Source: an uncultured archaeon
GTDB taxonomy: Archaea > Thermoplasmatota > Penumbrarchaeia > JASLWR01
Length of the DNA stretch: 64,000 nt
NCBI GenBank assembly: GCA_964430885.1
Contig: CAYSHM010000001.1
Span: 187,280 to 251,279 of the forward strand
Direction of reading: 5' to 3'
Part shown: positions 1 through 64,000 of the stretch, in pieces
Position numbering within the stretch: position 1 is the first letter of the stretch
Layout of the letters: every line of letters begins with the position of its first letter
Position numbers and translations under genes: made by a program
The notes under the pieces: generated by a model
What the model was told of the DNA's origin: nothing
The model's database searches: none
What the model saw: the letters and a program-made list of their open reading frames with translations, nothing else

Positions 1-1
1 G

Positions 2-2278
2 TGGGATACACCGTATGAGATCACCAGCAATGACAATATAACGGATACCTATCCTTTGGTATATGGTACAAAACCCTTTGATATGACTCCCCCCCGGCTT
101 CTTTGGGCTGATTTGAGCTCAACTCCCACTACTGGTGATAATTTGACCATCACTGCCGGATTCTATGATAATTACGGTGTGGTGGATCATAAAACCCTAT
201 ATTCTTTCAATGGTCTGAACTATACCAATGTATCTATGGAGATGGTAGGCTTAGGGGTTTGGGAGTCCACATTCAGGGTTTCCAGTACAACTGCCGGCCT
301 GTATTATAGATTCTACATGGAGGATGTAGGCGGGAACAAGGTAATTACTGATCCCGTTTTCATAAATGTGAGGGATAATGACATGCCTGAATTATTGTTC
401 GACTATTCTTTTACAGAACCCACAACCGGTGAGGATATGGAGATCAAGATGGAATGTCAGGACAATATCGAATTGGACCTTTCAGAAGTGTATCTCTATT
501 ACACCTTCTTCGGGATTAATTATACTACGGTCAAAATGGCGGCCAATTCAACTATGATCAATAAAAGCAATTTCTCTGCAGTTATAAAGGTTCCATTTAC
601 AGCTGCCATAGTTCGTTATTCATTCAATATTTCCGATGTTTCCGGGAACTGGTTCAACACCTCCAAGACCTGGATCGAGGTGATTGATAATGATAAACCC
701 TGGTTAGTGGAAGATATCACGGTAAATAATTCCGCCACAACCGGTGATGGTTTTCTGTTCACCGTCAATGTAACTGACAATATTGCAGTTTTCAAGGTGT
801 CTGTCATGTACTCAATAGATAATGGCAATATTCTCAACGAGTCCATGGTCTATCTTGCTGGCGGGTTATGGGAGCAGTTCCTATATCTCCCTGCCAATGC
901 TACAGTTATCGAATATAGATATTATATTCAGGATACTTGGGATAATCACAATTCAACCAAATATTTTAATAAGTCGGTCCATGATGATGATCCACCTGTT
1001 GCTAAGGGGGGGCCTGACAGGATAGTCCATCAGTATTCAACCCTTAACTTCACTGGTAATGATAGTACTGATAATCTGCCACTGGAAGAGTATATTTGGA
1101 CCTTCAGGACAAGTAATGGTACATTTGTTGGTGAGAAAGAAGGTATGAACGTCAACTTCACCTTTGATATGCCTTTCAATCATACAGTCACATTGAAGGT
1201 GGTAGATCCAGGCAACAATTCCGATATGTATCAGATTCAGGTAACTGTTATCAAGGCACCGAATGGCACAGGTAACGACGATGATGATCCAGATGATGAT
1301 TCAGACGATGATGTTGGCCCCGATGATGATGATGATTCAGACGATGATGTTGGCCCCGATGATGATGATTCAGACGATGATGTTGGCCCCGACGATGATT
1401 CAGATGATGATATCAATCCTGATGACGAGAAGAGTTCGAAAAATGACAGCATGTTGGCTCTCTTTATGATTATAGGGGCAGTCTTGCTCATATTGATCCT
1501 TCTCATCATTCTGTTAGTGGTATTCAGAAGGAGGAAGGATGACAAGGATGAGGAGAAATTAGATGAAGAATTAGTGAATGAGAGAGATTCTGAAGTAATT
1601 GATCAATCGGATATTGAAAAAGCTTCAACATCCATTGATGCGGAAAAACCAACGCCCTTCGTCTCCTCTTCAAGTTCTAGTGAGGATAGCATATTTGATT
1701 GTGAGGATTGCGGATCCAAGCTGGAATATATCAAAGAAAGTGACAAATGGTGGTGTGACACCTGCAGTAAATACGACGATGATGACGATTATATTTCACC
1801 AACCGACCCTGGTCTGATGCCCCCTCCTGCTTCACCTGCAGGTGCTTACAGCCACAAGAGTTTACCCCGACCACCCACGAAAACTTCAAGCTACAGATTG
1901 CCTCCGCCTCCAGGAGTAAAAGATGACAGTATTAAATCATTGCCTCCTCCTGTGGATCTACCTACCTCATCCGGGAGCAAGGACCATTTTCCCCCTCCGC
2001 CGGATAATCCACATATTAGCATGGCAAAAACCCTGCCGCTCCCCCCTGATGTAACAATACCTGGGGGAGCTAGCGTAAAGGATGTCTTTGTGACCAAGGC
2101 ACTTCCGCCTGCTCCTCCTGATATCGATGACACGCCCAAGCCCCCTAAACCTGTCAAGACCACTCCTCTGCCATTAATGGACGAGGAGGAGCAGATAAAG
2201 CTCCTGAAAGGGAGATTGATCAAGGGTGACATTACCCTTGAGGAATACCACCAGCTCAAATCCGAACTGGAAGGTTAG
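2..2278 (+). CDS. Membrane-anchored surface protein, 5'-truncated: end of NosD-like region, Ig-like repeats, PKD domain, Asp-rich linker, TM helix, cytoplasmic Zn ribbon, Pro-rich region, SHOCT-like C-terminus
   Basis: Frame is open from position 2 (WDTPYEITSNDNITDTYPL), so the start lies upstream of the window. PKD motif DDDPPVAKGGPD..FTGNDSTDN..EYIW; TM LALFMIIGAVLLILILLIILLVVF+RRRK; CEDC..CDTC; LKGRLIKGDITLEEYHQLK. Confidence 0.85.
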   Translation, partial: WDTPYEITSNDNITDTYPLVYGTKPFDMTPPRLLWADLSSTPTTGDNLTITAGFYDNYGVVDHKTLYSFNGLNYTNVSMEMVGLGVWESTFRVSSTTAGLYYRFYMEDVGGNKVITDPVFINVRDNDMPELLFDYSFTEPTTGEDMEIKMECQDNIELDLSEVYLYYTFFGINYTTVKMAANSTMINKSNFSAVIKVPFTAAIVRYSFNISDVSGNWFNTSKTWIEVIDNDKPWLVEDITVNNSATTGDGFLFTVNVTDNIAVFKVSVMYSIDNGNILNESMVYLAGGLWEQFLYLPANATVIEYRYYIQDTWDNHNSTKYFNKSVHDDDPPVAKGGPDRIVHQYSTLNFTGNDSTDNLPLEEYIWTFRTSNGTFVGEKEGMNVNFTFDMPFNHTVTLKVVDPGNNSDMYQIQVTVIKAPNGTGNDDDDPDDDSDDDVGPDDDDDSDDDVGPDDDDSDDDVGPDDDSDDDINPDDEKSSKNDSMLALFMIIGAVLLILILLIILLVVFRRRKDDKDEEKLDEELVNERDSEVIDQSDIEKASTSIDAEKPTPFVSSSSSSEDSIFDCEDCGSKLEYIKESDKWWCDTCSKYDDDDDYISPTDPGLMPPPASPAGAYSHKSLPRPPTKTSSYRLPPPPGVKDDSIKSLPPPVDLPTSSGSKDHFPPPPDNPHISMAKTLPLPPDVTIPGGASVKDVFVTKALPPAPPDIDDTPKPPKPVKTTPLPLMDEEEQIKLLKGRLIKGDITLEEYHQLKSELEG
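1279..1412 (+). repeat. Coding tandem repeat, about 3.5 units of 30-36 bp, encoding DDDSDDDVGP
   Basis: tcagacgatgatgttggcccc occurs three times, separated by variable numbers of GAT triplets. Confidence 0.9.
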
Positions 2279-2419
2279 AATAAATCGGAATTGCCTGATA
2301 GATACTGAATTTACCTAAGGAATGATATCAGTTAGATTTGAGGTTTAATCTACATATTTTCATAAATAGGGTGGAAAATTTAATAATAATACTATATTCT
2401 ATTTCATTTTGAAATATAG

Positions 2420-4450
2420 GTGAGCCCTTTGAAGAAACTCTGGTCTGCTTTCTTAATTATTGTAGGATTGGTTTTCATCTCAATACTACCTTATTCGGTG
2501 AATTATCGGTCTGTATCGGGTGAACAGGTACCGGATCCTGTGCAGATAGTATCGCCTTCCAATGGGACGGAAGTGTCAGGCGAAATAATAATTGAAACCA
2601 AGGTTTACGGATGTAATTGCTCCAATTATACTTCCTTATACGTTAACCGAGCTTTCATCTCAAATGGAACCTTGTTTGATACTGATTACGAATTTGAATA
2701 TTTCAGACATCAATGGAACACAACAACAGTGTCCAATGGCAAATGCGAGATAATAGTATTTGACAAACACATGGTGTCCTATGATGTGATATATCTTTAC
2801 GTCAGCAATGTTATAGAAAATAACGGAAACGATGACAATACTAGAATTGTTGAGCCCAAGAACAATTCAATTGTTGGAGGACTAGAGACCGTCACGGCCG
2901 AAGTGAGGACTTGCAACTGCACATCCTTCACTTCGCTTCATGTCGATGGTGTACATATTACCTCTGGAAATTTTGTGGAAATGGTCAAGAAGGAAAACAT
3001 TTGGTGGGAGATTTATACCCATAAATGGGATACAAGTAATCATTCTGACGGAGTTCATACCCTGATGGTATTAGGAAAACACCAGGAACATTACCATGAG
3101 ATCGAAGTTATGATCGACAATGATAATCATAATGATAATGGTTCCATAAGGATGCTTTTTCCAAATAATAATTCCTCGGTCAGCGGTAGAATCAGGATCG
3201 GCGTGGAGGTATCATCTTCTTTAGGTATAGGTTATACCTCACTTCACGTTGATGGAGATTTTTCCTCTAACGGTACTCTTGATTCATCTATAGGAGGTTT
3301 GGATTATTTTTCCCATGAATGGGATTCCGCCTCGGTCTCTGACGGTCAGCATGAAATAGGGGTGAAATACTCGAAGGGAGGATTGTCAACGACGGCTGCA
3401 GTAATTGTCAACAACAGTGGTGCCGCTGTACTTGAGAAGCCTGTTTGGATTATTACTCCTGATATGAATGCAGAACTGAAGGATACGGTTTCCATAAGGG
3501 TTGAGGTGAATTCCAAAGAGATCAATGGATCTTCTGTTCTGTATGTTGATGAGCAGTTCATCTCTGAAGGAACATTGGATATCTCTGTTGGGGAATATTC
3601 GTACTTTACTCATAAATGGGATACAAGTAATCATTCTGACGGAGTTCATCTTTTGAAGGTTGAGGTCTCGGGAGGGACTTATCTGGATGTTATATCAGTT
3701 TATGTGAACAATACAGAAGCAATCCGACCTGATACCATGAAAATAGTATCACCTTCAAATAGGTCCAATGTGGAAGGTATAGCCATAATAAAGGTGGATA
3801 TTCTTGAGAATGAAGATGAGAACGGATGCACCCTGTACATCGACGGCAATTATATGGCCAACTATGATAACAGTACTAGAATAAAAAGGAAGGGTGCATG
3901 GTTCAGGCAGTATATTCTACAGTGGAACAGTCGATCCTCCACTAACGGATATCATGATATCATGGTCATGTCTGGAAATATGAAGCATTCTCATCTGATT
4001 TCGGTTTTTGTCCTAAATCCACTGGAGGAAATGGTTCAGAACACAAGACTGTTGTACCCTTTAAACAACACAGTTCTGAACGGCAAGGTCACCATATCAA
4101 TAGAGGTTTTGGTAATTTGCGACTGCAACAGTACGACTCTATTGCTGATAGATGGAAAACCAGTCTCCAATGGAATTATTGACGACCGAAAACTGGTCAA
4201 CGGCTCCTGGTTTGAGATTTTTATTCACCACTGGGACACCGCCTCTATGGGGGACGGTACCCATGAGCTAAGGACTTTGGGAAAACATAAGCAGTATTAT
4301 GATACGGTTATGGTTATTGTGGATAATTCAGATGATGTCGATGATGGTAGCGGTAGTTCAGAAGATACTCCTGGGTTTGATTTTTTTACGTTGTTGATAG
4401 GTTTAATAATCATCATATTTCTTGCCGTTAATAGGTGGCGAAGGCCATGA
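2420..4450 (+). CDS. Secreted protein with six Ig-like (Big_7-type) repeats and a PGF-CTERM archaeosortase signal
   Basis: N-terminal signal peptide; repeats I.SP.N...V.G.I.I...L.VDG...H.WDT....DG.H.L; C-terminal TPGFDFFTLLIGLIIIIFLAVNRWRRP. Confidence 0.85.
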   Translation: MSPLKKLWSAFLIIVGLVFISILPYSVNYRSVSGEQVPDPVQIVSPSNGTEVSGEIIIETKVYGCNCSNYTSLYVNRAFISNGTLFDTDYEFEYFRHQWNTTTVSNGKCEIIVFDKHMVSYDVIYLYVSNVIENNGNDDNTRIVEPKNNSIVGGLETVTAEVRTCNCTSFTSLHVDGVHITSGNFVEMVKKENIWWEIYTHKWDTSNHSDGVHTLMVLGKHQEHYHEIEVMIDNDNHNDNGSIRMLFPNNNSSVSGRIRIGVEVSSSLGIGYTSLHVDGDFSSNGTLDSSIGGLDYFSHEWDSASVSDGQHEIGVKYSKGGLSTTAAVIVNNSGAAVLEKPVWIITPDMNAELKDTVSIRVEVNSKEINGSSVLYVDEQFISEGTLDISVGEYSYFTHKWDTSNHSDGVHLLKVEVSGGTYLDVISVYVNNTEAIRPDTMKIVSPSNRSNVEGIAIIKVDILENEDENGCTLYIDGNYMANYDNSTRIKRKGAWFRQYILQWNSRSSTNGYHDIMVMSGNMKHSHLISVFVLNPLEEMVQNTRLLYPLNNTVLNGKVTISIEVLVICDCNSTTLLLIDGKPVSNGIIDDRKLVNGSWFEIFIHHWDTASMGDGTHELRTLGKHKQYYDTVMVIVDNSDDVDDGSGSSEDTPGFDFFTLLIGLIIIIFLAVNRWRRP

Positions 4451-6935
4451 TTCAAACGGGGGTGGTATTTTGAGAATTTTTTTTAAATTCACCGTTCTTT
4501 TCTCAATACTCCTATTATTCAATGGCTTTTTTCCAATGGCATTTCAAAGCGATTCTTCTCACATACGTTTTCCCTTAGAGACTGACTTCAGAAGATCTAA
4601 GGGCCCAAACGATGGCCCGGAAATGGTTGTGGACAATACTCCGGTTTCAGGAGAAACAGGTGAGCTTTTCACCTTCTCTGTAAACTTTACTGATCCTGAC
4701 ACAGTTTCCATGGTAAAGGTCAATTACACCTATGGCCAAAATATATTTTTCAACGAGTCCATGAACAATATAGCGGGCGATATGTGGAATCTAACGGTCC
4801 AGCTGAGTTCCAATCACACTAGCCTGGAATATATCTTTTTTTCCTGTGATGGGTCAAATGACAATAGTACCACACAGCAGTTTTCTGTTTCAATAATTGA
4901 TATAATTCCTCCCGTTGCCAATGGAGGGCCGGACCGGGATGTCCCCCAGGGTGCCAATTTTTACATCAATGGAACGAACAGCACAGACAATATTAGGATT
5001 GTAAATTATACCTGGAACTGGCATTGTTCAGGGTGCGGTCAGTATCATATCGCCTATGGTCCCGAGCCATTGATCTGGGGTGATGTTCTAAACTTCACTG
5101 TCTACCTCAATGTATTTGATGCTGCTGGAAATTGGGCCAATGATTCCATCAATATCACTATGATCGATATTGTCCCGCCTATTGCCAATGCAGGGTCCAA
5201 CCTGGTAATTGACCAATTTCAAACAGCTGCATTCAATGGATCTTCTTCCGGGGATAATTTCCGAATTGTAAATTATACTTGGTCTTTCCAGTATAACGGG
5301 ATCTTGATCAATTTATTCGGAGTAGAAATCACTTTCCGTTTCGATCTCGCAGGGGTGTATTCGGTAGAACTGTCAGTGGCCGATGCAGCAGGAAATTCCG
5401 CACCCTGGAGTCAAGATACTCTTACTGTTACTGTTCGGGATGTGGAATCTCCCACAGCGATTGCCGGGGATGATGTGGCTATTGATCAGCATGAGAACGT
5501 AACCTTTATGGCTGTAAACAGTCATGATAACGTGAATATTATCAGTTATCTTTGGAATTTCAGCTATGGCGGGGAAATGCGTCATTTGACTGGCCCAATG
5601 CCCAATTATCAATTTCATGAAGCGGGAATATATGATGTTACATTGAATGTTTCAGATGAAAGGGGTAATTATGCAGTTGATACCATGAAAGTTACAGTCA
5701 GGGACATTACACCCCCCACCGCTCATACCAGGGCTGAACATTGGACCGAGGCTTTAGGAGATGAAGTAGTTTTTTATGGGGGGTACAGCCAGGACAATGT
5801 AGGAATAGTCAACTTCACATGGAGTTTACATTACAACAATACTCCCGTCAGTTTATACGGGGAAGAAGTATCCTTCAGGTTCTGGGTTCCTGGGGAGTAT
5901 GTCATTAATCTAAAGGTATGGGATGCAGAGGGTAATACGGATAGGAAAAACTGCAGTGTTGAGGTGGTTGACGAACTACTGCCATTACCTGATGCAGGCA
6001 ATGATTCCACCATAGAAGTAGGTACTTATTTCAAATTCAATGGAAGCGGTACCTGGGACCACTCATCCATAGGCTCTTATATCTGGATATTCACATATGG
6101 TGGACACAGCCAAACCCTGGTCGGAATAGATGCTGCTTTCTGGTTCAATAACACCGGCGAATATTCAGTTATTCTGATCGTAAGGGATGATTTCGAGAAC
6201 ATGGCCCAGGATACAATGACAGTAACGGTTATAGATACTCATCCTCCAGTTGCGGACCCTGGTGTTGATGATTTGATAGTATTCAAAAATGAATCGGTGC
6301 TGTTAAATGCATCCAAAAGCACAGATATCGGCGGTATTGCCCGTTACTTTTGGTCCTTTGATTATAACGGGGAATCAATAGAACACAAAGGTGTGGAATT
6401 CGAGTTCAAGTTCGATAAATTAGGTGACTATTCGTTGATGCTGACTGTGACGGATAATGCAGGCAATGAAGGGATTTCAATCCTGAATATCACGGTTTTG
6501 AACAAAGGCCCAAGTATTGGGGATGATGATGTCGAAGATGATGATAATGACCCTAATGATGATACCGTAGATAACGATGATGATGATACCATAGATGACG
6601 ATATTGGAGATGACGATTTTCCAAATACTGAAAAGGAGAATTCTGAAAAGAAGGTAGGACCTGGGATTAAATTGTTGATATCAATTATTTCAATTGTCAT
6701 TATCCTGCTGATAGTTTTACTGTTTTTCAAAATGAAGTCAAAGAGGAATTTTACAGTCAATAACGGAAAAAATGACCCGGCCATCAATGACGATATTGAG
6801 CAGAAAAACGAAGTGAATCCGGACGGTGGGTTGATAGGTGGATCTGAAGGTCCTGATTCAAGACCGAATAATAATAAAATTGATGAAATTACCAATATAG
6901 GGGTTGAAAAGGAATATGATGGGAAGCGGATTTGA
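4422..6935 (+). CDS. PKD-repeat surface protein with C-terminal TM anchor (true start probably about 4470)
   Basis: About six PKD repeats (PP.A.AG.D..F.G..S.DN..I.NY.W.F), Asp-rich stalk, TM helix followed by basic residues. Confidence 0.85.
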   Translation: MPLIGGEGHDSNGGGILRIFFKFTVLFSILLLFNGFFPMAFQSDSSHIRFPLETDFRRSKGPNDGPEMVVDNTPVSGETGELFTFSVNFTDPDTVSMVKVNYTYGQNIFFNESMNNIAGDMWNLTVQLSSNHTSLEYIFFSCDGSNDNSTTQQFSVSIIDIIPPVANGGPDRDVPQGANFYINGTNSTDNIRIVNYTWNWHCSGCGQYHIAYGPEPLIWGDVLNFTVYLNVFDAAGNWANDSINITMIDIVPPIANAGSNLVIDQFQTAAFNGSSSGDNFRIVNYTWSFQYNGILINLFGVEITFRFDLAGVYSVELSVADAAGNSAPWSQDTLTVTVRDVESPTAIAGDDVAIDQHENVTFMAVNSHDNVNIISYLWNFSYGGEMRHLTGPMPNYQFHEAGIYDVTLNVSDERGNYAVDTMKVTVRDITPPTAHTRAEHWTEALGDEVVFYGGYSQDNVGIVNFTWSLHYNNTPVSLYGEEVSFRFWVPGEYVINLKVWDAEGNTDRKNCSVEVVDELLPLPDAGNDSTIEVGTYFKFNGSGTWDHSSIGSYIWIFTYGGHSQTLVGIDAAFWFNNTGEYSVILIVRDDFENMAQDTMTVTVIDTHPPVADPGVDDLIVFKNESVLLNASKSTDIGGIARYFWSFDYNGESIEHKGVEFEFKFDKLGDYSLMLTVTDNAGNEGISILNITVLNKGPSIGDDDVEDDDNDPNDDTVDNDDDDTIDDDIGDDDFPNTEKENSEKKVGPGIKLLISIISIVIILLIVLLFFKMKSKRNFTVNNGKNDPAINDDIEQKNEVNPDGGLIGGSEGPDSRPNNNKIDEITNIGVEKEYDGKRI

Positions 6936-6948
6936 TTAGTTCTTTAGT

Positions 6949-9627
6949 CTAGCTTTTTTCCTTTTTGTTCTTATTAAATAAAACTAGTATTGAAATAATG
7001 CCAAGTAATATTAAGATACAAATGATGACTATAATAATTGGCCATGCTCCCTCGCTATCAACATCCTTCTTTTCATCCTCAATGATTATATTGATAATTT
7101 CGATGTTTTGATTGCCCCACCCATCCTTCACTCTAAGGGTGATCTGGTAACTCCCAGAACTTTGAAAAATGAAATCCTGCCTTTCACCATAAAGGGTTAT
7201 GTTTTCATTATCATGGGTGAAGCTCCAAGTATAATTTGTAATGCCAGTGTCATCAGAACAGTTACTGGCATCTAGAATAACAGGTTCACCTTTTAACGCT
7301 GAGATGTTATCCGCCAGATATATTGTTGGAGGATGAATATCAAAAACGGTAATCTTGAAAGCGGTTGAATTATAATTATTATTAGTGTCCCTGACCTGAA
7401 GGTTTACCATGTAAAATCCAGGTATATTGAAGGTATGGTTCACGAAATCCTCAAATAATGTAATATTTGTATTCAACCCCGTCAAATGCCATGTATAATT
7501 GGCAATACCGGTGTTGTCGCTGCTTTCCAATGCATTGAAGGCCGTTGATATGCCAGGATAGGCTTTTGGATCCCCAGAGATTACCGCCTGCGGAGCTTCG
7601 GTGTCCATCACGGTGACCAATATCTGATCATCGGCTGAATTTCCTCCTTCATCCACTATTGTCAATTTCACACTGACGGCTCCAGCCTCATTGAATCTGA
7701 ATGTTATGGTAGGTCCGTGCAGGACATATTCTTTATCTTTAAAGATAAATTCCCAAGTGAATTCTTTTATGCCTACATTGTCACTGCAATTCAATGCTGA
7801 AAAGTACAGTGTCTCAGCTTGCATGATAGTTCGATTCTTTCCGGCACTGCAAATGGGATTTTCAGTATCCTTGACGTATATCATTAGAACATCTTCGTCA
7901 ACAATCCCCTTTGTGTTTGTAACCTTTAAGGTAACCTGGTATATTCCAGCTAGATTGAAATCGAAACTGCAGTCTTTACCATAGAGGGCAATGGCAGAAC
8001 CATCATATTCAAATATCCAAGTGTAATTATCGATGCCGGTTTTAGGGTGGCTGCCGCTGCCATTGAAATCCACGGATTCATGCTGGTTTATGTGGAAGTC
8101 CAATCCGGCATCAGCGAACACAATGGCGGACCCATTACCTCCAGGATTTAACAAAGGTTTCCCGTCAGTTACCCCTGCAACGCCGTCCAGCTCGTAAGCG
8201 GTATCCCAGGTTAAGCCGTCATTCGCCGAAGTGGGATACCTGGTTTCGTAATTATCCCAGAAATTACCCATTGTCCCATTGTCCCATTCAGTTCCAGCCT
8301 GTCCACAATATCCCTGTGATCTCAGATATTCACCATTCCTTATGAAAGTATTATTGAATATTGTATTATTTTTTCCTCCCAATACCTTCAATCCATAATC
8401 CTGATTGTCCTTAAATGTATTTTTCACCAGTAAAGAATCCGTACACTGGTCCATGATCAAGCCCAATTTCCGGTTCCCTTCGATTTTATTTCCATTTAAG
8501 GAGATGGCGGAGGATAGAATGATCTTTGCACCACTTTGCGAGTTTTCCATCAGATTACAATTAGATATGGTCAAATTTGTTATGAAGCTGGCTAATAATC
8601 CATAAGTAGCAGATTCCAGGCTTGAGCTAGAAAGTTCAATATTGCTGCAGTTGGAGAAGATAATCTGTCCAAGGTTTTCCTTATTACCCGCCCAATTATT
8701 CTCTTTTGAGTATAATATGGGTTTTTTGTTAACGAGATTGTTAGATCCGATATCATGGCTGTCCCAATGGATGGTTTGGTCCCCGATAATATCCAATCCG
8801 CAGCCAGTAAAATCATTGTTCAATAAACAGCATGCAATGCTCCGTTGAAGTTTTATACCGGTGGAAAGATACTCAAAGACGGAATTGGTAATGGTTACAT
8901 CTCTGCTTTGGTATATCACACATCCAATCTCCCCATCTAAAAAAGTAAAGTTATTAATTCGGACATCGTCGGCCGTTATGTTCATTCCTTTGGTATTGCT
9001 CCGTATTATTGTATCTGCAGTGTTCTCCCCAACGAGATTAATATTTTTATCGATTTTCAGATCTACTTCATATGTACCTTTCGATATATACAGGATAGAA
9101 TTATCTTCAGCAAAATTTATAGAGGCCTGAAGGGAAGGGTATTTTGTGAAAACCTTATTTCCATCAAGCTTCCATCCTGATATTCCGCAGCACATTATAT
9201 TGATGTCTGAAAACCCTGCCGTGCTCAGATTTTCACCTGAAGCTATCCCGTCATATTTTCCTTTTCCGTAAGTGAGAATGGTTCTTCCAGTAGGAATAAG
9301 ATGGGTATTGTTCGAAAGGGTTGAAAGAGGAATGGACACAGCATTCTGAACATGTCCAGACAGATATTCCTCATATTCCTGAACGTCTATGATAACAACG
9401 TTCTCCATATTGTAGACCATGTTCTTGGCTTCAGTAATATTTACTTCTTCATATCCTGGTCCCTCCCGAGTTTGGTATACGCTGGAACAGAAGGCATCAT
9501 CATCAGCTAATCCCAGCGGGGAAAGCAATATCAGTTGAAGTAACAACGAAAATATAATACCTGCAGAAATGTTCTTCTTGTTTTTCACGATGTCCACACC
9601 TAACACCTCATTGACTTTCATAATCAT
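6949..9627 (-). CDS. Surface protein: rhodanese-like domain, NosD-type parallel beta-helix, four PKD domains, TM anchor
   Basis: IIDVQEYEEYLSGHVQNAVSIP rhodanese signature; GNFWDNY..WDTAYEL NosD terminus; PKD repeats; TM followed by KNKKEKS. Confidence 0.85.
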   Translation of the reverse strand: MIMKVNEVLGVDIVKNKKNISAGIIFSLLLQLILLSPLGLADDDAFCSSVYQTREGPGYEEVNITEAKNMVYNMENVVIIDVQEYEEYLSGHVQNAVSIPLSTLSNNTHLIPTGRTILTYGKGKYDGIASGENLSTAGFSDINIMCCGISGWKLDGNKVFTKYPSLQASINFAEDNSILYISKGTYEVDLKIDKNINLVGENTADTIIRSNTKGMNITADDVRINNFTFLDGEIGCVIYQSRDVTITNSVFEYLSTGIKLQRSIACCLLNNDFTGCGLDIIGDQTIHWDSHDIGSNNLVNKKPILYSKENNWAGNKENLGQIIFSNCSNIELSSSSLESATYGLLASFITNLTISNCNLMENSQSGAKIILSSAISLNGNKIEGNRKLGLIMDQCTDSLLVKNTFKDNQDYGLKVLGGKNNTIFNNTFIRNGEYLRSQGYCGQAGTEWDNGTMGNFWDNYETRYPTSANDGLTWDTAYELDGVAGVTDGKPLLNPGGNGSAIVFADAGLDFHINQHESVDFNGSGSHPKTGIDNYTWIFEYDGSAIALYGKDCSFDFNLAGIYQVTLKVTNTKGIVDEDVLMIYVKDTENPICSAGKNRTIMQAETLYFSALNCSDNVGIKEFTWEFIFKDKEYVLHGPTITFRFNEAGAVSVKLTIVDEGGNSADDQILVTVMDTEAPQAVISGDPKAYPGISTAFNALESSDNTGIANYTWHLTGLNTNITLFEDFVNHTFNIPGFYMVNLQVRDTNNNYNSTAFKITVFDIHPPTIYLADNISALKGEPVILDASNCSDDTGITNYTWSFTHDNENITLYGERQDFIFQSSGSYQITLRVKDGWGNQNIEIINIIIEDEKKDVDSEGAWPIIIVIICILILLGIISILVLFNKNKKEKS

Positions 9628-9859
9628 GTCCGCGTCATAAATAGATAATAGCTTTTTTCAAAATTTTTATTTAAATGGCACAAATTTAAGCGCTGGAATA
9701 ATATCTTGATATTCAAACAACTTGGCGGGTATTTATTAATATAGTTCCTTTTATTTTACCAATGACCCTATAATTAAATAAGGAAGATTAAAATATAACG
9801 GCGTGATATCAATCAATGGAATATTCGATCTTTAAATAATCTGTAATGGTGAATAAGAT

Positions 9860-11725
9860 ATGTATCAAAAAAATGGCCCGAGGACAATACCAATTTTATT
9901 ATTGACCTTTTTAATGATCTCTGTGTCTCTCTTCCTGTACCAAGATGATATTGAGCTATCGGCAACCTCGAATTTCCATTCTTCAAGAAACAATCCAGAG
10001 GTCCACATGGCCTTCTTTTTTGATCCAGAATGTCCTTCCTGTATGCATGTGAAGAACAATATCCTGCCTCCATTGGAGGAGAATCATACTAATCTGAAGG
10101 TATTTCAGCACAATGTCAAGGAGGAGGTCAGCAATCAGACATTAGCGTATGAGTTCATTAGCATATACAATGTTCCCTATGAGACCAGTTTTGATTATCC
10201 GCTGCTTTTCATTGGGGATAATTATTTTTCTTTTGAAAGTATCAGCTATGAATCCCTTTCAGCGACCATTTTATCCTACCAGGGGATTTATGTACCTCTT
10301 TATCCTGAATGGAACGTTTCCTGGTCTACGCAGGCGGCCCTATTTTACAATTCCACACATGAGGTGCAATCCGGCGGGACATGGTCCCAATCATTGGTTG
10401 AATCTTTTCCTGATACACATTTGAACAAATTATATTTTGATACGGCCTCTAGCAAGCTGAACCGAACACTATTTTACCATTATCAATTGGCCTACGGCCT
10501 GTCTGGAAATGAGACTGAACCAGTATTTTTCATGGGGAATGACAATGTAACCCTTCAAGGCGTTTTCATAAATTGGTCAAATATCAATGAAACCATAGTT
10601 AGGTATTCCGGAAAGAACATACCGCTAAAGAATGTGACCATCCCGGACTCGACTCCTTTCGGTGATGATACCATATGCGTTCTGGTGTTCCATACAACTA
10701 CCTGCAGCGAATGCTATAAGGCAGTGAACTACATCAAAGAATTGGAACATGAATATCCGCGGCTGAATGTCACTTACTATAATACTGCAAATCTTGATAA
10801 TCTAGCAAAGAAGGAAGCATATGCGAATCATTTTGATACCACCGCAGGCTCTCTTTTCGTAGTTATCGGAGATAATTATTTCAGCAGCTGGGCAAGTTTG
10901 AAGAGAGGATTTGAGGATAAAATTGATGAATATCCTGAAGGCTGTCAATGCCCGGATCCAGGGGACGGCGGCAAGGCAATAAAGGATCGTTTTGAGTCTT
11001 TTGTTCTATTGGGAATATTGGGGGCGGGTCTGATAGACGGTGTCAATCCGTGCGCTTTTGTAACGCTGATATTTTTCATTAGCTATCTCACAATAAGGCA
11101 GGAATCCAAAAAGGACATATTGCTGGTGGGAATCTCTTTCACAACAGGAATATTCGTTACCTATCTGCTTATGGGAATGGGACTTTACAAGATTGTAGGT
11201 TATGCCACGGGATTATCCACATTGTCGGCCTGGCTATATCCTATCACCGGTTTGGTAGCCCTTGTACTTGGTATATTCAGCATATATGATTACTACAAGG
11301 TTAAAAGTGGCAAGGCCGAGGATATGTCCCTTCAGCTGCCCGATTCGATTAAAAAACTGAACCGCAAGGTGATCAGGAGTCACAGCCGTTCCAAATATTT
11401 TGTAGGTTTGGCAGCTTTCACCGGAGTTGTGATATCCCTGCTGGAGTTCATGTGCACTGGTCAGGTTTATTTACCCACAATAGTGGGAATAATGACCTAT
11501 CCCAGCTACCGTGCTCAGGCCTTTTTCTATCTGGTCCTGTACAACCTTATGTTCATATTGCCTTTGGTGATTATACTGATGTTTGCTTATTGGGGTACAT
11601 CTTCACAGAAGATGGTCAAGGTTTTCCAAAAAAGATTGGGTTTTGTGAAGCTGCTGCTTGCCGGACTTTTCTTTGGTCTGGCAATATTCATGTTCTTTTA
11701 TTCCTGGGATCTTGGATTATTTTGA
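9860..11725 (+). CDS. Thioredoxin-like domains fused to a CcdA/DsbD-like membrane domain
   Basis: CPSC and CSEC motifs in Trx-like folds; GLIDGVNPCAF and LEFMCTGQVYLP membrane Cys motifs; about six TM helices. Confidence 0.8.
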   Translation: MYQKNGPRTIPILLLTFLMISVSLFLYQDDIELSATSNFHSSRNNPEVHMAFFFDPECPSCMHVKNNILPPLEENHTNLKVFQHNVKEEVSNQTLAYEFISIYNVPYETSFDYPLLFIGDNYFSFESISYESLSATILSYQGIYVPLYPEWNVSWSTQAALFYNSTHEVQSGGTWSQSLVESFPDTHLNKLYFDTASSKLNRTLFYHYQLAYGLSGNETEPVFFMGNDNVTLQGVFINWSNINETIVRYSGKNIPLKNVTIPDSTPFGDDTICVLVFHTTTCSECYKAVNYIKELEHEYPRLNVTYYNTANLDNLAKKEAYANHFDTTAGSLFVVIGDNYFSSWASLKRGFEDKIDEYPEGCQCPDPGDGGKAIKDRFESFVLLGILGAGLIDGVNPCAFVTLIFFISYLTIRQESKKDILLVGISFTTGIFVTYLLMGMGLYKIVGYATGLSTLSAWLYPITGLVALVLGIFSIYDYYKVKSGKAEDMSLQLPDSIKKLNRKVIRSHSRSKYFVGLAAFTGVVISLLEFMCTGQVYLPTIVGIMTYPSYRAQAFFYLVLYNLMFILPLVIILMFAYWGTSSQKMVKVFQKRLGFVKLLLAGLFFGLAIFMFFYSWDLGLF

Positions 11726-11776
11726 TCCTGTATTCAGGTATTGTTTTATTTATGATGGCCCTTTATACTGTAATAA

Positions 11777-12742
11777 ATGGGTGATATTTTGGAGAAATTT
11801 ATTGAATATTCAGATTTCAGAGAGATTACCAAGGACATAGAGAATATGAGGATTCGGGGAGCCAATAAAATTGCCCGAATGGCCGCTTTTGCTCTGTCAC
11901 TTTTCGCTCGGGGATATCAAGGAGATTCCGACCAGTATTTCAGTGCTCTTTTAGATGTGGCAGTTACACTATATAAGACCAGGCCTACCGCAGTATCCTT
12001 GGAGAACGCTCTACTTCACGTGCTGAACAGGATTAGTGAAAAATCCATTAAGGATCAGAAGGAAGCAACCATTATTGCTTCAGAAATTTTCATCAAGAAA
12101 GCATTGAGTGCCCAGGATGAGGTGGCAGAACGGGCCGCAAGCATTTTAGAGGACAGTTCGACCATCCACACACACTGTAATTCCACTGCCGTAGTGGAGG
12201 CTATGAAACATGCCGGAGACATGGGGAAGGAAATTTTGGTTCATTCCAGTGAGACTAGGCCAAGATTTCAGGGTAGGATAACAGTAACGGAACTCGCCAA
12301 GGCCAATATCAAATGCAGAATGATGGTGGATTCGGCCGCCCGGCTTTTCATGGATGATGTGGATTTTGTCATGGTAGGCGCAGATACCGTAACAAACGAT
12401 GGTGCTCTGTTCAATAAGATAGGGACTCACCAGATAGCACTTGCCGCCAGGGATTGTTCGGTACCATTTTATTGTTTGGCGGAAACTTTCAAGCTTTCGC
12501 CCAGGACCATGGAGGGCCATCATACAAAAATCGAGATGAGATCTCCCGAAGAGATTATAGGTGATATTGATAAACCATTACCCGGTGGCATCCAAGTTCT
12601 CAATCCAGCTTTCGATAGGACGCCTCCTGATTTGATAAAGGGAATAATAACCGAAAGGGGAATTTTCAGACCGGATCAGATATCCGCAGTTATTCATGAG
12701 ATGTATGAAGGAAAGAAATACGACTATTTCTATGATATTTGA
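11777..12742 (+). CDS. Ribose-1,5-bisphosphate isomerase (eIF-2B family)
   Basis: IRGA, TRPTAVSL, THCNS, ETRPRFQG, GADTV, NKIGT, NPAFD.TP motifs. Confidence 0.85.
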   Translation: MGDILEKFIEYSDFREITKDIENMRIRGANKIARMAAFALSLFARGYQGDSDQYFSALLDVAVTLYKTRPTAVSLENALLHVLNRISEKSIKDQKEATIIASEIFIKKALSAQDEVAERAASILEDSSTIHTHCNSTAVVEAMKHAGDMGKEILVHSSETRPRFQGRITVTELAKANIKCRMMVDSAARLFMDDVDFVMVGADTVTNDGALFNKIGTHQIALAARDCSVPFYCLAETFKLSPRTMEGHHTKIEMRSPEEIIGDIDKPLPGGIQVLNPAFDRTPPDLIKGIITERGIFRPDQISAVIHEMYEGKKYDYFYDI

Positions 12743-12773
12743 GCCACATTCAATTCCGAATCAAGATGGTAAC

Positions 12774-13712
12774 ATGATAAGATGCGATAGGTGCGGGAAA
12801 AGAGCAATAATATTCACTCGGTACAGTGGATTACATCTCTGCGAGAATCATTTCGATGAATTTTTCATGAAAAGGGTGAAACGTGAGATAAGAAAGCAGG
12901 TAGATCTGAAAAAAGTAAAAACACTGGTAGTGGCTTTATCCGGTGGTAAGGATTCTGGATCTGCATTATTGGTATTGAAAAGAATATTGGGCAAAATCCC
13001 CGCCCTCAAGATCATAGCATTATCTATCAATGAAGGAATATCCGGTTATAGGGGGGCTTCAATTGAAGCAGCTGGCCTTCTGTGTGAAATGCTGAAAATT
13101 GAACACATGATTGTTTCCTTCGAGGATGTCATTGGATTGACCATTGATGAAGTGACCTTACTGAACACTGCTCTGACTCCCTGTTCATACTGCGGTGTAT
13201 GGAGGAAAAAGTGTCTTAACATAGCGGCCAAGGATATGGGCGCCGATGCTCTGGTGATGGGCCATAATCTTGACGACATGGCACAATCAATACTTATGAA
13301 TGTATTCAAGGCAGAGGTGGATAGGATGCTCAGAATGGGTCCGCATAGAAGGATAATACCTGGTTTCATCCCTCGAATAATGCCCTTCAAAACAATTCCT
13401 GAAAAGGAAACCTTTATCTGGGCGGAGTTGAATGAGATCCCCTTTGTCGAAGATTCTTGTCCTAACTCAGTGACAGCTCATCGGGGTTTGTTCAGGGATG
13501 TTCTTAATATGGTTGAAAGGAACACACCGGGGACCAGACACAGACTGCTGAAAACCTACGAGACCATCTATGCGATGAATGATAATAGGGACCTTATTCC
13601 AAAGTTAAATAAATGCACTGTTTGCTACGAACCAACTTCAGGCGAGAAATGTCAAGCCTGCCTTTTTCAAATAGAGATTAAGAAAATGCTGCAGGAAGCA
13701 AAAGCAGATTGA
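12774..13712 (+). CDS. ncsA: tRNA 2-thiolation protein (TIGR00269, NcsA/TtuA family)
   Basis: N-terminal Zn finger CDRC..LCENH; PP-loop SGGKDS; CSYC; GHNLDD; C-terminal CTVC..CQAC. Start moved to ATG 12774 to avoid overlap with the upstream gene. Confidence 0.85.
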   Translation: MIRCDRCGKRAIIFTRYSGLHLCENHFDEFFMKRVKREIRKQVDLKKVKTLVVALSGGKDSGSALLVLKRILGKIPALKIIALSINEGISGYRGASIEAAGLLCEMLKIEHMIVSFEDVIGLTIDEVTLLNTALTPCSYCGVWRKKCLNIAAKDMGADALVMGHNLDDMAQSILMNVFKAEVDRMLRMGPHRRIIPGFIPRIMPFKTIPEKETFIWAELNEIPFVEDSCPNSVTAHRGLFRDVLNMVERNTPGTRHRLLKTYETIYAMNDNRDLIPKLNKCTVCYEPTSGEKCQACLFQIEIKKMLQEAKAD

Positions 13713-13953
13713 TATATTATTGCTGTCAGCATTGCTGGCTTTTAATTATTCATTAATCAAAATGAATTGGTCAGTCATGATAACTAGTCGATTTAGAATA
13801 TTAAGCTCCAGATTTTCACGGTTCTTGAAATAATATTAATAATAATGTCGCCGGTGAGTTTGATGATGATTATGAATTATATTATTTTGGAAAATATTTA
13901 AATAATTATTATATTATTGTTTCATGCCTGAGTAATTCATCAACTGAGGTTGT

Positions 13954-15114
13954 TTGCATATGGTAAGGTACACATATGTTTTCATGTCCATTTCTCTGGG
14001 TTTTTTACTGCTTTTGACAATTATGATAATCATATTTTTCAGTCAAAGAAGAAGGAGAATTAAGGTCGCGAAGATTAAAGAAAAATCCGAGAATGATGTC
14101 ATAGCAGAGCCTATAGTAAACAATGAGGAATCTGTAATAGATTGCGATAATCTCCCTGTGATACCAGTTTCAAGGGATATGGGACATGGTATTGATTTGG
14201 ACCCAAATGCTGAAGAGAAATCCGAAAAAAGACCTATAATGATAGTGGCAGAAAATACCAAGGAGTTCGGCTATAATCTTTTCAGAATAAATGAATCAAC
14301 ATCGTGCGATATATGTTTCGGAGAGATGAAGGAGGGATTGTTGGCAGTAGGGTGTAATTGCGGGAAGAAATATCATGATCAGTGCCTTCTCAGAGTTGGA
14401 GAATGTTCAAATTGCCGCGTAGTGTTTTCATACCGAGAAATGAAGGAAGCAGAGGAGAGTTACACTCCAAGTGTTAACCTCGGAACCGGTTCTGATAAAA
14501 CAAAGACTTCAAAAAAATCGGGAGTCAAGGAAAAATTAAAAATAGAAATAGAGGGCAAATCGCCGCAAATAAAAACTAACAATCAAAAGGGAAAGGCTCC
14601 AGTAAAAAGTATTGAGCGCCAAATTGAAGATGTCTTTGTTGAAGAAGATTTGGAATTAAAAATTGAACTTGAGGAGCCGCAGAAAAGCTCTCGCACAGCT
14701 AGTAAATCGAAAAAAGAAATCGCTTTGAAGAAAAAAAGGTTCTTTCCTTCAAAAGATGAACCTGCTCTAGTAATTATTGATCGCTCAGTGAACTGCAAGA
14801 TATGTTTTGGGACTATTAAGAGCGGTTTGGAAGTTATTCACTGTTCCTGTGGCAAAGTCCACCATTCGTCATGTGCTATAAGAGTGGGAGAATGTCCGTA
14901 CTGTTCCAGTGATTACTCCGGTTTTCTTAAGGATGCCGATGAGAATGCCCTTATAGAAAATGTTATGGATAGTAAAACCGGAACGAGCGAGAAATTCGAG
15001 AATAAGATACCGCATGATAAAGATGATGATCTTTTACTCCAGCTGAAGAAGCGTCTGGTGAACGGGGATATAAGTATTGAAGAATTCTACCGTATGAGAA
15101 AAGTCATAGAATGA
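13954..15114 (+). CDS. Membrane-anchored protein with two C4HC3 RING-like fingers and a SHOCT-like C-terminus
   Basis: N-terminal TM followed by RRRR; two copies of C-x2-C-x12-C-x-C-x4-H-x2-C-x6-C-x2-C; LKKRLVNGDISIEEF. Confidence 0.75.
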   Translation: MHMVRYTYVFMSISLGFLLLLTIMIIIFFSQRRRRIKVAKIKEKSENDVIAEPIVNNEESVIDCDNLPVIPVSRDMGHGIDLDPNAEEKSEKRPIMIVAENTKEFGYNLFRINESTSCDICFGEMKEGLLAVGCNCGKKYHDQCLLRVGECSNCRVVFSYREMKEAEESYTPSVNLGTGSDKTKTSKKSGVKEKLKIEIEGKSPQIKTNNQKGKAPVKSIERQIEDVFVEEDLELKIELEEPQKSSRTASKSKKEIALKKKRFFPSKDEPALVIIDRSVNCKICFGTIKSGLEVIHCSCGKVHHSSCAIRVGECPYCSSDYSGFLKDADENALIENVMDSKTGTSEKFENKIPHDKDDDLLLQLKKRLVNGDISIEEFYRMRKVIE

Positions 15115-15131
15115 AATTCAATTATCCAATC

Positions 15132-16784
15132 CTACATTTCCTTCTCCCTTAGCTCCTTTCTCTTTATCTTTCCCGATATTGTCTTTGGAAGATCCTTAAC
15201 GTATTCAATTATCCTCGGATATTTGTATGGTGCAGTGGTTCTTTTGACATAATCCTGTATATCCATTGTGAGTTCATCAGAGGGTTCGTAATCCTTGGCT
15301 AGTATAATGTAGGCTTTTACAAGTATACCTCTTATTCCCTTTGGATCATCGACCCCTATTACAGCACATTCAGCAACCGAGGGATGCTCCATTAAAGCGG
15401 ATTCCACTTCGAAAGGTCCGATCCGGTATCCGGATGATTTGATGACATCATCGTCTCTGCCCACGAACCAGAAATAACCTTCAGCATCCTTATAGGCTCT
15501 ATCCCCGGTAAAATAGAAATCATGCAGGAACGCCTTTGACATAGCTTCCTCGTCCTTCCAGTATTCTTTGAGAAGACCAGGGGGTATTTCATCACCAAGG
15601 TAAATGGCGATGTTTCCCTCTTCCATGGGTTCCATTTCATTTCCCTCATCGTCCACTATCCTTACGTCATGACCAGGGGTTGGTTTCCCCACTGATCCGT
15701 ACTTGATCTTCATAAAAGGGAAGTTTGACAGCAAACATACGGTTTCGGTCTGCCCGTAAAAATCATAGATGTCAAGATCGAATGTCTCTTTCCATACCTT
15801 GATAACCTCAGGGTTCAATGGTTCTCCCGCTGACATGCAGTGTCTCAATTGCAGGTTATATTTCCCAAGGTCCTTTTGTATGAGAATCCTGTAAACTGTA
15901 GGCGGCGCGCAGAAGCTGGTGACGCCGTGTCTTTCCATGGCTCTAAGCAGACCGTCAGGGTCAAATCTTCCTGGTGTTTCCCATTGAATTATGGCTGCGC
16001 CAACTATCATCTGGCCGAAGAGTTTACCCCAGGCAGCCTTTGCCCAACCGGTTTCAGAGATGGTCCAGTGAAGGTCTGAGGATTTCAGGGCCTGGGCGAA
16101 TCTCGCGGTCACTTCATGTCCCATTGCATATGAATGATTATGAAGTACCATTTTGGGCTGTCCAGTCGTACCGGAAGTAAAGTACAGGAGCATGGGTTCA
16201 TCAGATCTGGTGGATTCCAATTTTTCAATGTCCAGATAGGGGGATACCTTTTTCATTTCTGCCTTGAAATGAAGCCATTCCAGAACTGGTGCGTCAACAA
16301 CCATTTTATGTTCAAGTGTGGGGCATTCTGCCGCGACTCTCTCCACTCTTCCCACATGGTTGACATCGGTAATGACCATGTTGGCTCCGGCCCGGTTGAT
16401 TCGGTATTTGACATCCTTTGAAGTGAGAAGTACCGTACCGGGCATGGGTATGACACCCATCTTGAACATACCTATTAAGACAATATACCATTCAGGTATG
16501 GACTCCAGCATGACAAGCGCTCGGTCCCCTTTCTTGATGCCTAGGTTCTTTAGGACATTTACAAATCTATCAGAAAGTCTCTTAAGGTCATAAAAAGTGT
16601 GATAACTGGCTTTCTCGCCGTCTGGGTGGATGGAGACGAGAGCCAGTTTTGTTCTGTCCTTGGCCCATTTGTCCACCACCTCAAATCCAAAATTATAATA
16701 TTCTGGAACGTCCCAATGGAATTCCTTGTAAAGCTTTTCATAGGTGATATTTTTTTCAAGTAGTCTCTCCTGCTGTTTTTCCAT
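15132..16784 (-). CDS. AMP-forming acyl-CoA synthetase (ACSM/acetyl-CoA synthetase-like)
   Basis: YFTSGTTGQPK, YGQTE, TGD, GRDDDVIKSSGYRIGP, PKTISGK motifs; start at MEKQQ preceded by an AGGTGA RBS. Confidence 0.9.
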   Translation of the reverse strand: MEKQQERLLEKNITYEKLYKEFHWDVPEYYNFGFEVVDKWAKDRTKLALVSIHPDGEKASYHTFYDLKRLSDRFVNVLKNLGIKKGDRALVMLESIPEWYIVLIGMFKMGVIPMPGTVLLTSKDVKYRINRAGANMVITDVNHVGRVERVAAECPTLEHKMVVDAPVLEWLHFKAEMKKVSPYLDIEKLESTRSDEPMLLYFTSGTTGQPKMVLHNHSYAMGHEVTARFAQALKSSDLHWTISETGWAKAAWGKLFGQMIVGAAIIQWETPGRFDPDGLLRAMERHGVTSFCAPPTVYRILIQKDLGKYNLQLRHCMSAGEPLNPEVIKVWKETFDLDIYDFYGQTETVCLLSNFPFMKIKYGSVGKPTPGHDVRIVDDEGNEMEPMEEGNIAIYLGDEIPPGLLKEYWKDEEAMSKAFLHDFYFTGDRAYKDAEGYFWFVGRDDDVIKSSGYRIGPFEVESALMEHPSVAECAVIGVDDPKGIRGILVKAYIILAKDYEPSDELTMDIQDYVKRTTAPYKYPRIIEYVKDLPKTISGKIKRKELREKEM

Positions 16785-17104
16785 TAGTTTCACCTTTTTT
16801 GATGTTTCATCCTTAAGAAAACACTTCTTGGATAAATGAATCTTCATTCTCATATAAAATATAGTTCATGGCTGCTTAATTGTAATGATATATACTTAAC
16901 CATTACCATTTTTTTTATCATATTTGCTTTCAACTATGTAGATGAAATATAAATGGATAATTAAGTGTTCTGGCAAAGATTACAATTTCTCGTTCTTCAC
17001 AGTTTGATCCGAAAATATTCCGAGTGAAATATTTAATTAGCATTTCATCATAGAATTGACATAAATATATAAAATTTATTAGTAAGGAATTAATTCCTTT
17101 TTGA

Positions 17105-17512
17105 TTAATTTTTCGGAACCCGTTGGGCCAATTTTCCCCTCGGCTCATTTTCCAAGCGCATAAGTCCTATCTGCAGGAGTGTTTCAATGAAGGCCCAAAC
17201 CCTCCTGCTGACGGGTTCTATCCGTTCCTGGAACTCACCGTCCATTATTGTACATATTTCGGCAAAATTCCTTCTTCCATCACTTAGAAGCCATATTCTG
17301 GATCCCATGTCATCCAATGGTCTGCGGATCAGTTCAGGACCGCCTATCTTTCTCTGGATCCTTCTCTCGAAATCCTTGAGGTTCTTTCTATAAGAAATGA
17401 CCACAATCCCTTTTCTCATATCCCACTTGACAGGATTTCTAACTGGATAGATGCTAGTTACTCTTTTTAGAATGACTTCGGTATTTTTTTCTTTTGAAGA
17501 AGAAGGTTCCAT
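17105..17512 (-). CDS. PqqD-family (RRE-fold) protein
   Basis: LDDMGSRIWLLSDGRRNFAEIC..F.E..EP...RV..FI..L...GL pattern. Confidence 0.7.
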   Translation of the reverse strand: MEPSSSKEKNTEVILKRVTSIYPVRNPVKWDMRKGIVVISYRKNLKDFERRIQRKIGGPELIRRPLDDMGSRIWLLSDGRRNFAEICTIMDGEFQERIEPVSRRVWAFIETLLQIGLMRLENEPRGKLAQRVPKN

Positions 17513-17578
17513 GGGCTATCTCCAATGAAAATTGATTTTAATAGATATTGATGAAAAAGAACATTGCAGGGACTCGAT

Positions 17579-19222
17579 TCAGGCATTGATATTCTGAATC
17601 TCGGGTCTGCAGTTCATGAAATCGATGACAGTGGCTTTAAGGTCCTTCAGATTTACAACTGTTACTTTAGCCGGAACCGGGTCGAAATTATGCCTTTTCT
17701 GGTAATCGGTCTGGGATTGCCAGGTGGAACCGTTAATAAGAAGCGTCTTGCGGTAAATATCCACTCCGAAAGAATGGGTGTGCCCGGTGAGGAATATGTC
17801 CGGTTCAGGATCAATGACCAGATAGTCTTCCTTTTCAGGGGCCAATGGCGTTTTCATACCATACATCGGAAGTATGTGTCTTCTATCCAACATTTGCTTC
17901 ATGGATTCTATGGGGTTGGTGTAATTCAGTTCGGAGCGTATTGTAATCCAATCGTCTATGGCAGCTCCGTGATATGCCAAAACTCTCACACCGTTCAGTT
18001 GGAACATGGAAGGATTCCCTAGAAAGGTGACCCTAGAATTGAATAGATCCCTAATATCCTCTTTGAGGGCAGGTTGAGGTTCAGAAGGTCTGACAGCGTC
18101 GTGATTTCCGGGTATGATGACGGTGGAAATATGTTCAGGCAGCACATCCAAATATTTGGCCAGCATTTTGTACTGCATATCAATATCAACAATATCAAGG
18201 TCAAATTTCTGATTTGGATATATCCCTATTCCATCAGCCACATCCCCGCCCATGACAATATATTTTATCTTGTTCACAAGTTCAGACCCGGATTCAAACC
18301 CTCCATTCAGCCATTTGACGAATGCCATCCACTGGTTTTCTAAAAATGTTTTTGATCCCAAATGTATATCTGATATGAAAACAGCATATATTTCCTCACT
18401 GCAGAGGTTGTTTTTCCGGCTCCAGTTGATGGAAGGCCTAGTAATCCCATCAACGTAGAACCGGTCCCTTTTCCTGTTGGGCCTTCCCATTACCCCAATG
18501 ACCTCATCATGAACCATGTCCCGAGGTATAGGTTTAGGTCCTTTCTGCTCGTCTGGGATAATACAGATCATTGTTCCTGAGTCATCTTCCAGCTCAAAGC
18601 CGTATACTTTGCCTTCCTTGTTAGACCGAATATCGGCAACCAAACCCACGAGTTTCTGCGATTCATTACTGTCGTACAACTGTCGGCTTCCCGATCTAAG
18701 CTGAGCTACTGAGGTAACAGGACTTCTGTCCTTTTGTATGATTTCCTTCAATTTCGAAAAACGGGAGTTGAAAAGATTAATGAAATCTGTTTTTTCCCCT
18801 TCGCACAATGATTTTCCGGTGATATCCCTATCAATAGTTATACTGGATTCAATTGAGCTGTAGCCAGGTTCAACTTTGAAAGAGGGTTCGAAATTTTTTG
18901 CAAAACCCAAGGGCTTATTCTCATTATCGCATTCTAAAGTGAAGGGTGGGATGCATTCTAGTTCATCTGAAGATATGTCCTCCCCTTCTTCCTCGGATTC
19001 ATCAGGGTGGTCATTTTCAAGTTCTTCTTTGTTTTCCAAGACATGGTGGATAGTGCCCAGGTCTATTATTCTAGAACCATAGATTCTCAATAATGGGATT
19101 AGACCCTCGATAAATACTTTGGGCTCCTTTTGTTTTGCAATATATTCAGTTGCAGGGCCGTTTATGAGCCAACCTTTTCGGGCAAAAATTCCTGCTATGG
19201 TTCCCTTCATTATCTCTACCAT
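17579..19222 (-). CDS. polB: DNA polymerase D small subunit (DP1)
   Basis: OB-fold region followed by calcineurin-like phosphoesterase motifs SDIHLGS, GDVADG, PGNHDA, YHG, GHTH, NGSTWQSQT; start set at MVEIMKG. Confidence 0.93.
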   Translation of the reverse strand: MVEIMKGTIAGIFARKGWLINGPATEYIAKQKEPKVFIEGLIPLLRIYGSRIIDLGTIHHVLENKEELENDHPDESEEEGEDISSDELECIPPFTLECDNENKPLGFAKNFEPSFKVEPGYSSIESSITIDRDITGKSLCEGEKTDFINLFNSRFSKLKEIIQKDRSPVTSVAQLRSGSRQLYDSNESQKLVGLVADIRSNKEGKVYGFELEDDSGTMICIIPDEQKGPKPIPRDMVHDEVIGVMGRPNRKRDRFYVDGITRPSINWSRKNNLCSEEIYAVFISDIHLGSKTFLENQWMAFVKWLNGGFESGSELVNKIKYIVMGGDVADGIGIYPNQKFDLDIVDIDMQYKMLAKYLDVLPEHISTVIIPGNHDAVRPSEPQPALKEDIRDLFNSRVTFLGNPSMFQLNGVRVLAYHGAAIDDWITIRSELNYTNPIESMKQMLDRRHILPMYGMKTPLAPEKEDYLVIDPEPDIFLTGHTHSFGVDIYRKTLLINGSTWQSQTDYQKRHNFDPVPAKVTVVNLKDLKATVIDFMNCRPEIQNINA

Positions 19223-19732
19223 AACCGCCCGCAGTCTAAATAATTTATGCTCACATATTCCCCATTTCATACAACTAGTTAAAACCCCTGGCTGAATGTA
19301 CATGAAACAGTATTGATGAAATATGAAGCGGTAGTTGGAGTGAGAAGAATTAAAAAGGGATTTGGCTGATTGGGTTGAAAGTATTACCTTATAAATAATC
19401 GCTGAATTAATCCATATATATTTATTAGTGTTCCTCATTGTTGGTGTTTATTGAACCTGACAGCTATAGGGCCTAACCTGGTGTTAGATATATGTCCAAA
19501 GCAAGTCAGGTGAGATGATCAACCTATATTCAATATGCAGTCTTATATCCAATCTGATCAGATGCATATGTTCGATATATTAACTAGGAATATACCTGTC
19601 ATTTACAGCAGGGTATATTGCAGAGTGTAAACTTTGAAGAAAATCAAAGGACCGTATTGGGATCCGATTCATGATCCAATATGGATTCTTTAGTATGGAA
19701 TAATTTAAATCGATGCAACAGCCAAAATCTAT

Positions 19733-22700
19733 TTGGTGATACCTATGAAAGGTGCCTGGAATAATAATCCAACAGCGGTAAGCAGGGCAAGCTTCCGAAG
19801 ACGTATTACTGTATATTATTTTGTATTCATGCTAATTTTCACAGGTTACAACTTCTTTAGCTTTGAAATAACGCCAGTTTTGGCCCAAGGTCCGGAAGAC
19901 TACACCATTCCTGAAGGAGATGTTTTTTATTTGGATGATCTGGTTACCTATTCAAACGGTAGTGTGACCAATGACACCAATGTTTTCATTGTTCATTCCA
20001 ATATTACATTACCCTGGAACTCCACACTGAAAATCAATTCAAGTACAGTTCTGAAATTTAATACTGGTAAATCCATGTTTGTCTGGGGCAAGCTGATAAT
20101 TGACGGTCAACCCGGATCACATGTTTACGTCACATCGAATTCCTCTCAGCCTTTCAAGGGTATAAGGATATTGAGCAACACAACGACCTCTTATATAAAT
20201 AACACAATCATCAATAATGCTACTGAACCCCTGGTTCTCATAAACACCACACTTGAGCTCTTAAATATTACAATAGATACTTCAGCTGAAAACGCGATTT
20301 CGATTTATAATAGTACATTTGTTTTCAATGATGGTTTGGTGAACGGCAGCGGTACCGGAATCCTTGGTGATATGGTAAATGATATTACCATAAAGAATGT
20401 GACCTTCTCGAATTTGGCGGCCGGTATACAAATCAACGATTTTCTGCTGAATGCCACCCTTGATATAATGGATATTAATATGTATAATATTACTTCCAGG
20501 GGACTTCAGACCAATTCGAATTTTAATTATAGTATTCTAATATCCACCCTTAACATATCCGATGCCGGGCACGGCCTCTCTTTGATTGGAGGAAATTTTA
20601 CTATGGCAAATTCCACCGTTACAGGGAAGGGCGACGGAATGGGAATGGAAGTTCAGGATCTAATTGCTATGGCTGGATTTAATATTTCCATTGAGGGATT
20701 TGATACTGGTGTCCAGGCGAAGAATATTTCGTGGTGCCATATTGATATGATCACATTACAAAACCTTACGAATGGCGTTTTATTGAAGGAAATGAACAAC
20801 ACAGGCATCAGTAATGTTACAATATCACAGATTTCTTCGGCCGGTATCGGTGTCAACGCATCTCGAGAAATAAATTTACTTGGTTTGGACATATCCGATT
20901 GCCCTTTTGGAGTTCATTTCAAATCCAGTATCAATATTAACATCGGCAATGCAGTGATAGGGGACACACAGTATGGAATAGCTTTTTTGGATTCAGAGGG
21001 AATAAATCTAGAAGAAATTGATATTGATGATGCTACATTTTCTGGAATCCACATACAAAATAGTTCCGTGGAGGCTTGGATGGGTATATCCATAAACAAT
21101 ACTTCAGACGGTATAATTGGTGAGCGGGTTACTGATTTCTACATTGAGCAATTCCATAGCGTATTCATTACCAACTGCAGCAACTATGGGTATGAATTCT
21201 TCAACAGCAGTATGATAAATATCTCAGGCCAGTCTCTTTGGAATGATATTGGGGGTGGAGTTCATTATAAGAACGTATCCAGCATTAATATTATGGATAT
21301 GGAGGTTTATACTCCTTTATCCTATCCGGTCAATATAAATAACACTCTTTCCCCCTTGGCCCAGGCAAATATTCAGGATTCTCATATACTCAACGGGTCA
21401 GGCGGCATACTGTTAAGAGGCAATATGACCGATAGAACAAGTGTAAGAATCACCAATACTACCTTTTCGGATTACGGAGAGGAGTATCTTAACGCAACAA
21501 ATGCAAATATTACGAGCCTGAACAGCACCTTTGTCCAAGAAGAGATTTGGCTGAATTATTCGAATATGTACATCGAATTTTTCCTTAACGCGGACATATC
21601 CAATCTCTGCGGGACTGATCTGCTCATGAACAATATTACTGTGATCGCTTCGGACAACATAACAAAGCAGGTATACCCTGGAAATAACCTGGGAGAATAT
21701 AGGTGGCTCAACATCACATTTGGAATGATCAACGCTACAAATACCACAAATTATACCTTTTACAGCCCACTGACCGTTCATCCCCAGGAAATCGGTTATG
21801 AAGGGGATAACGAGACCATATCACAATTCCAGAATCATCATTTGTCATTCTCCATGAGGGATATTATGGCTCCCATGACCGAGTACATGATCAAACACTT
21901 TGTTGGGACGGTCACCTATATCCTAAACGAGACATCGACAATATCCTTGATAGCTGACGATACTGGGGGTTGCGGGGGCTGTACAATATTCTACAATATT
22001 AATTGGTCCCAGGGAGAGACGGGGATCATGCCCTACGCAGGAAATATAACGCCCTACAATTCAAGTGGAGAGGTAGAGGGCAATTATACCATGGAATTCT
22101 ACTCGAGAGATTCTGCTGGGAATACCGAGGAGACCCAGATATTACACCTATACGTCGATACATCTCCCCCTCTCCTGAACGATGTTGATATCAAGGATGG
22201 TTACAGGGATGATATTGCTCATATCTGGAATCTTTCGAGTACATCGGAGATCACCCTGAACTATACCGACGTTTCAGATATCTTATATTACTGGTATTAT
22301 ATAAATGGGATTTATTATCAGTCTCCATTCCCCACTTTTATCATTGCCAGCGAATTCATGGGGATCCCCGATGGCACCTATACGATAATGTTCGGTGCAA
22401 TGGATAATCTCGGTCACAACACCACCGGAGCAAATATAACTATTGTATTGGACAATACTGCCCCGGAAGTGATTGAATGGTTCTCACATTCCATCGTGGA
22501 CCTGGATGATTCACAGTTCTTTGTCGCGAATTCAACTGTATTCAATCTCACTGGAACCGATGCACTATGCGGTTTAAAAAGGATATATTTTAGACTGGAT
22601 GGATATGATTATGATTATACGGTGAACTTGACCATCGGCGATATGGTTTCAGGGATGGATATTGGGGATAGGGAGGGAGCCCATATTCTTCTTATAGGCG

Positions 22701-25246
22701 CAGAAGATAACTTGGGAAATATGGGCTTTTCAGAATACGTCCGCCCCACTAATAAATTCATACTGGATACTACAGCACCGGTAGTTGTAAAATCCATTGT
22801 CGGCGAGACCCACGAATTTGCTGAAACGGGATTTTTGCATATCAGGCCATCAGGTGCGATACTTTTGAGCAGTTCAGACCTTGAAGATGAAAACCCTCAA
22901 TGCGGAGTATTAAAAACTTGGTATTCTGTAGACGGCCAGTACAGCGAAGGTGAACTTATTGACCTTGAAAGGATGGAGGCGGGTTTAAGGAACATAACTA
23001 TCGGTGCGGAGGATAATTTGGGTAACAACGGCACTTCCGAAGAATTTTCAATAATCATAGATGAGGACACCCCCCTCCCACCCGCATTTGAACTATCCAC
23101 TAACCTTACCAGATTTGAGAATCTTCTTATAGAAGGTGTAATACCCCTGGATTCAATTCTTACTGTAATCGTGAACTATGATTATGACAATCCCTACACT
23201 GCGGCCCCTGATTCCAGAGCAGGAGGTCAATTCTCAATTTATGTTGTTCTGCAGCTGGGAGAAAATACAATAATAGCTCAATTGGAGGATCCCTTTGGAA
23301 GAACATCTCAATGGTCGGACCCGCAAAAAGCGGTATTGGATCAGGATGCACCCGTTATTGTGGGGACCGTTCCCGAAATGAATGAGACCGATGTTTCCAT
23401 CCAGACGCCGATTGAGATTGAGTTTGATGAATCAGTGAGCGATGTTACTATTGAACTGTTCTACAGGTACAGGTCTCAAGGATCTCCCAGCACTTGGGAG
23501 GTTGTGGACGGGTCAACGGTATACAGTTCCGGGGATACATCAGTGTTCTTCATTCCCGATTCCCCCCTCCAGAAGGAAGTGGGATACAGGGTTGAAACAA
23601 CAGTCAAGGATATTGCCGGCAATTTCGGAGATGTATATTTATTCGATAGATTTGACAGTTCATCCTATAGTTTCAAGACTGAACCCAAACAGCACAACTA
23701 CCTTGAAACTAAATATCTGGGAATTCATATTTTGAAGATTGATTATTCTAGGGTGGGCGAGGCGATACCACATAACCAATTAATAACTGAATTGGATGTT
23801 CCCCACTCTCCGCCAGCGGATAACTTGACTTTGGATGTTTATTTCTCAGTGAACTTTGACCTTGCGGTGTCAGTTGCGGATATCATATTGGATTATGAGC
23901 TCCGGCAGACATCCTCAGATAATGATATCTATGACAAATATCAGCTTGGATTGTGTGATCTTGGAGAACTTACCTTTTTTTATATTAATAATGGAACCTG
24001 GAAAGAGCTTAATACACTGCATGAGGTGGATGGAGAGATCAAGTATCAGTGGGATAGTCAAACCGGATATTCCCTTGTGATGGGAGTTTTTGTCCGCGAT
24101 CTAGATTGGGACGGGGATCAATATAGGAATGAAGATGATCTTTATCCCAGGAATCCCAATGAATGGATGGATGCTGACGGGGATGGTTTCGGTGATAATA
24201 TTGCTGATCGTTTCCCTGGAAATATGGATTATTGGGCGGACTCCGATGACGACGGTCTGCCGGATAATTGGGAACGGATTTTCGGATTGGACCCAAAAGA
24301 CAGCGGGGATGGGATTGAGGATCTTGACGGTGACGGAATGCCCAACAACAAGGAGTTCCTGAACTCCACTTATCCCAATAATTATGATTCGGATAATGAT
24401 AGTATTCCCGACGGTTGGGAATGGAACAATGGGTTTGACCCACTGGATTCATCCGATTCCCTGTTGGATAGTGATGGAGATGGAGCTACGAATCTGGAGG
24501 AGTATTTATCCGGAAGGAACCCGAATGTCAGTGATGTCCCCAAGGAGAAGAAAGAAGGCACCGATCCCGTTGCTGTCACCTTGATAGTATTATCCATTAT
24601 CACGCTGCTTGCTGTTTTAGTATACACCTTGATAACTAGGAAAAAGAGAATGTCAGTGATGAAACAGGAGTCGGGCCCAAAATATTTCAGGCTGGAAGAC
24701 CTTGGTGAAATAGAGTATCCCGAGGATATATCATGGGGAGGCGGAAGGATCCGTCATGATCAGAAACCCCTTGAGGTCTATGACCTGGACTATTTGAAGA
24801 ATATAGGGATCACAACAGGCGAGGACATCTATGGAAGGCCGAAGGATGTTTCAGGCAGACAAGTGCCCTATCCATACCGGGTTAGGGGTCCTGCAAGGGC
24901 ATATTTCGATGATGATGACATATTCACAGCCCCTATATTCGAATGCTCCAATTGCGGGGAGACGGTGGGAATTGATGATAAGGAATGCGATGGCTGCGGA
25001 AGGGAATTCCAGGAAGATATTGAACCGGAGAAGGGATTGGAAAAGGAAGAGCTTGAAAAACTTCTATCCGCCTTGGAATCCTTCACCTGCTCGGAATGCG
25101 GAGAAGAAGTTGGACTCGACGATAACAAGTGCCCAGAATGTGATTCAGTATTTGCCGGAGCGGATGAGATGGTTTGTTCAGGTTGCGTAGCAGTTGTAAA
25201 AGGGAATGCGGAAAGCTGCCCAGAATGTGAAGCAGAGTTTGAATAA
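19733..25246 (+). CDS. Very large surface protein: beta-helix, Ig-like repeats, Ca-binding DxDxDG (TSP3-like) repeats, TM helix, cytoplasmic tail with three double-CxxC Zn ribbons
   Basis: Signal peptide; Asn/Ile-rich beta-helix; D..GN...LD..AP repeats; DSDDDGLPDNWE..GLDP repeats; TM followed by RKKR; CSNC..CDGC, CSEC..CPEC, CSGC..CPEC. Confidence 0.85.
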   Translation: MVIPMKGAWNNNPTAVSRASFRRRITVYYFVFMLIFTGYNFFSFEITPVLAQGPEDYTIPEGDVFYLDDLVTYSNGSVTNDTNVFIVHSNITLPWNSTLKINSSTVLKFNTGKSMFVWGKLIIDGQPGSHVYVTSNSSQPFKGIRILSNTTTSYINNTIINNATEPLVLINTTLELLNITIDTSAENAISIYNSTFVFNDGLVNGSGTGILGDMVNDITIKNVTFSNLAAGIQINDFLLNATLDIMDINMYNITSRGLQTNSNFNYSILISTLNISDAGHGLSLIGGNFTMANSTVTGKGDGMGMEVQDLIAMAGFNISIEGFDTGVQAKNISWCHIDMITLQNLTNGVLLKEMNNTGISNVTISQISSAGIGVNASREINLLGLDISDCPFGVHFKSSININIGNAVIGDTQYGIAFLDSEGINLEEIDIDDATFSGIHIQNSSVEAWMGISINNTSDGIIGERVTDFYIEQFHSVFITNCSNYGYEFFNSSMINISGQSLWNDIGGGVHYKNVSSINIMDMEVYTPLSYPVNINNTLSPLAQANIQDSHILNGSGGILLRGNMTDRTSVRITNTTFSDYGEEYLNATNANITSLNSTFVQEEIWLNYSNMYIEFFLNADISNLCGTDLLMNNITVIASDNITKQVYPGNNLGEYRWLNITFGMINATNTTNYTFYSPLTVHPQEIGYEGDNETISQFQNHHLSFSMRDIMAPMTEYMIKHFVGTVTYILNETSTISLIADDTGGCGGCTIFYNINWSQGETGIMPYAGNITPYNSSGEVEGNYTMEFYSRDSAGNTEETQILHLYVDTSPPLLNDVDIKDGYRDDIAHIWNLSSTSEITLNYTDVSDILYYWYYINGIYYQSPFPTFIIASEFMGIPDGTYTIMFGAMDNLGHNTTGANITIVLDNTAPEVIEWFSHSIVDLDDSQFFVANSTVFNLTGTDALCGLKRIYFRLDGYDYDYTVNLTIGDMVSGMDIGDREGAHILLIGAEDNLGNMGFSEYVRPTNKFILDTTAPVVVKSIVGETHEFAETGFLHIRPSGAILLSSSDLEDENPQCGVLKTWYSVDGQYSEGELIDLERMEAGLRNITIGAEDNLGNNGTSEEFSIIIDEDTPLPPAFELSTNLTRFENLLIEGVIPLDSILTVIVNYDYDNPYTAAPDSRAGGQFSIYVVLQLGENTIIAQLEDPFGRTSQWSDPQKAVLDQDAPVIVGTVPEMNETDVSIQTPIEIEFDESVSDVTIELFYRYRSQGSPSTWEVVDGSTVYSSGDTSVFFIPDSPLQKEVGYRVETTVKDIAGNFGDVYLFDRFDSSSYSFKTEPKQHNYLETKYLGIHILKIDYSRVGEAIPHNQLITELDVPHSPPADNLTLDVYFSVNFDLAVSVADIILDYELRQTSSDNDIYDKYQLGLCDLGELTFFYINNGTWKELNTLHEVDGEIKYQWDSQTGYSLVMGVFVRDLDWDGDQYRNEDDLYPRNPNEWMDADGDGFGDNIADRFPGNMDYWADSDDDGLPDNWERIFGLDPKDSGDGIEDLDGDGMPNNKEFLNSTYPNNYDSDNDSIPDGWEWNNGFDPLDSSDSLLDSDGDGATNLEEYLSGRNPNVSDVPKEKKEGTDPVAVTLIVLSIITLLAVLVYTLITRKKRMSVMKQESGPKYFRLEDLGEIEYPEDISWGGGRIRHDQKPLEVYDLDYLKNIGITTGEDIYGRPKDVSGRQVPYPYRVRGPARAYFDDDDIFTAPIFECSNCGETVGIDDKECDGCGREFQEDIEPEKGLEKEELEKLLSALESFTCSECGEEVGLDDNKCPECDSVFAGADEMVCSGCVAVVKGNAESCPECEAEFE

Positions 25247-25350
25247 AACTATTATTTCATAGATATAAGATCATAATAATTCACTTCGAAAGTTAATGTT
25301 ACATTGATGATGTGGAATGATGATGTATCAAAGTACTTGGGAGGCTATGA

Positions 25351-28300
25351 ATGAGTGTTACCAAAGATTTGTTTAAAAGCAAGATGAGGTATAATGGAAT
25401 TTTATCAGTTAAAAAGGATTTAGTGGCATATATTATGCTCGTAGCCTTGATTTTGAATCCTTTATTCCTTGTCATATCAACTGATTTCGCAGGAGCCGAT
25501 GATGTGGAACCTCCTGCTCAGAAAACATTTTATTTCAGAGATCCCGGTCAGTTATCAGAGGATGCACCCTTTGAAGCGGTCCATCAGGTTTTGACCATTC
25601 CCCGCTCATTACCTCGAAACCAATGGAGAGAAGTAGGAACCTGGTCCTATGTTGTACCTGAGGAAAGAGCCGGAGTTCAAGGCGTTGCGACCTACTCTTA
25701 TACCGTAAAGAACGCGGCAGCTACACCTGTCCCACAGCTTGAACTGAATTTCACACTAAAAGCGGATAATGCTGTGATCGAAGAAACTGTTGTGACCCTC
25801 CGAGCCCTGGCCCCGGGACGAGCCAGAACGTATACCGCTTCTTCAAATATTCCTCAAACCTATCTTACTAGAGACAAATCACTTATCGTCCAGTTATCTG
25901 CAAGGACCCCCAGCAATGATCTTAGGTTCTTTTATGACTCTAGATTTTTTGATACGGCGCTTTCCATTGATTATTCTGAAGCCAATTTTCTACCCGCGGT
26001 CAATGCTGGAAACGATGTAACAGTAAGGGAAGGAACAATGGTGGACCTGCAGGGAACTGCTTCTGATCAGGATGGCAATATTGTTCAGTATCAGTGGGAT
26101 TTCGAGGGTGATGGAATTTTTGATTGGAGCTCCCAGAGAACAGGTTATACTTCCCATATGTACGGGATTCCCGGAGTGTTCACTGCCACCCTGAAAGTGA
26201 CTGACGATGACAATGGTACGGCAGAGGATTCCTTGGTAGTTACGGTAAATCGAAATCAGATACCTACAGTCACTATAGATTCCCCTGATGACGGTCAGGA
26301 GGTTAACGGAAGCATAGTGATAACAGGAACTGCACATGATTCTGATGGAACGATTCAGGATGTTTGGTTATCCTTTGACGGTGGAAATTGGCACAGGGCG
26401 GTAGGTACGGCCAATTGGACCGCAGTGTGGGATACCACCTTGGTGGTTGAAGGGATTCATGTGATATCAGTCAGAACCAATGATTCCATCGATTATTCCG
26501 AGGTCGTGTCCATCCAGGTCTTGGTCAACAACAGCGGGGTGAATCCTCGGCCTGTATGTGATATAATATCAATATTGCCTAATCCTGCCTTCAAGCTTGA
26601 CAGGGTTGAGTTCATAGGTGACGGTACTGATGATGGACAGATAGTCACCTGGCGCTGGACCTCCTCCATTGACGGAGTGATCTCCTCAGAACAGAGTTTC
26701 CTGTCTTCAAACCAGCCTTCTTTGACTCCGGGGAATCACACCATATATCTTAGGGTCAAGGATAATAACGGCACTTGGTCCGATTCGGTTTCCGAAGAAC
26801 TGGTTATTTGGGAGTATTCTCGTCCACATCAGATAACTGAAGACCCCAACCAGGATAGACATTCATCCACGATTAATGATGAGGGAGGAGTTTTTTGGAG
26901 TGCCTGGACATCTAAAAGGGATGGGGATTGGGATATCTATGTGAAAAGCTCAATAAACGGTGTTGATTGGGCAGACATCATCAAGATCACCAATAATTCC
27001 TTTTCTGACACGGAACCCAGTATGATACAGCTGGCAAACAGAACCTACGTTATTGCCTATGCGAGCGATGTCCAAGGCAGTTATGATATATATGTTCAGT
27101 ATTCAAGATGGGGCGGCTATTGGTCAGAACCCGTTAGGGTAACGGATTCACCTTTGGATGAAAGAGAACCTTTTATCTTTCAAAGGTCTGACGGTAAGAT
27201 ATTCCTGGCCTACACTGTAGATGAGCCTGCGCCAGTTGGATCAACAATTATGATCAAGAAGGGCAACAATATTTTCACATATCCTTCCACAAAGACAGCT
27301 GTTACAGGAATGCCCATGAATATCCAGCCGGTCCTGACCGAGAACACTGATGGAAATATTTCTATTCTGTTCAGCAGTGATAGGTCCGGCAATTATGAGA
27401 TATGGGAGACCATCTTTGTGAATGATTTCAATTTCACAACACCCCGAAGAATATCATTCACAATTCTCGATAATTATTACCCCTTTATTTTCAAGGATTC
27501 TTCATCGGTTTACCGGCTTGTTTATTCGGATTCCAACGGTGATATACATTCCTGGAAATCACAGGATGTTGTCAATTTCGGCGATTACGAAGCAATAAAT
27601 ACCGAACAGGAAAACTCGGTGGACTCGTGTCTCCTTCAGGATGGGGATGGCAGTTACTGGTTGACATGGGATAGCGATGACAGCGGAAATTGGGAGGTGT
27701 ACTCCTTGACATTTGCAGGGAATTCCCCTCCGCATGCCATCATCACATCACCCATCGAGGGAGAGAGTTATTTCACTTCCGACAGTATCGAGTTCGACGG
27801 GAGCGATACCTATGATCCTGACGGCGATGAGGAATTGGATACATATCTATGGGAGTCGGATAGATCCGGAGAGCTGTCCACATCTGTAACCTTCCAGCAG
27901 AATCTTGAAGAGGGTATGCATAATATCACTCTTACGGTTACCGACACGAAGGAGGCAAGCTCACGGGCTGAAGTGACCATAACGGTGACAATGATCCCCA
28001 ATTCACCACCTACGGCTGATGCGGGAGATGATAAATCCGGGAAGGTAAATGAGGACATTAGTTTCGACGGGAGCGCATCCACGGATCCTGACGGCGATAC
28101 TCTCTCTTATCATTGGGATTTTGACGGCGACGGTATTTGGGATGACCACAACAAGACCACAACTCATGCTTTTGAACAGGTTGGCACGTATTATATTGCA
28201 TTGATGGTAGAGGACACAAGCGGTGCAAATGACACGGATAATATGACAGTTACGATAGTAGAAAATCTTCCGCCGACTGCATTGATAACCATTATTGATG

Positions 28301-30627
28301 CGGGAGATCCTCCTTTGGTTAATGTGAATACAACCATAGATTTCGACGCTTCATCTTCCAGCGATCCGGATGATGAGACACTCTACTACAGCTGGGATTT
28401 TAACGGCGACGGAGAAGAGGATTCCCAAAGCAGCGACCCCTCCCACAAATACACTGAACCAGGGGTATATACGGTTACACTTACGGTGACTGATCCCTAT
28501 GAAGCCAATGCCACGGACAGCGTGGAGATTACTATAAATAAACCTCCGGTTGCCAGAATGGAGGGCTCGGAAACGGGATATTCAGGTGAAGAAATTACAT
28601 TCAACGGAGCAGCTTCTTCCGATGAAGACGATGATCTCCTCACCTATGAATGGGATTTCCAGAGCGATGGTGAAATAGATGGTCAAGGTGTTGAGGTCAC
28701 GCATATATTTGAGGAGGCAGGAGAGTATATTGTTGTCCTTTGGGTATTTGACGGAAGAGGCGGAAAGGATACTGCAGAATTGGAGATAGTGATAGGAGTA
28801 AGGAACACCCATCCAGTAGCTCATGCGGGTGAAGATTTCATGGTGAATCTGGATGTGGAATTCCAGTTTAACGGGACTCTATCCTACGATCCTGATGATG
28901 ATATTGGCGGAAACGGAAAGATAGACGGTGATGAGGTTGACAATCTAACCTACAGCTGGAATGCTGGAGATAGTGATATGGTCACTGGGATAATGGCTGA
29001 GCATTCCTATGCGAAAGCCGGGGAGTTCATTGCAATGCTCACGGTAACCGATGCTGACGGCCTTGAGGCCCATGACAATGTAACAGTTACGGTAAATACG
29101 CCTCCGGAAGCTGCATTGAACTTGGAAACTACCGGTGATATATTCGAGGATGAGCAGCTCTCGTTCTCAGCCGCGGATTCAAGCGACGCCGATGGTGATA
29201 CTCTATCCTATTATTGGGACTTTGATTCATCTGATGGAGCGAGTGCTGACCTAGATCCCGATTCCATCAAGGAATCACCCACACATATATATGAGGAACC
29301 CGGGACCTTTACGGTAACTTTGATAGTTGATGATGGCAGGGGCGGAAATAGTACAATATCAATAGATGTGGTCATAAAGGAGATTGAGGAAGAGGTGGAA
29401 CTGGATACTCCGTCCATAACCATTACTGATCCCGATGATGGAGATAAAATAGCATCCTCCGTCCGTAAGATAACGGTGACCTGTACGGCTGAAGGAGATT
29501 TTATTGATAAGCTTATAGTTTATCTGCTGAAAGGCGATGATGAAGAATACAAGAAAGAGTTCACCTCAGGGTTTGATGAGATTTCAGTTGAGATCAACAA
29601 GCCTAGCCAACCAGGAGATTACGAGATTTTCGTTGAACTCATCAGCAAGGATCATTCATCCTATTATGCTTGGGCTTCGGTCAATATTACCGTATCCCAG
29701 ACCATTAGACCGAATACTGGCGGCGGTGATGAAGAGACCGATGAAGGCGTCAAGTTGATCCCGTTCCTGCCAGCAGGGGCCGTTGCACAATATGGAAGCA
29801 TTGCGGTGGTAGTTGTAATTTTGATATTGGTAATATTCTTTGGCGTCATCAGAAGGAAAAAGAGGGGGAACGAAAGTGATGATGAAGCTGATGAAGATAT
29901 TATGGAGGTGGAGGTAGTTGAGGCCGAGCCCTTAGAAGAGGAGTATGAGATCACTCCTGAGGATATTAGGGCAAGGATGGAACCTTTAACCCAAATAATA
30001 TTATGTCCGGAATGCGATAATACATTTGAGGTGAAGGATTTCGGAGAGCGTCCAATGGTCATGGAGTGTTCCTGCGGTGCCAAAGGACAGGTGGATACGC
30101 CAGTTCCAGATTTGTTGAAAGTGCGTATGGAAAATATCAGGGAAGAGCTGGAATCCGAACTTCGGGGTGCCCATGAGAAGGACGGCGTAAAGGTGAAGAT
30201 CAGATGCCCTGAGTGCCAGGCCGCTTTCAATGTGAAGGAGAGAACCGATATCGAATGTCCTGAATGCAGTGCAAAGGGTGATATACCTCAATCCGAGTTC
30301 GACAGGTTGGTTGAACGTGCTAAAAAGAAGGATTCCCCGAATGATTCATCAAAGGATTCTCAGTCCGATGAAGGAGAAGGTTCAGCAGATAAGCGGCCTG
30401 ACACCTCGATAGATAGTTCTCCTGAAAAAACATCCTCGGATGATGAAGATCAATCAGGCAGCAAGGATGATAAGGATGAAGAAGAAAAGGATTCCGATGA
30501 TGATGAATCCGGAGATTCATCCACAATTAAGGTTGAATGTCCCAAATGCTCCACCGAATTTCAGGTGGATTCTTCAGCAAAGAAGATCAAATGTCCTAGC
30601 TGCGGTGCCAAGGGAAAAATGGGTTAG
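25351..30627 (+). CDS. Large surface protein: PKD and Ig-like domains, beta-propeller, TM helix, cytoplasmic Zn ribbons
   Basis: Multiple S.DPDGD.L.Y.WDF.GDG PKD repeats; propeller repeats (SKRDGDWDIY, SDRSGNYEIW); TM followed by RRKKR; three CxxC ribbons. Confidence 0.87.
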   Translation: MSVTKDLFKSKMRYNGILSVKKDLVAYIMLVALILNPLFLVISTDFAGADDVEPPAQKTFYFRDPGQLSEDAPFEAVHQVLTIPRSLPRNQWREVGTWSYVVPEERAGVQGVATYSYTVKNAAATPVPQLELNFTLKADNAVIEETVVTLRALAPGRARTYTASSNIPQTYLTRDKSLIVQLSARTPSNDLRFFYDSRFFDTALSIDYSEANFLPAVNAGNDVTVREGTMVDLQGTASDQDGNIVQYQWDFEGDGIFDWSSQRTGYTSHMYGIPGVFTATLKVTDDDNGTAEDSLVVTVNRNQIPTVTIDSPDDGQEVNGSIVITGTAHDSDGTIQDVWLSFDGGNWHRAVGTANWTAVWDTTLVVEGIHVISVRTNDSIDYSEVVSIQVLVNNSGVNPRPVCDIISILPNPAFKLDRVEFIGDGTDDGQIVTWRWTSSIDGVISSEQSFLSSNQPSLTPGNHTIYLRVKDNNGTWSDSVSEELVIWEYSRPHQITEDPNQDRHSSTINDEGGVFWSAWTSKRDGDWDIYVKSSINGVDWADIIKITNNSFSDTEPSMIQLANRTYVIAYASDVQGSYDIYVQYSRWGGYWSEPVRVTDSPLDEREPFIFQRSDGKIFLAYTVDEPAPVGSTIMIKKGNNIFTYPSTKTAVTGMPMNIQPVLTENTDGNISILFSSDRSGNYEIWETIFVNDFNFTTPRRISFTILDNYYPFIFKDSSSVYRLVYSDSNGDIHSWKSQDVVNFGDYEAINTEQENSVDSCLLQDGDGSYWLTWDSDDSGNWEVYSLTFAGNSPPHAIITSPIEGESYFTSDSIEFDGSDTYDPDGDEELDTYLWESDRSGELSTSVTFQQNLEEGMHNITLTVTDTKEASSRAEVTITVTMIPNSPPTADAGDDKSGKVNEDISFDGSASTDPDGDTLSYHWDFDGDGIWDDHNKTTTHAFEQVGTYYIALMVEDTSGANDTDNMTVTIVENLPPTALITIIDAGDPPLVNVNTTIDFDASSSSDPDDETLYYSWDFNGDGEEDSQSSDPSHKYTEPGVYTVTLTVTDPYEANATDSVEITINKPPVARMEGSETGYSGEEITFNGAASSDEDDDLLTYEWDFQSDGEIDGQGVEVTHIFEEAGEYIVVLWVFDGRGGKDTAELEIVIGVRNTHPVAHAGEDFMVNLDVEFQFNGTLSYDPDDDIGGNGKIDGDEVDNLTYSWNAGDSDMVTGIMAEHSYAKAGEFIAMLTVTDADGLEAHDNVTVTVNTPPEAALNLETTGDIFEDEQLSFSAADSSDADGDTLSYYWDFDSSDGASADLDPDSIKESPTHIYEEPGTFTVTLIVDDGRGGNSTISIDVVIKEIEEEVELDTPSITITDPDDGDKIASSVRKITVTCTAEGDFIDKLIVYLLKGDDEEYKKEFTSGFDEISVEINKPSQPGDYEIFVELISKDHSSYYAWASVNITVSQTIRPNTGGGDEETDEGVKLIPFLPAGAVAQYGSIAVVVVILILVIFFGVIRRKKRGNESDDEADEDIMEVEVVEAEPLEEEYEITPEDIRARMEPLTQIILCPECDNTFEVKDFGERPMVMECSCGAKGQVDTPVPDLLKVRMENIREELESELRGAHEKDGVKVKIRCPECQAAFNVKERTDIECPECSAKGDIPQSEFDRLVERAKKKDSPNDSSKDSQSDEGEGSADKRPDTSIDSSPEKTSSDDEDQSGSKDDKDEEEKDSDDDESGDSSTIKVECPKCSTEFQVDSSAKKIKCPSCGAKGKMG

Positions 30628-30756
30628 ATTTGCAGGTGAACTGCATTGAATCTAAATGCGGGAGTATTAAAATGTGAAAACCAGAAGGTTTGATGATAGA
30701 TTAAGAGGGAATGAAAGGTGCAGGGATATAAAATTCAGTAATATTAACTCTGAAGA

Positions 30757-32064
30757 GTGAAAAACATGCCGGAACTGAACTATTACGAGATATTGGGAGT
30801 CACCCAAAAAACCAGTAAAGTTGATATTCGAAAGGCTTACCGAAAGATGGCCGAACTTTATCATCCCGATATGCTTGACTCTGCGGATCCGAAACTGGTC
30901 AAACTGGCAACCGAAGAGATGATATTGATCAATGAGGCAAAGGATATACTCCTCGATAATAATTCAAGAAGGGAGTATGACATTTATCTACGAACGACCG
31001 ATCAAACACAGTACCGGCCTAATCAGGAAAACAGCCTGATACGTACAATTATACAAGCCCAGAACATACTCAGCGATGTGAAATCCCAGGGTATAAGGAT
31101 ACTTGAAGCAGAGAAATACTTTTTCCAGGCAAAATATGCTTTCCATAATCGGTATTATCATAAGGGTCTGAAACTTCTGAAATATGCGGTCATATCCGCA
31201 AGGGAAAAGGAATATGAGAACACAGTTGAGAAAATACTCCGCGCTCGGCGTAAGATTATGTCAGTGGAGATGAAGGGTTATAATGTAGAATCAGCAAAAA
31301 ATATCCTAATGCAGGCAAAACCAGCTATTCAGGAAGGGATGTACAAAGAAGCCCAAGATTTTGCCAAGGGTGCTCTTGAGGCCATAAAGAGAATACTTGA
31401 GATACAAACCCCTGTGCCTTTGGAACCCGAGATCACTGAACCCGCCAAACCATCTAGATTGAGAAGGGACCGGAAGGAATTCATAACTCGGCGGGATGAT
31501 ATGGTCAAGGGTATTGAAGAGGTTAGAAAAATGCTCATCTCTCAAAAGGCCATTTCTAGGCTGGATATGGAAAAGATGGAACGCTTGAAGGATTTCATCA
31601 ATGAGATGCGCAGTCTTATCGAGGGCAGCTTTTCAACTGACAGGAATTTGTCAAAGTTGGAGATTGCTTTTAGATACAAGACCAGAATGATCACCTTTCA
31701 GAAAGAACGGGAGCTGGAAAAGGAAATCATATCTTCCATTCGTAACAAGTATGAAGGGAAGGTTCCGGGAATCAAGGATATCGATTTTTCCTTGGATGTG
31801 GAAGATTTGGGCGGAGTCGATGAAAAAGACATTCCCACAGAGGATAAGGAGATAATCGAACCCGCCTGGGATGAGGATGCCAAGGCAAAGAAGGCTTTTG
31901 TTTACAAGGCGGTTCTAGAGCAGGCTTGGGACGACGGGATAGTGACCAATGATGAGGATGCTATGCTGAGACGTTTGAGAGAATCATTGGACCTTACGGA
32001 CGATGAGCATAAGAATATTGAGAAGGATATAATCAAGAAAGCTCTCCTGGATGATTATACCTAG
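30757..32064 (+). CDS. J-domain (DnaJ-like) protein with helical repeats and a TerB-like C-terminal domain
   Basis: NYYEILGV..IRKAYRK...YHPD..INEAKDIL....R.EYD; C-terminal AWDDGIVTNDEDAML..LR..L. Confidence 0.8.
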   Translation: MKNMPELNYYEILGVTQKTSKVDIRKAYRKMAELYHPDMLDSADPKLVKLATEEMILINEAKDILLDNNSRREYDIYLRTTDQTQYRPNQENSLIRTIIQAQNILSDVKSQGIRILEAEKYFFQAKYAFHNRYYHKGLKLLKYAVISAREKEYENTVEKILRARRKIMSVEMKGYNVESAKNILMQAKPAIQEGMYKEAQDFAKGALEAIKRILEIQTPVPLEPEITEPAKPSRLRRDRKEFITRRDDMVKGIEEVRKMLISQKAISRLDMEKMERLKDFINEMRSLIEGSFSTDRNLSKLEIAFRYKTRMITFQKERELEKEIISSIRNKYEGKVPGIKDIDFSLDVEDLGGVDEKDIPTEDKEIIEPAWDEDAKAKKAFVYKAVLEQAWDDGIVTNDEDAMLRRLRESLDLTDDEHKNIEKDIIKKALLDDYT

Positions 32065-32073
32065 TTAAATCTC

Positions 32074-32943
32074 CTATTTGACTACCACCATGGATCCGTA
32101 ACCAACCGCCGAACTATCGGGTAAGATGTCATAAGATGTGGCATATTTCAGAAGCTTCACATCACTAGCCCTGTCCTTCAGGCCCATAAGCATTGCGGCG
32201 ACGGCTCCCGGTCCGCACATGGATATTCCTTCGCTCTCCACCGTATCAAGAAGCCCGACCCCATCCATTTCGAGTATTGCGCCAATTGCCTTTTGGTCCT
32301 TCTCCTTGGCAAATTCGCCCGCGGTCATACCTGGAGGGACCTGTGTGCCGTAATTAAAACCGCAATGTGTGAAGTCGGTACTTGCCACTATCCCAACTTT
32401 CTTGGAATAATTTCTGAATGCCTCTTTGATGCCCTTAGCAAGAAGATTTGCTTTTTCATAGTTTTGCCTGTACATATTTATTGCAACCATAGAGAAATCC
32501 TCTTCAAAGTACTGGAAATAGGGCAATTGAACCTCAAGGGAGTGTTCATACCTGTGGGATGTATTATCTGTAGGGATCCCTATATCAGAGAATATTTCAC
32601 CTATCTCCTCGTCAAAATCGACCTTGCCTATGGGTGTTTTGAAATCCTCGTCCGCCATGGCAAGATCCCTGCCCCTGCCTGTATGATTGGGCCCGATTAT
32701 CACAAGAGTGTCCGGTAGACCGCTTTCTATAAAAGCCTTTACAGAATGAGCGACGATGGGTCCTGAATAGTTATATCCCGCATGGGGGAATACCCCGCCC
32801 AAAACCTTTCCTCTGCCTATTCCTCTCTCGATCTCAGAAACAGGTCCCGGCCCTAGTTCATGCTGGAAGGATTTTTTGATGACTCTTTTCAATCTTCTTT
32901 TTTGAGAAGGATAAAAATGCCCTGCGACAGCGGGAAATCTCAT
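32074..32943 (-). CDS. MEMO1-family protein (AmmeMemoRadiSam protein B)
   Basis: PAVAGHFYP, PHAGYNYSG, GPNHTG, EHSLEVQLP, STDFTH, SMCG motifs. Confidence 0.9.
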   Translation of the reverse strand: MRFPAVAGHFYPSQKRRLKRVIKKSFQHELGPGPVSEIERGIGRGKVLGGVFPHAGYNYSGPIVAHSVKAFIESGLPDTLVIIGPNHTGRGRDLAMADEDFKTPIGKVDFDEEIGEIFSDIGIPTDNTSHRYEHSLEVQLPYFQYFEEDFSMVAINMYRQNYEKANLLAKGIKEAFRNYSKKVGIVASTDFTHCGFNYGTQVPPGMTAGEFAKEKDQKAIGAILEMDGVGLLDTVESEGISMCGPGAVAAMLMGLKDRASDVKLLKYATSYDILPDSSAVGYGSMVVVK

Positions 32944-33159
32944 ATTAAGCCTCCGATAAGTGCAATATCATATGCTTGATTTAATAAACTTATAGTGCGA
33001 TGAAAAAATATTAATCGCTATAGCAGAAAAATAAAGGACCTTTTTATTATTTAATATCATCGGCGTATGGAAAATTTTGAATACCATTTTTCTGAAAAAA
33101 GCAGGGGTTTGAACTTGTGGTTTATATCCCTTTTGGGCTGGTAAAAACCAGAAACAGGA

Positions 33160-33666
33160 TTATCTCAGCATATGTCCGTGTCCGCAGTTCTTACAAGTGA
33201 TTTTGAGGGGGCGCTGTTCAAGAATATCTTCGGTGAGGAGGTACTCATCCCCGCACATTGGACAGATCCTTCTAATGTTCAGCAGTTCATCCGCGTCCTC
33301 TAATTTTGACCGCTCTATTACAGACCCATCTCCTTCCTCTTTTTCATCCTCGATGTCATCCAGACGAATAATATTATTGGCCCCCCCTTTCCCTATCTTT
33401 TTCGAAAGATCCTGGCTGCCGTCGCCCAAGGTGACCTCCCCCCTTTTGATAGCTTCCAAAAGGTCGAGTTCTGCGACTTCATTGTCTGCTGAACCTTTTT
33501 TGGATATGTCTTCATTTTTCTGCTTATCAACACCCTGAGTTTCGATATTAATTATTCCCTTCCCATCAGGCCATCGGAATTTGAATTTTCTCATGTCAGC
33601 CCCGCATTCACCGCAGAAATTTGCAGGCGTCAATATCTCAATACCGCAATTTGGACAAAAATTCAT
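33160..33666 (-). CDS. Soluble protein with N- and C-terminal Zn ribbons
   Basis: FCPNCG..FCGECG and CPMCG..RPLKITCKNCG; ATG at 33666 preceded by GGTGG. Confidence 0.7.
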   Translation of the reverse strand: MNFCPNCGIEILTPANFCGECGADMRKFKFRWPDGKGIINIETQGVDKQKNEDISKKGSADNEVAELDLLEAIKRGEVTLGDGSQDLSKKIGKGGANNIIRLDDIEDEKEEGDGSVIERSKLEDADELLNIRRICPMCGDEYLLTEDILEQRPLKITCKNCGHGHMLR

Positions 33667-33759
33667 TATACCACCTTTTTCCAAGATATAACAACATATG
33701 TAGTTTAGCTGTAGTTGAACAACTATTTATAATTCAATTAGTAATAAGAATAATAAGAG

Positions 33760-33843
33760 CGCGGAGAGGGGGATTTGAACCCCCGTGATGTTACCATCAC
33801 AGGATTAGCAGTCCTGCGCCGTACCAGGCTGGGCCATCTCCGC
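33760..33843 (-). tRNA. tRNA-Ser(GCT), no intron, CCA not encoded
   Basis: Reverse complement folds as a cloverleaf: acceptor GCGGAGA/TCTCCGC plus discriminator G, anticodon arm CAGGA-CT-GCT-AA-TCCTG, long variable arm GTGATG-GTAA-CATCAC, T arm GGGGG-TTCAAAT-CCCCC. Confidence 0.95.
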
Positions 33844-33854
33844 TTGTCATATGA

Positions 33855-34226
33855 TCAGTACTTAGAAAATGTCCAGAATTTTTCCACATTTATTCCCCAT
33901 TTTTCTACCATTTCCTGTGCCTTGAACTTGCAGGCTTCAGGTATAGCAACATGGAATTCCACACCTTGAGGCCTGGAAAAATCCTTAAATTTGTATTTTG
34001 CATCCTCGCTGCCTATGGAATCGCAAGTCTCAACAGCCATAATGATAGTTCGCTCGCCCTTCTTTGCCCAGATCTCTGGGATATGGGCTCCTACTGGGTC
34101 AGGTTTTCCATTGGGGCAGTCAATGGGTTGGACCTTGACATACCATCCTTTCTTGGTGAAATACTTAAGACCCTGGTTGATTATTATCTCATACCTTTTT
34201 TTGTCCTCTCCATATCTGGTTGTCAT
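33855..34226 (-). CDS. Small restriction-endonuclease-fold (PD-(D/E)xK-like) protein, probably degenerate
   Basis: G.HIPEIWAKK...IIMAVET resembles PDI.A.K...IEVET. Confidence 0.5.
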   Translation of the reverse strand: MTTRYGEDKKRYEIIINQGLKYFTKKGWYVKVQPIDCPNGKPDPVGAHIPEIWAKKGERTIIMAVETCDSIGSEDAKYKFKDFSRPQGVEFHVAIPEACKFKAQEMVEKWGINVEKFWTFSKY

Positions 34227-34444
34227 TTTATCGCCTACCCTTTTTCCATCAGCCTATTCCTGTGATCTACACCATTCATAGTTCCTGAAGACCGAATAAT
34301 GCAGACCACTGGCAGCAGGTAATGGAGTTATTGTTCATCAAACTACCAACCTTATATATATTTTTTTTTAGCCCATTTCACACTATCTCTCTCAAAGCAT
34401 TATCTGTGGAGGGCTGCAGCAATTAGAAATGCCTACTTGGATAA

Positions 34445-34597
34445 TCATTTCGTAGAATGATATATCTCTTTACCTCTTCTGCAGTTCAAACAAAATCCTC
34501 CGCCGCCTGAGTGCTGACTGCAGAAGGGCGACCCGCATTGACTGCAGTTATCCATACAGGGTTTCCCGCAGATGCGGCATAGACCGGGTATTTTCAT
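34445..34597 (-). CDS. 50-aa Cys-rich Zn-finger microprotein, not in the ORF track
   Basis: MKIPGLCRICGKPCMDNCSQCGSPFCSQHSGGGGFCLNCRRGKEIYHSTK*; upstream GGAGAAGG purine-rich RBS-like sequence. Confidence 0.75.
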   Translation of the reverse strand: MKIPGLCRICGKPCMDNCSQCGSPFCSQHSGGGGFCLNCRRGKEIYHSTK

Positions 34598-34737
34598 ATG
34601 TCATACCTTCTCCGTGAATGAGAATAAATTTATGGCCAAGATATTAAATTATCCTATTCTCTGCGGATTTTTTTAAAAAAACTTAGAATGATGAGAAAAT
34701 TCTTTTTATTCAGAAGAGAATTAATTGGACTGATATC

Positions 34738-35250
34738 ATGACAAACCAGGATTTCATTTATAAGAATGTCTGGACTGGAGGTACCTTTGATCATTTTCAT
34801 TCGGGACATGAAGCACTGATGAACAAAGCCTTTGAGGTGTCAGGATTTGTCACAATTGGGATAACCACCAATGAACTGGTCAAAGATAAGAAATACAGCG
34901 AGTTCATTCAGCCCCTTGAGCAGAGAATGAAGATAATGGGAGATTATTTGGCCCGTAAGTTCGGCCCTGAGAGGTACAAATTTGTAATTAACGATGATGT
35001 ATATACAAAAGCCGTCCTTTCCCCGTCATTGGAGGCTAACATAATCTGCTTCAAAACGGAACATCACGGGGATAGAATAAACAGATTGAGGATTGATAAA
35101 GGATTGAAACCCCTTGATCTGGTTATGGCGCCCTCGGGCAGCGATAATCCTTCTTCCACCGAGGTAAGGAGATCTCTTTATTTTGAAAAATACGGCAGGG
35201 ATTTATATAATGATGATTCCAGGTGTATACCAAAGGTGGATCGGATTTGA
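34738..35250 (+). CDS. coaD: Archaeal phosphopantetheine adenylyltransferase
   Basis: GGTFDHFHSGH (HxGH), IGITT, IN..R...GL.PL, SSTEVR. Confidence 0.8.
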   Translation: MTNQDFIYKNVWTGGTFDHFHSGHEALMNKAFEVSGFVTIGITTNELVKDKKYSEFIQPLEQRMKIMGDYLARKFGPERYKFVINDDVYTKAVLSPSLEANIICFKTEHHGDRINRLRIDKGLKPLDLVMAPSGSDNPSSTEVRRSLYFEKYGRDLYNDDSRCIPKVDRI

Positions 35251-35328
35251 AACGGGAACCCGAAACCTAATTCCCCAATAAAGTGAAAACCCTAAAATAC
35301 AACGGATATTTTATTTGGAGATGATCGA

Positions 35329-36297
35329 ATGAACAGGGTGAATATTATATCTGACATATATCGGGTCCTGACCCGAACGGGATTCTATGTGTCCGATCCC
35401 AAGGAAACACGTTCCCTGACATTCGATCTCATCTGCAGAAGGGACCAGACCCTGTTGATATTCAAGATGCTGACCAATATAGATTCTTTCTCAAAGGACA
35501 ATGCCCGCCAATTGAGGCTCATGGCCACCATGCTGGATGCATGTCCCATCGTTGCAGGGCTCAAAACCTCTAAGAACACTTTACGGGATGGAGTGGTATA
35601 TCTTCGGCATATGGTTACAATAATCAATCCCCAGACCTTATATGATATACTCATCGAAGGGGTTTACCCATCGGTTTTTGCAGCTCCTGGAGGGCTGTAT
35701 GTAGATATGGATCCCGCCCGTTTAAAGGAGATCAGGAAGAGATTGGGATTATCTTTGGGTGCTTTGGCCAAAGCCATTGGCACCACTAGAAAGGCAGTTC
35801 AGATGTACGAGGAAGGTATGAGTGCTACATTAGAGGTTGGTTTGGCTATAGAGGAGGCATTAAACGTACCCGTTATCAAGCCTTTAAATCCTTTGGTCTA
35901 TAACAAAAGTTTGGTGAGGGAAAGAGAGAGATTCGATAATATGGATGAGCGATACAAGTCCCTATGCTTGAAACTTCACCGGATAGGCTATGAGGTAGTG
36001 CCTCTTTTCAAATGCCCCTTTGATGCATTTACCCTAGATGATAATGTGTTATTTCTTACGGGTTTTCAGGATATCAATGTTGGGTTAAAGCAGAAGGCCA
36101 AACTTATGAAGAACATAGCTGCCATAACGGAGAGGGAATCGGTTTTCTTTGTTAACAATCCGATGATCAGGACGAACATTGAAGGGAATCCTATAATTTC
36201 AAGGGAGGATCTTGACCGGATATCCACTTCTGAGGAGATAATCCAGTTAGTTCTAGAAAGGCAGTCGGGAAGACGAAGGACAGGTGATAATACTTGA
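35329..36297 (+). CDS. Conserved archaeal HTH (XRE-type) transcriptional regulator
   Basis: FDLICRR..K.L.NIDS; AAPGGLYV; central HTH R..LGLSLG.LA..IG.TRKAVQMYEEG. Confidence 0.85.
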   Translation: MNRVNIISDIYRVLTRTGFYVSDPKETRSLTFDLICRRDQTLLIFKMLTNIDSFSKDNARQLRLMATMLDACPIVAGLKTSKNTLRDGVVYLRHMVTIINPQTLYDILIEGVYPSVFAAPGGLYVDMDPARLKEIRKRLGLSLGALAKAIGTTRKAVQMYEEGMSATLEVGLAIEEALNVPVIKPLNPLVYNKSLVRERERFDNMDERYKSLCLKLHRIGYEVVPLFKCPFDAFTLDDNVLFLTGFQDINVGLKQKAKLMKNIAAITERESVFFVNNPMIRTNIEGNPIISREDLDRISTSEEIIQLVLERQSGRRRTGDNT

Positions 36298-36956
36298 AAG
36301 CAGAAGGAAGAACCCATGAAAAGATCCCCCTTGAATGTATAGAAACTACAGATGGCACCAAATTATTCATTTTGGGAACGCTGAAAGGTTTGAAATCGGA
36401 GGCTGAAAAGGTAAGGGATGTTCTTGAAACACTTAAACCTAAGGCTGTAGGGATCTATATCCCGAAGGAGGAGGTCGAAGGCCTTGCGGAAGTTGTTGCC
36501 GGAAATATAAAGGAGATGTCCTTATCGGATCTTGAAGAATGTTATGCCTACAATCTATCCAATTTCGGTGAGGTGCAGGTCCCGCCACCGTGCATAGTTG
36601 AGACCTATAGATGGACACAAAACAATGATGTACCCTTATTAGCCCTAGATATGTCGGACCTAGAGTATTCCAATGCTTTCACCGAATGCATATCTACCCT
36701 TGAATTAATGCGTCATTCAATGAGGATAAAGAAGATCAAGAAAAAGGATTTCAAAAGTTCAGATGCACAGACCTTTGTAATGGAATGGGATGGAGAGGTG
36801 AACAAGATCAAGGGATATCGAAAGTTGGAGGGAAGGAGGAATAAAAAAATGGCGGATAATATAATGAGGATGTCAAGAAAATTCCAGCGATCTCTTGCAA
36901 TTGTTGAGTATGAAAGATTTCCCTTCATATTGGAGGAACTGAATAGTAAAAATTAA
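36294..36956 (+). CDS. Conserved hypothetical protein (possibly TraB-like fold)
   Basis: TTG start overlaps the upstream TGA (translational coupling); motifs KGL.SE and FGEV.VPPP. Confidence 0.6.
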   Translation: MKAEGRTHEKIPLECIETTDGTKLFILGTLKGLKSEAEKVRDVLETLKPKAVGIYIPKEEVEGLAEVVAGNIKEMSLSDLEECYAYNLSNFGEVQVPPPCIVETYRWTQNNDVPLLALDMSDLEYSNAFTECISTLELMRHSMRIKKIKKKDFKSSDAQTFVMEWDGEVNKIKGYRKLEGRRNKKMADNIMRMSRKFQRSLAIVEYERFPFILEELNSKN

Positions 36957-37006
36957 TTTAATGTCACGGGTAGAATATTAGTTATTCTGAAAGAGAAATT
37001 TTTTCA

Positions 37007-37720
37007 TTAACCAATGCTTTTCAGCTTCAAACCGAAATCTTTAGCTTTTTCAGAGAGTTTACCAATAGGCATTTCTCCTGCTCGGATAATATCAATGCTA
37101 TCATGATCTGGTTTGATAATGGTCGAACCGGCTTTTTTTGGTGCCACCTGTGTCCCGTATTCTTGTATAAGCTGCAGCATTTTGTTATCGAGTGACTTGC
37201 TTCTGATATGGTAGTTAATATTATTCTCTTCGGCAAATAGTTCGGTCTCACCAGAAAGCAGCATAGGCGGATTTGAATGGGAGTTTACCGAAGTGGATGT
37301 TATAGGTCCGATTTCCCTCAACAAATGTCTAATGAAATCATGATCCGGGATCCTGACACCCACAAGCGGGCTTCCACCTGTAACGAGAGGATCGATTAAA
37401 TTGTTCTTCTGTAGTAAGATAGTTACACTGCCTGGTAGAATGGATCGGCAAAAACCTTCAATTGCTGTGTCATTAAAAGAGGCTACCTTAGAAATTTCCT
37501 GAAAATCGCCAACCGCAACTGATAGAGGCATGCAGTAGCATCTTTTTTTCATGGAAAATACCCGTCTGACACCTCGGGGTTCATATATTGATGCTCCTAA
37601 GCCATATAACGTATCGGTAGGGTAGATTATCACACCGCTTCTATCCAGATAGTTTTTGATATTTTCAACATGATACTGTATTTTTTCAGCGGTGAGTTCT
37701 TCACAAAAAAAATCTATCAA
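37007..37720 (-). CDS. tsaC: Threonylcarbamoyl-AMP synthase (Sua5/YrdC/TsaC)
   Basis: YPTDTLYGLGA, K.R, PLSV, LPG..T, GVRIPDH, TSTSVN, STII. Confidence 0.88.
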   Translation of the reverse strand: MIDFFCEELTAEKIQYHVENIKNYLDRSGVIIYPTDTLYGLGASIYEPRGVRRVFSMKKRCYCMPLSVAVGDFQEISKVASFNDTAIEGFCRSILPGSVTILLQKNNLIDPLVTGGSPLVGVRIPDHDFIRHLLREIGPITSTSVNSHSNPPMLLSGETELFAEENNINYHIRSKSLDNKMLQLIQEYGTQVAPKKAGSTIIKPDHDSIDIIRAGEMPIGKLSEKAKDFGLKLKSIG

Positions 37721-37803
37721 TTAAGCACCTTTGTTAGATATATTTAGAATATACCTTATTGAAATGAGGCCTTTCCTTTTCAAATACTATCTTGTTAATT
37801 ATC

Positions 37804-39207
37804 TCAGACCGGGATGGTAAATTCCAATTCGCTGGAAACAATCTTCATTTCTTCAAGGAAAACCTCTTGGAACTCCTGCATTAGTTCCTTCAGCCGTTCT
37901 TCCGTCTGGGCCTCCACGGTTATTCTCACAGATGGTTGGGTATTGGAGCATCTTACCAGTCCCCAACCTTCAGGGTATATTATCTTTGCACCATCAAGGG
38001 TGACAAGTTCAAAGTCTCCTTCCTTCTGGGAATAGTGCTCTACAACGGCATCTATCACCTGGAATTTAATATCGTCAGAGCAATCGAATTTGAGCTTATC
38101 CTTTGGATATGACGGCACTTCATCCAATAATTCCCCGAATGTCTTATTGCTTCTGGTGAGAATGTCAACTAGATACATGCTTGTAAGAATAGGGTCATCG
38201 AAATTATAGCTCAAGGGTAAAAAGAAATGTGCACTGTCCTCAACACCGAAAATTCCATCATTTTCCTTAATGGCCTGGGCAACAAAGGCGTCGCCCACTC
38301 TTACTGATATTACTTCTCCTCCCGCTTCTTCAATTTCCTGTTCGAGGAGCATTGAAGCTGAAACGGTACTGATAACTGGTCCATCATATTCCTCCAGCAG
38401 CTCCCTAGCGATGATGACCCCTACCTTTTCCACCTGGATCGCCTTTCCTTTTTCATCCACAAAGGCACATCTGTCACTGTCCCCGTCGTATGCCAATCCT
38501 ACGTCGGCACCAATTCCTTCCACCAGAGCGCATAGATCGTTGATATTTTCTTTACTGGGTTCCGAAGGCCTCCCGGGAAAGGTTCCGTCAACCTGGGCAT
38601 TGATAGTGATGACATCCATGCCAAGCTTATTGAAAAGATCGGGTGCTACCAATCCCGCCACCCCGTTACCAGGATCAATTACTATCTTCAAGGGAGTTTC
38701 CCCTCCGGTCCAGTGCTCCATAATAAAATCCACATAGTTATCAATTACGGAGCTGCTGTCTTCATTGTAACTTCTCCCAAGAAGGTCCCAATCGGCAAGT
38801 ATAAAATCTTCTTCTAGGAGGATCTCCTTTATAGCATCATTTCCAAGAGTGTATCCAGTACCGTCTGGATGTCTGAACCTTATCCCGTTATATTCTGCAG
38901 GATTGTGGGAAGCGGTAATATATACGCCAGCGGAGAAATCATTCTTCCAGGTCCAGTAGTTTGCAATGGGTATTGGAACCAATCCTATTATTTCTACGTC
39001 AACTCCCGTTGAGGTGATTCCGGCTACTAGGGCCTGCTCGATTATCCTGCTGGAAGTCCGCCCATCCCTGGCGAGGCAGACCCTTCCCTCTCCGCCTAGA
39101 TATGTTCCAAATGCCATTCCAATCTTCGTTACAAGATCGGGGTATAGTTCAGTATTGAATATTCCCCTGATATCATAAGCTCTAAATATACTCTCTTTGA
39201 TCTCCAT
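37804..39207 (-). CDS. Phosphohexomutase (PMM/PGM/GlmM family)
   Basis: FRAYDIRG, TASHNP, DGDSDR, LVRCSNTQP. Confidence 0.92.
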   Translation of the reverse strand: MEIKESIFRAYDIRGIFNTELYPDLVTKIGMAFGTYLGGEGRVCLARDGRTSSRIIEQALVAGITSTGVDVEIIGLVPIPIANYWTWKNDFSAGVYITASHNPAEYNGIRFRHPDGTGYTLGNDAIKEILLEEDFILADWDLLGRSYNEDSSSVIDNYVDFIMEHWTGGETPLKIVIDPGNGVAGLVAPDLFNKLGMDVITINAQVDGTFPGRPSEPSKENINDLCALVEGIGADVGLAYDGDSDRCAFVDEKGKAIQVEKVGVIIARELLEEYDGPVISTVSASMLLEQEIEEAGGEVISVRVGDAFVAQAIKENDGIFGVEDSAHFFLPLSYNFDDPILTSMYLVDILTRSNKTFGELLDEVPSYPKDKLKFDCSDDIKFQVIDAVVEHYSQKEGDFELVTLDGAKIIYPEGWGLVRCSNTQPSVRITVEAQTEERLKELMQEFQEVFLEEMKIVSSELEFTIPV

Positions 39208-39338
39208 GGGATACCTCCGCAGTTAATATTTCAGTATCAATATTTTTAAATTTTTCTATCGGGTTTCAATATTATAATGTTATATTTTGTGACGAATTCA
39301 TTTCGAAGAATGGATTAAGGGATTGACCTATTGAACCA

Positions 39339-39932
39339 TCAACCTTTGAACTTCATTTTTTTCTTAAGAATGTCATGGCCAGTATTATTCTCAATAGTCA
39401 ATCCTTCCATGGATATTTGCGGTCTGAATAGTCCCAGCGGTTTGCCGAATATAAGTTCCATGTCGAATCTGTAGAACTCGTTTATTTCCAGTCCAGGGTA
39501 ATTTGAGAATATTTCCTCATAGGCTTGAGATAGGGTATGTGGCCTTTCACGTAATGTCTCTCTACAATCCCTTGGTGAGATCTTCTTCAACAGATCATTA
39601 TTTCCTGGGACCAATCCCAACTCTTCAAGGTCCTTTATCTTTTTTATCATCCCGTCCCTGCTGTTCAATATCTCTTTGACAATTTCTTCCTTCTTGACGT
39701 GCTGGGATATGTCTGTGAGAAATAAGTGTTCTTCCGAAATGTCCGTATCGCAGATGGGCCCCCTGCTGAGCTTGCCTTCTTGAAGGTCTGAAATACAAAA
39801 TTGTTCTTCATGATCAAAAATGATTTTCCCGCTTTCCTCCGCTTCCTTCATCTCATCATTTTCGTCTCCAGAAGGTTTGTCTTCCTCCCATCTTGACCTT
39901 CTCTTTTTTACACTTCGGGGCTCGTCCATCAT
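39339..39932 (-). CDS. Hypothetical protein
   Basis: 197-aa ORF filling the intergenic space; no recognisable motif. Confidence 0.55.
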   Translation of the reverse strand: MMDEPRSVKKRRSRWEEDKPSGDENDEMKEAEESGKIIFDHEEQFCISDLQEGKLSRGPICDTDISEEHLFLTDISQHVKKEEIVKEILNSRDGMIKKIKDLEELGLVPGNNDLLKKISPRDCRETLRERPHTLSQAYEEIFSNYPGLEINEFYRFDMELIFGKPLGLFRPQISMEGLTIENNTGHDILKKKMKFKG

Positions 39933-40034
39933 AGAAACCGGAAACTTTAATGTAATATAGTTATTTTAAATTGTTGTCCTCTATTGTATCTTTTGTTTTT
40001 TACCTAAAAAGGACACGGTACTTCCTACTGTTAT

Positions 40035-40415
40035 TCATTTCCATACTATGGCCAAGATGGCTCCTACTGTACAAAGAAAACCTCCGACCAGAGTTCCTTT
40101 ACCGGGTATTTCCTTGAAGAAAAGATAAGCGAAGATCGCGGCGAATATTACCTCGAATGTTAGGTATAATAGAGCCGGTACCCAAACTCTATTGGAAAAG
40201 ACCTTTGTTCCAATGTTGAACGAGGCCGCAACAACTAGGGAGAAGATGAAAGTCAGAGGGATCAATTTTACCTGATAGACACCTATGGCCATTAGCTTTT
40301 TAACAAGATTGTCCTTCTGGATGTATTTAACCTGGTAGTAGTTAATAATTGTGAATATCATCACTGCAATTGCGATTCCAAGTATTACCAATAATCCTTT
40401 CATTCTATTATCCAT
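40035..40415 (-). CDS. Small four-TM membrane protein (DMT/EamA-like half)
   Basis: Four hydrophobic segments; YLFFKE.P...TLVG..L...G pattern. Confidence 0.6.
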   Translation of the reverse strand: MDNRMKGLLVILGIAIAVMIFTIINYYQVKYIQKDNLVKKLMAIGVYQVKLIPLTFIFSLVVAASFNIGTKVFSNRVWVPALLYLTFEVIFAAIFAYLFFKEIPGKGTLVGGFLCTVGAILAIVWK

Positions 40416-40736
40416 GTGAATTCCACCGCTCTATTTCATCTCATAATTGGGCATTCTGCATCCTGGACCCAACTACATTGGTAATGGGATTTCACTACTT
40501 GATTAATTTAACTGTGCTAATGGACCATTGGAGAGGTTCTACTTATCAAAATGGTAATTTAAAAATTGTTTTTTATGAGGGAAAATGGTGATATACCTGA
40601 ATATAAAATTAATTTGAAAATTTTTAACAATCAAGTGAGTAATTAATGACCCTTTCAAGAAGTAGATTGATAAATATGGCCATCAACATGAATAGGGCCA
40701 ATTCAAGGCACTAATCCAAATAATTTGATATTGATC

Positions 40737-40931
40737 TTATCTTCCATCATCGCAGGGTTCATCCTCGTCGATGAACCGGGCATGTTCGGCTTCAGCAGCA
40801 GCTTTGGTGCAAACTTCCATGGGAAGCTCCGTCATCTCCTTACCGCAGCAGTACGCCTTTTTCTCTTCTTCACTCTTTTTCTCTTTTTTTGTTCCGCATT
40901 CATCGCATTCAAACCATATTGTATCAACCAT
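40737..40931 (-). CDS. Small desulforedoxin-like Cys-rich protein
   Basis: FECDECG..YCCGKEM (CxxC...CC); upstream AGGTAGGAG RBS. Confidence 0.7.
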   Translation of the reverse strand: MVDTIWFECDECGTKKEKKSEEEKKAYCCGKEMTELPMEVCTKAAAEAEHARFIDEDEPCDDGR

Positions 40932-41009
40932 ATTATCTCCTACCTTTTTACCCTTTGTATCAAGGGATTTAGTGTAATGCCTGTTTTTTGAATATTTTGT
41001 CTGTTTCTA

Positions 41010-41804
41010 TTATGAATTCTTGATATAGACCACCCTTTGTGGGAAAGGGACCTCTATACAGTTATCTTCCAATCTTTTCTTTATTCTCCATAAAAGAGTA
41101 GTCTGGAGTTCGTACCAGTATACGTTTGGTGCCCAGGCCATTATTTTAATGTTTACCGAACTGTCGTCAAGCTGGGATATAAAAATTTTCGGAGGCGGAT
41201 TTATCAGAGCGTATGGCTGCTCATCTATATAATCCTTGATTAACTCCACGGCCTTGTCGGCATCATCGCTATATCTTATTCCTATCTTGTATTCAAAACG
41301 CCGGGCTACATTGAAGACAAGATTCTTTATACGGCTGGTGAACATCTTTTCGTTTGGTATTCTGACCAGTAAACCCTCGTAGGTCCTAATATTTGTTGAT
41401 AGCACCCGAATATCCATTATATATCCGGAGATGCCGTCGACGCTGATCTGGTCCCCAATTTTCAAGGGCCTCTCTATTATCATGAATATGCCTGATATCA
41501 GATTAGCAACTATGCTTTGGCTGGCAAAACCAATAATAATGCCTACCACTCCCCCGGCAACCAGTATCCCTGAGGCATGGATACCAAAAACAGGCGATAT
41601 GGTTACTATGCCTATTATGACCAATGTGATATTGATGATCTTCCCTATTATGTCAAGATTACTTTTTTCCACCTTTCCACTCAGGCTCCGTTTGATTATT
41701 AGAGTGAGTATCTTGGAAATGAGAACTATACCAACAATAAATATTGTAACAAATAAGAGGTCGTATACCGTCAGATTAAGGAATAATTCAGTGTCCAAAT
41801 TCAT
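41010..41804 (-). CDS. mscS: Small-conductance mechanosensitive channel
   Basis: GFASQSIVANLISG, ERPLKIGD, IPN, IEVPFPQR. Confidence 0.9.
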   Translation of the reverse strand: MNLDTELFLNLTVYDLLFVTIFIVGIVLISKILTLIIKRSLSGKVEKSNLDIIGKIINITLVIIGIVTISPVFGIHASGILVAGGVVGIIIGFASQSIVANLISGIFMIIERPLKIGDQISVDGISGYIMDIRVLSTNIRTYEGLLVRIPNEKMFTSRIKNLVFNVARRFEYKIGIRYSDDADKAVELIKDYIDEQPYALINPPPKIFISQLDDSSVNIKIMAWAPNVYWYELQTTLLWRIKKRLEDNCIEVPFPQRVVYIKNS

Positions 41805-42634
41805 ATGCCTTCCTCCATATAGAATCCAATACCTATTTTATCTCTTATCTTGGTGCTGGAAACCTTTTTTGCCCTTTTCCATCCCTTGAAAGGGCTCTTG
41901 TTCTTAACGTCAGTTTCAGCGGATTTGCTGGAATGTATCTTCATCACCGCGTTCATGGCGGCTTCCTTCTCGGAATAGAAAATATCCATGCCTGATTGCT
42001 CCAGCAGAACCTTTGTTACCTCCGCCCAACTAGTATATTTGTTTTTGATCTTTATTTTGAGTATTCCTTCCACAAATGATTCACATTTAGGTTTTTTCGT
42101 ATGAATGGTGCTTTTTCTGTATTTACAGATCAATCCTCCAATGGGTTGTCCATAGAGTGTGAATTTTTGTTTATCAAGCGAGAAATAATCCAATAGTTCT
42201 GAACTTTTTCCAGAGAATACCCATACGCCTAGTTCAATTGGAAATTTTAGGTATAGGCTTATTTCCTCCTTTGGTTCGATACTTAGTTTTCCTTCCAAAT
42301 CTATGAATAGATGATTGGTGATGGCATCGGGTGTGAACAGGGGTTCAATAGGAGATATGAGGATCTCATTTTTTCTTGTTACAAGCGTTTTTTCCACCAC
42401 CTCACCCCCTATGGTCCGTTTGTAGTTGTAGGCCCCTCCGTGCTTTTTTAGTAGTGAAATTGAGAGATTGTCGTGTTCTATCCTGCAAGGGAATTGAAAA
42501 TTACCGTATGAAAGTGTGCATCTATTAATCCCTCTAACAGGTTTTTTGATTCTTTTTCTTTTACTTCCCGATATGTCCTTTGCTGGCATTGATATTCCCA
42601 TCCTGAATGTGAAATTCCAATGGTGAAACTCCAC
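41801..42634 (-). CDS. DUF432-family protein (start may be 42589)
   Basis: Y.YKR, PIEP..P, FPIE.GV, K.TLYG...G.IC.Y; overlaps mscS by 4 bp. Confidence 0.75.
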   Translation of the reverse strand: MEFHHWNFTFRMGISMPAKDISGSKRKRIKKPVRGINRCTLSYGNFQFPCRIEHDNLSISLLKKHGGAYNYKRTIGGEVVEKTLVTRKNEILISPIEPLFTPDAITNHLFIDLEGKLSIEPKEEISLYLKFPIELGVWVFSGKSSELLDYFSLDKQKFTLYGQPIGGLICKYRKSTIHTKKPKCESFVEGILKIKIKNKYTSWAEVTKVLLEQSGMDIFYSEKEAAMNAVMKIHSSKSAETDVKNKSPFKGWKRAKKVSSTKIRDKIGIGFYMEEGI

Positions 42635-42857
42635 TGTTTGATCACAAGTTTAATACTGATGTATGAAAACTTCACCCATTATTAAAATATTCCCTTGTAT
42701 TGTGAATAAACCAATCCGGATAGTGAGTTGATCAATCAATAATGGTTGGCAGGCCATAATGAGTGCAATAATTTTAAATCAAGGGCGATCATTTGACGAT
42801 TGTTCATCAGAAATGCTGTTGGACATTTTAAATCCATGAAGTAAAAAGGGTGAGATA

Positions 42858-43367
42858 ATGGCAGATGGATCTCATGTTATTATAAGGACAAACAAAGGGG
42901 ATATAGAACTGGTACTATATGATGACAAAGCGCCGGTTACAGTGAAGAATTTCTTAAGATATGTGAACGAAAAATTCTATGACGGCTTGATTTTTCATAG
43001 GGTTATCAGGAATTTTATGGTTCAGGGCGGAGGTTTTTTTCCGGGTATGAAGGAAAAGGGCAGTAAATCTTCTCCTATTAAGAATGAGGCTGCACCTTCC
43101 AGGGTTAGGAATGCAAGGGGGACAATAGCGATGGCCCGAACCAACGATCCCCATTCAGCAACCTGCCAATTCTTCATCAATCACGCCGACAATGCAGGTC
43201 TGGATTGGGATCAATGTGCGGACGGCTGGGGATACTGCGCTTTTGGCAAGGTAGTGAAGGGAATGGAAGTGGTGGATGCTATAGCCGGTGTAAGGGTCGG
43301 TGATCATGGCCACCATGGCGATGTTCCTCTGAAGGATGTGATTATTAAAGAGATCAGGCGGTTGTGA
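42858..43367 (+). CDS. Cyclophilin-type peptidyl-prolyl cis-trans isomerase
   Basis: APVTVKNF, FHRVI.NFMVQGGG, GTIAMART, QFFIN, FGKV..GM.VVD. Confidence 0.93.
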   Translation: MADGSHVIIRTNKGDIELVLYDDKAPVTVKNFLRYVNEKFYDGLIFHRVIRNFMVQGGGFFPGMKEKGSKSSPIKNEAAPSRVRNARGTIAMARTNDPHSATCQFFINHADNAGLDWDQCADGWGYCAFGKVVKGMEVVDAIAGVRVGDHGHHGDVPLKDVIIKEIRRL

Positions 43368-43454
43368 AGATCGGAATACCCATTGCTAAAGACTGGATTT
43401 GGAATGGAATCGCGGTTGTAATTTTTCAGTCACTGGATAGAGTACAATAACCTC

Positions 43455-43471
43455 AAGAAAAAATATAAATA
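43455..43471 (+). promoter_or_regulatory. Putative BRE-TATA promoter for the 43503-45390 operon
   Basis: AAGAAAAAA followed by TATAAATA about 32 nt upstream of ATG 43503. Confidence 0.4.
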
Positions 43472-43502
43472 ATAATTTATTGGTAACCTGGACGGTTATA
43501 AA

Positions 43503-43910
43503 ATGAGAAAGTTCACGGTAACTCTATGGCTGATAGCTTTATTCGTACTTGCGGGTTCTTTTTCCTTCTTCGTATATTCTGTTACTCCCAAGGGCGATAC
43601 AGATAAGGTTATTATCAACGGTAAGGATTATTATTGGGATGATATATGTGATGATTTTAAGCTGGAAAGTTTTGAGGCTGGAGAAACACAATATACTGGA
43701 ATATCTTTAACCGAGCTGGCATATGATGCGGGAATTGGAGACCCTGAAACCAAGAAATTCACCATTGCCGGAGCTGACGGATATCAAAAAACACTGGACT
43801 GGGATGATTTCAGCAACGGATATTTGGTCAAGGAAAAGAAGCTAACGGTATTTCCAGATCTTACCAAGAGCTTTTGGGTCAGAGATGTAATAGAAATCAA
43901 GGCAAAATAA
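43503..43910 (+). CDS. Membrane-anchored protein with one Oxidored_molyb-like domain
   Basis: N-terminal TM; YTGISL..L..DAG..I.GADGY...W...GYL...FPDL...WVRDV.EI. Confidence 0.6.
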   Translation: MRKFTVTLWLIALFVLAGSFSFFVYSVTPKGDTDKVIINGKDYYWDDICDDFKLESFEAGETQYTGISLTELAYDAGIGDPETKKFTIAGADGYQKTLDWDDFSNGYLVKEKKLTVFPDLTKSFWVRDVIEIKAK

Positions 43911-43929
43911 ATCTGCAGGAGCACATAGG

Positions 43930-44652
43930 ATGAGAAGAGGTATGCACTTTGTTATAATCGCACTTATGCTGGTCATCTGCATGGTTGCAGTGGCATTCAT
44001 GGTCATTAATAGTGATATAAAGAAGGATACCCTGAAGGAGGATGTACCCAAGGTTGCCATGAACGGTAAAGGGCATTCTTGGGAGGATATGGCCGCGGAT
44101 TTTTCCCTGAAGACCGTAGACGGTAACACCGGAATTTCACTGTCCGATATAGTTAATGCATCGGGTATCGTTGAAAAATCTTCAAAATTATATGAGATTG
44201 CTTCCTCCGAAGATGGATATAACAAGACTGTCACCTGGGGATTCATGCTCAGGGGAATTCTCATGAAAGAGGATTTCACCACTTATTTCCCTGATCTTCC
44301 GGGGAGGTACAAAATTAAGAACACGGGCAAGATATGCATTGATCAATATGCCAGAACAATCATAATTAATGGTGCTGAACTTACCCAGAACATGCCCTTT
44401 GACCGTTGGTTCAATACCACGGAGATCAATGGTACCGAGGGCATTCCATTCGCGGCCCTTCTGGATTACAGCGGCATCCAGCATCCGGAGATGTATAATT
44501 ACACCATCACTGCCCATGACGGCTATTCCCAGACGGTCAATTGGACAGCTATGTCAGAGGGTTTGTATGTTCAGGAGGATTTCAAGGCATATTTCCTCAG
44601 GCTTGATAAAAAATATCATATTAAAAATATTAAGGAAATTAACCCAATATGA
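43930..44652 (+). CDS. Membrane-anchored protein with two Oxidored_molyb-like domains, paralogous to the upstream gene
   Basis: Two copies of GI.(L/F)...SG...Y.I....DGY..TV.W..M..G.....F..YF..L...Y.IKN. Confidence 0.6.
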   Translation: MRRGMHFVIIALMLVICMVAVAFMVINSDIKKDTLKEDVPKVAMNGKGHSWEDMAADFSLKTVDGNTGISLSDIVNASGIVEKSSKLYEIASSEDGYNKTVTWGFMLRGILMKEDFTTYFPDLPGRYKIKNTGKICIDQYARTIIINGAELTQNMPFDRWFNTTEINGTEGIPFAALLDYSGIQHPEMYNYTITAHDGYSQTVNWTAMSEGLYVQEDFKAYFLRLDKKYHIKNIKEINPI

Positions 44653-44697
44653 TCAGGTTATTGAATTAATTTAGCATTGATAAATTGATGAAAAGGG

Positions 44698-45390
44698 ATG
44701 ATATTGATGAAAAAATGGAAGATATTGCTTGGGATTTTGGCCTTCGGGTCTCTATGGGGTTTGGTAGAGTGCGTATTGGGTTCCTTCGATTTCGGAGGAT
44801 TATTGAAGAATGTTCCAATGGGCGCCCTTTTAGGGGGTTTCTTCGGACTAGGCCTGATGACCTATACGAGGAAACTATACGGAGTTCTATGGATGCAGTT
44901 GGGAATGGGTATTGTTGCAGCGACTCTTCGATTCTGGTCTCCAGTTGGAACCTGTGTGATATGCTCCGCTTTGGCCATTGCCTTTGAGGCTTTGGTTTTT
45001 GAGTTCCTATTCAGCTGGAAAGCAACGAATCCAGTAAAGAACAGTGTAAAATTCGATCTTACTTTAGCCATGCTTATCCCCATGGGCATTGTTGCAGGTT
45101 ATCTGATCTATATCAGCGGTTACTTCTTCACGCAGATAATGACACCTATTTTAACAGAAGGCAGTGTTGTAGCTTCCGATATCGGCAATGTGGCACCTTT
45201 GATCCTAGGAAGGGGTTTCTTTGCAGCTATGTTTGGAGGGATATCCCTCCCGCTAGCGTTGAAATTGAATATTCCCTCAATCGACATTTACAAGATCACT
45301 TCCAAACCCTACTATGCCGCTACGATCTCGATATCCGTGTTCTGTTGGGCTATTGTGATATCCCTTGCCCTAGCAGGTCTTCTAGGTTAG
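44698..45390 (+). CDS. Integral membrane protein, ECF S-component-like
   Basis: About six TM helices; N-terminal FGSLWG..E..LG; AI.FEAL.FE. Confidence 0.5.
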   Translation: MILMKKWKILLGILAFGSLWGLVECVLGSFDFGGLLKNVPMGALLGGFFGLGLMTYTRKLYGVLWMQLGMGIVAATLRFWSPVGTCVICSALAIAFEALVFEFLFSWKATNPVKNSVKFDLTLAMLIPMGIVAGYLIYISGYFFTQIMTPILTEGSVVASDIGNVAPLILGRGFFAAMFGGISLPLALKLNIPSIDIYKITSKPYYAATISISVFCWAIVISLALAGLLG

Positions 45391-45647
45391 GTGTCCCCGC
45401 AGCAGGATCAATAAAAAACCTAAATCAGGCGGTATTACATTGGTCCGAAATAGTACTCATCATATCGATTTATAGGGTGTTAATTGCCTCATTACAGGGG
45501 AAATATGACCATATCTATATTATAATAGCATTTAATTAACAGAATGTTATTTCCAATTGTTTATAGATGATCATCCCATGATTGGGTGCTTCAAAAAAAA
45601 ACAATGCTCTGTAATCAATAATATCCGTTAAGATATTTTATTAGGTA

Positions 45648-46655
45648 TTGGTCATGGTAAAGAATGTTAACAAAGAAGGTTTCAAAAACCTCAAGAGACA
45701 GTGGATTATTTCAGCTTCTTTGAGTTATGTTCTGTCACTCATTATGGGCGCAGTTGAGGGAGGTAGTTTTTCGATTATTTACCCATTACTGTGGTCCTTT
45801 TTCGGTTTGTTCTTCTTGTTCTCTCTATACAAGGCTTTTCCTAAGAGCTGGTTTCTAATAATTCCCCTGTCAATGATCTATGTATTCAGTTTTCTGGGAA
45901 CAGTTTCCTTTGTGACGGCAGACAACATATCCGATCTGTTCTGGATGTTCATAGGTCTTATTTGTCAGGGTATTGCCATCTGGGGTATAGGAATAATGAT
46001 CTTCACTGTGACTAATAGAAGGGATGAATCCATGGCCATCTTGAGATATCAAGGCCGGGAAGAAGATATCAGTAATAAATATGTACCCTTGGGATTTTGG
46101 AGTCTATCCCTGATTGCTCTTTTCTGGATCTCAAACGGTTCTATTTGGTACTGGGCTGACTATGAGCTCAGTCATTCATGGGGTTCTCTCATCGGATACA
46201 TACTTACCGAATTAGCGGTTCTCGCATTATGGCTGTATGTGCTGTGGTTGCCTGAAACCAGTTTGGACTTTCCCTCTAGAGTTAGGATACATGAGACCAC
46301 TAAACTCGCAAAATTGCGTTCTTTCATATCCAAATACTCCTTTGGTAAAGAGGTGCCTACCATCGGTAATATTCTTCCTTCAGTAAATAATCAGGATAAG
46401 AACAGGATCAATTGTCCAGGTTGCGGCAGATATCTTATCAGTGAGAAAAGAAAGTGCCCTAAATGCTCAAAGAAGAGGAATTTCGCCTGGTGTCCAGGTT
46501 CCGAAGATTTTATAACCAACTGCGGCAGGTGCGATTCACTGGTCAGATTATCCTCAAAGAAGTGTCCTGAATGCGGTCAGGAGATTACTGAAAAGGTAGA
46601 ATGCACATGCGGTGCCTCTTCAGGTTTGAGAAATTGGAGTAAGTTCAAGGAATAA
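45648..46655 (+). CDS. Multi-TM membrane protein with C-terminal Cys-rich Zn ribbons
   Basis: About six TM helices, then CPGC..CPKC..CP..CGRC..CPEC..CTC. Confidence 0.7.
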   Translation: MVMVKNVNKEGFKNLKRQWIISASLSYVLSLIMGAVEGGSFSIIYPLLWSFFGLFFLFSLYKAFPKSWFLIIPLSMIYVFSFLGTVSFVTADNISDLFWMFIGLICQGIAIWGIGIMIFTVTNRRDESMAILRYQGREEDISNKYVPLGFWSLSLIALFWISNGSIWYWADYELSHSWGSLIGYILTELAVLALWLYVLWLPETSLDFPSRVRIHETTKLAKLRSFISKYSFGKEVPTIGNILPSVNNQDKNRINCPGCGRYLISEKRKCPKCSKKRNFAWCPGSEDFITNCGRCDSLVRLSSKKCPECGQEITEKVECTCGASSGLRNWSKFKE

Positions 46656-46696
46656 TTACTTCAGCAGATTGGATATCATTTTTAGAGGATGACCTT

Positions 46697-47902
46697 ATGG
46701 TGGAGAAGAACGGAACGGAATCGAATAACAGTTTGATCATTAAGCCGCACCAGGTGTTCCTGGCCTTATTAGGTCTAATTTCAATGTTCATCATCCTGAC
46801 ATTGATATTTCCTGAGGTTTTCTATGATAAATTCCTTTACAAATATTACATCAAGAGCTATCTTGAGGATGGGTCCTATAATCCGATAGATACTACCACT
46901 TACGGATTGATGATCGCAGGTGCAATATACGGTATTTTCAGGATGCTGAAGAAACTTGATATCAGCGTAGATGAAAGAGGGATATACTGCATTATTCCAT
47001 GGATGCTCATGGGAGGGACTTACCGTTCACTTGAAGATGCGGAATTCTTTAGAGAACCAGTTATTTATATGTTCAGATCTCCAATGATATATTTATCTAT
47101 CGCCATCACAGTTATAGTGGTTCTGCTGTATTACACATGGGCTCATTATCTATCTCAAAAGAAAAAAAACTGGAAACTGGGATTTGCCCTCTCTCTAGCC
47201 TTCATACTCATCATTGATCTATTATACCTCCTATTTCACAGTCAGTCCAATAGATTCATTTCCTACAGGTTCACCCCTCTTTATCCATTCATTTTAACAG
47301 TGCCGCTCTCTTATCTATTCTACTTTGATGCAAGGCGGAGAGATCGGGCGGATATGAAAACCGGAGTACTTGCTCTGGGGATTTATTTCCTTGCGATTTC
47401 GGCTCTTCCCATCGCATCCTGGCCAAATATTAAGGGATGGACCGATCACTATTCCACCATTGCCGTAAGGGATCCCCTAGTTTGGGGGCACTTTTTTCTG
47501 GTGATAGGAATAGCATTATCAGCTTCTTTTCTTTTAATGGGAGTTATTTATCTCTTCAGAAGAAATAATGATAAATTGAAAGTATTTTTCAAACCCCTGT
47601 CCTTTTTGATAATCTTCGGCCATATGATGGATGCTACCGCCACATATATGGGAATTGAGTTTTTTGGATATTATGAGAAGCATGCTCTCCCTCATTTTCT
47701 TATCGGACTTACGGGCACAGCTCTTGTAATGTATCTGCTGAAGATACCATTGGTTATTTTGGCAATATATATTCTGGATATTGCTTATAGGGACGATTTC
47801 AGAGAAAATCCGGACCTGATGAACCTCGTGAAAATGGGTATAATAATTCTTGGTCTTGCACCGGGACTCAGAGATGCTCTCAGGATGGCAATGGGAGTGT
47901 AG
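46697..47902 (+). CDS. DUF63-family archaeal membrane protein
   Basis: YNP.DT.TY, R.LEDA, GH..DATATY.G...GY.EKH.LP, LGLAPGLRD.LR. Confidence 0.85.
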   Translation: MVEKNGTESNNSLIIKPHQVFLALLGLISMFIILTLIFPEVFYDKFLYKYYIKSYLEDGSYNPIDTTTYGLMIAGAIYGIFRMLKKLDISVDERGIYCIIPWMLMGGTYRSLEDAEFFREPVIYMFRSPMIYLSIAITVIVVLLYYTWAHYLSQKKKNWKLGFALSLAFILIIDLLYLLFHSQSNRFISYRFTPLYPFILTVPLSYLFYFDARRRDRADMKTGVLALGIYFLAISALPIASWPNIKGWTDHYSTIAVRDPLVWGHFFLVIGIALSASFLLMGVIYLFRRNNDKLKVFFKPLSFLIIFGHMMDATATYMGIEFFGYYEKHALPHFLIGLTGTALVMYLLKIPLVILAIYILDIAYRDDFRENPDLMNLVKMGIIILGLAPGLRDALRMAMGV

Positions 47903-47941
47903 GACAATGTTGATCTGTTATGGACCCTGAAATTAGTAGAA

Positions 47942-49087
47942 CTAATTTTTTAAAATATCGGAATATACTTTTATCAGCTTCTCTTCCTGGCGTTCCCAGC
48001 TGTATTCTTTCTCAGCAGCCTCGATTCCTTTCCTTCCCAGTTCCTCCAATTTACCGGTTTTTTTCTGGAGATTCAAGATTTCCCTTTTTACTGATTTCTT
48101 ATTAAAATCAGCTGTGATTCCGCATCCCACTTTCTCCACAAAATCTCCCGAGTAGGTACCTTTACTGCAGATGACTGGCCGACCGCACACCATTGCTTCA
48201 AATACCTTGTTCGGCAGTCCAATTTTGGTAATGTGATCATTTGGATCGAACATGCAGACCACAAGATCTGATTTTTTGGTTGTAGGTATGACCTGGTCGA
48301 TGGGTATGAGCCCTTTAAAATCAACATTTGATAATCCACGGCATTTTTTCTGAAGCTTCTTCTCAAAATCCGGAGATCCCTTCCCGGCAATAATACAATG
48401 GACGTCTGGAATTTCTTTCATGAGTTCTGCGAGCTGCATAACAAACCGGGGCTTATTCAATTTACCAATATAAGCTAGGGTCAATTTCCGATTCTTTGTA
48501 GGTATGTATTCAGCATTCTTTAGATTCTTGGCATTGAGAATTATGGTTATTTTTCTCTTTGTGATGTTTTTAAAATAATCTCTAAGAGGCGGACTGACCG
48601 TCAAAACTGCATCGGCCATGTCGATCTGTCTTTTCTCTTTATTGATGTAATGATTTGCCCACCAATTCGGCAAGCTTCTTCTCACCATATAGCCCCAAAT
48701 CTCATGTGCATCATATATTAGAGGTATCTTCAGTTTTTTCTTCAATCTGATACCCGCCGTCAATGTGTCAAGATCATTGCTGTGAATAATGTCAAACTTC
48801 TCCTTCGAATGTAGTTTCATGCCGAGTTTTAGCGCCCTTCTATTCCAGGATGGAAGTCTGAATATGTCGAATGGTAAGAGTTTCATTGCTCCCTTCGTGG
48901 GGATGCGGAATACCTCTACATCGTTGATATTTTCCTTGCTCTTGGATGAACCTGTCCTGTCCCAACCTATTACCGTTATATGAAATCCGTTTTTCATGAG
49001 GGAACGCGCTTCATTGTTTACACGAGGGTCATGGGTGAAAGTGTTTGTAACCAGCATGAGAACGCGTTTACCCTTCATTGTATTCAC
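47942..49087 (-). CDS. GT4-family glycosyltransferase
   Basis: DPRV..EA.SL, H.NDLDTL, YDAHE, PNKVFEAM..GRPVI. Confidence 0.88.
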   Translation of the reverse strand: MNTMKGKRVLMLVTNTFTHDPRVNNEARSLMKNGFHITVIGWDRTGSSKSKENINDVEVFRIPTKGAMKLLPFDIFRLPSWNRRALKLGMKLHSKEKFDIIHSNDLDTLTAGIRLKKKLKIPLIYDAHEIWGYMVRRSLPNWWANHYINKEKRQIDMADAVLTVSPPLRDYFKNITKRKITIILNAKNLKNAEYIPTKNRKLTLAYIGKLNKPRFVMQLAELMKEIPDVHCIIAGKGSPDFEKKLQKKCRGLSNVDFKGLIPIDQVIPTTKKSDLVVCMFDPNDHITKIGLPNKVFEAMVCGRPVICSKGTYSGDFVEKVGCGITADFNKKSVKREILNLQKKTGKLEELGRKGIEAAEKEYSWERQEEKLIKVYSDILKN

Positions 49088-49185
49088 CGTTCTTTGAATT
49101 CCTTTTGTTGGCTTATTTATATATCCAAGTCAAATCCATTATATAATAATTATATGTTGGTGATTTTAAAATACAGGATAATTGA

Positions 49186-50286
49186 ATGGACATGATGCGG
49201 GGACATATAATGAAGATTCTATTTGTTCAAAATCAGCTATGCAGCAGAGCCTGGAAGGAAGCAAAGGTTTTGAATACCTGCGGCATAGATCTCTCACTGA
49301 TTGAACTAGGCTATGAAAGCAGTTCAAAGGATCATTCAATTTTTAAAAATATATATATTATTCCAGTAAACCCTGATATGAACAGTATGGTCAAGGGTAA
49401 AAATAAAATCATTAAAGGATTGAAGAAGATTGTAAAGGAAAATAATTTCGATTTGATTCATATTCACAATGAACCTGATAATCTAGGATATTGGGCTAAG
49501 AAGAATTTGGATATTCCCGTAGTACATGATGTTCACGACCTTATGAGTTTAAAACCTATACCTTGGGCAAAGGGTCCGAAAAAGTGGATTGTTAGAAAGA
49601 TGTACAATAAATGGGAGAAAGAGATATGCCAGAATGCAGACGGGATCATGGCCCCTTCCCTTCCGATGATGAAATTTATTGAAAAGAAATACAGTCCGAA
49701 GAGAATGGCCTATGTGGATAATAAACCCGTGAAAGAATCTTTTTCAAGGAAGGAAAAGATTCCTGGTGATCGAATTCATGCTGTCTATTCGGGTGGCATA
49801 GGTATGGATCCTGAAAGTCCCAGGTATCTGTGGCCTATGTTCAAGGAATTATGCGATCATGGCCTGAAGATACACCTATACCCACCGGTTTTTAAGAAGA
49901 ATGAATATGAACCTATAAGAAGCAAATGCAATGAAATCAAAGGAATGATTTTTCATTTGCCAGTGGCCCAGCATGAAGTAATACCTGAGATAAGCCAGTA
50001 CCATTTTGGTTTGGTCATATTCAAGATACATACTGAAAATATTAAAATGGCCACATCCAACAGAGTTTACGAATATCAAATTGCAGGTTTACCCATTATA
50101 ACAAATGATATCGGTCACATTGCTGAATATATTAAAGAGAAAGGCTGCGGGGAGGTCATTTCCGAACCTGATGATATAAAAGGAATACTATCATCAAATA
50201 AAGATTATATTTTGGATACTGACGATTGTTTTATGGATCCTGGACCCATCATTGATCTCTATAAAAAAATATTAAATAAGAAATGA
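49186..50286 (+). CDS. GT4-like glycosyltransferase
   Basis: H.HNEPD, HDVHD, NRVYEY..AGLPII. Confidence 0.8.
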   Translation: MDMMRGHIMKILFVQNQLCSRAWKEAKVLNTCGIDLSLIELGYESSSKDHSIFKNIYIIPVNPDMNSMVKGKNKIIKGLKKIVKENNFDLIHIHNEPDNLGYWAKKNLDIPVVHDVHDLMSLKPIPWAKGPKKWIVRKMYNKWEKEICQNADGIMAPSLPMMKFIEKKYSPKRMAYVDNKPVKESFSRKEKIPGDRIHAVYSGGIGMDPESPRYLWPMFKELCDHGLKIHLYPPVFKKNEYEPIRSKCNEIKGMIFHLPVAQHEVIPEISQYHFGLVIFKIHTENIKMATSNRVYEYQIAGLPIITNDIGHIAEYIKEKGCGEVISEPDDIKGILSSNKDYILDTDDCFMDPGPIIDLYKKILNKK

Positions 50287-50324
50287 AAAATTCCTATGAT
50301 TTGGTAGTTTGAGCCATTATTATT

Positions 50325-51413
50325 CTAAGAATGAATCAATTCCGATTTAAGAATCTTCAGGATCTTTCCAGCTGCATTTCCATCACCGAAAGCCTCGGTC
50401 TGCTCTTCATCGGGTTGGAACTCGTTCACAGCTTTGATAATTCCTTCCCTGGAATGGCCAACAAGAACATTCCAACCGTCGAATACGGTTTCGGTCCATT
50501 CAGTGTTTTCCCTAATGGTGATGCATGGTTTCTTTAGGAAATAGGCCTCTTTCTGAACACCGCCTGAATCAGTTATGATCTTCTTTGAATAGTGCATAAG
50601 CGCAACAAAATCCAGATATCCTAATGGGTCAAGCAGTCGGATATTGGTGTTTTTGATCTCGTCCATCAGACCCGATGAAGCTAGGTTCTTTCTTACCCGG
50701 GGATGTGCGGGGAACGCTATGATATCTTCGGTTTCCATCAGTGCCCTTAAAATTGTCCTCAGCACTTCGGGATTATCGGTATTTCTAGGGCGGTGCAGCG
50801 TCATCACCGAAAAATCGTTTCTTGAAAGGCCAGACATGAAAACGTTATTTGATCTTGAAAGTGCTCTTTCCCTCATCCTTAGAAAAACGTCTAACATCAC
50901 ATCGCCAACATTATAAACTCCGTTGGTAATGCCTTCCTTTTTCAGATTTCCCCTTGCTGTTTCAGTGGGTATGAACAATATGTCGGAAATGACATCGGTG
51001 AGTATGCGGTTGATTTCCTCGGGCATTTCCCTGTCGAAGCTCCGCAATCCTGCTTCAACATGGGCAACCTTGATATGAAGTTTTGATGCGGCCAATGCAC
51101 CCGCGAGGGTGGAGTTTGTGTCTCCGTAAAGCAGTACAAGATCAGGCTTCTTTAGCAGCATTGCCTTTTCCAATTCGATTAGCATCATGCCGGTCTGATA
51201 ACCATGCTCTCCTGAACCCACGCCCAGATTAATGTCAGGGATGGGTATTTCGAGTTCTTGAAAAAATACATCGGACATGGTTTCATCATAATGCTGACCT
51301 GTGTGGACAAGTATTTCGGTGAAATCATTTCTTAATACCCTGCTGAGGGCACTGGCTTTTACGAATTGGGGTCGTGCTCCAACCACGGTCATTATCCTTT
51401 TCATGTGCATCAT
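50325..51413 (-). CDS. wecB: UDP-N-acetylglucosamine 2-epimerase (non-hydrolysing)
   Basis: GARPQFVK, HTGQHYD, GDTNS, HVEAGLRS, TDSGGVQKEA. Confidence 0.93.
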   Translation of the reverse strand: MMHMKRIMTVVGARPQFVKASALSRVLRNDFTEILVHTGQHYDETMSDVFFQELEIPIPDINLGVGSGEHGYQTGMMLIELEKAMLLKKPDLVLLYGDTNSTLAGALAASKLHIKVAHVEAGLRSFDREMPEEINRILTDVISDILFIPTETARGNLKKEGITNGVYNVGDVMLDVFLRMRERALSRSNNVFMSGLSRNDFSVMTLHRPRNTDNPEVLRTILRALMETEDIIAFPAHPRVRKNLASSGLMDEIKNTNIRLLDPLGYLDFVALMHYSKKIITDSGGVQKEAYFLKKPCITIRENTEWTETVFDGWNVLVGHSREGIIKAVNEFQPDEEQTEAFGDGNAAGKILKILKSELIHS

Positions 51414-51696
51414 TTCCCGTGAACCTGGTTTATAAGTAAAGGTGGTTAATGCTATTTTTAACTAACTCTGGATTTCGATTGGGATTGCTATGGTAGTTAC
51501 ATTTTTAGTAGGACTAAATATCTAATTATATCATTTAAGGCAAATAACCGCGTGACTTACAATAGTATTTTTAAAGGTAAAAGTTATATTTCGGATTCAC
51601 TTTAATATTTCGAGATGTTATTTTTGGTTCAATTGAATGTGATAGAATTACTGAAGAAATAGAATGAAACAATCTAACGAGTAGAGGTTAATTACG

Positions 51697-54600
51697 ATGA
51701 AGAGCAAAGTGAAATTGTCAACTGCGGTATTTTTAATAGTCCTATTGCTGGTATTACCATCAATTTCCTCCCCCATTGATAAATCTCCAAGTTTAGAAGG
51801 ACGTTCCAAAGAATCAGACGATTGGGTTTATGATGATGAAACATGTGGTTTTCAACCCCTAGCGGCAAGGGAAAGCACTACCCCCTCATTTAATCAAACA
51901 GTTATAATATCCGAAGGTGAGCTTGAAATAAACGGTGAACCTGTATATCTTTACGGTGGAGAACTCCAGTATTTCAGGATCCGGGATGAAAATCATGATG
52001 CATCAGTTACCTGGTCCTTGTGGGAGCAGACCTTGGATCAGATGAAGGATGCAGGAATGAACTTTGTCAGTTTCTACATACCTTGGGACTACCATGAGGA
52101 ATCCGAAGGAGTATTCAATTTCAACGGTTCAAAGGATCTGGACCATTTATTGGATCTATGCTATCAAAAGGGATTCTACGTGATGGCAAGGCCGGGTCCC
52201 TATATTATCGCTGAGTGGCCAACCGGCCCCGGTAGCTTTGGTGCTGTCCCTCAGTGGTTCAAAGATAGCCATCCCGAGACCCTGCAGGTAAAATCAGGAG
52301 GCGCCCATCACGATCAGCCTACATATCTGCATCCCCAATTTCTCAATTACACCGAGAAATGGTTCAGACGGGTCAATCCCATTCTGCAGAAATATATTCA
52401 CCAAAAACCCTGTATTGTCATGCTTCAGCTGGATAATGAACCCAATTTTCTTTGGGTCGACCACTTCACTGTGGATTATTCCAATACCATGCGGGATTAT
52501 TATCATGGTTATCTTGAGGATAAATATGCACAAATACATGAATTGAACTCTGTTTACAATTCATCCCATTCCTCATTTGAGGATGTGGCGCCTCCTGAAG
52601 ATAAACCGGATAATATGGATGAGAATCCTTGGGTTTGGGATTGGTTCGATGCAGCACAGTGCTATATTATGGATTATCTTCTTATTCTAAGAGAAATGTG
52701 GGAGGATATGGGGATCAGGGAGAAGGATGTGATGTTCGTGACCAACGACGGAACTGCGGACATACCACTCAGGGACCTTCTCATGTGGGACGGCTTCAGA
52801 AAGAATGTTCCCGGTCTTTCCACCTTAGACATATATACTAAAATGTGGCCTACGAACTCCCACATAATGGATATTCCTTTCTCACCTGATTACTATGTCA
52901 AGCTTTTCGAATACTGCGCTGAAAAGGTACGGGGGGCAGGTGGTTATTCCATGGGACCCGAGATACAGGGCGGTTGGTGGATCGACCCCCCTTCGGTTTC
53001 AGGCAATGAGACCCGGATGCTGCTGACCAAGCTGATCGGCCACGGTTTAGATGGGATTGGGATTTACGTGGTCAGAGGGGGTTTCAACATGGATAACAGC
53101 GTATATGACTTCCAGGCCCCCATATCACCAGAAGGCGCTACTCGTCCCCGTTATGATGTCCTCAAGCTTTTTGGGGAAAATGTATTGGCACCATTCGGAG
53201 AAAAGCTCATGGAATGTCAGGACGTTGAAGACCCCATCGCAGTAGCAAATTACTGGCCGTATATGAATCCTCAGGACGGTGTAGAGGAGAACATGCAGTA
53301 TTTCTACGCCTATGAGAATGCAGCGCTCATGGGGATGCTGTTGTCCGCGGGTTTCAATCCTGATGTTATTGACCTTCATGAGGAAGATATGAATAATCTG
53401 TCAGATTACAAAGCCCTCTTCTTTCTCAATCCTGGTTTTGTCTGTCCTGATGATATGCTGAAACTACGGGACTATGTGAGGAATGGAGGGAATCTGGTGA
53501 ACTTTCTATGGCCCGGTAGCAGGGATCTCCAGTGGAAGGGAAATCCAGTGAACGCGGGAGTTGTATCCGATCTGTTCCCAGGTGAATATGTGAATACCTG
53601 GGATTGGTGGTATCCTCCCTACGGTGATAATATGGTGTTCTCCCTTGGCGAGGTTGACGGGACGGTATGGACCTACAATTACCAGACGACCTGGGATATC
53701 ACAGCGTATCCCGATTGTACCCCTTTTCTTCTGGACAGGTCCGACAATGTGGTTGGTTATTACAAGCCCTTTGGTAATGGGACCTCATATTTCATGGGAA
53801 CCTATCTTTCACGGGACTATAATAATGATAAATATTACAGCATGGGTGCGGATGATATCAATTCCAAATCCCTCCTCATGTCCGCGATTCTAGAGGAATG
53901 CGGAGTTAGTAGCGTTATTGGTACTGGTGAGGCTTTCAAGGAAGTATGGGCCAGCAAACCTCGGGGAAGAGATAATGAGGTATTTATATTCGGTGTGAAC
54001 AGTCTTGAGAACAGGGATGATTTCCATCTGAATTTTCACGATATCTCCGCCCTAGGTCTTACTGAGAATGCGGAATATGAAGTATCAGAATTGTTATCTG
54101 GCAATACTATAGGTAAGATCACCGGAAATGATATTCAGGAATCCGGAATTGACATTATGGTTGATGGTCATTCCAGCTTTATACTTCATATTAAGGCGAA
54201 TATAGAATTGGACCTAACTCCAGGGTGGAATCTTATATCCCTGCCCACTCTGGAAGATGATACACCTATTGAAGAAGCCATGAATTTTGTCAGCGGTAAA
54301 TACGGGATGGTGTGGGCATATGATCCCGAAAACTTGAACGGTCCTTGGCTCTCATATGCTCCTGACCGACCACCCCATTTCAACACTCTAGAAGGTGTAG
54401 GGCCCCATGATGGACTGTGTGTGTATATGAATGAGGGCCCTCTTGAAATTACCTTATCGGGGTCAACAAGCTCACAGAAAGAAATTCAATTAAGGGAAGG
54501 ATGGAACTTATTGGGTTATCCGCAGCTTGAAGTCAGGTCTGCAGACCATTTCCTTGGAGAATTACCTGTAGAATCGATTTCATTTTTTGGAGGGGGCAGT

Positions 54601-54699
54601 GACCCTTCAAAGCTTGAGAGTATGGATTTAAGCAGCTTTTTCATGCCTGTCAATGCATATTGGATAGAGGTATCCAGAGATACTGTTATCACCATTTGA
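51697..54699 (+). CDS. Secreted GH35 glycoside hydrolase with C-terminal 'GWNL' repeat domain
   Basis: Signal peptide; GGELQYFR, YIPW..HE..EG.F.F, RPGPYI.AEW, QLDNE (acid/base), PEIQGGW (nucleophile); LTPGWNLISLP and LREGWNLLGYP. Confidence 0.85.
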   Translation: MKSKVKLSTAVFLIVLLLVLPSISSPIDKSPSLEGRSKESDDWVYDDETCGFQPLAARESTTPSFNQTVIISEGELEINGEPVYLYGGELQYFRIRDENHDASVTWSLWEQTLDQMKDAGMNFVSFYIPWDYHEESEGVFNFNGSKDLDHLLDLCYQKGFYVMARPGPYIIAEWPTGPGSFGAVPQWFKDSHPETLQVKSGGAHHDQPTYLHPQFLNYTEKWFRRVNPILQKYIHQKPCIVMLQLDNEPNFLWVDHFTVDYSNTMRDYYHGYLEDKYAQIHELNSVYNSSHSSFEDVAPPEDKPDNMDENPWVWDWFDAAQCYIMDYLLILREMWEDMGIREKDVMFVTNDGTADIPLRDLLMWDGFRKNVPGLSTLDIYTKMWPTNSHIMDIPFSPDYYVKLFEYCAEKVRGAGGYSMGPEIQGGWWIDPPSVSGNETRMLLTKLIGHGLDGIGIYVVRGGFNMDNSVYDFQAPISPEGATRPRYDVLKLFGENVLAPFGEKLMECQDVEDPIAVANYWPYMNPQDGVEENMQYFYAYENAALMGMLLSAGFNPDVIDLHEEDMNNLSDYKALFFLNPGFVCPDDMLKLRDYVRNGGNLVNFLWPGSRDLQWKGNPVNAGVVSDLFPGEYVNTWDWWYPPYGDNMVFSLGEVDGTVWTYNYQTTWDITAYPDCTPFLLDRSDNVVGYYKPFGNGTSYFMGTYLSRDYNNDKYYSMGADDINSKSLLMSAILEECGVSSVIGTGEAFKEVWASKPRGRDNEVFIFGVNSLENRDDFHLNFHDISALGLTENAEYEVSELLSGNTIGKITGNDIQESGIDIMVDGHSSFILHIKANIELDLTPGWNLISLPTLEDDTPIEEAMNFVSGKYGMVWAYDPENLNGPWLSYAPDRPPHFNTLEGVGPHDGLCVYMNEGPLEITLSGSTSSQKEIQLREGWNLLGYPQLEVRSADHFLGELPVESISFFGGGSDPSKLESMDLSSFFMPVNAYWIEVSRDTVITI

Positions 54700-54709
54700 G
54701 GAATCTAAT

Positions 54710-56773
54710 ATGAATGGAAAGGATATAAATCTTATATTGGGATCATTTCTAATTTTATCAGCTCTTTCAATTCAGTTTTCAGATTATGCTGATTCGGCCC
54801 CTGTCATACCTTATTCCAGGTGGGGGACTGCCACTCTGGACGGTGAGGCAATTGGCAACGGTATGGAGATTTTTGCCCTTATAGATGGGACAATTTATGC
54901 ATCAAACCATACTTATAACACAGATGGATCTTACTGCCTGGACATCCCGTCACAGCCTACTGATGCCGATACGGCTAAGGAAGGTGGTATTGAAGGTGAT
55001 CTGATATATTACATATTCCAGTCGGATAATAGGACTTTTTTGGCTGAAGAAACTGATTCCTACACACTCTCTGGATTGAGCTGGCAGGTGAATCCCCTCA
55101 CTTTTTCAAGTTCACGCTCGGTGATACATCCATTGATAAATGAGCTGATTCCCGAACCGATTGATGGCGGCAATGATTATATTTATCTTTACAATCCGGA
55201 TTTCCAGGATATTGATCTGGAAGATTGGATATTGATAGACTCTACAGGTTTTGAGATGGAATTATTTGGGAATATTTCAGGAAGAGGTACGAGATATGTG
55301 GATCTGGGAACCAAGCGAATGGAGGGCCAAGATGGGTATCTGCGGTTATCGTGGTGTCCAGATCAATTCACTTCCAATAAGATATATTATTCCTTGGATA
55401 GGGTTGAATGGGGTAATTCGGATAACCCAGTATCCAATAGCACCCATCCGGATTTTACTAAAGTATCATCGTCGGGATCAGGTATGAAAAGAAATCCCAA
55501 TGGGACCGATAGTGATGACAGCAGTAAGGATTTCATCCTTCAGAAGCCTGCAACTCCAAGACCCAAGGGGACAATCAGGGGGTACGTCAAGGATGGGAAT
55601 GGAGATCAGGTCTTAAACTCGGAATTGGAGTTGTCAAGGAATAATACTCTCTTCTTAAAGAAAAACTTGATAGATTCAGATTATTTTGAATTAAACCTTC
55701 CTCAAGGAATATACATTCTGAGGATAAATTTCGCCGGATACGTCACATCAGAAAGATATAATATAGAAATAATTGCAGATAGTGAATCCTGGGTGAATGT
55801 GACCCTTGCAAGGTCCGCAAATTCAAGCGAACCCAATGGTATGTTGTACGGGACCGTATATGACCATAATGATGAAATTTGGAATGTAAGTGTAGTCCTT
55901 AAATCTTCTGAGAATTATACTGAAAACGCCATTGCTACAGATATATTCGGATATTACGAGTTCATCATTCCTTCAGGTTCATATAATGTCCATCTGTCCA
56001 AAAAAGGCTATGAAAATCAGTCATATCACAGAATATCCATCCACCCTGGGGATGAGTTGAAATTGGACATTTACATGTGGAAAATATCTGATCACAATAA
56101 TTCGATTTCAGCTAACGGTAGTGTCGGTGGGAGGGTCATAGATGAATCCGGACTGGCGTTTAAGGCGTTGAATCTTGAGATTGTAAACACTACTTCAGGT
56201 ACAGCTCATTTTAGTCTTACTGACAAAAATGGATATTATTCGTTTTCACTTGAACCTGGATTCTATAGGTTGGATGTAGAATATCCCAATTACGAATTAT
56301 GGAGTCAGGGGTTCGAAATTGAGCGGGGCACAATTACAGTCATGAATGTGGTTCTGCGCGGATCTGAACCAGTAATAACCTTGATATTCCATGTAATAGA
56401 TGAAAACTCAAGGGGTATCAATAACGCTTCAATAGCATTAATGATCGATGACACTCAAGAATTGAAAATGAAGACGAATGTGGACGGTTATGCCACTTTT
56501 ATAAAGATCCGATATGGGGGGGTTGGATCGATTATTGATCACCTGGATTATGAAATATGGACCGACAACATTCAAATTCATACTGATAAAAGAATACAGT
56601 TCATCGAGGTTGTATTGGAATCAAAAATTATCGCTGATGTACCGGAAGCCGAGGATGATACGGATTATTCTATCGTGATGGTTTTGTTAGTTGTAATTTT
56701 AATTATTATACTTTCATTCATTATCTTATTTGCAATTTTGATACTCCGAAAGCGCAAGCAAGAAATGGATTAA
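54710..56773 (+). CDS. Surface protein with a lamin-tail-like domain, carboxypeptidase-regulatory-like repeats and a C-terminal TM
   Basis: INEL.P......YIYLYNP....IDL.DW.L; G.V.D......TD..G.Y.F.L..G.Y repeats; TM followed by RKRK. Confidence 0.8.
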   Translation: MNGKDINLILGSFLILSALSIQFSDYADSAPVIPYSRWGTATLDGEAIGNGMEIFALIDGTIYASNHTYNTDGSYCLDIPSQPTDADTAKEGGIEGDLIYYIFQSDNRTFLAEETDSYTLSGLSWQVNPLTFSSSRSVIHPLINELIPEPIDGGNDYIYLYNPDFQDIDLEDWILIDSTGFEMELFGNISGRGTRYVDLGTKRMEGQDGYLRLSWCPDQFTSNKIYYSLDRVEWGNSDNPVSNSTHPDFTKVSSSGSGMKRNPNGTDSDDSSKDFILQKPATPRPKGTIRGYVKDGNGDQVLNSELELSRNNTLFLKKNLIDSDYFELNLPQGIYILRINFAGYVTSERYNIEIIADSESWVNVTLARSANSSEPNGMLYGTVYDHNDEIWNVSVVLKSSENYTENAIATDIFGYYEFIIPSGSYNVHLSKKGYENQSYHRISIHPGDELKLDIYMWKISDHNNSISANGSVGGRVIDESGLAFKALNLEIVNTTSGTAHFSLTDKNGYYSFSLEPGFYRLDVEYPNYELWSQGFEIERGTITVMNVVLRGSEPVITLIFHVIDENSRGINNASIALMIDDTQELKMKTNVDGYATFIKIRYGGVGSIIDHLDYEIWTDNIQIHTDKRIQFIEVVLESKIIADVPEAEDDTDYSIVMVLLVVILIIILSFIILFAILILRKRKQEMD

Positions 56774-57120
56774 TATTCTGCAAGACGAACATCGAAGTCC
56801 TTTAGAATCCGCGGTCATGAACACTGAATTTGGAATGGTTCATTAGCCTCTTCTAATTATTTTCAATTCCGCATTCCATGGCATTTAATGAATCTACACT
56901 TTAAATTAGTTAAATTATTGAAAATTTTTGATGAGCTTCCATTATTTAAGAAATGTTTTTTTTAAAATACTTTTCATCGTGCTGGCAATTTGATTATTCG
57001 CGACATTATTAAATTTATTTTTTTTCCCTAAAAGTATATTAAGATGGTTTTTATTAGATTATTCGAAATTAGATTAGATTGTATGTTGTTTATTACATAA
57101 CTTAGAATGGAGAGATACAC

Positions 57121-60100
57121 ATGGAAAAAAATATTGATGGGAAGAAAAGAATGCACAAGATATTGCTTATTAGCGTTATCTGTGCTCTTGTGCTGACCGG
57201 AATAGCAATTCTGGTAGCAGACTTTTTTGAAAGCGATTCTAATTCAAATGTAACGGTAGATGAAGTGGTTTTCCTGCCCTACCAGAATGAAAAGACCGTC
57301 GATGCCCAGACAATGAGCTACGGTATGGCAGCCAAATACAGCGATGGCACTACTGGTAATCTTCCAGATATGAGCAATTATTATGTGGCTTCATTGGAAA
57401 TGGCTGAAGATGATAGTTTGGAAATCTCCTCAACTTACACATCCCGAGCAGGAGAAGAAACCTGGTCTTTCAATAATGTAAGTACAGGGAGATATGGAAA
57501 TCTTCAGAATTGGCAGGCCCCTCAAGATGGCATATATATCATTGAGGCCTGGGGTGCGGAAGGAGGTAAGAGCAATGGCCAGAGCGGTGGTATGAATGTT
57601 ATGGGTGGAAAAGGTGCCCGTATAAAGGGCGATTTTGAGTTGTCCCAGGGCGATTCATTGGATATACTGGTCGGACAAAAGGGAGAAGATGCCAATTGCG
57701 GTTCTGGTGGCGGCGGTGGAACGTTCGTGGTCAAAGGGAATGATCTTTTAGTGGCTGCAGGCGGTGGTGGTGGCGGTTTCCACTGTCATTGGGCAGGATA
57801 TGGACTTGAAGGTGTTGATGGCCAGGCTGGCCAGGATGGTACAGCTGGAAACAATCATCCCAACAGGCCCAGCAGGCCAGGTGGTACCAATGGTCAGGGT
57901 GGATCGGGATATTTCGGCGGCGGTGGAGGTGGTTGGTTATCCGGTGGTTATTGCAATACTTATGGTGACGGCGGCGGCGGTGCCTATCCTGGAAACGGTG
58001 GGCGTTATGGCGGTGGATACGGCGGCGGCGGCGGAAGATACAGCGGATGCTGCGGCGGTTCTGGAGGCGGTGGTGGCTACAGCGGAGGCAGTGTAGGCGG
58101 CTCCGATGTCACCGCTGGAGGTGGTGGTGGATCCTTCAATGATGGTGATAATCCTGATAATGAGGGCGGTATAAGGTCTGGCCATGGAATGGTTGAGATC
58201 ACTTATACCGGCGGCGGTACATCATCCGAATACGGCCAGGAGTTCGAGGAAGGAACCGGAGTTTCAATGACATTCAATAACTGCAGTGCTACCGGCCGGT
58301 ACGGCCCAACCCAGGGACAGGTAAACTCCTCGTATTCCGGAACGGATCTGGCGGGGCAGGTCACAATCAACACCCAGGGAGTCCAGGAGTGGACAGTCCC
58401 TTCAGATGGAACATATACCATTGAGGTATGGGGTGCACAGGGAAATCATAGTGTCTATAATGGGGGATATGGTGCCCGTATGAAGGGTGAATTTGACCTT
58501 GACCAAGGCCAGGTTCTAAGCATAGTCGTTGGTCAGCAGGGTGGAACTGAATCCGGAAATTCCAATAGGTCCGGAGGCGGAGGCGGAGGGTCTTTCGTGT
58601 ATGAGAATAATACTTTATTCATAGCTGCTGGCGGCGGCGGTGGTCATACTGGTTACAGCGGTGGCGGTTATAATTGGAGGGGTAACAGTGATGCAGAGGC
58701 AACCGAGAACGGCAATGCTGGTTGTGGATGGGGTCCAGGACAGGGCGGAGCAGGTGGTACCAATGGTAACGGAGGCGGCGGTGCTTATTGGGGTGGTGCG
58801 GGAGCTGGTTGGCTTTCCAATGGCGGTGACGCCAATGCTTACGGCGGCAATCAAGGCGGCAGGACCCGCACAAGTGGATGGATCGGTGGAGATCCTACAT
58901 CCTATGGAGGCATAGGCGGTTTCGGCGGCGGAGGAACGGGCGGTTACGCCTATGGCGGCGGCGGCGGCGGTGGAGGTTATTCAGGTGGCGGTGCAGGAAC
59001 CGATCCCGGATCAGGCGGCGGTGCAGGTTCATATAATGATGGGGAAAACCAGGATAACGAAGCAGGGATCAATTCAGGACATGGGGAAGTTGTGATATCA
59101 ACACCACCCAATGCTATTGCCACTTATTACAAGGAAACATTCTCGGATCCGCTTTCAGGAGATAATGCCACTGAGTTCGGCACAGCCTGGAGAGCCAACA
59201 GCGATCTTGAATCAGCGAGAAATGAGAGAATAGTAACTGAACCTATTCTGGTGGAGGTAGCCAATTATACTTTTACTAATTGCGGAAGCACAGGTCGAAC
59301 AGGTCCGAACCAGGGGGATGTTAACTCAGAATACAGCGGAACAAGCCTTGAAGGTGATGTCTCAATAAATACCCAGGGTTATCAGGAATGGATCGTACCT
59401 GAAACTGCAACATATACAATAATAGCACATGGCGCTGAAGGAGGGGAGGTCAATGGGAGCAATGTTGGAGGTAAAGGTGCAAAGATGCAGGGTGATTTTG
59501 ATCTTAATCAAGGTGAGAAGTTAATAATCCTTGTTGGTCAGAGAGGTAGTAATCCTTCTAATTATAACTATGAAGGCGGTGGTGGCGGTGGTGGAACATA
59601 TGTTACCGAAGGCAATAATTATAACTCATCTACGGCCTTGATAGTGGCTGGAGGAGGCGGCGGAGCTACTGCATCATATCAGGGGGTCAATCAGCCTGGT
59701 CAGGGCGGTTTGATTACCAATACAGGTACTGGCGGTGGAAGCTGGGGATCTTATCATGATAGCGGCGGTGCAGGTTTCGTTGGGAATTCACAGGGCGGAT
59801 ATGCTCACAGTTTCAGAAATAATGGAATTGGTGGGAATTCCAACTATAATGGTGATGGAGGTTTTGGCGGCGGTGGGGCATCCATCCATCATCCTGGCGG
59901 TGGAGGTGGCGGGTATCACGGCGGCATGGGGGGCCATAATTTTTCGACAACTGCCAGAGGAGGCGGTTCTTACAATAACGGGGATAATCCGGATAACACA
60001 GCCGATACAAATACCGGTCATGGTTTGGTTGAGATAGTTAGATATGAGGAGATGGACGATCCAGGTTTCGACGCCTATGAGGAGGAAGAAAGAGGACCTT

Positions 60101-63100
60101 ACTGCTGGGTTATGGACAATCCTGAACCGGTGGTCAGGGATCTTAATCTAAATGAACTCACAATGCATATAGGTCTTGATGCTGGAGAGGAGGATGTTAC
60201 CGAACTCACCTTGGACTTTGCAGCTGCCATATACGGCAACTGCGATCCAATGCCCCCAGTATTCAGCAATGGTGATGAATGGACCTATGATGGAGTGGCA
60301 GTCAGTACCAATGGAGTGAATTGGTACAAGGTTTGGTCCCCGGTAAATCCTGCTGGCTGGTATATGCATGAAGGATTTGACCTTCTCTCCATCCTACCCA
60401 ATAACAGCGTGGATTCTCAAGAGGACCTTTTCATCAAGTTCATGCAGTACGGAGGCGGTGCTTTCCCTGATGAAACAATTCTTTGGGATGAGATAACCCT
60501 TAGAGCAAATCCGGAAGTGGAATTCCTATTCGAGGTTCCATCTCTTGAGGTTTCCATTGATGCGGACCCTGAACCCTTCAGGATTTACGCTGAAGGCCAG
60601 GGCGATCCGGATATGGCTACTGTGAATGTGAATATAGATGGTATTGGTGCCGCACTCGGCGGTGGAAATACCCGGGCGGACCCCATAATATATACATTCA
60701 ACAATTGCGGAGCTACTGGCTATTCAGGTCCCAGTCAAGCACAGATGAACAACCAATATTCAGGTACACCCCTTGACGGATTGATCACAAGGGTTGGCGA
60801 CGGGATGCAGAGATGGACCGTTCCTGAGTCTGGATTATATACCATTGAAGTGAGAGGGGCCCAGGGAGGTAATTCCAATAATTATCAGGGAGGCAATGGT
60901 GCTATATTGAGGGCGGACTTTGAACTTGAACAGGGCGACGATTATCTTGTTCTGATCGGACAGCGGGGCATCAATGGCGGGTCAGGAGGCGGCGGAGCCG
61001 GAGGTAGTTATGTCGCAAAGGGCAATAACTACAATTCCGCGGATCCGTTCATTATTGCCGGCGGCGGCGGCGGCGGTAATGATTATGGTCAGGATGGCGG
61101 TAATGGAAAGGATGGTCGTACTCACACCAGCGGTGGAGATGGGAACCGTGGGAGCGGAGGTACCAATGGAAACGGAGGTACATCCGGGTCTTGTTCTAAC
61201 AGTGCTCCGGCCGGCGGCGGTTTTTTCACCAATGGAGAGTGCTGTAATTGCTGGTGCGGACCCAGTGGAGCTGGGAAGGCCTTCAGAAATGGAGGGAACG
61301 GAGGCAGCGGCTGCGGTAACGGTTGCTATTTCGGAGGTTTTGGTGGAGGCTGTAAGACCTGGACATCAGGTGTTGGGGGTGCAGCAGCAGGTGGATATTC
61401 AGGCGGCGGCGCACCCAATCACTGCTGTGGTAGAGGCGGTGGTGGCGGTTCGTTCATCGATAACTCTGGTGTCAATGTTGCAACTTCAGATGGTCAATAC
61501 GATGGCTCTGGAACATTTGGTGGTGATAACATAGAGAACCTGAACTCCTGGAGACAGGGTCATGGTGAAGTTATTATCACATATGTTGGAGGTGGTGATC
61601 CTGCTGCTTCAGAGGTTAGATTCACCTATGAAAGAGCTGATGGAATCATAATCGACAACGATCCAGGTATCACTGAGATAACATGGTCGTCTGCCGATGA
61701 GAATCCTGACGACGATGCAGTTTTTGTTGGTGATGAGTTCGATATTGAATTCACTATATCCTCAGCAGAGGGTTTTGCCGGAGAGATAGGACCCTTCAAT
61801 ATTCAGTATGTATCCTGGGACAATGAAATAATCAATATGGATCTTGAATCACCATATCTCAGGGTTCAGGAGTTCTCCTATGCCGATTTCAGCGAGGACT
61901 CAATGTTCATTGCGAACAACCATGGACAGATACCAGGTCAGGAGAACTTGATCACTCTGGCATCCTATGATGATCTGGAGCCACCCGGCGAGATGATACC
62001 CCAGGAATTTCATAACTGGATCCTGGACTTCCCGACTGTGGATGATGTATGGCTTGAAGATACACCTGAAAGTCATCAGAAATATCTGCATATCGAAGGT
62101 GGGGAACCGGGTGATGAAGGTACCATCACCGTTACCCACGGCGCTGCTAGGGGAACGGGGGATACCTTTGTTCTGCCGATCACCCTGACATCAGGACCGG
62201 CCAGCACAGCCACGGTAACAGCTTTGGACACATATATGTACAGCATGACCGACATTCTCACCGTATCTGTTGAAGATAATTTCGGTAATGCAGCTGTGGA
62301 CTGGACAGGCAAGATGTATATACGTCTTGATGCCGGAGAGGTCGATTTCTCGGCCGAGGTGGAGGTCGAAGATGACGGTGGTTCCTACGACGGCTGGCTC
62401 TACTATGAGTTCACACCGGCTGATAGGGCGCTGCATACCTTCTTCATTACCCCGTGGACATACATTGGTGACGGCAATACCATAATCCACTTTGAGACAA
62501 TTGCCGGACTCAGTGCCGATGTTTCATTGGACGTGGATGCAGGTCCCGTCCATCATCTTCTGGTCACTCCTGACTGGGATGAGATGGGTGTTGCACCGAG
62601 ACCCGAGAACTACATCTATGCCGGTGAGACCCTCTATCTTGACGTGCAGGCAGTTGACATGGGCGATCATGTGTCAACCACGTATACTGCGCCCATAATC
62701 GCAGAACATAATTCATCTGCAACGGGTGAACTGGAACCTGAAACCTGGCGGACCGAAACGTCAAATGTCGCTCTTGAGATGATAGACGGAGAGATCACCG
62801 TTGCCGACCAGTTGACCGAGTTCGTATTCTATCAGGCCGCGGAGAATCTGGAGATCAGCATGAAATCCGGCATCAATCATGCCGTGAACGGCAGGCTCGA
62901 TCTTGAAGTAAGGGCCGGACCTCTGGCTGAGCTTGCACCCATCCCCGACCCATCTACCATGGATGCTCTGCATGCGGCCGATGGTCATCTTCTGATCCCA
63001 GTAAGCGGGACTCAGTTCTTCGATGTTCTGGCATTTGACGAATGGGGTAATCCTGTCACGGAGTACGATATCACAGATTGGGATGCAGATGAAATTATCG

Positions 63101-64000
63101 GTATGATGGACGATGCTGAATTTCAGGCGGTTGACTACTTCAGTTTGAATGATAACCCTGACATCAAGGAAGGTGAGTATTCCTACATGGATGGAATGGT
63201 CTATATCACAGCTGAGGACACTGATGAGTTCCTTGAGGGCGAGGTCACCCTGCAGATACCCGTTAGAGTGTTCAACAGGCTGAATGTCTGGCTTGTGGAT
63301 GAGGAGATAGGGGCCACCGAGTTCCTTCTGGACACACCCTTTGAACTGAGGCTGCCGGTCCACTACAAGACTCCTGCTGCCTCATTCCCTGACAACCTGC
63401 AGCTCCTGGTCAAGTGTTCAATATATCATGAGGTCAACATCCAGGGCGTGGAACAGGGTGAAGAGCATGTGATCCATACCAGCGGAGCTCCCAACGGAAC
63501 CTTCAGACTGCTTTATCTGCATGCTGACCAGGAAGGTGTAAGAGAATACGGCGCACTCATTCCATTTGAGAGCATGGCCAATGCTCTGAACTACGACAAT
63601 GATAACGGAGATAACCTGAACTACCTTAAGGTCGAGCTAATCGATATTGCCGGTGGTGCTGATATGAGTGACTTCCAGTGGAATGCTGATGATGATTCAG
63701 CACTCATAGAACTCCATGCCGTGGCGGCCCCCCCTGCATCCGAGACCCCGTCATTCGCTCCCGGATTGGCAATAATGATTCTGGCCCTCCTTGCAGGGGC
63801 GGTCATTGCCAGCCTCTATTCCAAAAGCGATGAGAAGGGACGGAAAGGGAAGAAGGACGAGGATGGTGTTTCACCTGTTATAGCTATCATTCTCATGGTG
63901 GCCATAACCATCGTTCTTGCAGGTGTTCTCTGGCTCTGGGTGTCAGGACTTGTGGATACGCAGAAGAGCAACGATATCGAGTATGTTGATACTGCCTGGG
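57121..64000 (+). CDS. Giant surface protein (at least 2293 aa, 3'-truncated) with four ALK/LTK-like glycine-rich modules, a TPSF+TM segment and an internal archaeal type IV pilin N-terminal domain
   Basis: ATG 57121 preceded by GGAG; signal peptide MEKNIDGKKRMHKILLISVICALVLTGIAIL; I found no frame +1 stop before the window end, which explains its absence from the ORF track; window ends in TPSFAPGLAIMILALLAGAVIASLYSKSDEKGRKGKKDEDGVSPVIAIILMVAITIVLAGVLWLWVSGLVDT. Confidence 0.88.
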   Translation, partial: MEKNIDGKKRMHKILLISVICALVLTGIAILVADFFESDSNSNVTVDEVVFLPYQNEKTVDAQTMSYGMAAKYSDGTTGNLPDMSNYYVASLEMAEDDSLEISSTYTSRAGEETWSFNNVSTGRYGNLQNWQAPQDGIYIIEAWGAEGGKSNGQSGGMNVMGGKGARIKGDFELSQGDSLDILVGQKGEDANCGSGGGGGTFVVKGNDLLVAAGGGGGGFHCHWAGYGLEGVDGQAGQDGTAGNNHPNRPSRPGGTNGQGGSGYFGGGGGGWLSGGYCNTYGDGGGGAYPGNGGRYGGGYGGGGGRYSGCCGGSGGGGGYSGGSVGGSDVTAGGGGGSFNDGDNPDNEGGIRSGHGMVEITYTGGGTSSEYGQEFEEGTGVSMTFNNCSATGRYGPTQGQVNSSYSGTDLAGQVTINTQGVQEWTVPSDGTYTIEVWGAQGNHSVYNGGYGARMKGEFDLDQGQVLSIVVGQQGGTESGNSNRSGGGGGGSFVYENNTLFIAAGGGGGHTGYSGGGYNWRGNSDAEATENGNAGCGWGPGQGGAGGTNGNGGGGAYWGGAGAGWLSNGGDANAYGGNQGGRTRTSGWIGGDPTSYGGIGGFGGGGTGGYAYGGGGGGGGYSGGGAGTDPGSGGGAGSYNDGENQDNEAGINSGHGEVVISTPPNAIATYYKETFSDPLSGDNATEFGTAWRANSDLESARNERIVTEPILVEVANYTFTNCGSTGRTGPNQGDVNSEYSGTSLEGDVSINTQGYQEWIVPETATYTIIAHGAEGGEVNGSNVGGKGAKMQGDFDLNQGEKLIILVGQRGSNPSNYNYEGGGGGGGTYVTEGNNYNSSTALIVAGGGGGATASYQGVNQPGQGGLITNTGTGGGSWGSYHDSGGAGFVGNSQGGYAHSFRNNGIGGNSNYNGDGGFGGGGASIHHPGGGGGGYHGGMGGHNFSTTARGGGSYNNGDNPDNTADTNTGHGLVEIVRYEEMDDPGFDAYEEEERGPYCWVMDNPEPVVRDLNLNELTMHIGLDAGEEDVTELTLDFAAAIYGNCDPMPPVFSNGDEWTYDGVAVSTNGVNWYKVWSPVNPAGWYMHEGFDLLSILPNNSVDSQEDLFIKFMQYGGGAFPDETILWDEITLRANPEVEFLFEVPSLEVSIDADPEPFRIYAEGQGDPDMATVNVNIDGIGAALGGGNTRADPIIYTFNNCGATGYSGPSQAQMNNQYSGTPLDGLITRVGDGMQRWTVPESGLYTIEVRGAQGGNSNNYQGGNGAILRADFELEQGDDYLVLIGQRGINGGSGGGGAGGSYVAKGNNYNSADPFIIAGGGGGGNDYGQDGGNGKDGRTHTSGGDGNRGSGGTNGNGGTSGSCSNSAPAGGGFFTNGECCNCWCGPSGAGKAFRNGGNGGSGCGNGCYFGGFGGGCKTWTSGVGGAAAGGYSGGGAPNHCCGRGGGGGSFIDNSGVNVATSDGQYDGSGTFGGDNIENLNSWRQGHGEVIITYVGGGDPAASEVRFTYERADGIIIDNDPGITEITWSSADENPDDDAVFVGDEFDIEFTISSAEGFAGEIGPFNIQYVSWDNEIINMDLESPYLRVQEFSYADFSEDSMFIANNHGQIPGQENLITLASYDDLEPPGEMIPQEFHNWILDFPTVDDVWLEDTPESHQKYLHIEGGEPGDEGTITVTHGAARGTGDTFVLPITLTSGPASTATVTALDTYMYSMTDILTVSVEDNFGNAAVDWTGKMYIRLDAGEVDFSAEVEVEDDGGSYDGWLYYEFTPADRALHTFFITPWTYIGDGNTIIHFETIAGLSADVSLDVDAGPVHHLLVTPDWDEMGVAPRPENYIYAGETLYLDVQAVDMGDHVSTTYTAPIIAEHNSSATGELEPETWRTETSNVALEMIDGEITVADQLTEFVFYQAAENLEISMKSGINHAVNGRLDLEVRAGPLAELAPIPDPSTMDALHAADGHLLIPVSGTQFFDVLAFDEWGNPVTEYDITDWDADEIIGMMDDAEFQAVDYFSLNDNPDIKEGEYSYMDGMVYITAEDTDEFLEGEVTLQIPVRVFNRLNVWLVDEEIGATEFLLDTPFELRLPVHYKTPAASFPDNLQLLVKCSIYHEVNIQGVEQGEEHVIHTSGAPNGTFRLLYLHADQEGVREYGALIPFESMANALNYDNDNGDNLNYLKVELIDIAGGADMSDFQWNADDDSALIELHAVAAPPASETPSFAPGLAIMILALLAGAVIASLYSKSDEKGRKGKKDEDGVSPVIAIILMVAITIVLAGVLWLWVSGLVDTQKSNDIEYVDTAW
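63850..63954 (+). other. Internal class III (prepilin/archaellin-type) signal peptide, Pilin_N/DUF1628-like
   Basis: KKDEDG|VSPVIAIILMVAITIVLAGVLWLWVSGL matches the archaeal pilin consensus (A/G)VSPVIG.ILMVAIT..LA.V; predicted cleavage after the Gly codon 63865-63867. Confidence 0.85.

Follow-up and report, generated by a model that had tools for sequence, protein, structure and literature searches.

The giant gene and its parts

The window, by which we mean the whole 64,000-nucleotide stretch of DNA analyzed here, closes with a single open frame on the + strand (57121..63999), the coding sequence of a giant adhesin-pilin precursor; all features given below are on the same strand. The frame runs up to the window end, which is also the contig end and lies inside the pilin module, and 2293 aa are encoded before it. 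A second assembly has the same protein complete (P0005, 2410 aa), on a contig of 409,974 bp. It is 100% identical over the 2293 aa, and its frame goes on to complete the 161-aa pilin before the stop.

In the translation, a basic N-terminus is followed by a hydrophobic stretch (57160..57219, residues 14-33) that is likely to act as a Sec signal or signal-anchor. A profile match places an ALK/LTK glycine-rich domain (PF12810, cut-off 24.5) at 59404..60009 (residues 762-963), with 61.8 bits in the window protein and 104.2 bits in a paralog, and further glycine-rich repeats resembling it were seen by eye in the window protein. The membrane-proximal ectodomain (approximately 63230..63741) is better conserved among paralogs than the remaining adhesin. 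It leads to ETPSFAP, a motif resembling those of sorting signals and predicted to lie on the outer face (63742..63762; the ETPSF part, read from the DNA, is 63742-63756), and then to a second transmembrane helix with a predicted out-to-in orientation (APGLAIMILALLAGAVIASLY, 63757..63819), which was recognized in the sequence and is also a helix in the structure model. The predicted cytoplasmic loop that follows, SKSDEKGRKGKKDEDG (63820..63867), ends with the glycine encoded at 63865-63867, after which cleavage is predicted. The Gly|Val bond falls between 63867 and 63868. After it, 63868..63999 encode the opening 44 residues of the mature type IV pilin, with the N-terminal assembly helix; in complete copies the module has 161 aa. 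The initial annotation had described one frame running from an N-terminal signal through an ectodomain, a transmembrane helix and a charged loop to a pilin, and the DNA and its translation confirm this.

Identity of the pilin module

The module is a true archaeal type IV pilin. Both profiles that had been proposed as a check gave matches above their cut-offs: Pilin_N (PF07790, cut-off 25.2) with 30.4 bits in the truncated window protein and 35.8 bits in a complete paralog, and TIGR02537 (cut-off 20) with 36.3 bits. The cleavage motif, DEDG|VSPVIAIILMVAITIVLAGVLWLWV, has charged residues, a glycine at position -1 and a hydrophobic helix after the cut. An AF2 model of the pilin had a pLDDT of 92.9, and the three best matches in a Foldseek search of the PDB were solved archaeal type IV pilus subunits (8rey_A, 5.0e-5; 8fj5_A, 6.6e-5; 9myg, 4.4e-3), with TM-scores of only 0.38-0.48. 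The module shares the helix plus beta-sandwich fold of the solved Cuniculiplasma, Haloferax and Natrinema pilus subunits. The ESM Atlas gave no usable match. The cleavage pattern and the N-terminal assembly helix are those of archaeal type IV prepilins, which carry a class III signal cut by FlaK/PibD. By contrast with these, the signal is not N-terminal behind a short leader: it is preceded by about 2250 residues of the precursor, including a transmembrane helix, and the +1 position is residue 2250 of 2410.

Paralogs and selection on the pilin module

Nine further complete paralogs with the same junction are present within contigs of the same genome, which makes ten copies in total. They share a layout of signal or anchor, ectodomain of ~1300-2200 aa, PSFAP motif, transmembrane helix, basic loop, D-x-x-G|VSPVIA and 161-aa pilin, and several of the ectodomains contain ALK/LTK glycine-rich repeats. 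Among the paralogs, 0-5 of the 161 pilin residues differ, with dN of 0.009, dS of 0.68 and dN/dS of 0.013 over 36 pairs. Omega was 0.002-0.03 in the pilin versus 0.11-0.37 in the adhesin, and it was still 0.11-0.21 in the last adhesin windows before the junction. Judged by these substitution rates, the pilin, and not the adhesin, is under extreme purifying selection. Between genera the pilin module is just about 57% identical.

The dS of the pilin module (0.4-1.0) is lower than that of the adhesin (1.5-2.0, which is saturated), which suggests that past gene conversion contributed to the uniformity of the module. Recent gene conversion as the sole cause of the identical modules is ruled out by dS values of 0.39-0.92 with a dN of 0.009.

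Integrity of the junction

At the DNA level the pilin modules share ~90% identity, and the assembly breaks at them, with one contig (C1) ending inside a module and another (C37) in the last 19 codons of a further one. This raises the question of whether the fusion is an artefact, either a misassembly across repeats or a set of decayed pseudogene fusions. However, the nine paralog junctions lie within contigs with unique flanks, and the complete protein in the other assembly, which provides the contig extension called for by the initial annotation, has the same junction. For the proposed read check, a 243-nt Logan contig from a public DNA run, possibly the source sample, spans 63670-63912 and bridges the junction with zero differences and zero indels. 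Misassembly is ruled out by these three results. The layout moreover recurs in 55 other genomes and the module is under purifying selection, and an artefact of either kind has practically no chance of being the explanation. We conclude that the fusion is real, being neither a chance event nor a misassembly.

It had also been stated that the pilin is preceded by no stop and by no plausible separate start. The first half of this statement stands. The second half has to be amended because an in-frame ATG occurs within the transmembrane helix, 29-34 codons upstream of the cleavage site, in 10/10 paralogs. This codon could mark two overlapping genes, with the pilin made from the internal start or from an internal transcript and the fusion protein being a minor or unprocessed product. 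Contigs from RNA libraries (two metatranscriptomic libraries of one study) cover parts of the gene on either side of the junction and none bridges it, which would fit overlapping genes, but such contigs hold pieces of the gene and are mute on transcription, on transcript ends and on continuity across the junction. Methionine is, on the other hand, common in transmembrane helices, and a leader of ~30 aa from this ATG would begin with a hydrophobic half-helix, whereas most of the 103 standalone forms of the pilin have K/R-rich leaders of 7-15 aa. In addition, the ~50 fused proteins that we found all read through from adhesin to pilin with no stop in between. From the sequence, a separate start for the pilin appears unlikely, and we give the overlapping-gene explanation as a whole very little credence.

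Distribution of fused and standalone pilins

A search of Thermoplasmatota genomes, as suggested in the initial annotation, returned at least 56 of 301 with a match that includes the junction. In a search of 1.84 billion proteins, about 50 of the top 150 cluster representatives were fused, in proteins of up to 5559 aa. The layout is particularly common in one family (f31), where it occurs in 45/47 genomes in proteins of ~4500-5500 aa. These fused giants are the largest proteins of the family and are otherwise almost without Pfam domains, and the layout is more than a peculiarity of one genome. The phylum to which this family belongs includes the marine Poseidoniales.

The same pilin family is found both fused and standalone. 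In a tree the two forms interleave, with 7 changes between them, at least 3 of which are forced by well-supported branches. Homologs consistently split into two genes would have counted against a fusion, but fused forms dominate among the closest relatives. One genome of the same family (G002) has the pilin as standalone genes only, three of them in tandem; the first 26 mature residues are identical and the leader is about 15 residues long. We considered this genome as a split version of the fusion and ruled this out because no giant gene lies directly upstream of the pilins. A related-locus search of genome contigs with the junction of the genome under study found nothing.

The predicted membrane hairpin and its two candidate signals

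The residues around the predicted cleavage site are strongly conserved. Position -1 is A or G in 48/48 fused and 103/103 standalone forms, position -4 is D in 42/48 fused forms and D or N in 71/103 standalone forms, positions -3 and -2 are acidic in both, and VSP at +1 to +3 is invariant. The leader positions -4 to -1 of the fused forms thus follow the pattern of standalone prepilins of the same family. A second helix that served just as an anchor would not need these cytoplasmic residues.

The out-TM-in-TM-out topology proposed previously is consistent with the basic N-terminus and hydrophobic anchor and with the K/R-rich loop between the helices, all read from the sequence. The hairpin was also predicted as two helices in a single-sequence AF2 model of junction and pilin, which had a pLDDT of 44.5 and was used for the helices only. 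Predictions of a complex between the last ectodomain and the globular domain of the pilin gave 0.00, 0.61 and 0.00 in three uncontrolled runs and do not bear on whether the two bind.

The segment before the loop has the tripartite shape of an archaeosortase signal: PSFAP, a 21-residue helix and a K/R-rich loop. A [SGAEP]FxP motif occurs 35-50 aa upstream of the cleavage site in 46/48 fused proteins, the F and the second P of ETPSFAP are invariant in our alignment (A1), and the fused protein of one genome (G007) has a literal PGF. The ETPSF-TM-basic segment remains under the cut-off of every sorting-signal HMM; one search gave no match to TIGR04126 or TIGR03024, and another gave 9.3 bits for PEF-CTERM (cut-off 23). 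The terminal SPGF signals of the same genome, used as controls, are also under the PGF-CTERM cut-off; only 1/3 matched PGF_CTERM at all, with 8 bits against a cut-off of 24.5. A terminal TPEF signal reached 12 bits on PEF-CTERM (cut-off 23). The PSFAP segment is unlike these terminal SPGF and TPEF signals. Nor is it at the extreme C-terminus of the precursor, where 161 residues come after it; because of the pilin that follows, it would become C-terminal only after the predicted A24 cleavage. In this arrangement the loop SKSDEKGRKGKKDEDG probably has two roles, serving the sorting-like signal as its basic tail and the class III signal as its leader.

Processing enzymes and pilus machinery

The initial annotation listed pibD, artA and pilB/pilC as genes to look for, and all were found in this genome. 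A FlaK/PibD-type A24 peptidase is encoded at G000:C5:80401-81531; against PF06847 it reaches 49.5 bits, above the cut-off of 29.9, and in an alignment with FlaK (3s0x, E 6.5e-9) the two Asp motifs are both present. The Pfam Peptidase_A24 model gave no match in the genome at E <= 0.001, and the peptidase was found via its relatives only. Archaeosortase A matches TIGR04125 with 124.9 bits (cut-off 75), an ArtC-like enzyme scored 82.4 bits against a cut-off of 100, and a third member of the family gave a weak match. Several PilB/PilC sets are present, with 5 T2SSE and 7 T2SSF matches. Every family with fused forms has an archaeosortase, which is weakly informative because archaeosortase-family genes occur in 222/301 Thermoplasmatota genomes.

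A proposed two-product precursor

We favor, with some reserve, the idea that the prepilin peptidase cuts the internal signal, which would free the pilin and leave the adhesin with an archaeosortase-type signal at its C-terminus. The N-terminal signal would export the ectodomain and the second transmembrane segment would stop transfer, after which the pilin helix would re-insert and the globular domain of the pilin would end up outside. On the cytoplasmic side, the FlaK/PibD-type A24 peptidase could then cut between G and V in the way that it processes ordinary prepilins, and the mature pilin would be available to one of the PilB/PilC machines. The same cut would leave an adhesin ending in motif, transmembrane helix and basic tail, the three-part arrangement seen in archaeosortase substrates, and archaeosortase A or a paralog may next process this signal. 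Since each of the ten or more adhesin paralogs would deliver the same pilin protein, all of the products could feed one filament or docking site, with one pilin per adhesin. The polyprotein interpretation first put forward is in this way supported in part: the topology, the enzymes, the leader pattern and the switches between fused and standalone forms speak for it, with the internal cleavage itself staying a prediction. The recurrence of the layout across genomes, the identity of the module as a true pilin and the purifying selection on it also count in favor of the two-product precursor.

A different possibility is that the hairpin is never cut. The two helices would stay joined and hold the adhesin in the membrane, and the pilin-like domain would be a cis-acting foot that docks to the envelope or to a pilus machine and never enters a filament; in a variant, cleavage takes place at PSFAP alone, by an archaeosortase, and leaves a TM-loop-pilin remnant behind. 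A transmembrane hairpin would make a stable anchor, and two helices are indeed predicted. An internal signal is unlike that of any characterized A24 substrate, and the adhesin genes lie apart from the PilB/PilC genes and from the peptidase gene. This explanation does not account, however, for the prepilin pattern at -4 to -1 in 48/48 fused proteins across the phylum, for the interconversion of fused and standalone forms or for the near-identical 161-aa module of the paralogs with its very low omega, and we regard it as rather unlikely.

If the precursor is cut as proposed, the freed pilin would most likely be a minor, adhesin-associated subunit rather than the bulk subunit, because a 2200-aa protein for each subunit of a filament would be very expensive; this is speculation on our part. 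A broader scenario strikes us as unlikely. In it, maturation by two proteases and pre-assembly of pilin and adhesin in cis at the membrane surface would lead to a type IV pilus tipped or decorated with adhesin. This pilus would be a type IV counterpart of FimH and the chief means of attachment for Poseidoniales and their relatives, which are abundant planktonic archaea of the sea.

Comparison with known systems

None of the components, type IV pilins, prepilin peptidases and archaeosortases, is new in itself. To our knowledge, in every described case the class III signal is N-terminal, with a short leader in all described A24 substrates, and the sorting signal is C-terminal. In the precursor described here, both signals are carried by a single internal membrane hairpin, in which the basic tail of the sorting-like signal also forms the class III leader. 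Our literature search found no paper on an internal class III signal or on a pilin fused behind an adhesin, though supplements may list such proteins, and the accessible portions of PMC4858521 and PMC6098224 contain no exception to N-terminal class III signals.

PGF-CTERM and PEF-CTERM archaeosortase signals likewise consist of a short outer motif that ends in F, a transmembrane helix and a basic cluster. The present signal differs from them in its motif, PSFAP, which has a conserved P at the second position beyond the F, and in lying away from the C-terminus of the precursor. Abdul Halim and colleagues reportedly described in 2017 a fusion protein of Haloferax volcanii in which a tripartite PGF signal lies centrally and is cut by ArtA. 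According to a review, ArtA cuts the central PGF signal of this protein to give two fragments (PMC6098224). This is a precedent for the processing of a sorting signal away from the terminus and counts in favor of the two-product precursor; it also shows that ArtA alone is able to cut such a signal and favors the archaeosortase variant of the uncleaved anchor. As far as the same text goes, that fusion is strain-specific and accidental and has a downstream NifU domain (PMC6098224), whereas the layout described here is conserved across the phylum and its downstream part has a processing signal of its own.

Bacterial tip adhesins of the PilY1/PilC type are held by minor pilins, and modular type IV pilins graft an extra module at their C-terminus because their N-terminal helix must be free. 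Both, like FimH and like the protein described here, pair each adhesive module with one pilus subunit. FimH, a chaperone-usher protein, also has the same order of parts, with the adhesin (a lectin domain) N-terminal and the pilin C-terminal, but its assembly system is unrelated to type IV pili. Unlike in modular type IV pilins, the adhesin here is N-terminal, which is workable only with a membrane hairpin and cleavage.

A single gene probably gives rise to two products, an anchored adhesin and a subunit for pili. Cleavage at the internal site would extend the substrate rules of A24 peptidases, add polyprotein processing to archaeal surface biogenesis and explain how a pilin, which requires a free N-terminus, can come after another protein in one chain. 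The layout offers a testable handle on particle attachment by uncultured marine plankton. For annotation, a C-terminal Pilin_N domain behind PSFAP-TM should be taken as a precursor and not as a gene-calling error.

Additional observations

An unrelated 1718-aa protein encoded beside PilB/PilC on another contig of this genome (G000:C6) has two internal junctions of transmembrane helix, basic loop and class III signal, and the second of these also lies in one open frame in another genome (G005). This protein, too, counts in favor of the two-product precursor. An ATPase and a ~1000-aa permease of the ABC/FtsX type adjoin the array of paralogs on contig C26. With tblastn, the other paralog-locus contigs gave no further copy of this pair except a distant ATPase match on contig C2. 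A similar ATPase/permease pair was seen by eye near the giant gene of a further genome (G069).

One frame joins an adhesin to a pilin

The window contains a single frame that runs from the ATG at 57121 to the last base, which is also the end of contig C1, and encodes 2293 aa. As read from the translation, the protein starts with a basic region and a 20-residue hydrophobic stretch, and these are followed by an extracellular-looking ectodomain of about 2200 residues. Next come ETPSFAP (63742-63762), a 21-residue hydrophobic helix (63757-63819), a loop (SKSDEKGRKGKKDEDG; 63820-63867) and a pilin beginning VSPVIAIILMVAITIVLAGVLWLWV... at 63868. The initial annotation, which described ETPSF and a helix, a loop and a pilin N-terminus in one frame, was exact to the base. 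The translation bears this out, as do Pilin_N (30.4 bits for the incomplete window copy, 35.8 for a complete paralog; cut-off 25.2) and TIGR02537 (36.3 bits; cut-off 20).

The ectodomain matches the Pfam ALK/LTK glycine-rich domain (61.8 bits; cut-off 24.5), a domain chiefly known in animal receptor kinases. Several such repeats, with G runs and TFxNCGxTGxxGP starts, were seen in 57121-61600. Paralogs and relatives have Kelch, BNR or Ig-like domains in place of the glycine-rich part and keep the C-terminal module. The upstream neighbours (47942-56773) are surface and glycan genes encoding two GT4 glycosyltransferases, a UDP-GlcNAc 2-epimerase, a 1000-aa GH35/GH42-like protein and a 687-aa CarboxypepD_reg-repeat protein, with no pilus genes among them.

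The window's own genome (G000) contains nine more complete genes of this layout, five in tandem on contig C26, two on C15 and one each on C37 and C2, and in each a stop codon lies 161 residues past the G↓V site (the arrow marks the class III bond). The protein P0005 (2410 aa), encoded on a 409,974-bp contig in a different assembly, agrees with the window protein at every one of the 2293 residues and provides the 117 residues absent from it. In a public marine DNA run, which may be the source sample, a 243-nt contig spans 63670-63912 with zero differences, and there were no indels among the matches listed in four public runs, all from one study. The paralogs, P0005 and the bridging contig exclude the misassembly at 63700-64000 for which a check had been advised. 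The adhesin-pilin fusion is real and in one frame, and the odds of an artefact are negligible.

Among the paralogs of G000, the DNA of the pilin modules is approximately 90% identical, the preceding sequence approximately 65%, and the sequence past the stop is unrelated. The near-identity of the modules explains the assembly break at the end of C1. C37 breaks off in the final 19 codons of a pilin module (G000:C37:15252-15308), and C1 breaks off after 44 codons of one (63868-64000); these ends may belong to the same gene, with a collapsed repeat of some 300 bases between them.

The fusion is widespread in the phylum

We searched 1.84 billion cluster representatives with a profile of the junction and pilin of six divergent fused proteins, and 6786 proteins matched at E ≤ 0.001. 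We parsed 159 proteins, namely the best 150 of the 6786 plus matches of an earlier search. In about 50, many of them 5'-truncated fragments, the pilin signal lies more than 75 residues from the N-terminus and always close to the C-terminus; the longest of these proteins has 5559 aa. Another 103 are ordinary prepilins of 135-225 aa, and six lack the motif by the pattern used.

The initial annotation had suggested looking in Thermoplasmatota for a TM helix followed by an internal Pilin_N. Among the matches listed, at least 56 of 301 genomes of the phylum (≥80% complete; window's own included) have a match containing the junction, counted when it begins at profile position ≤20; this is a lower bound, with 282 further matches beyond those listed. 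By family, the counts are at least three of four genomes in f1, the single genomes of f3 and f5, at least six of 23 in f14, and at least 45 of 47 in f31, where frames reach about 4200-5500 aa if contigs permit. Close relatives of the f14 protein are recorded as Candidatus Poseidoniales, Thalassarchaeaceae and Thermoplasmata, which identifies the phylum as Thermoplasmatota. Two database proteins, P0038 (4595 aa) and P0036 (3639 aa), have hardly any Pfam domain besides the C-terminal Pilin_N (P0036 has one Big_9). Uncharacterised sequence accounts for more than 4000 residues of this Poseidoniales-type giant protein, which is near-universal in its family.

The junction resembles a double signal

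Of 48 non-redundant fused proteins, 46 have the motif [SGAEP]-F-x-P 35-50 residues ahead of the cleavage site, a spacing equal to one TM helix plus a loop of 13-28 residues. Its F and the subsequent P are invariant in the alignment of junction and pilin. The loop has K/R at its start and acidic residues at its end. At the predicted cleavage site, position -1 is A or G in all 48 fused and all 103 standalone proteins, -4 is D in 42 of 48 fused and D or N in 71 of 103 standalone proteins, -3 and -2 are mostly E/D in both, and +1 to +3 are invariably VSP. The last four loop positions of the fused proteins follow the same pattern as the leaders in the standalone set of 103, and these are presumably the positions where prepilin peptidase reads its substrate. 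Judged by these alignments, the junction is kept as a double signal. A plain hairpin anchor that stays uncleaved offers no obvious role for the conserved cytoplasmic residues -4 to -1, and we consider it unlikely. Separate translation of the pilin from an ATG conserved within the TM helix is far less probable still.

A FastTree phylogeny of 138 modules (43 fused, 95 standalone), from which modules <120 aa and exact duplicates were left out, requires at least seven state changes, at least three of them forced by well-supported branches; of the rows scored as standalone, at least P0049 is probably a piece of a fused protein cut short. On this tree, fused and standalone pilins interconvert. G002, a genome from the window's family, has the pilin as standalone genes only, and in one of these a leader of about 15 residues precedes the same first 26 mature residues.

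Processing enzymes and a proposed route

Pfam Peptidase_A24 had no match in G000 (completeness 91.6%) and gave weak matches in relatives. Using the relatives' proteins, tblastn located a 376-aa gene (51% identical) at G000:C5:80401-81531. Its product scores 49.5 bits with Arc_PepC_II (cut-off 29.9) and aligns with the solved FlaK (3s0x) at E 6.5e-9, with DIRTRK and GGADAK opposite the FlaK aspartate motifs DFRSRE and GGGDGK. This FlaK-type gene, archaeosortase A (124.9 bits; cut-off 75) and five T2SSE plus seven T2SSF matches at several loci answer to the pibD, artA and pilB/pilC that had been proposed as genes to look for. None of the T2SSE/T2SSF genes in G000 adjoins the adhesin genes.

The exosortase/archaeosortase family has three genes in G000, the third weak. 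An ArtC-like gene scores 82.4 bits, below the cut-off of 100. It sits between two VIT-VWA proteins (G000:C4:150481-154137; L045 1762-6915). Both are similar to TIGR03788, the 'marine proteobacterial sortase target' family, at scores of 178-185 bits that stay under the cut-off, and one ends in TPEFPW-TM-RRRIKD. The locus resembles a cassette dedicated to an archaeosortase and its substrates. Five G000 proteins end in (S or V)PGF-TM-RR(K). The PSFAP segment is under every sorting-signal HMM cut-off, and the genome's own terminal SPGF signals also miss that of PGF-CTERM.

The analysis shows the architecture and its conservation, that the module is a pilin, and that the genome encodes the enzymes. 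We favor the idea that the A24 peptidase cuts the internal class III site, and this would free the pilin. The adhesin would be left with a motif-TM-basic tail at its end, which an archaeosortase could then handle, although we hold this step more tentatively. According to passages of a cell-surface review, ArtA cuts even a central PGF signal (PMC6098224). More speculatively, the pilin would act as a minor subunit or one at the tip, carrying or co-localising with its adhesin one-to-one.

Searches of the openly accessible literature listed no paper that describes a class III signal inside a protein or a pilin placed behind an adhesin. The layout is absent from passages of an archaeal type IV pili census (PMC4858521), the same review (PMC6098224) and a Poseidoniales genome study (PMC6461757). 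The components are known; their arrangement and the processing logic it implies are unfamiliar.

Fold and selection of the pilin module

The module was modeled from an alignment of the window-type module, 86 standalone relatives and the module of another genome, G003. The prediction (mean pLDDT 92.9) has a 27-residue N-terminal helix and a beta-sandwich. Of the three best Foldseek PDB matches, two have E ≤ 0.001, namely the filament subunit of Cuniculiplasma divulgatum (5.0e-5) and the type IV pilus subunit of Haloferax volcanii (6.6e-5). The third, Natrinema PilA1, is above it (4.4e-3), and TM-scores were 0.38-0.48.

Across eight paralog modules, six of 161 positions vary, with 0-5 differences per pair. 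Over 36 pairs, dN was 0.0089 and dS 0.68 (range 0.39-0.92), a ratio of 0.013. In 40-codon windows, omega was 0.002-0.03 in the pilin versus 0.11-0.37 across the adhesin's final 520 codons, where dS is saturated (1.5-2.0). Identity of the module falls to about 57% between genera of the window's family. Two other lineages each have a near-identical module common to proteins with very different ectodomains, glycine-rich in one and Kelch or BNR in the other. This pattern is concerted uniformity under selection, most simply because the modules of all paralogs have to be able to replace one another within one assembly or at one partner. Gene conversion at an earlier time may also have contributed.

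A second protein with internal signals

A 1718-aa protein (G000:C6:139990-145143, minus strand; L032) adjoins two PilC genes and a PilB, and places internal class III signals at least once in a pilus operon. Behind its signal peptide lie two internal junctions, each with a TM helix, a long basic loop and a class III signal (G↓VSPVIG at residue ~511 and A↓VSSVVG at ~1450), both without the PSFAP motif. Pilin_N scores 80.5 bits, and the third module falls just short of the DUF7266 cut-off (26.8 bits against 27.6). The protein looks like a three-module pilin polyprotein. In another genome, G005 (C835), the second junction likewise lies within one open frame, and internal class III signals are therefore a broader habit of the lineage.

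A MacB-like ABC ATPase and an FtsX-type permease of about 1000-1400 aa lie directly past the five-gene adhesin-pilin array (G000:C26:35984-39771; L009 7985-11775). This pair was not found at the other paralog loci of G000; a similar pair is near a giant pilin-ended gene of a distant genome (G069:C1, L052 5041-9881).
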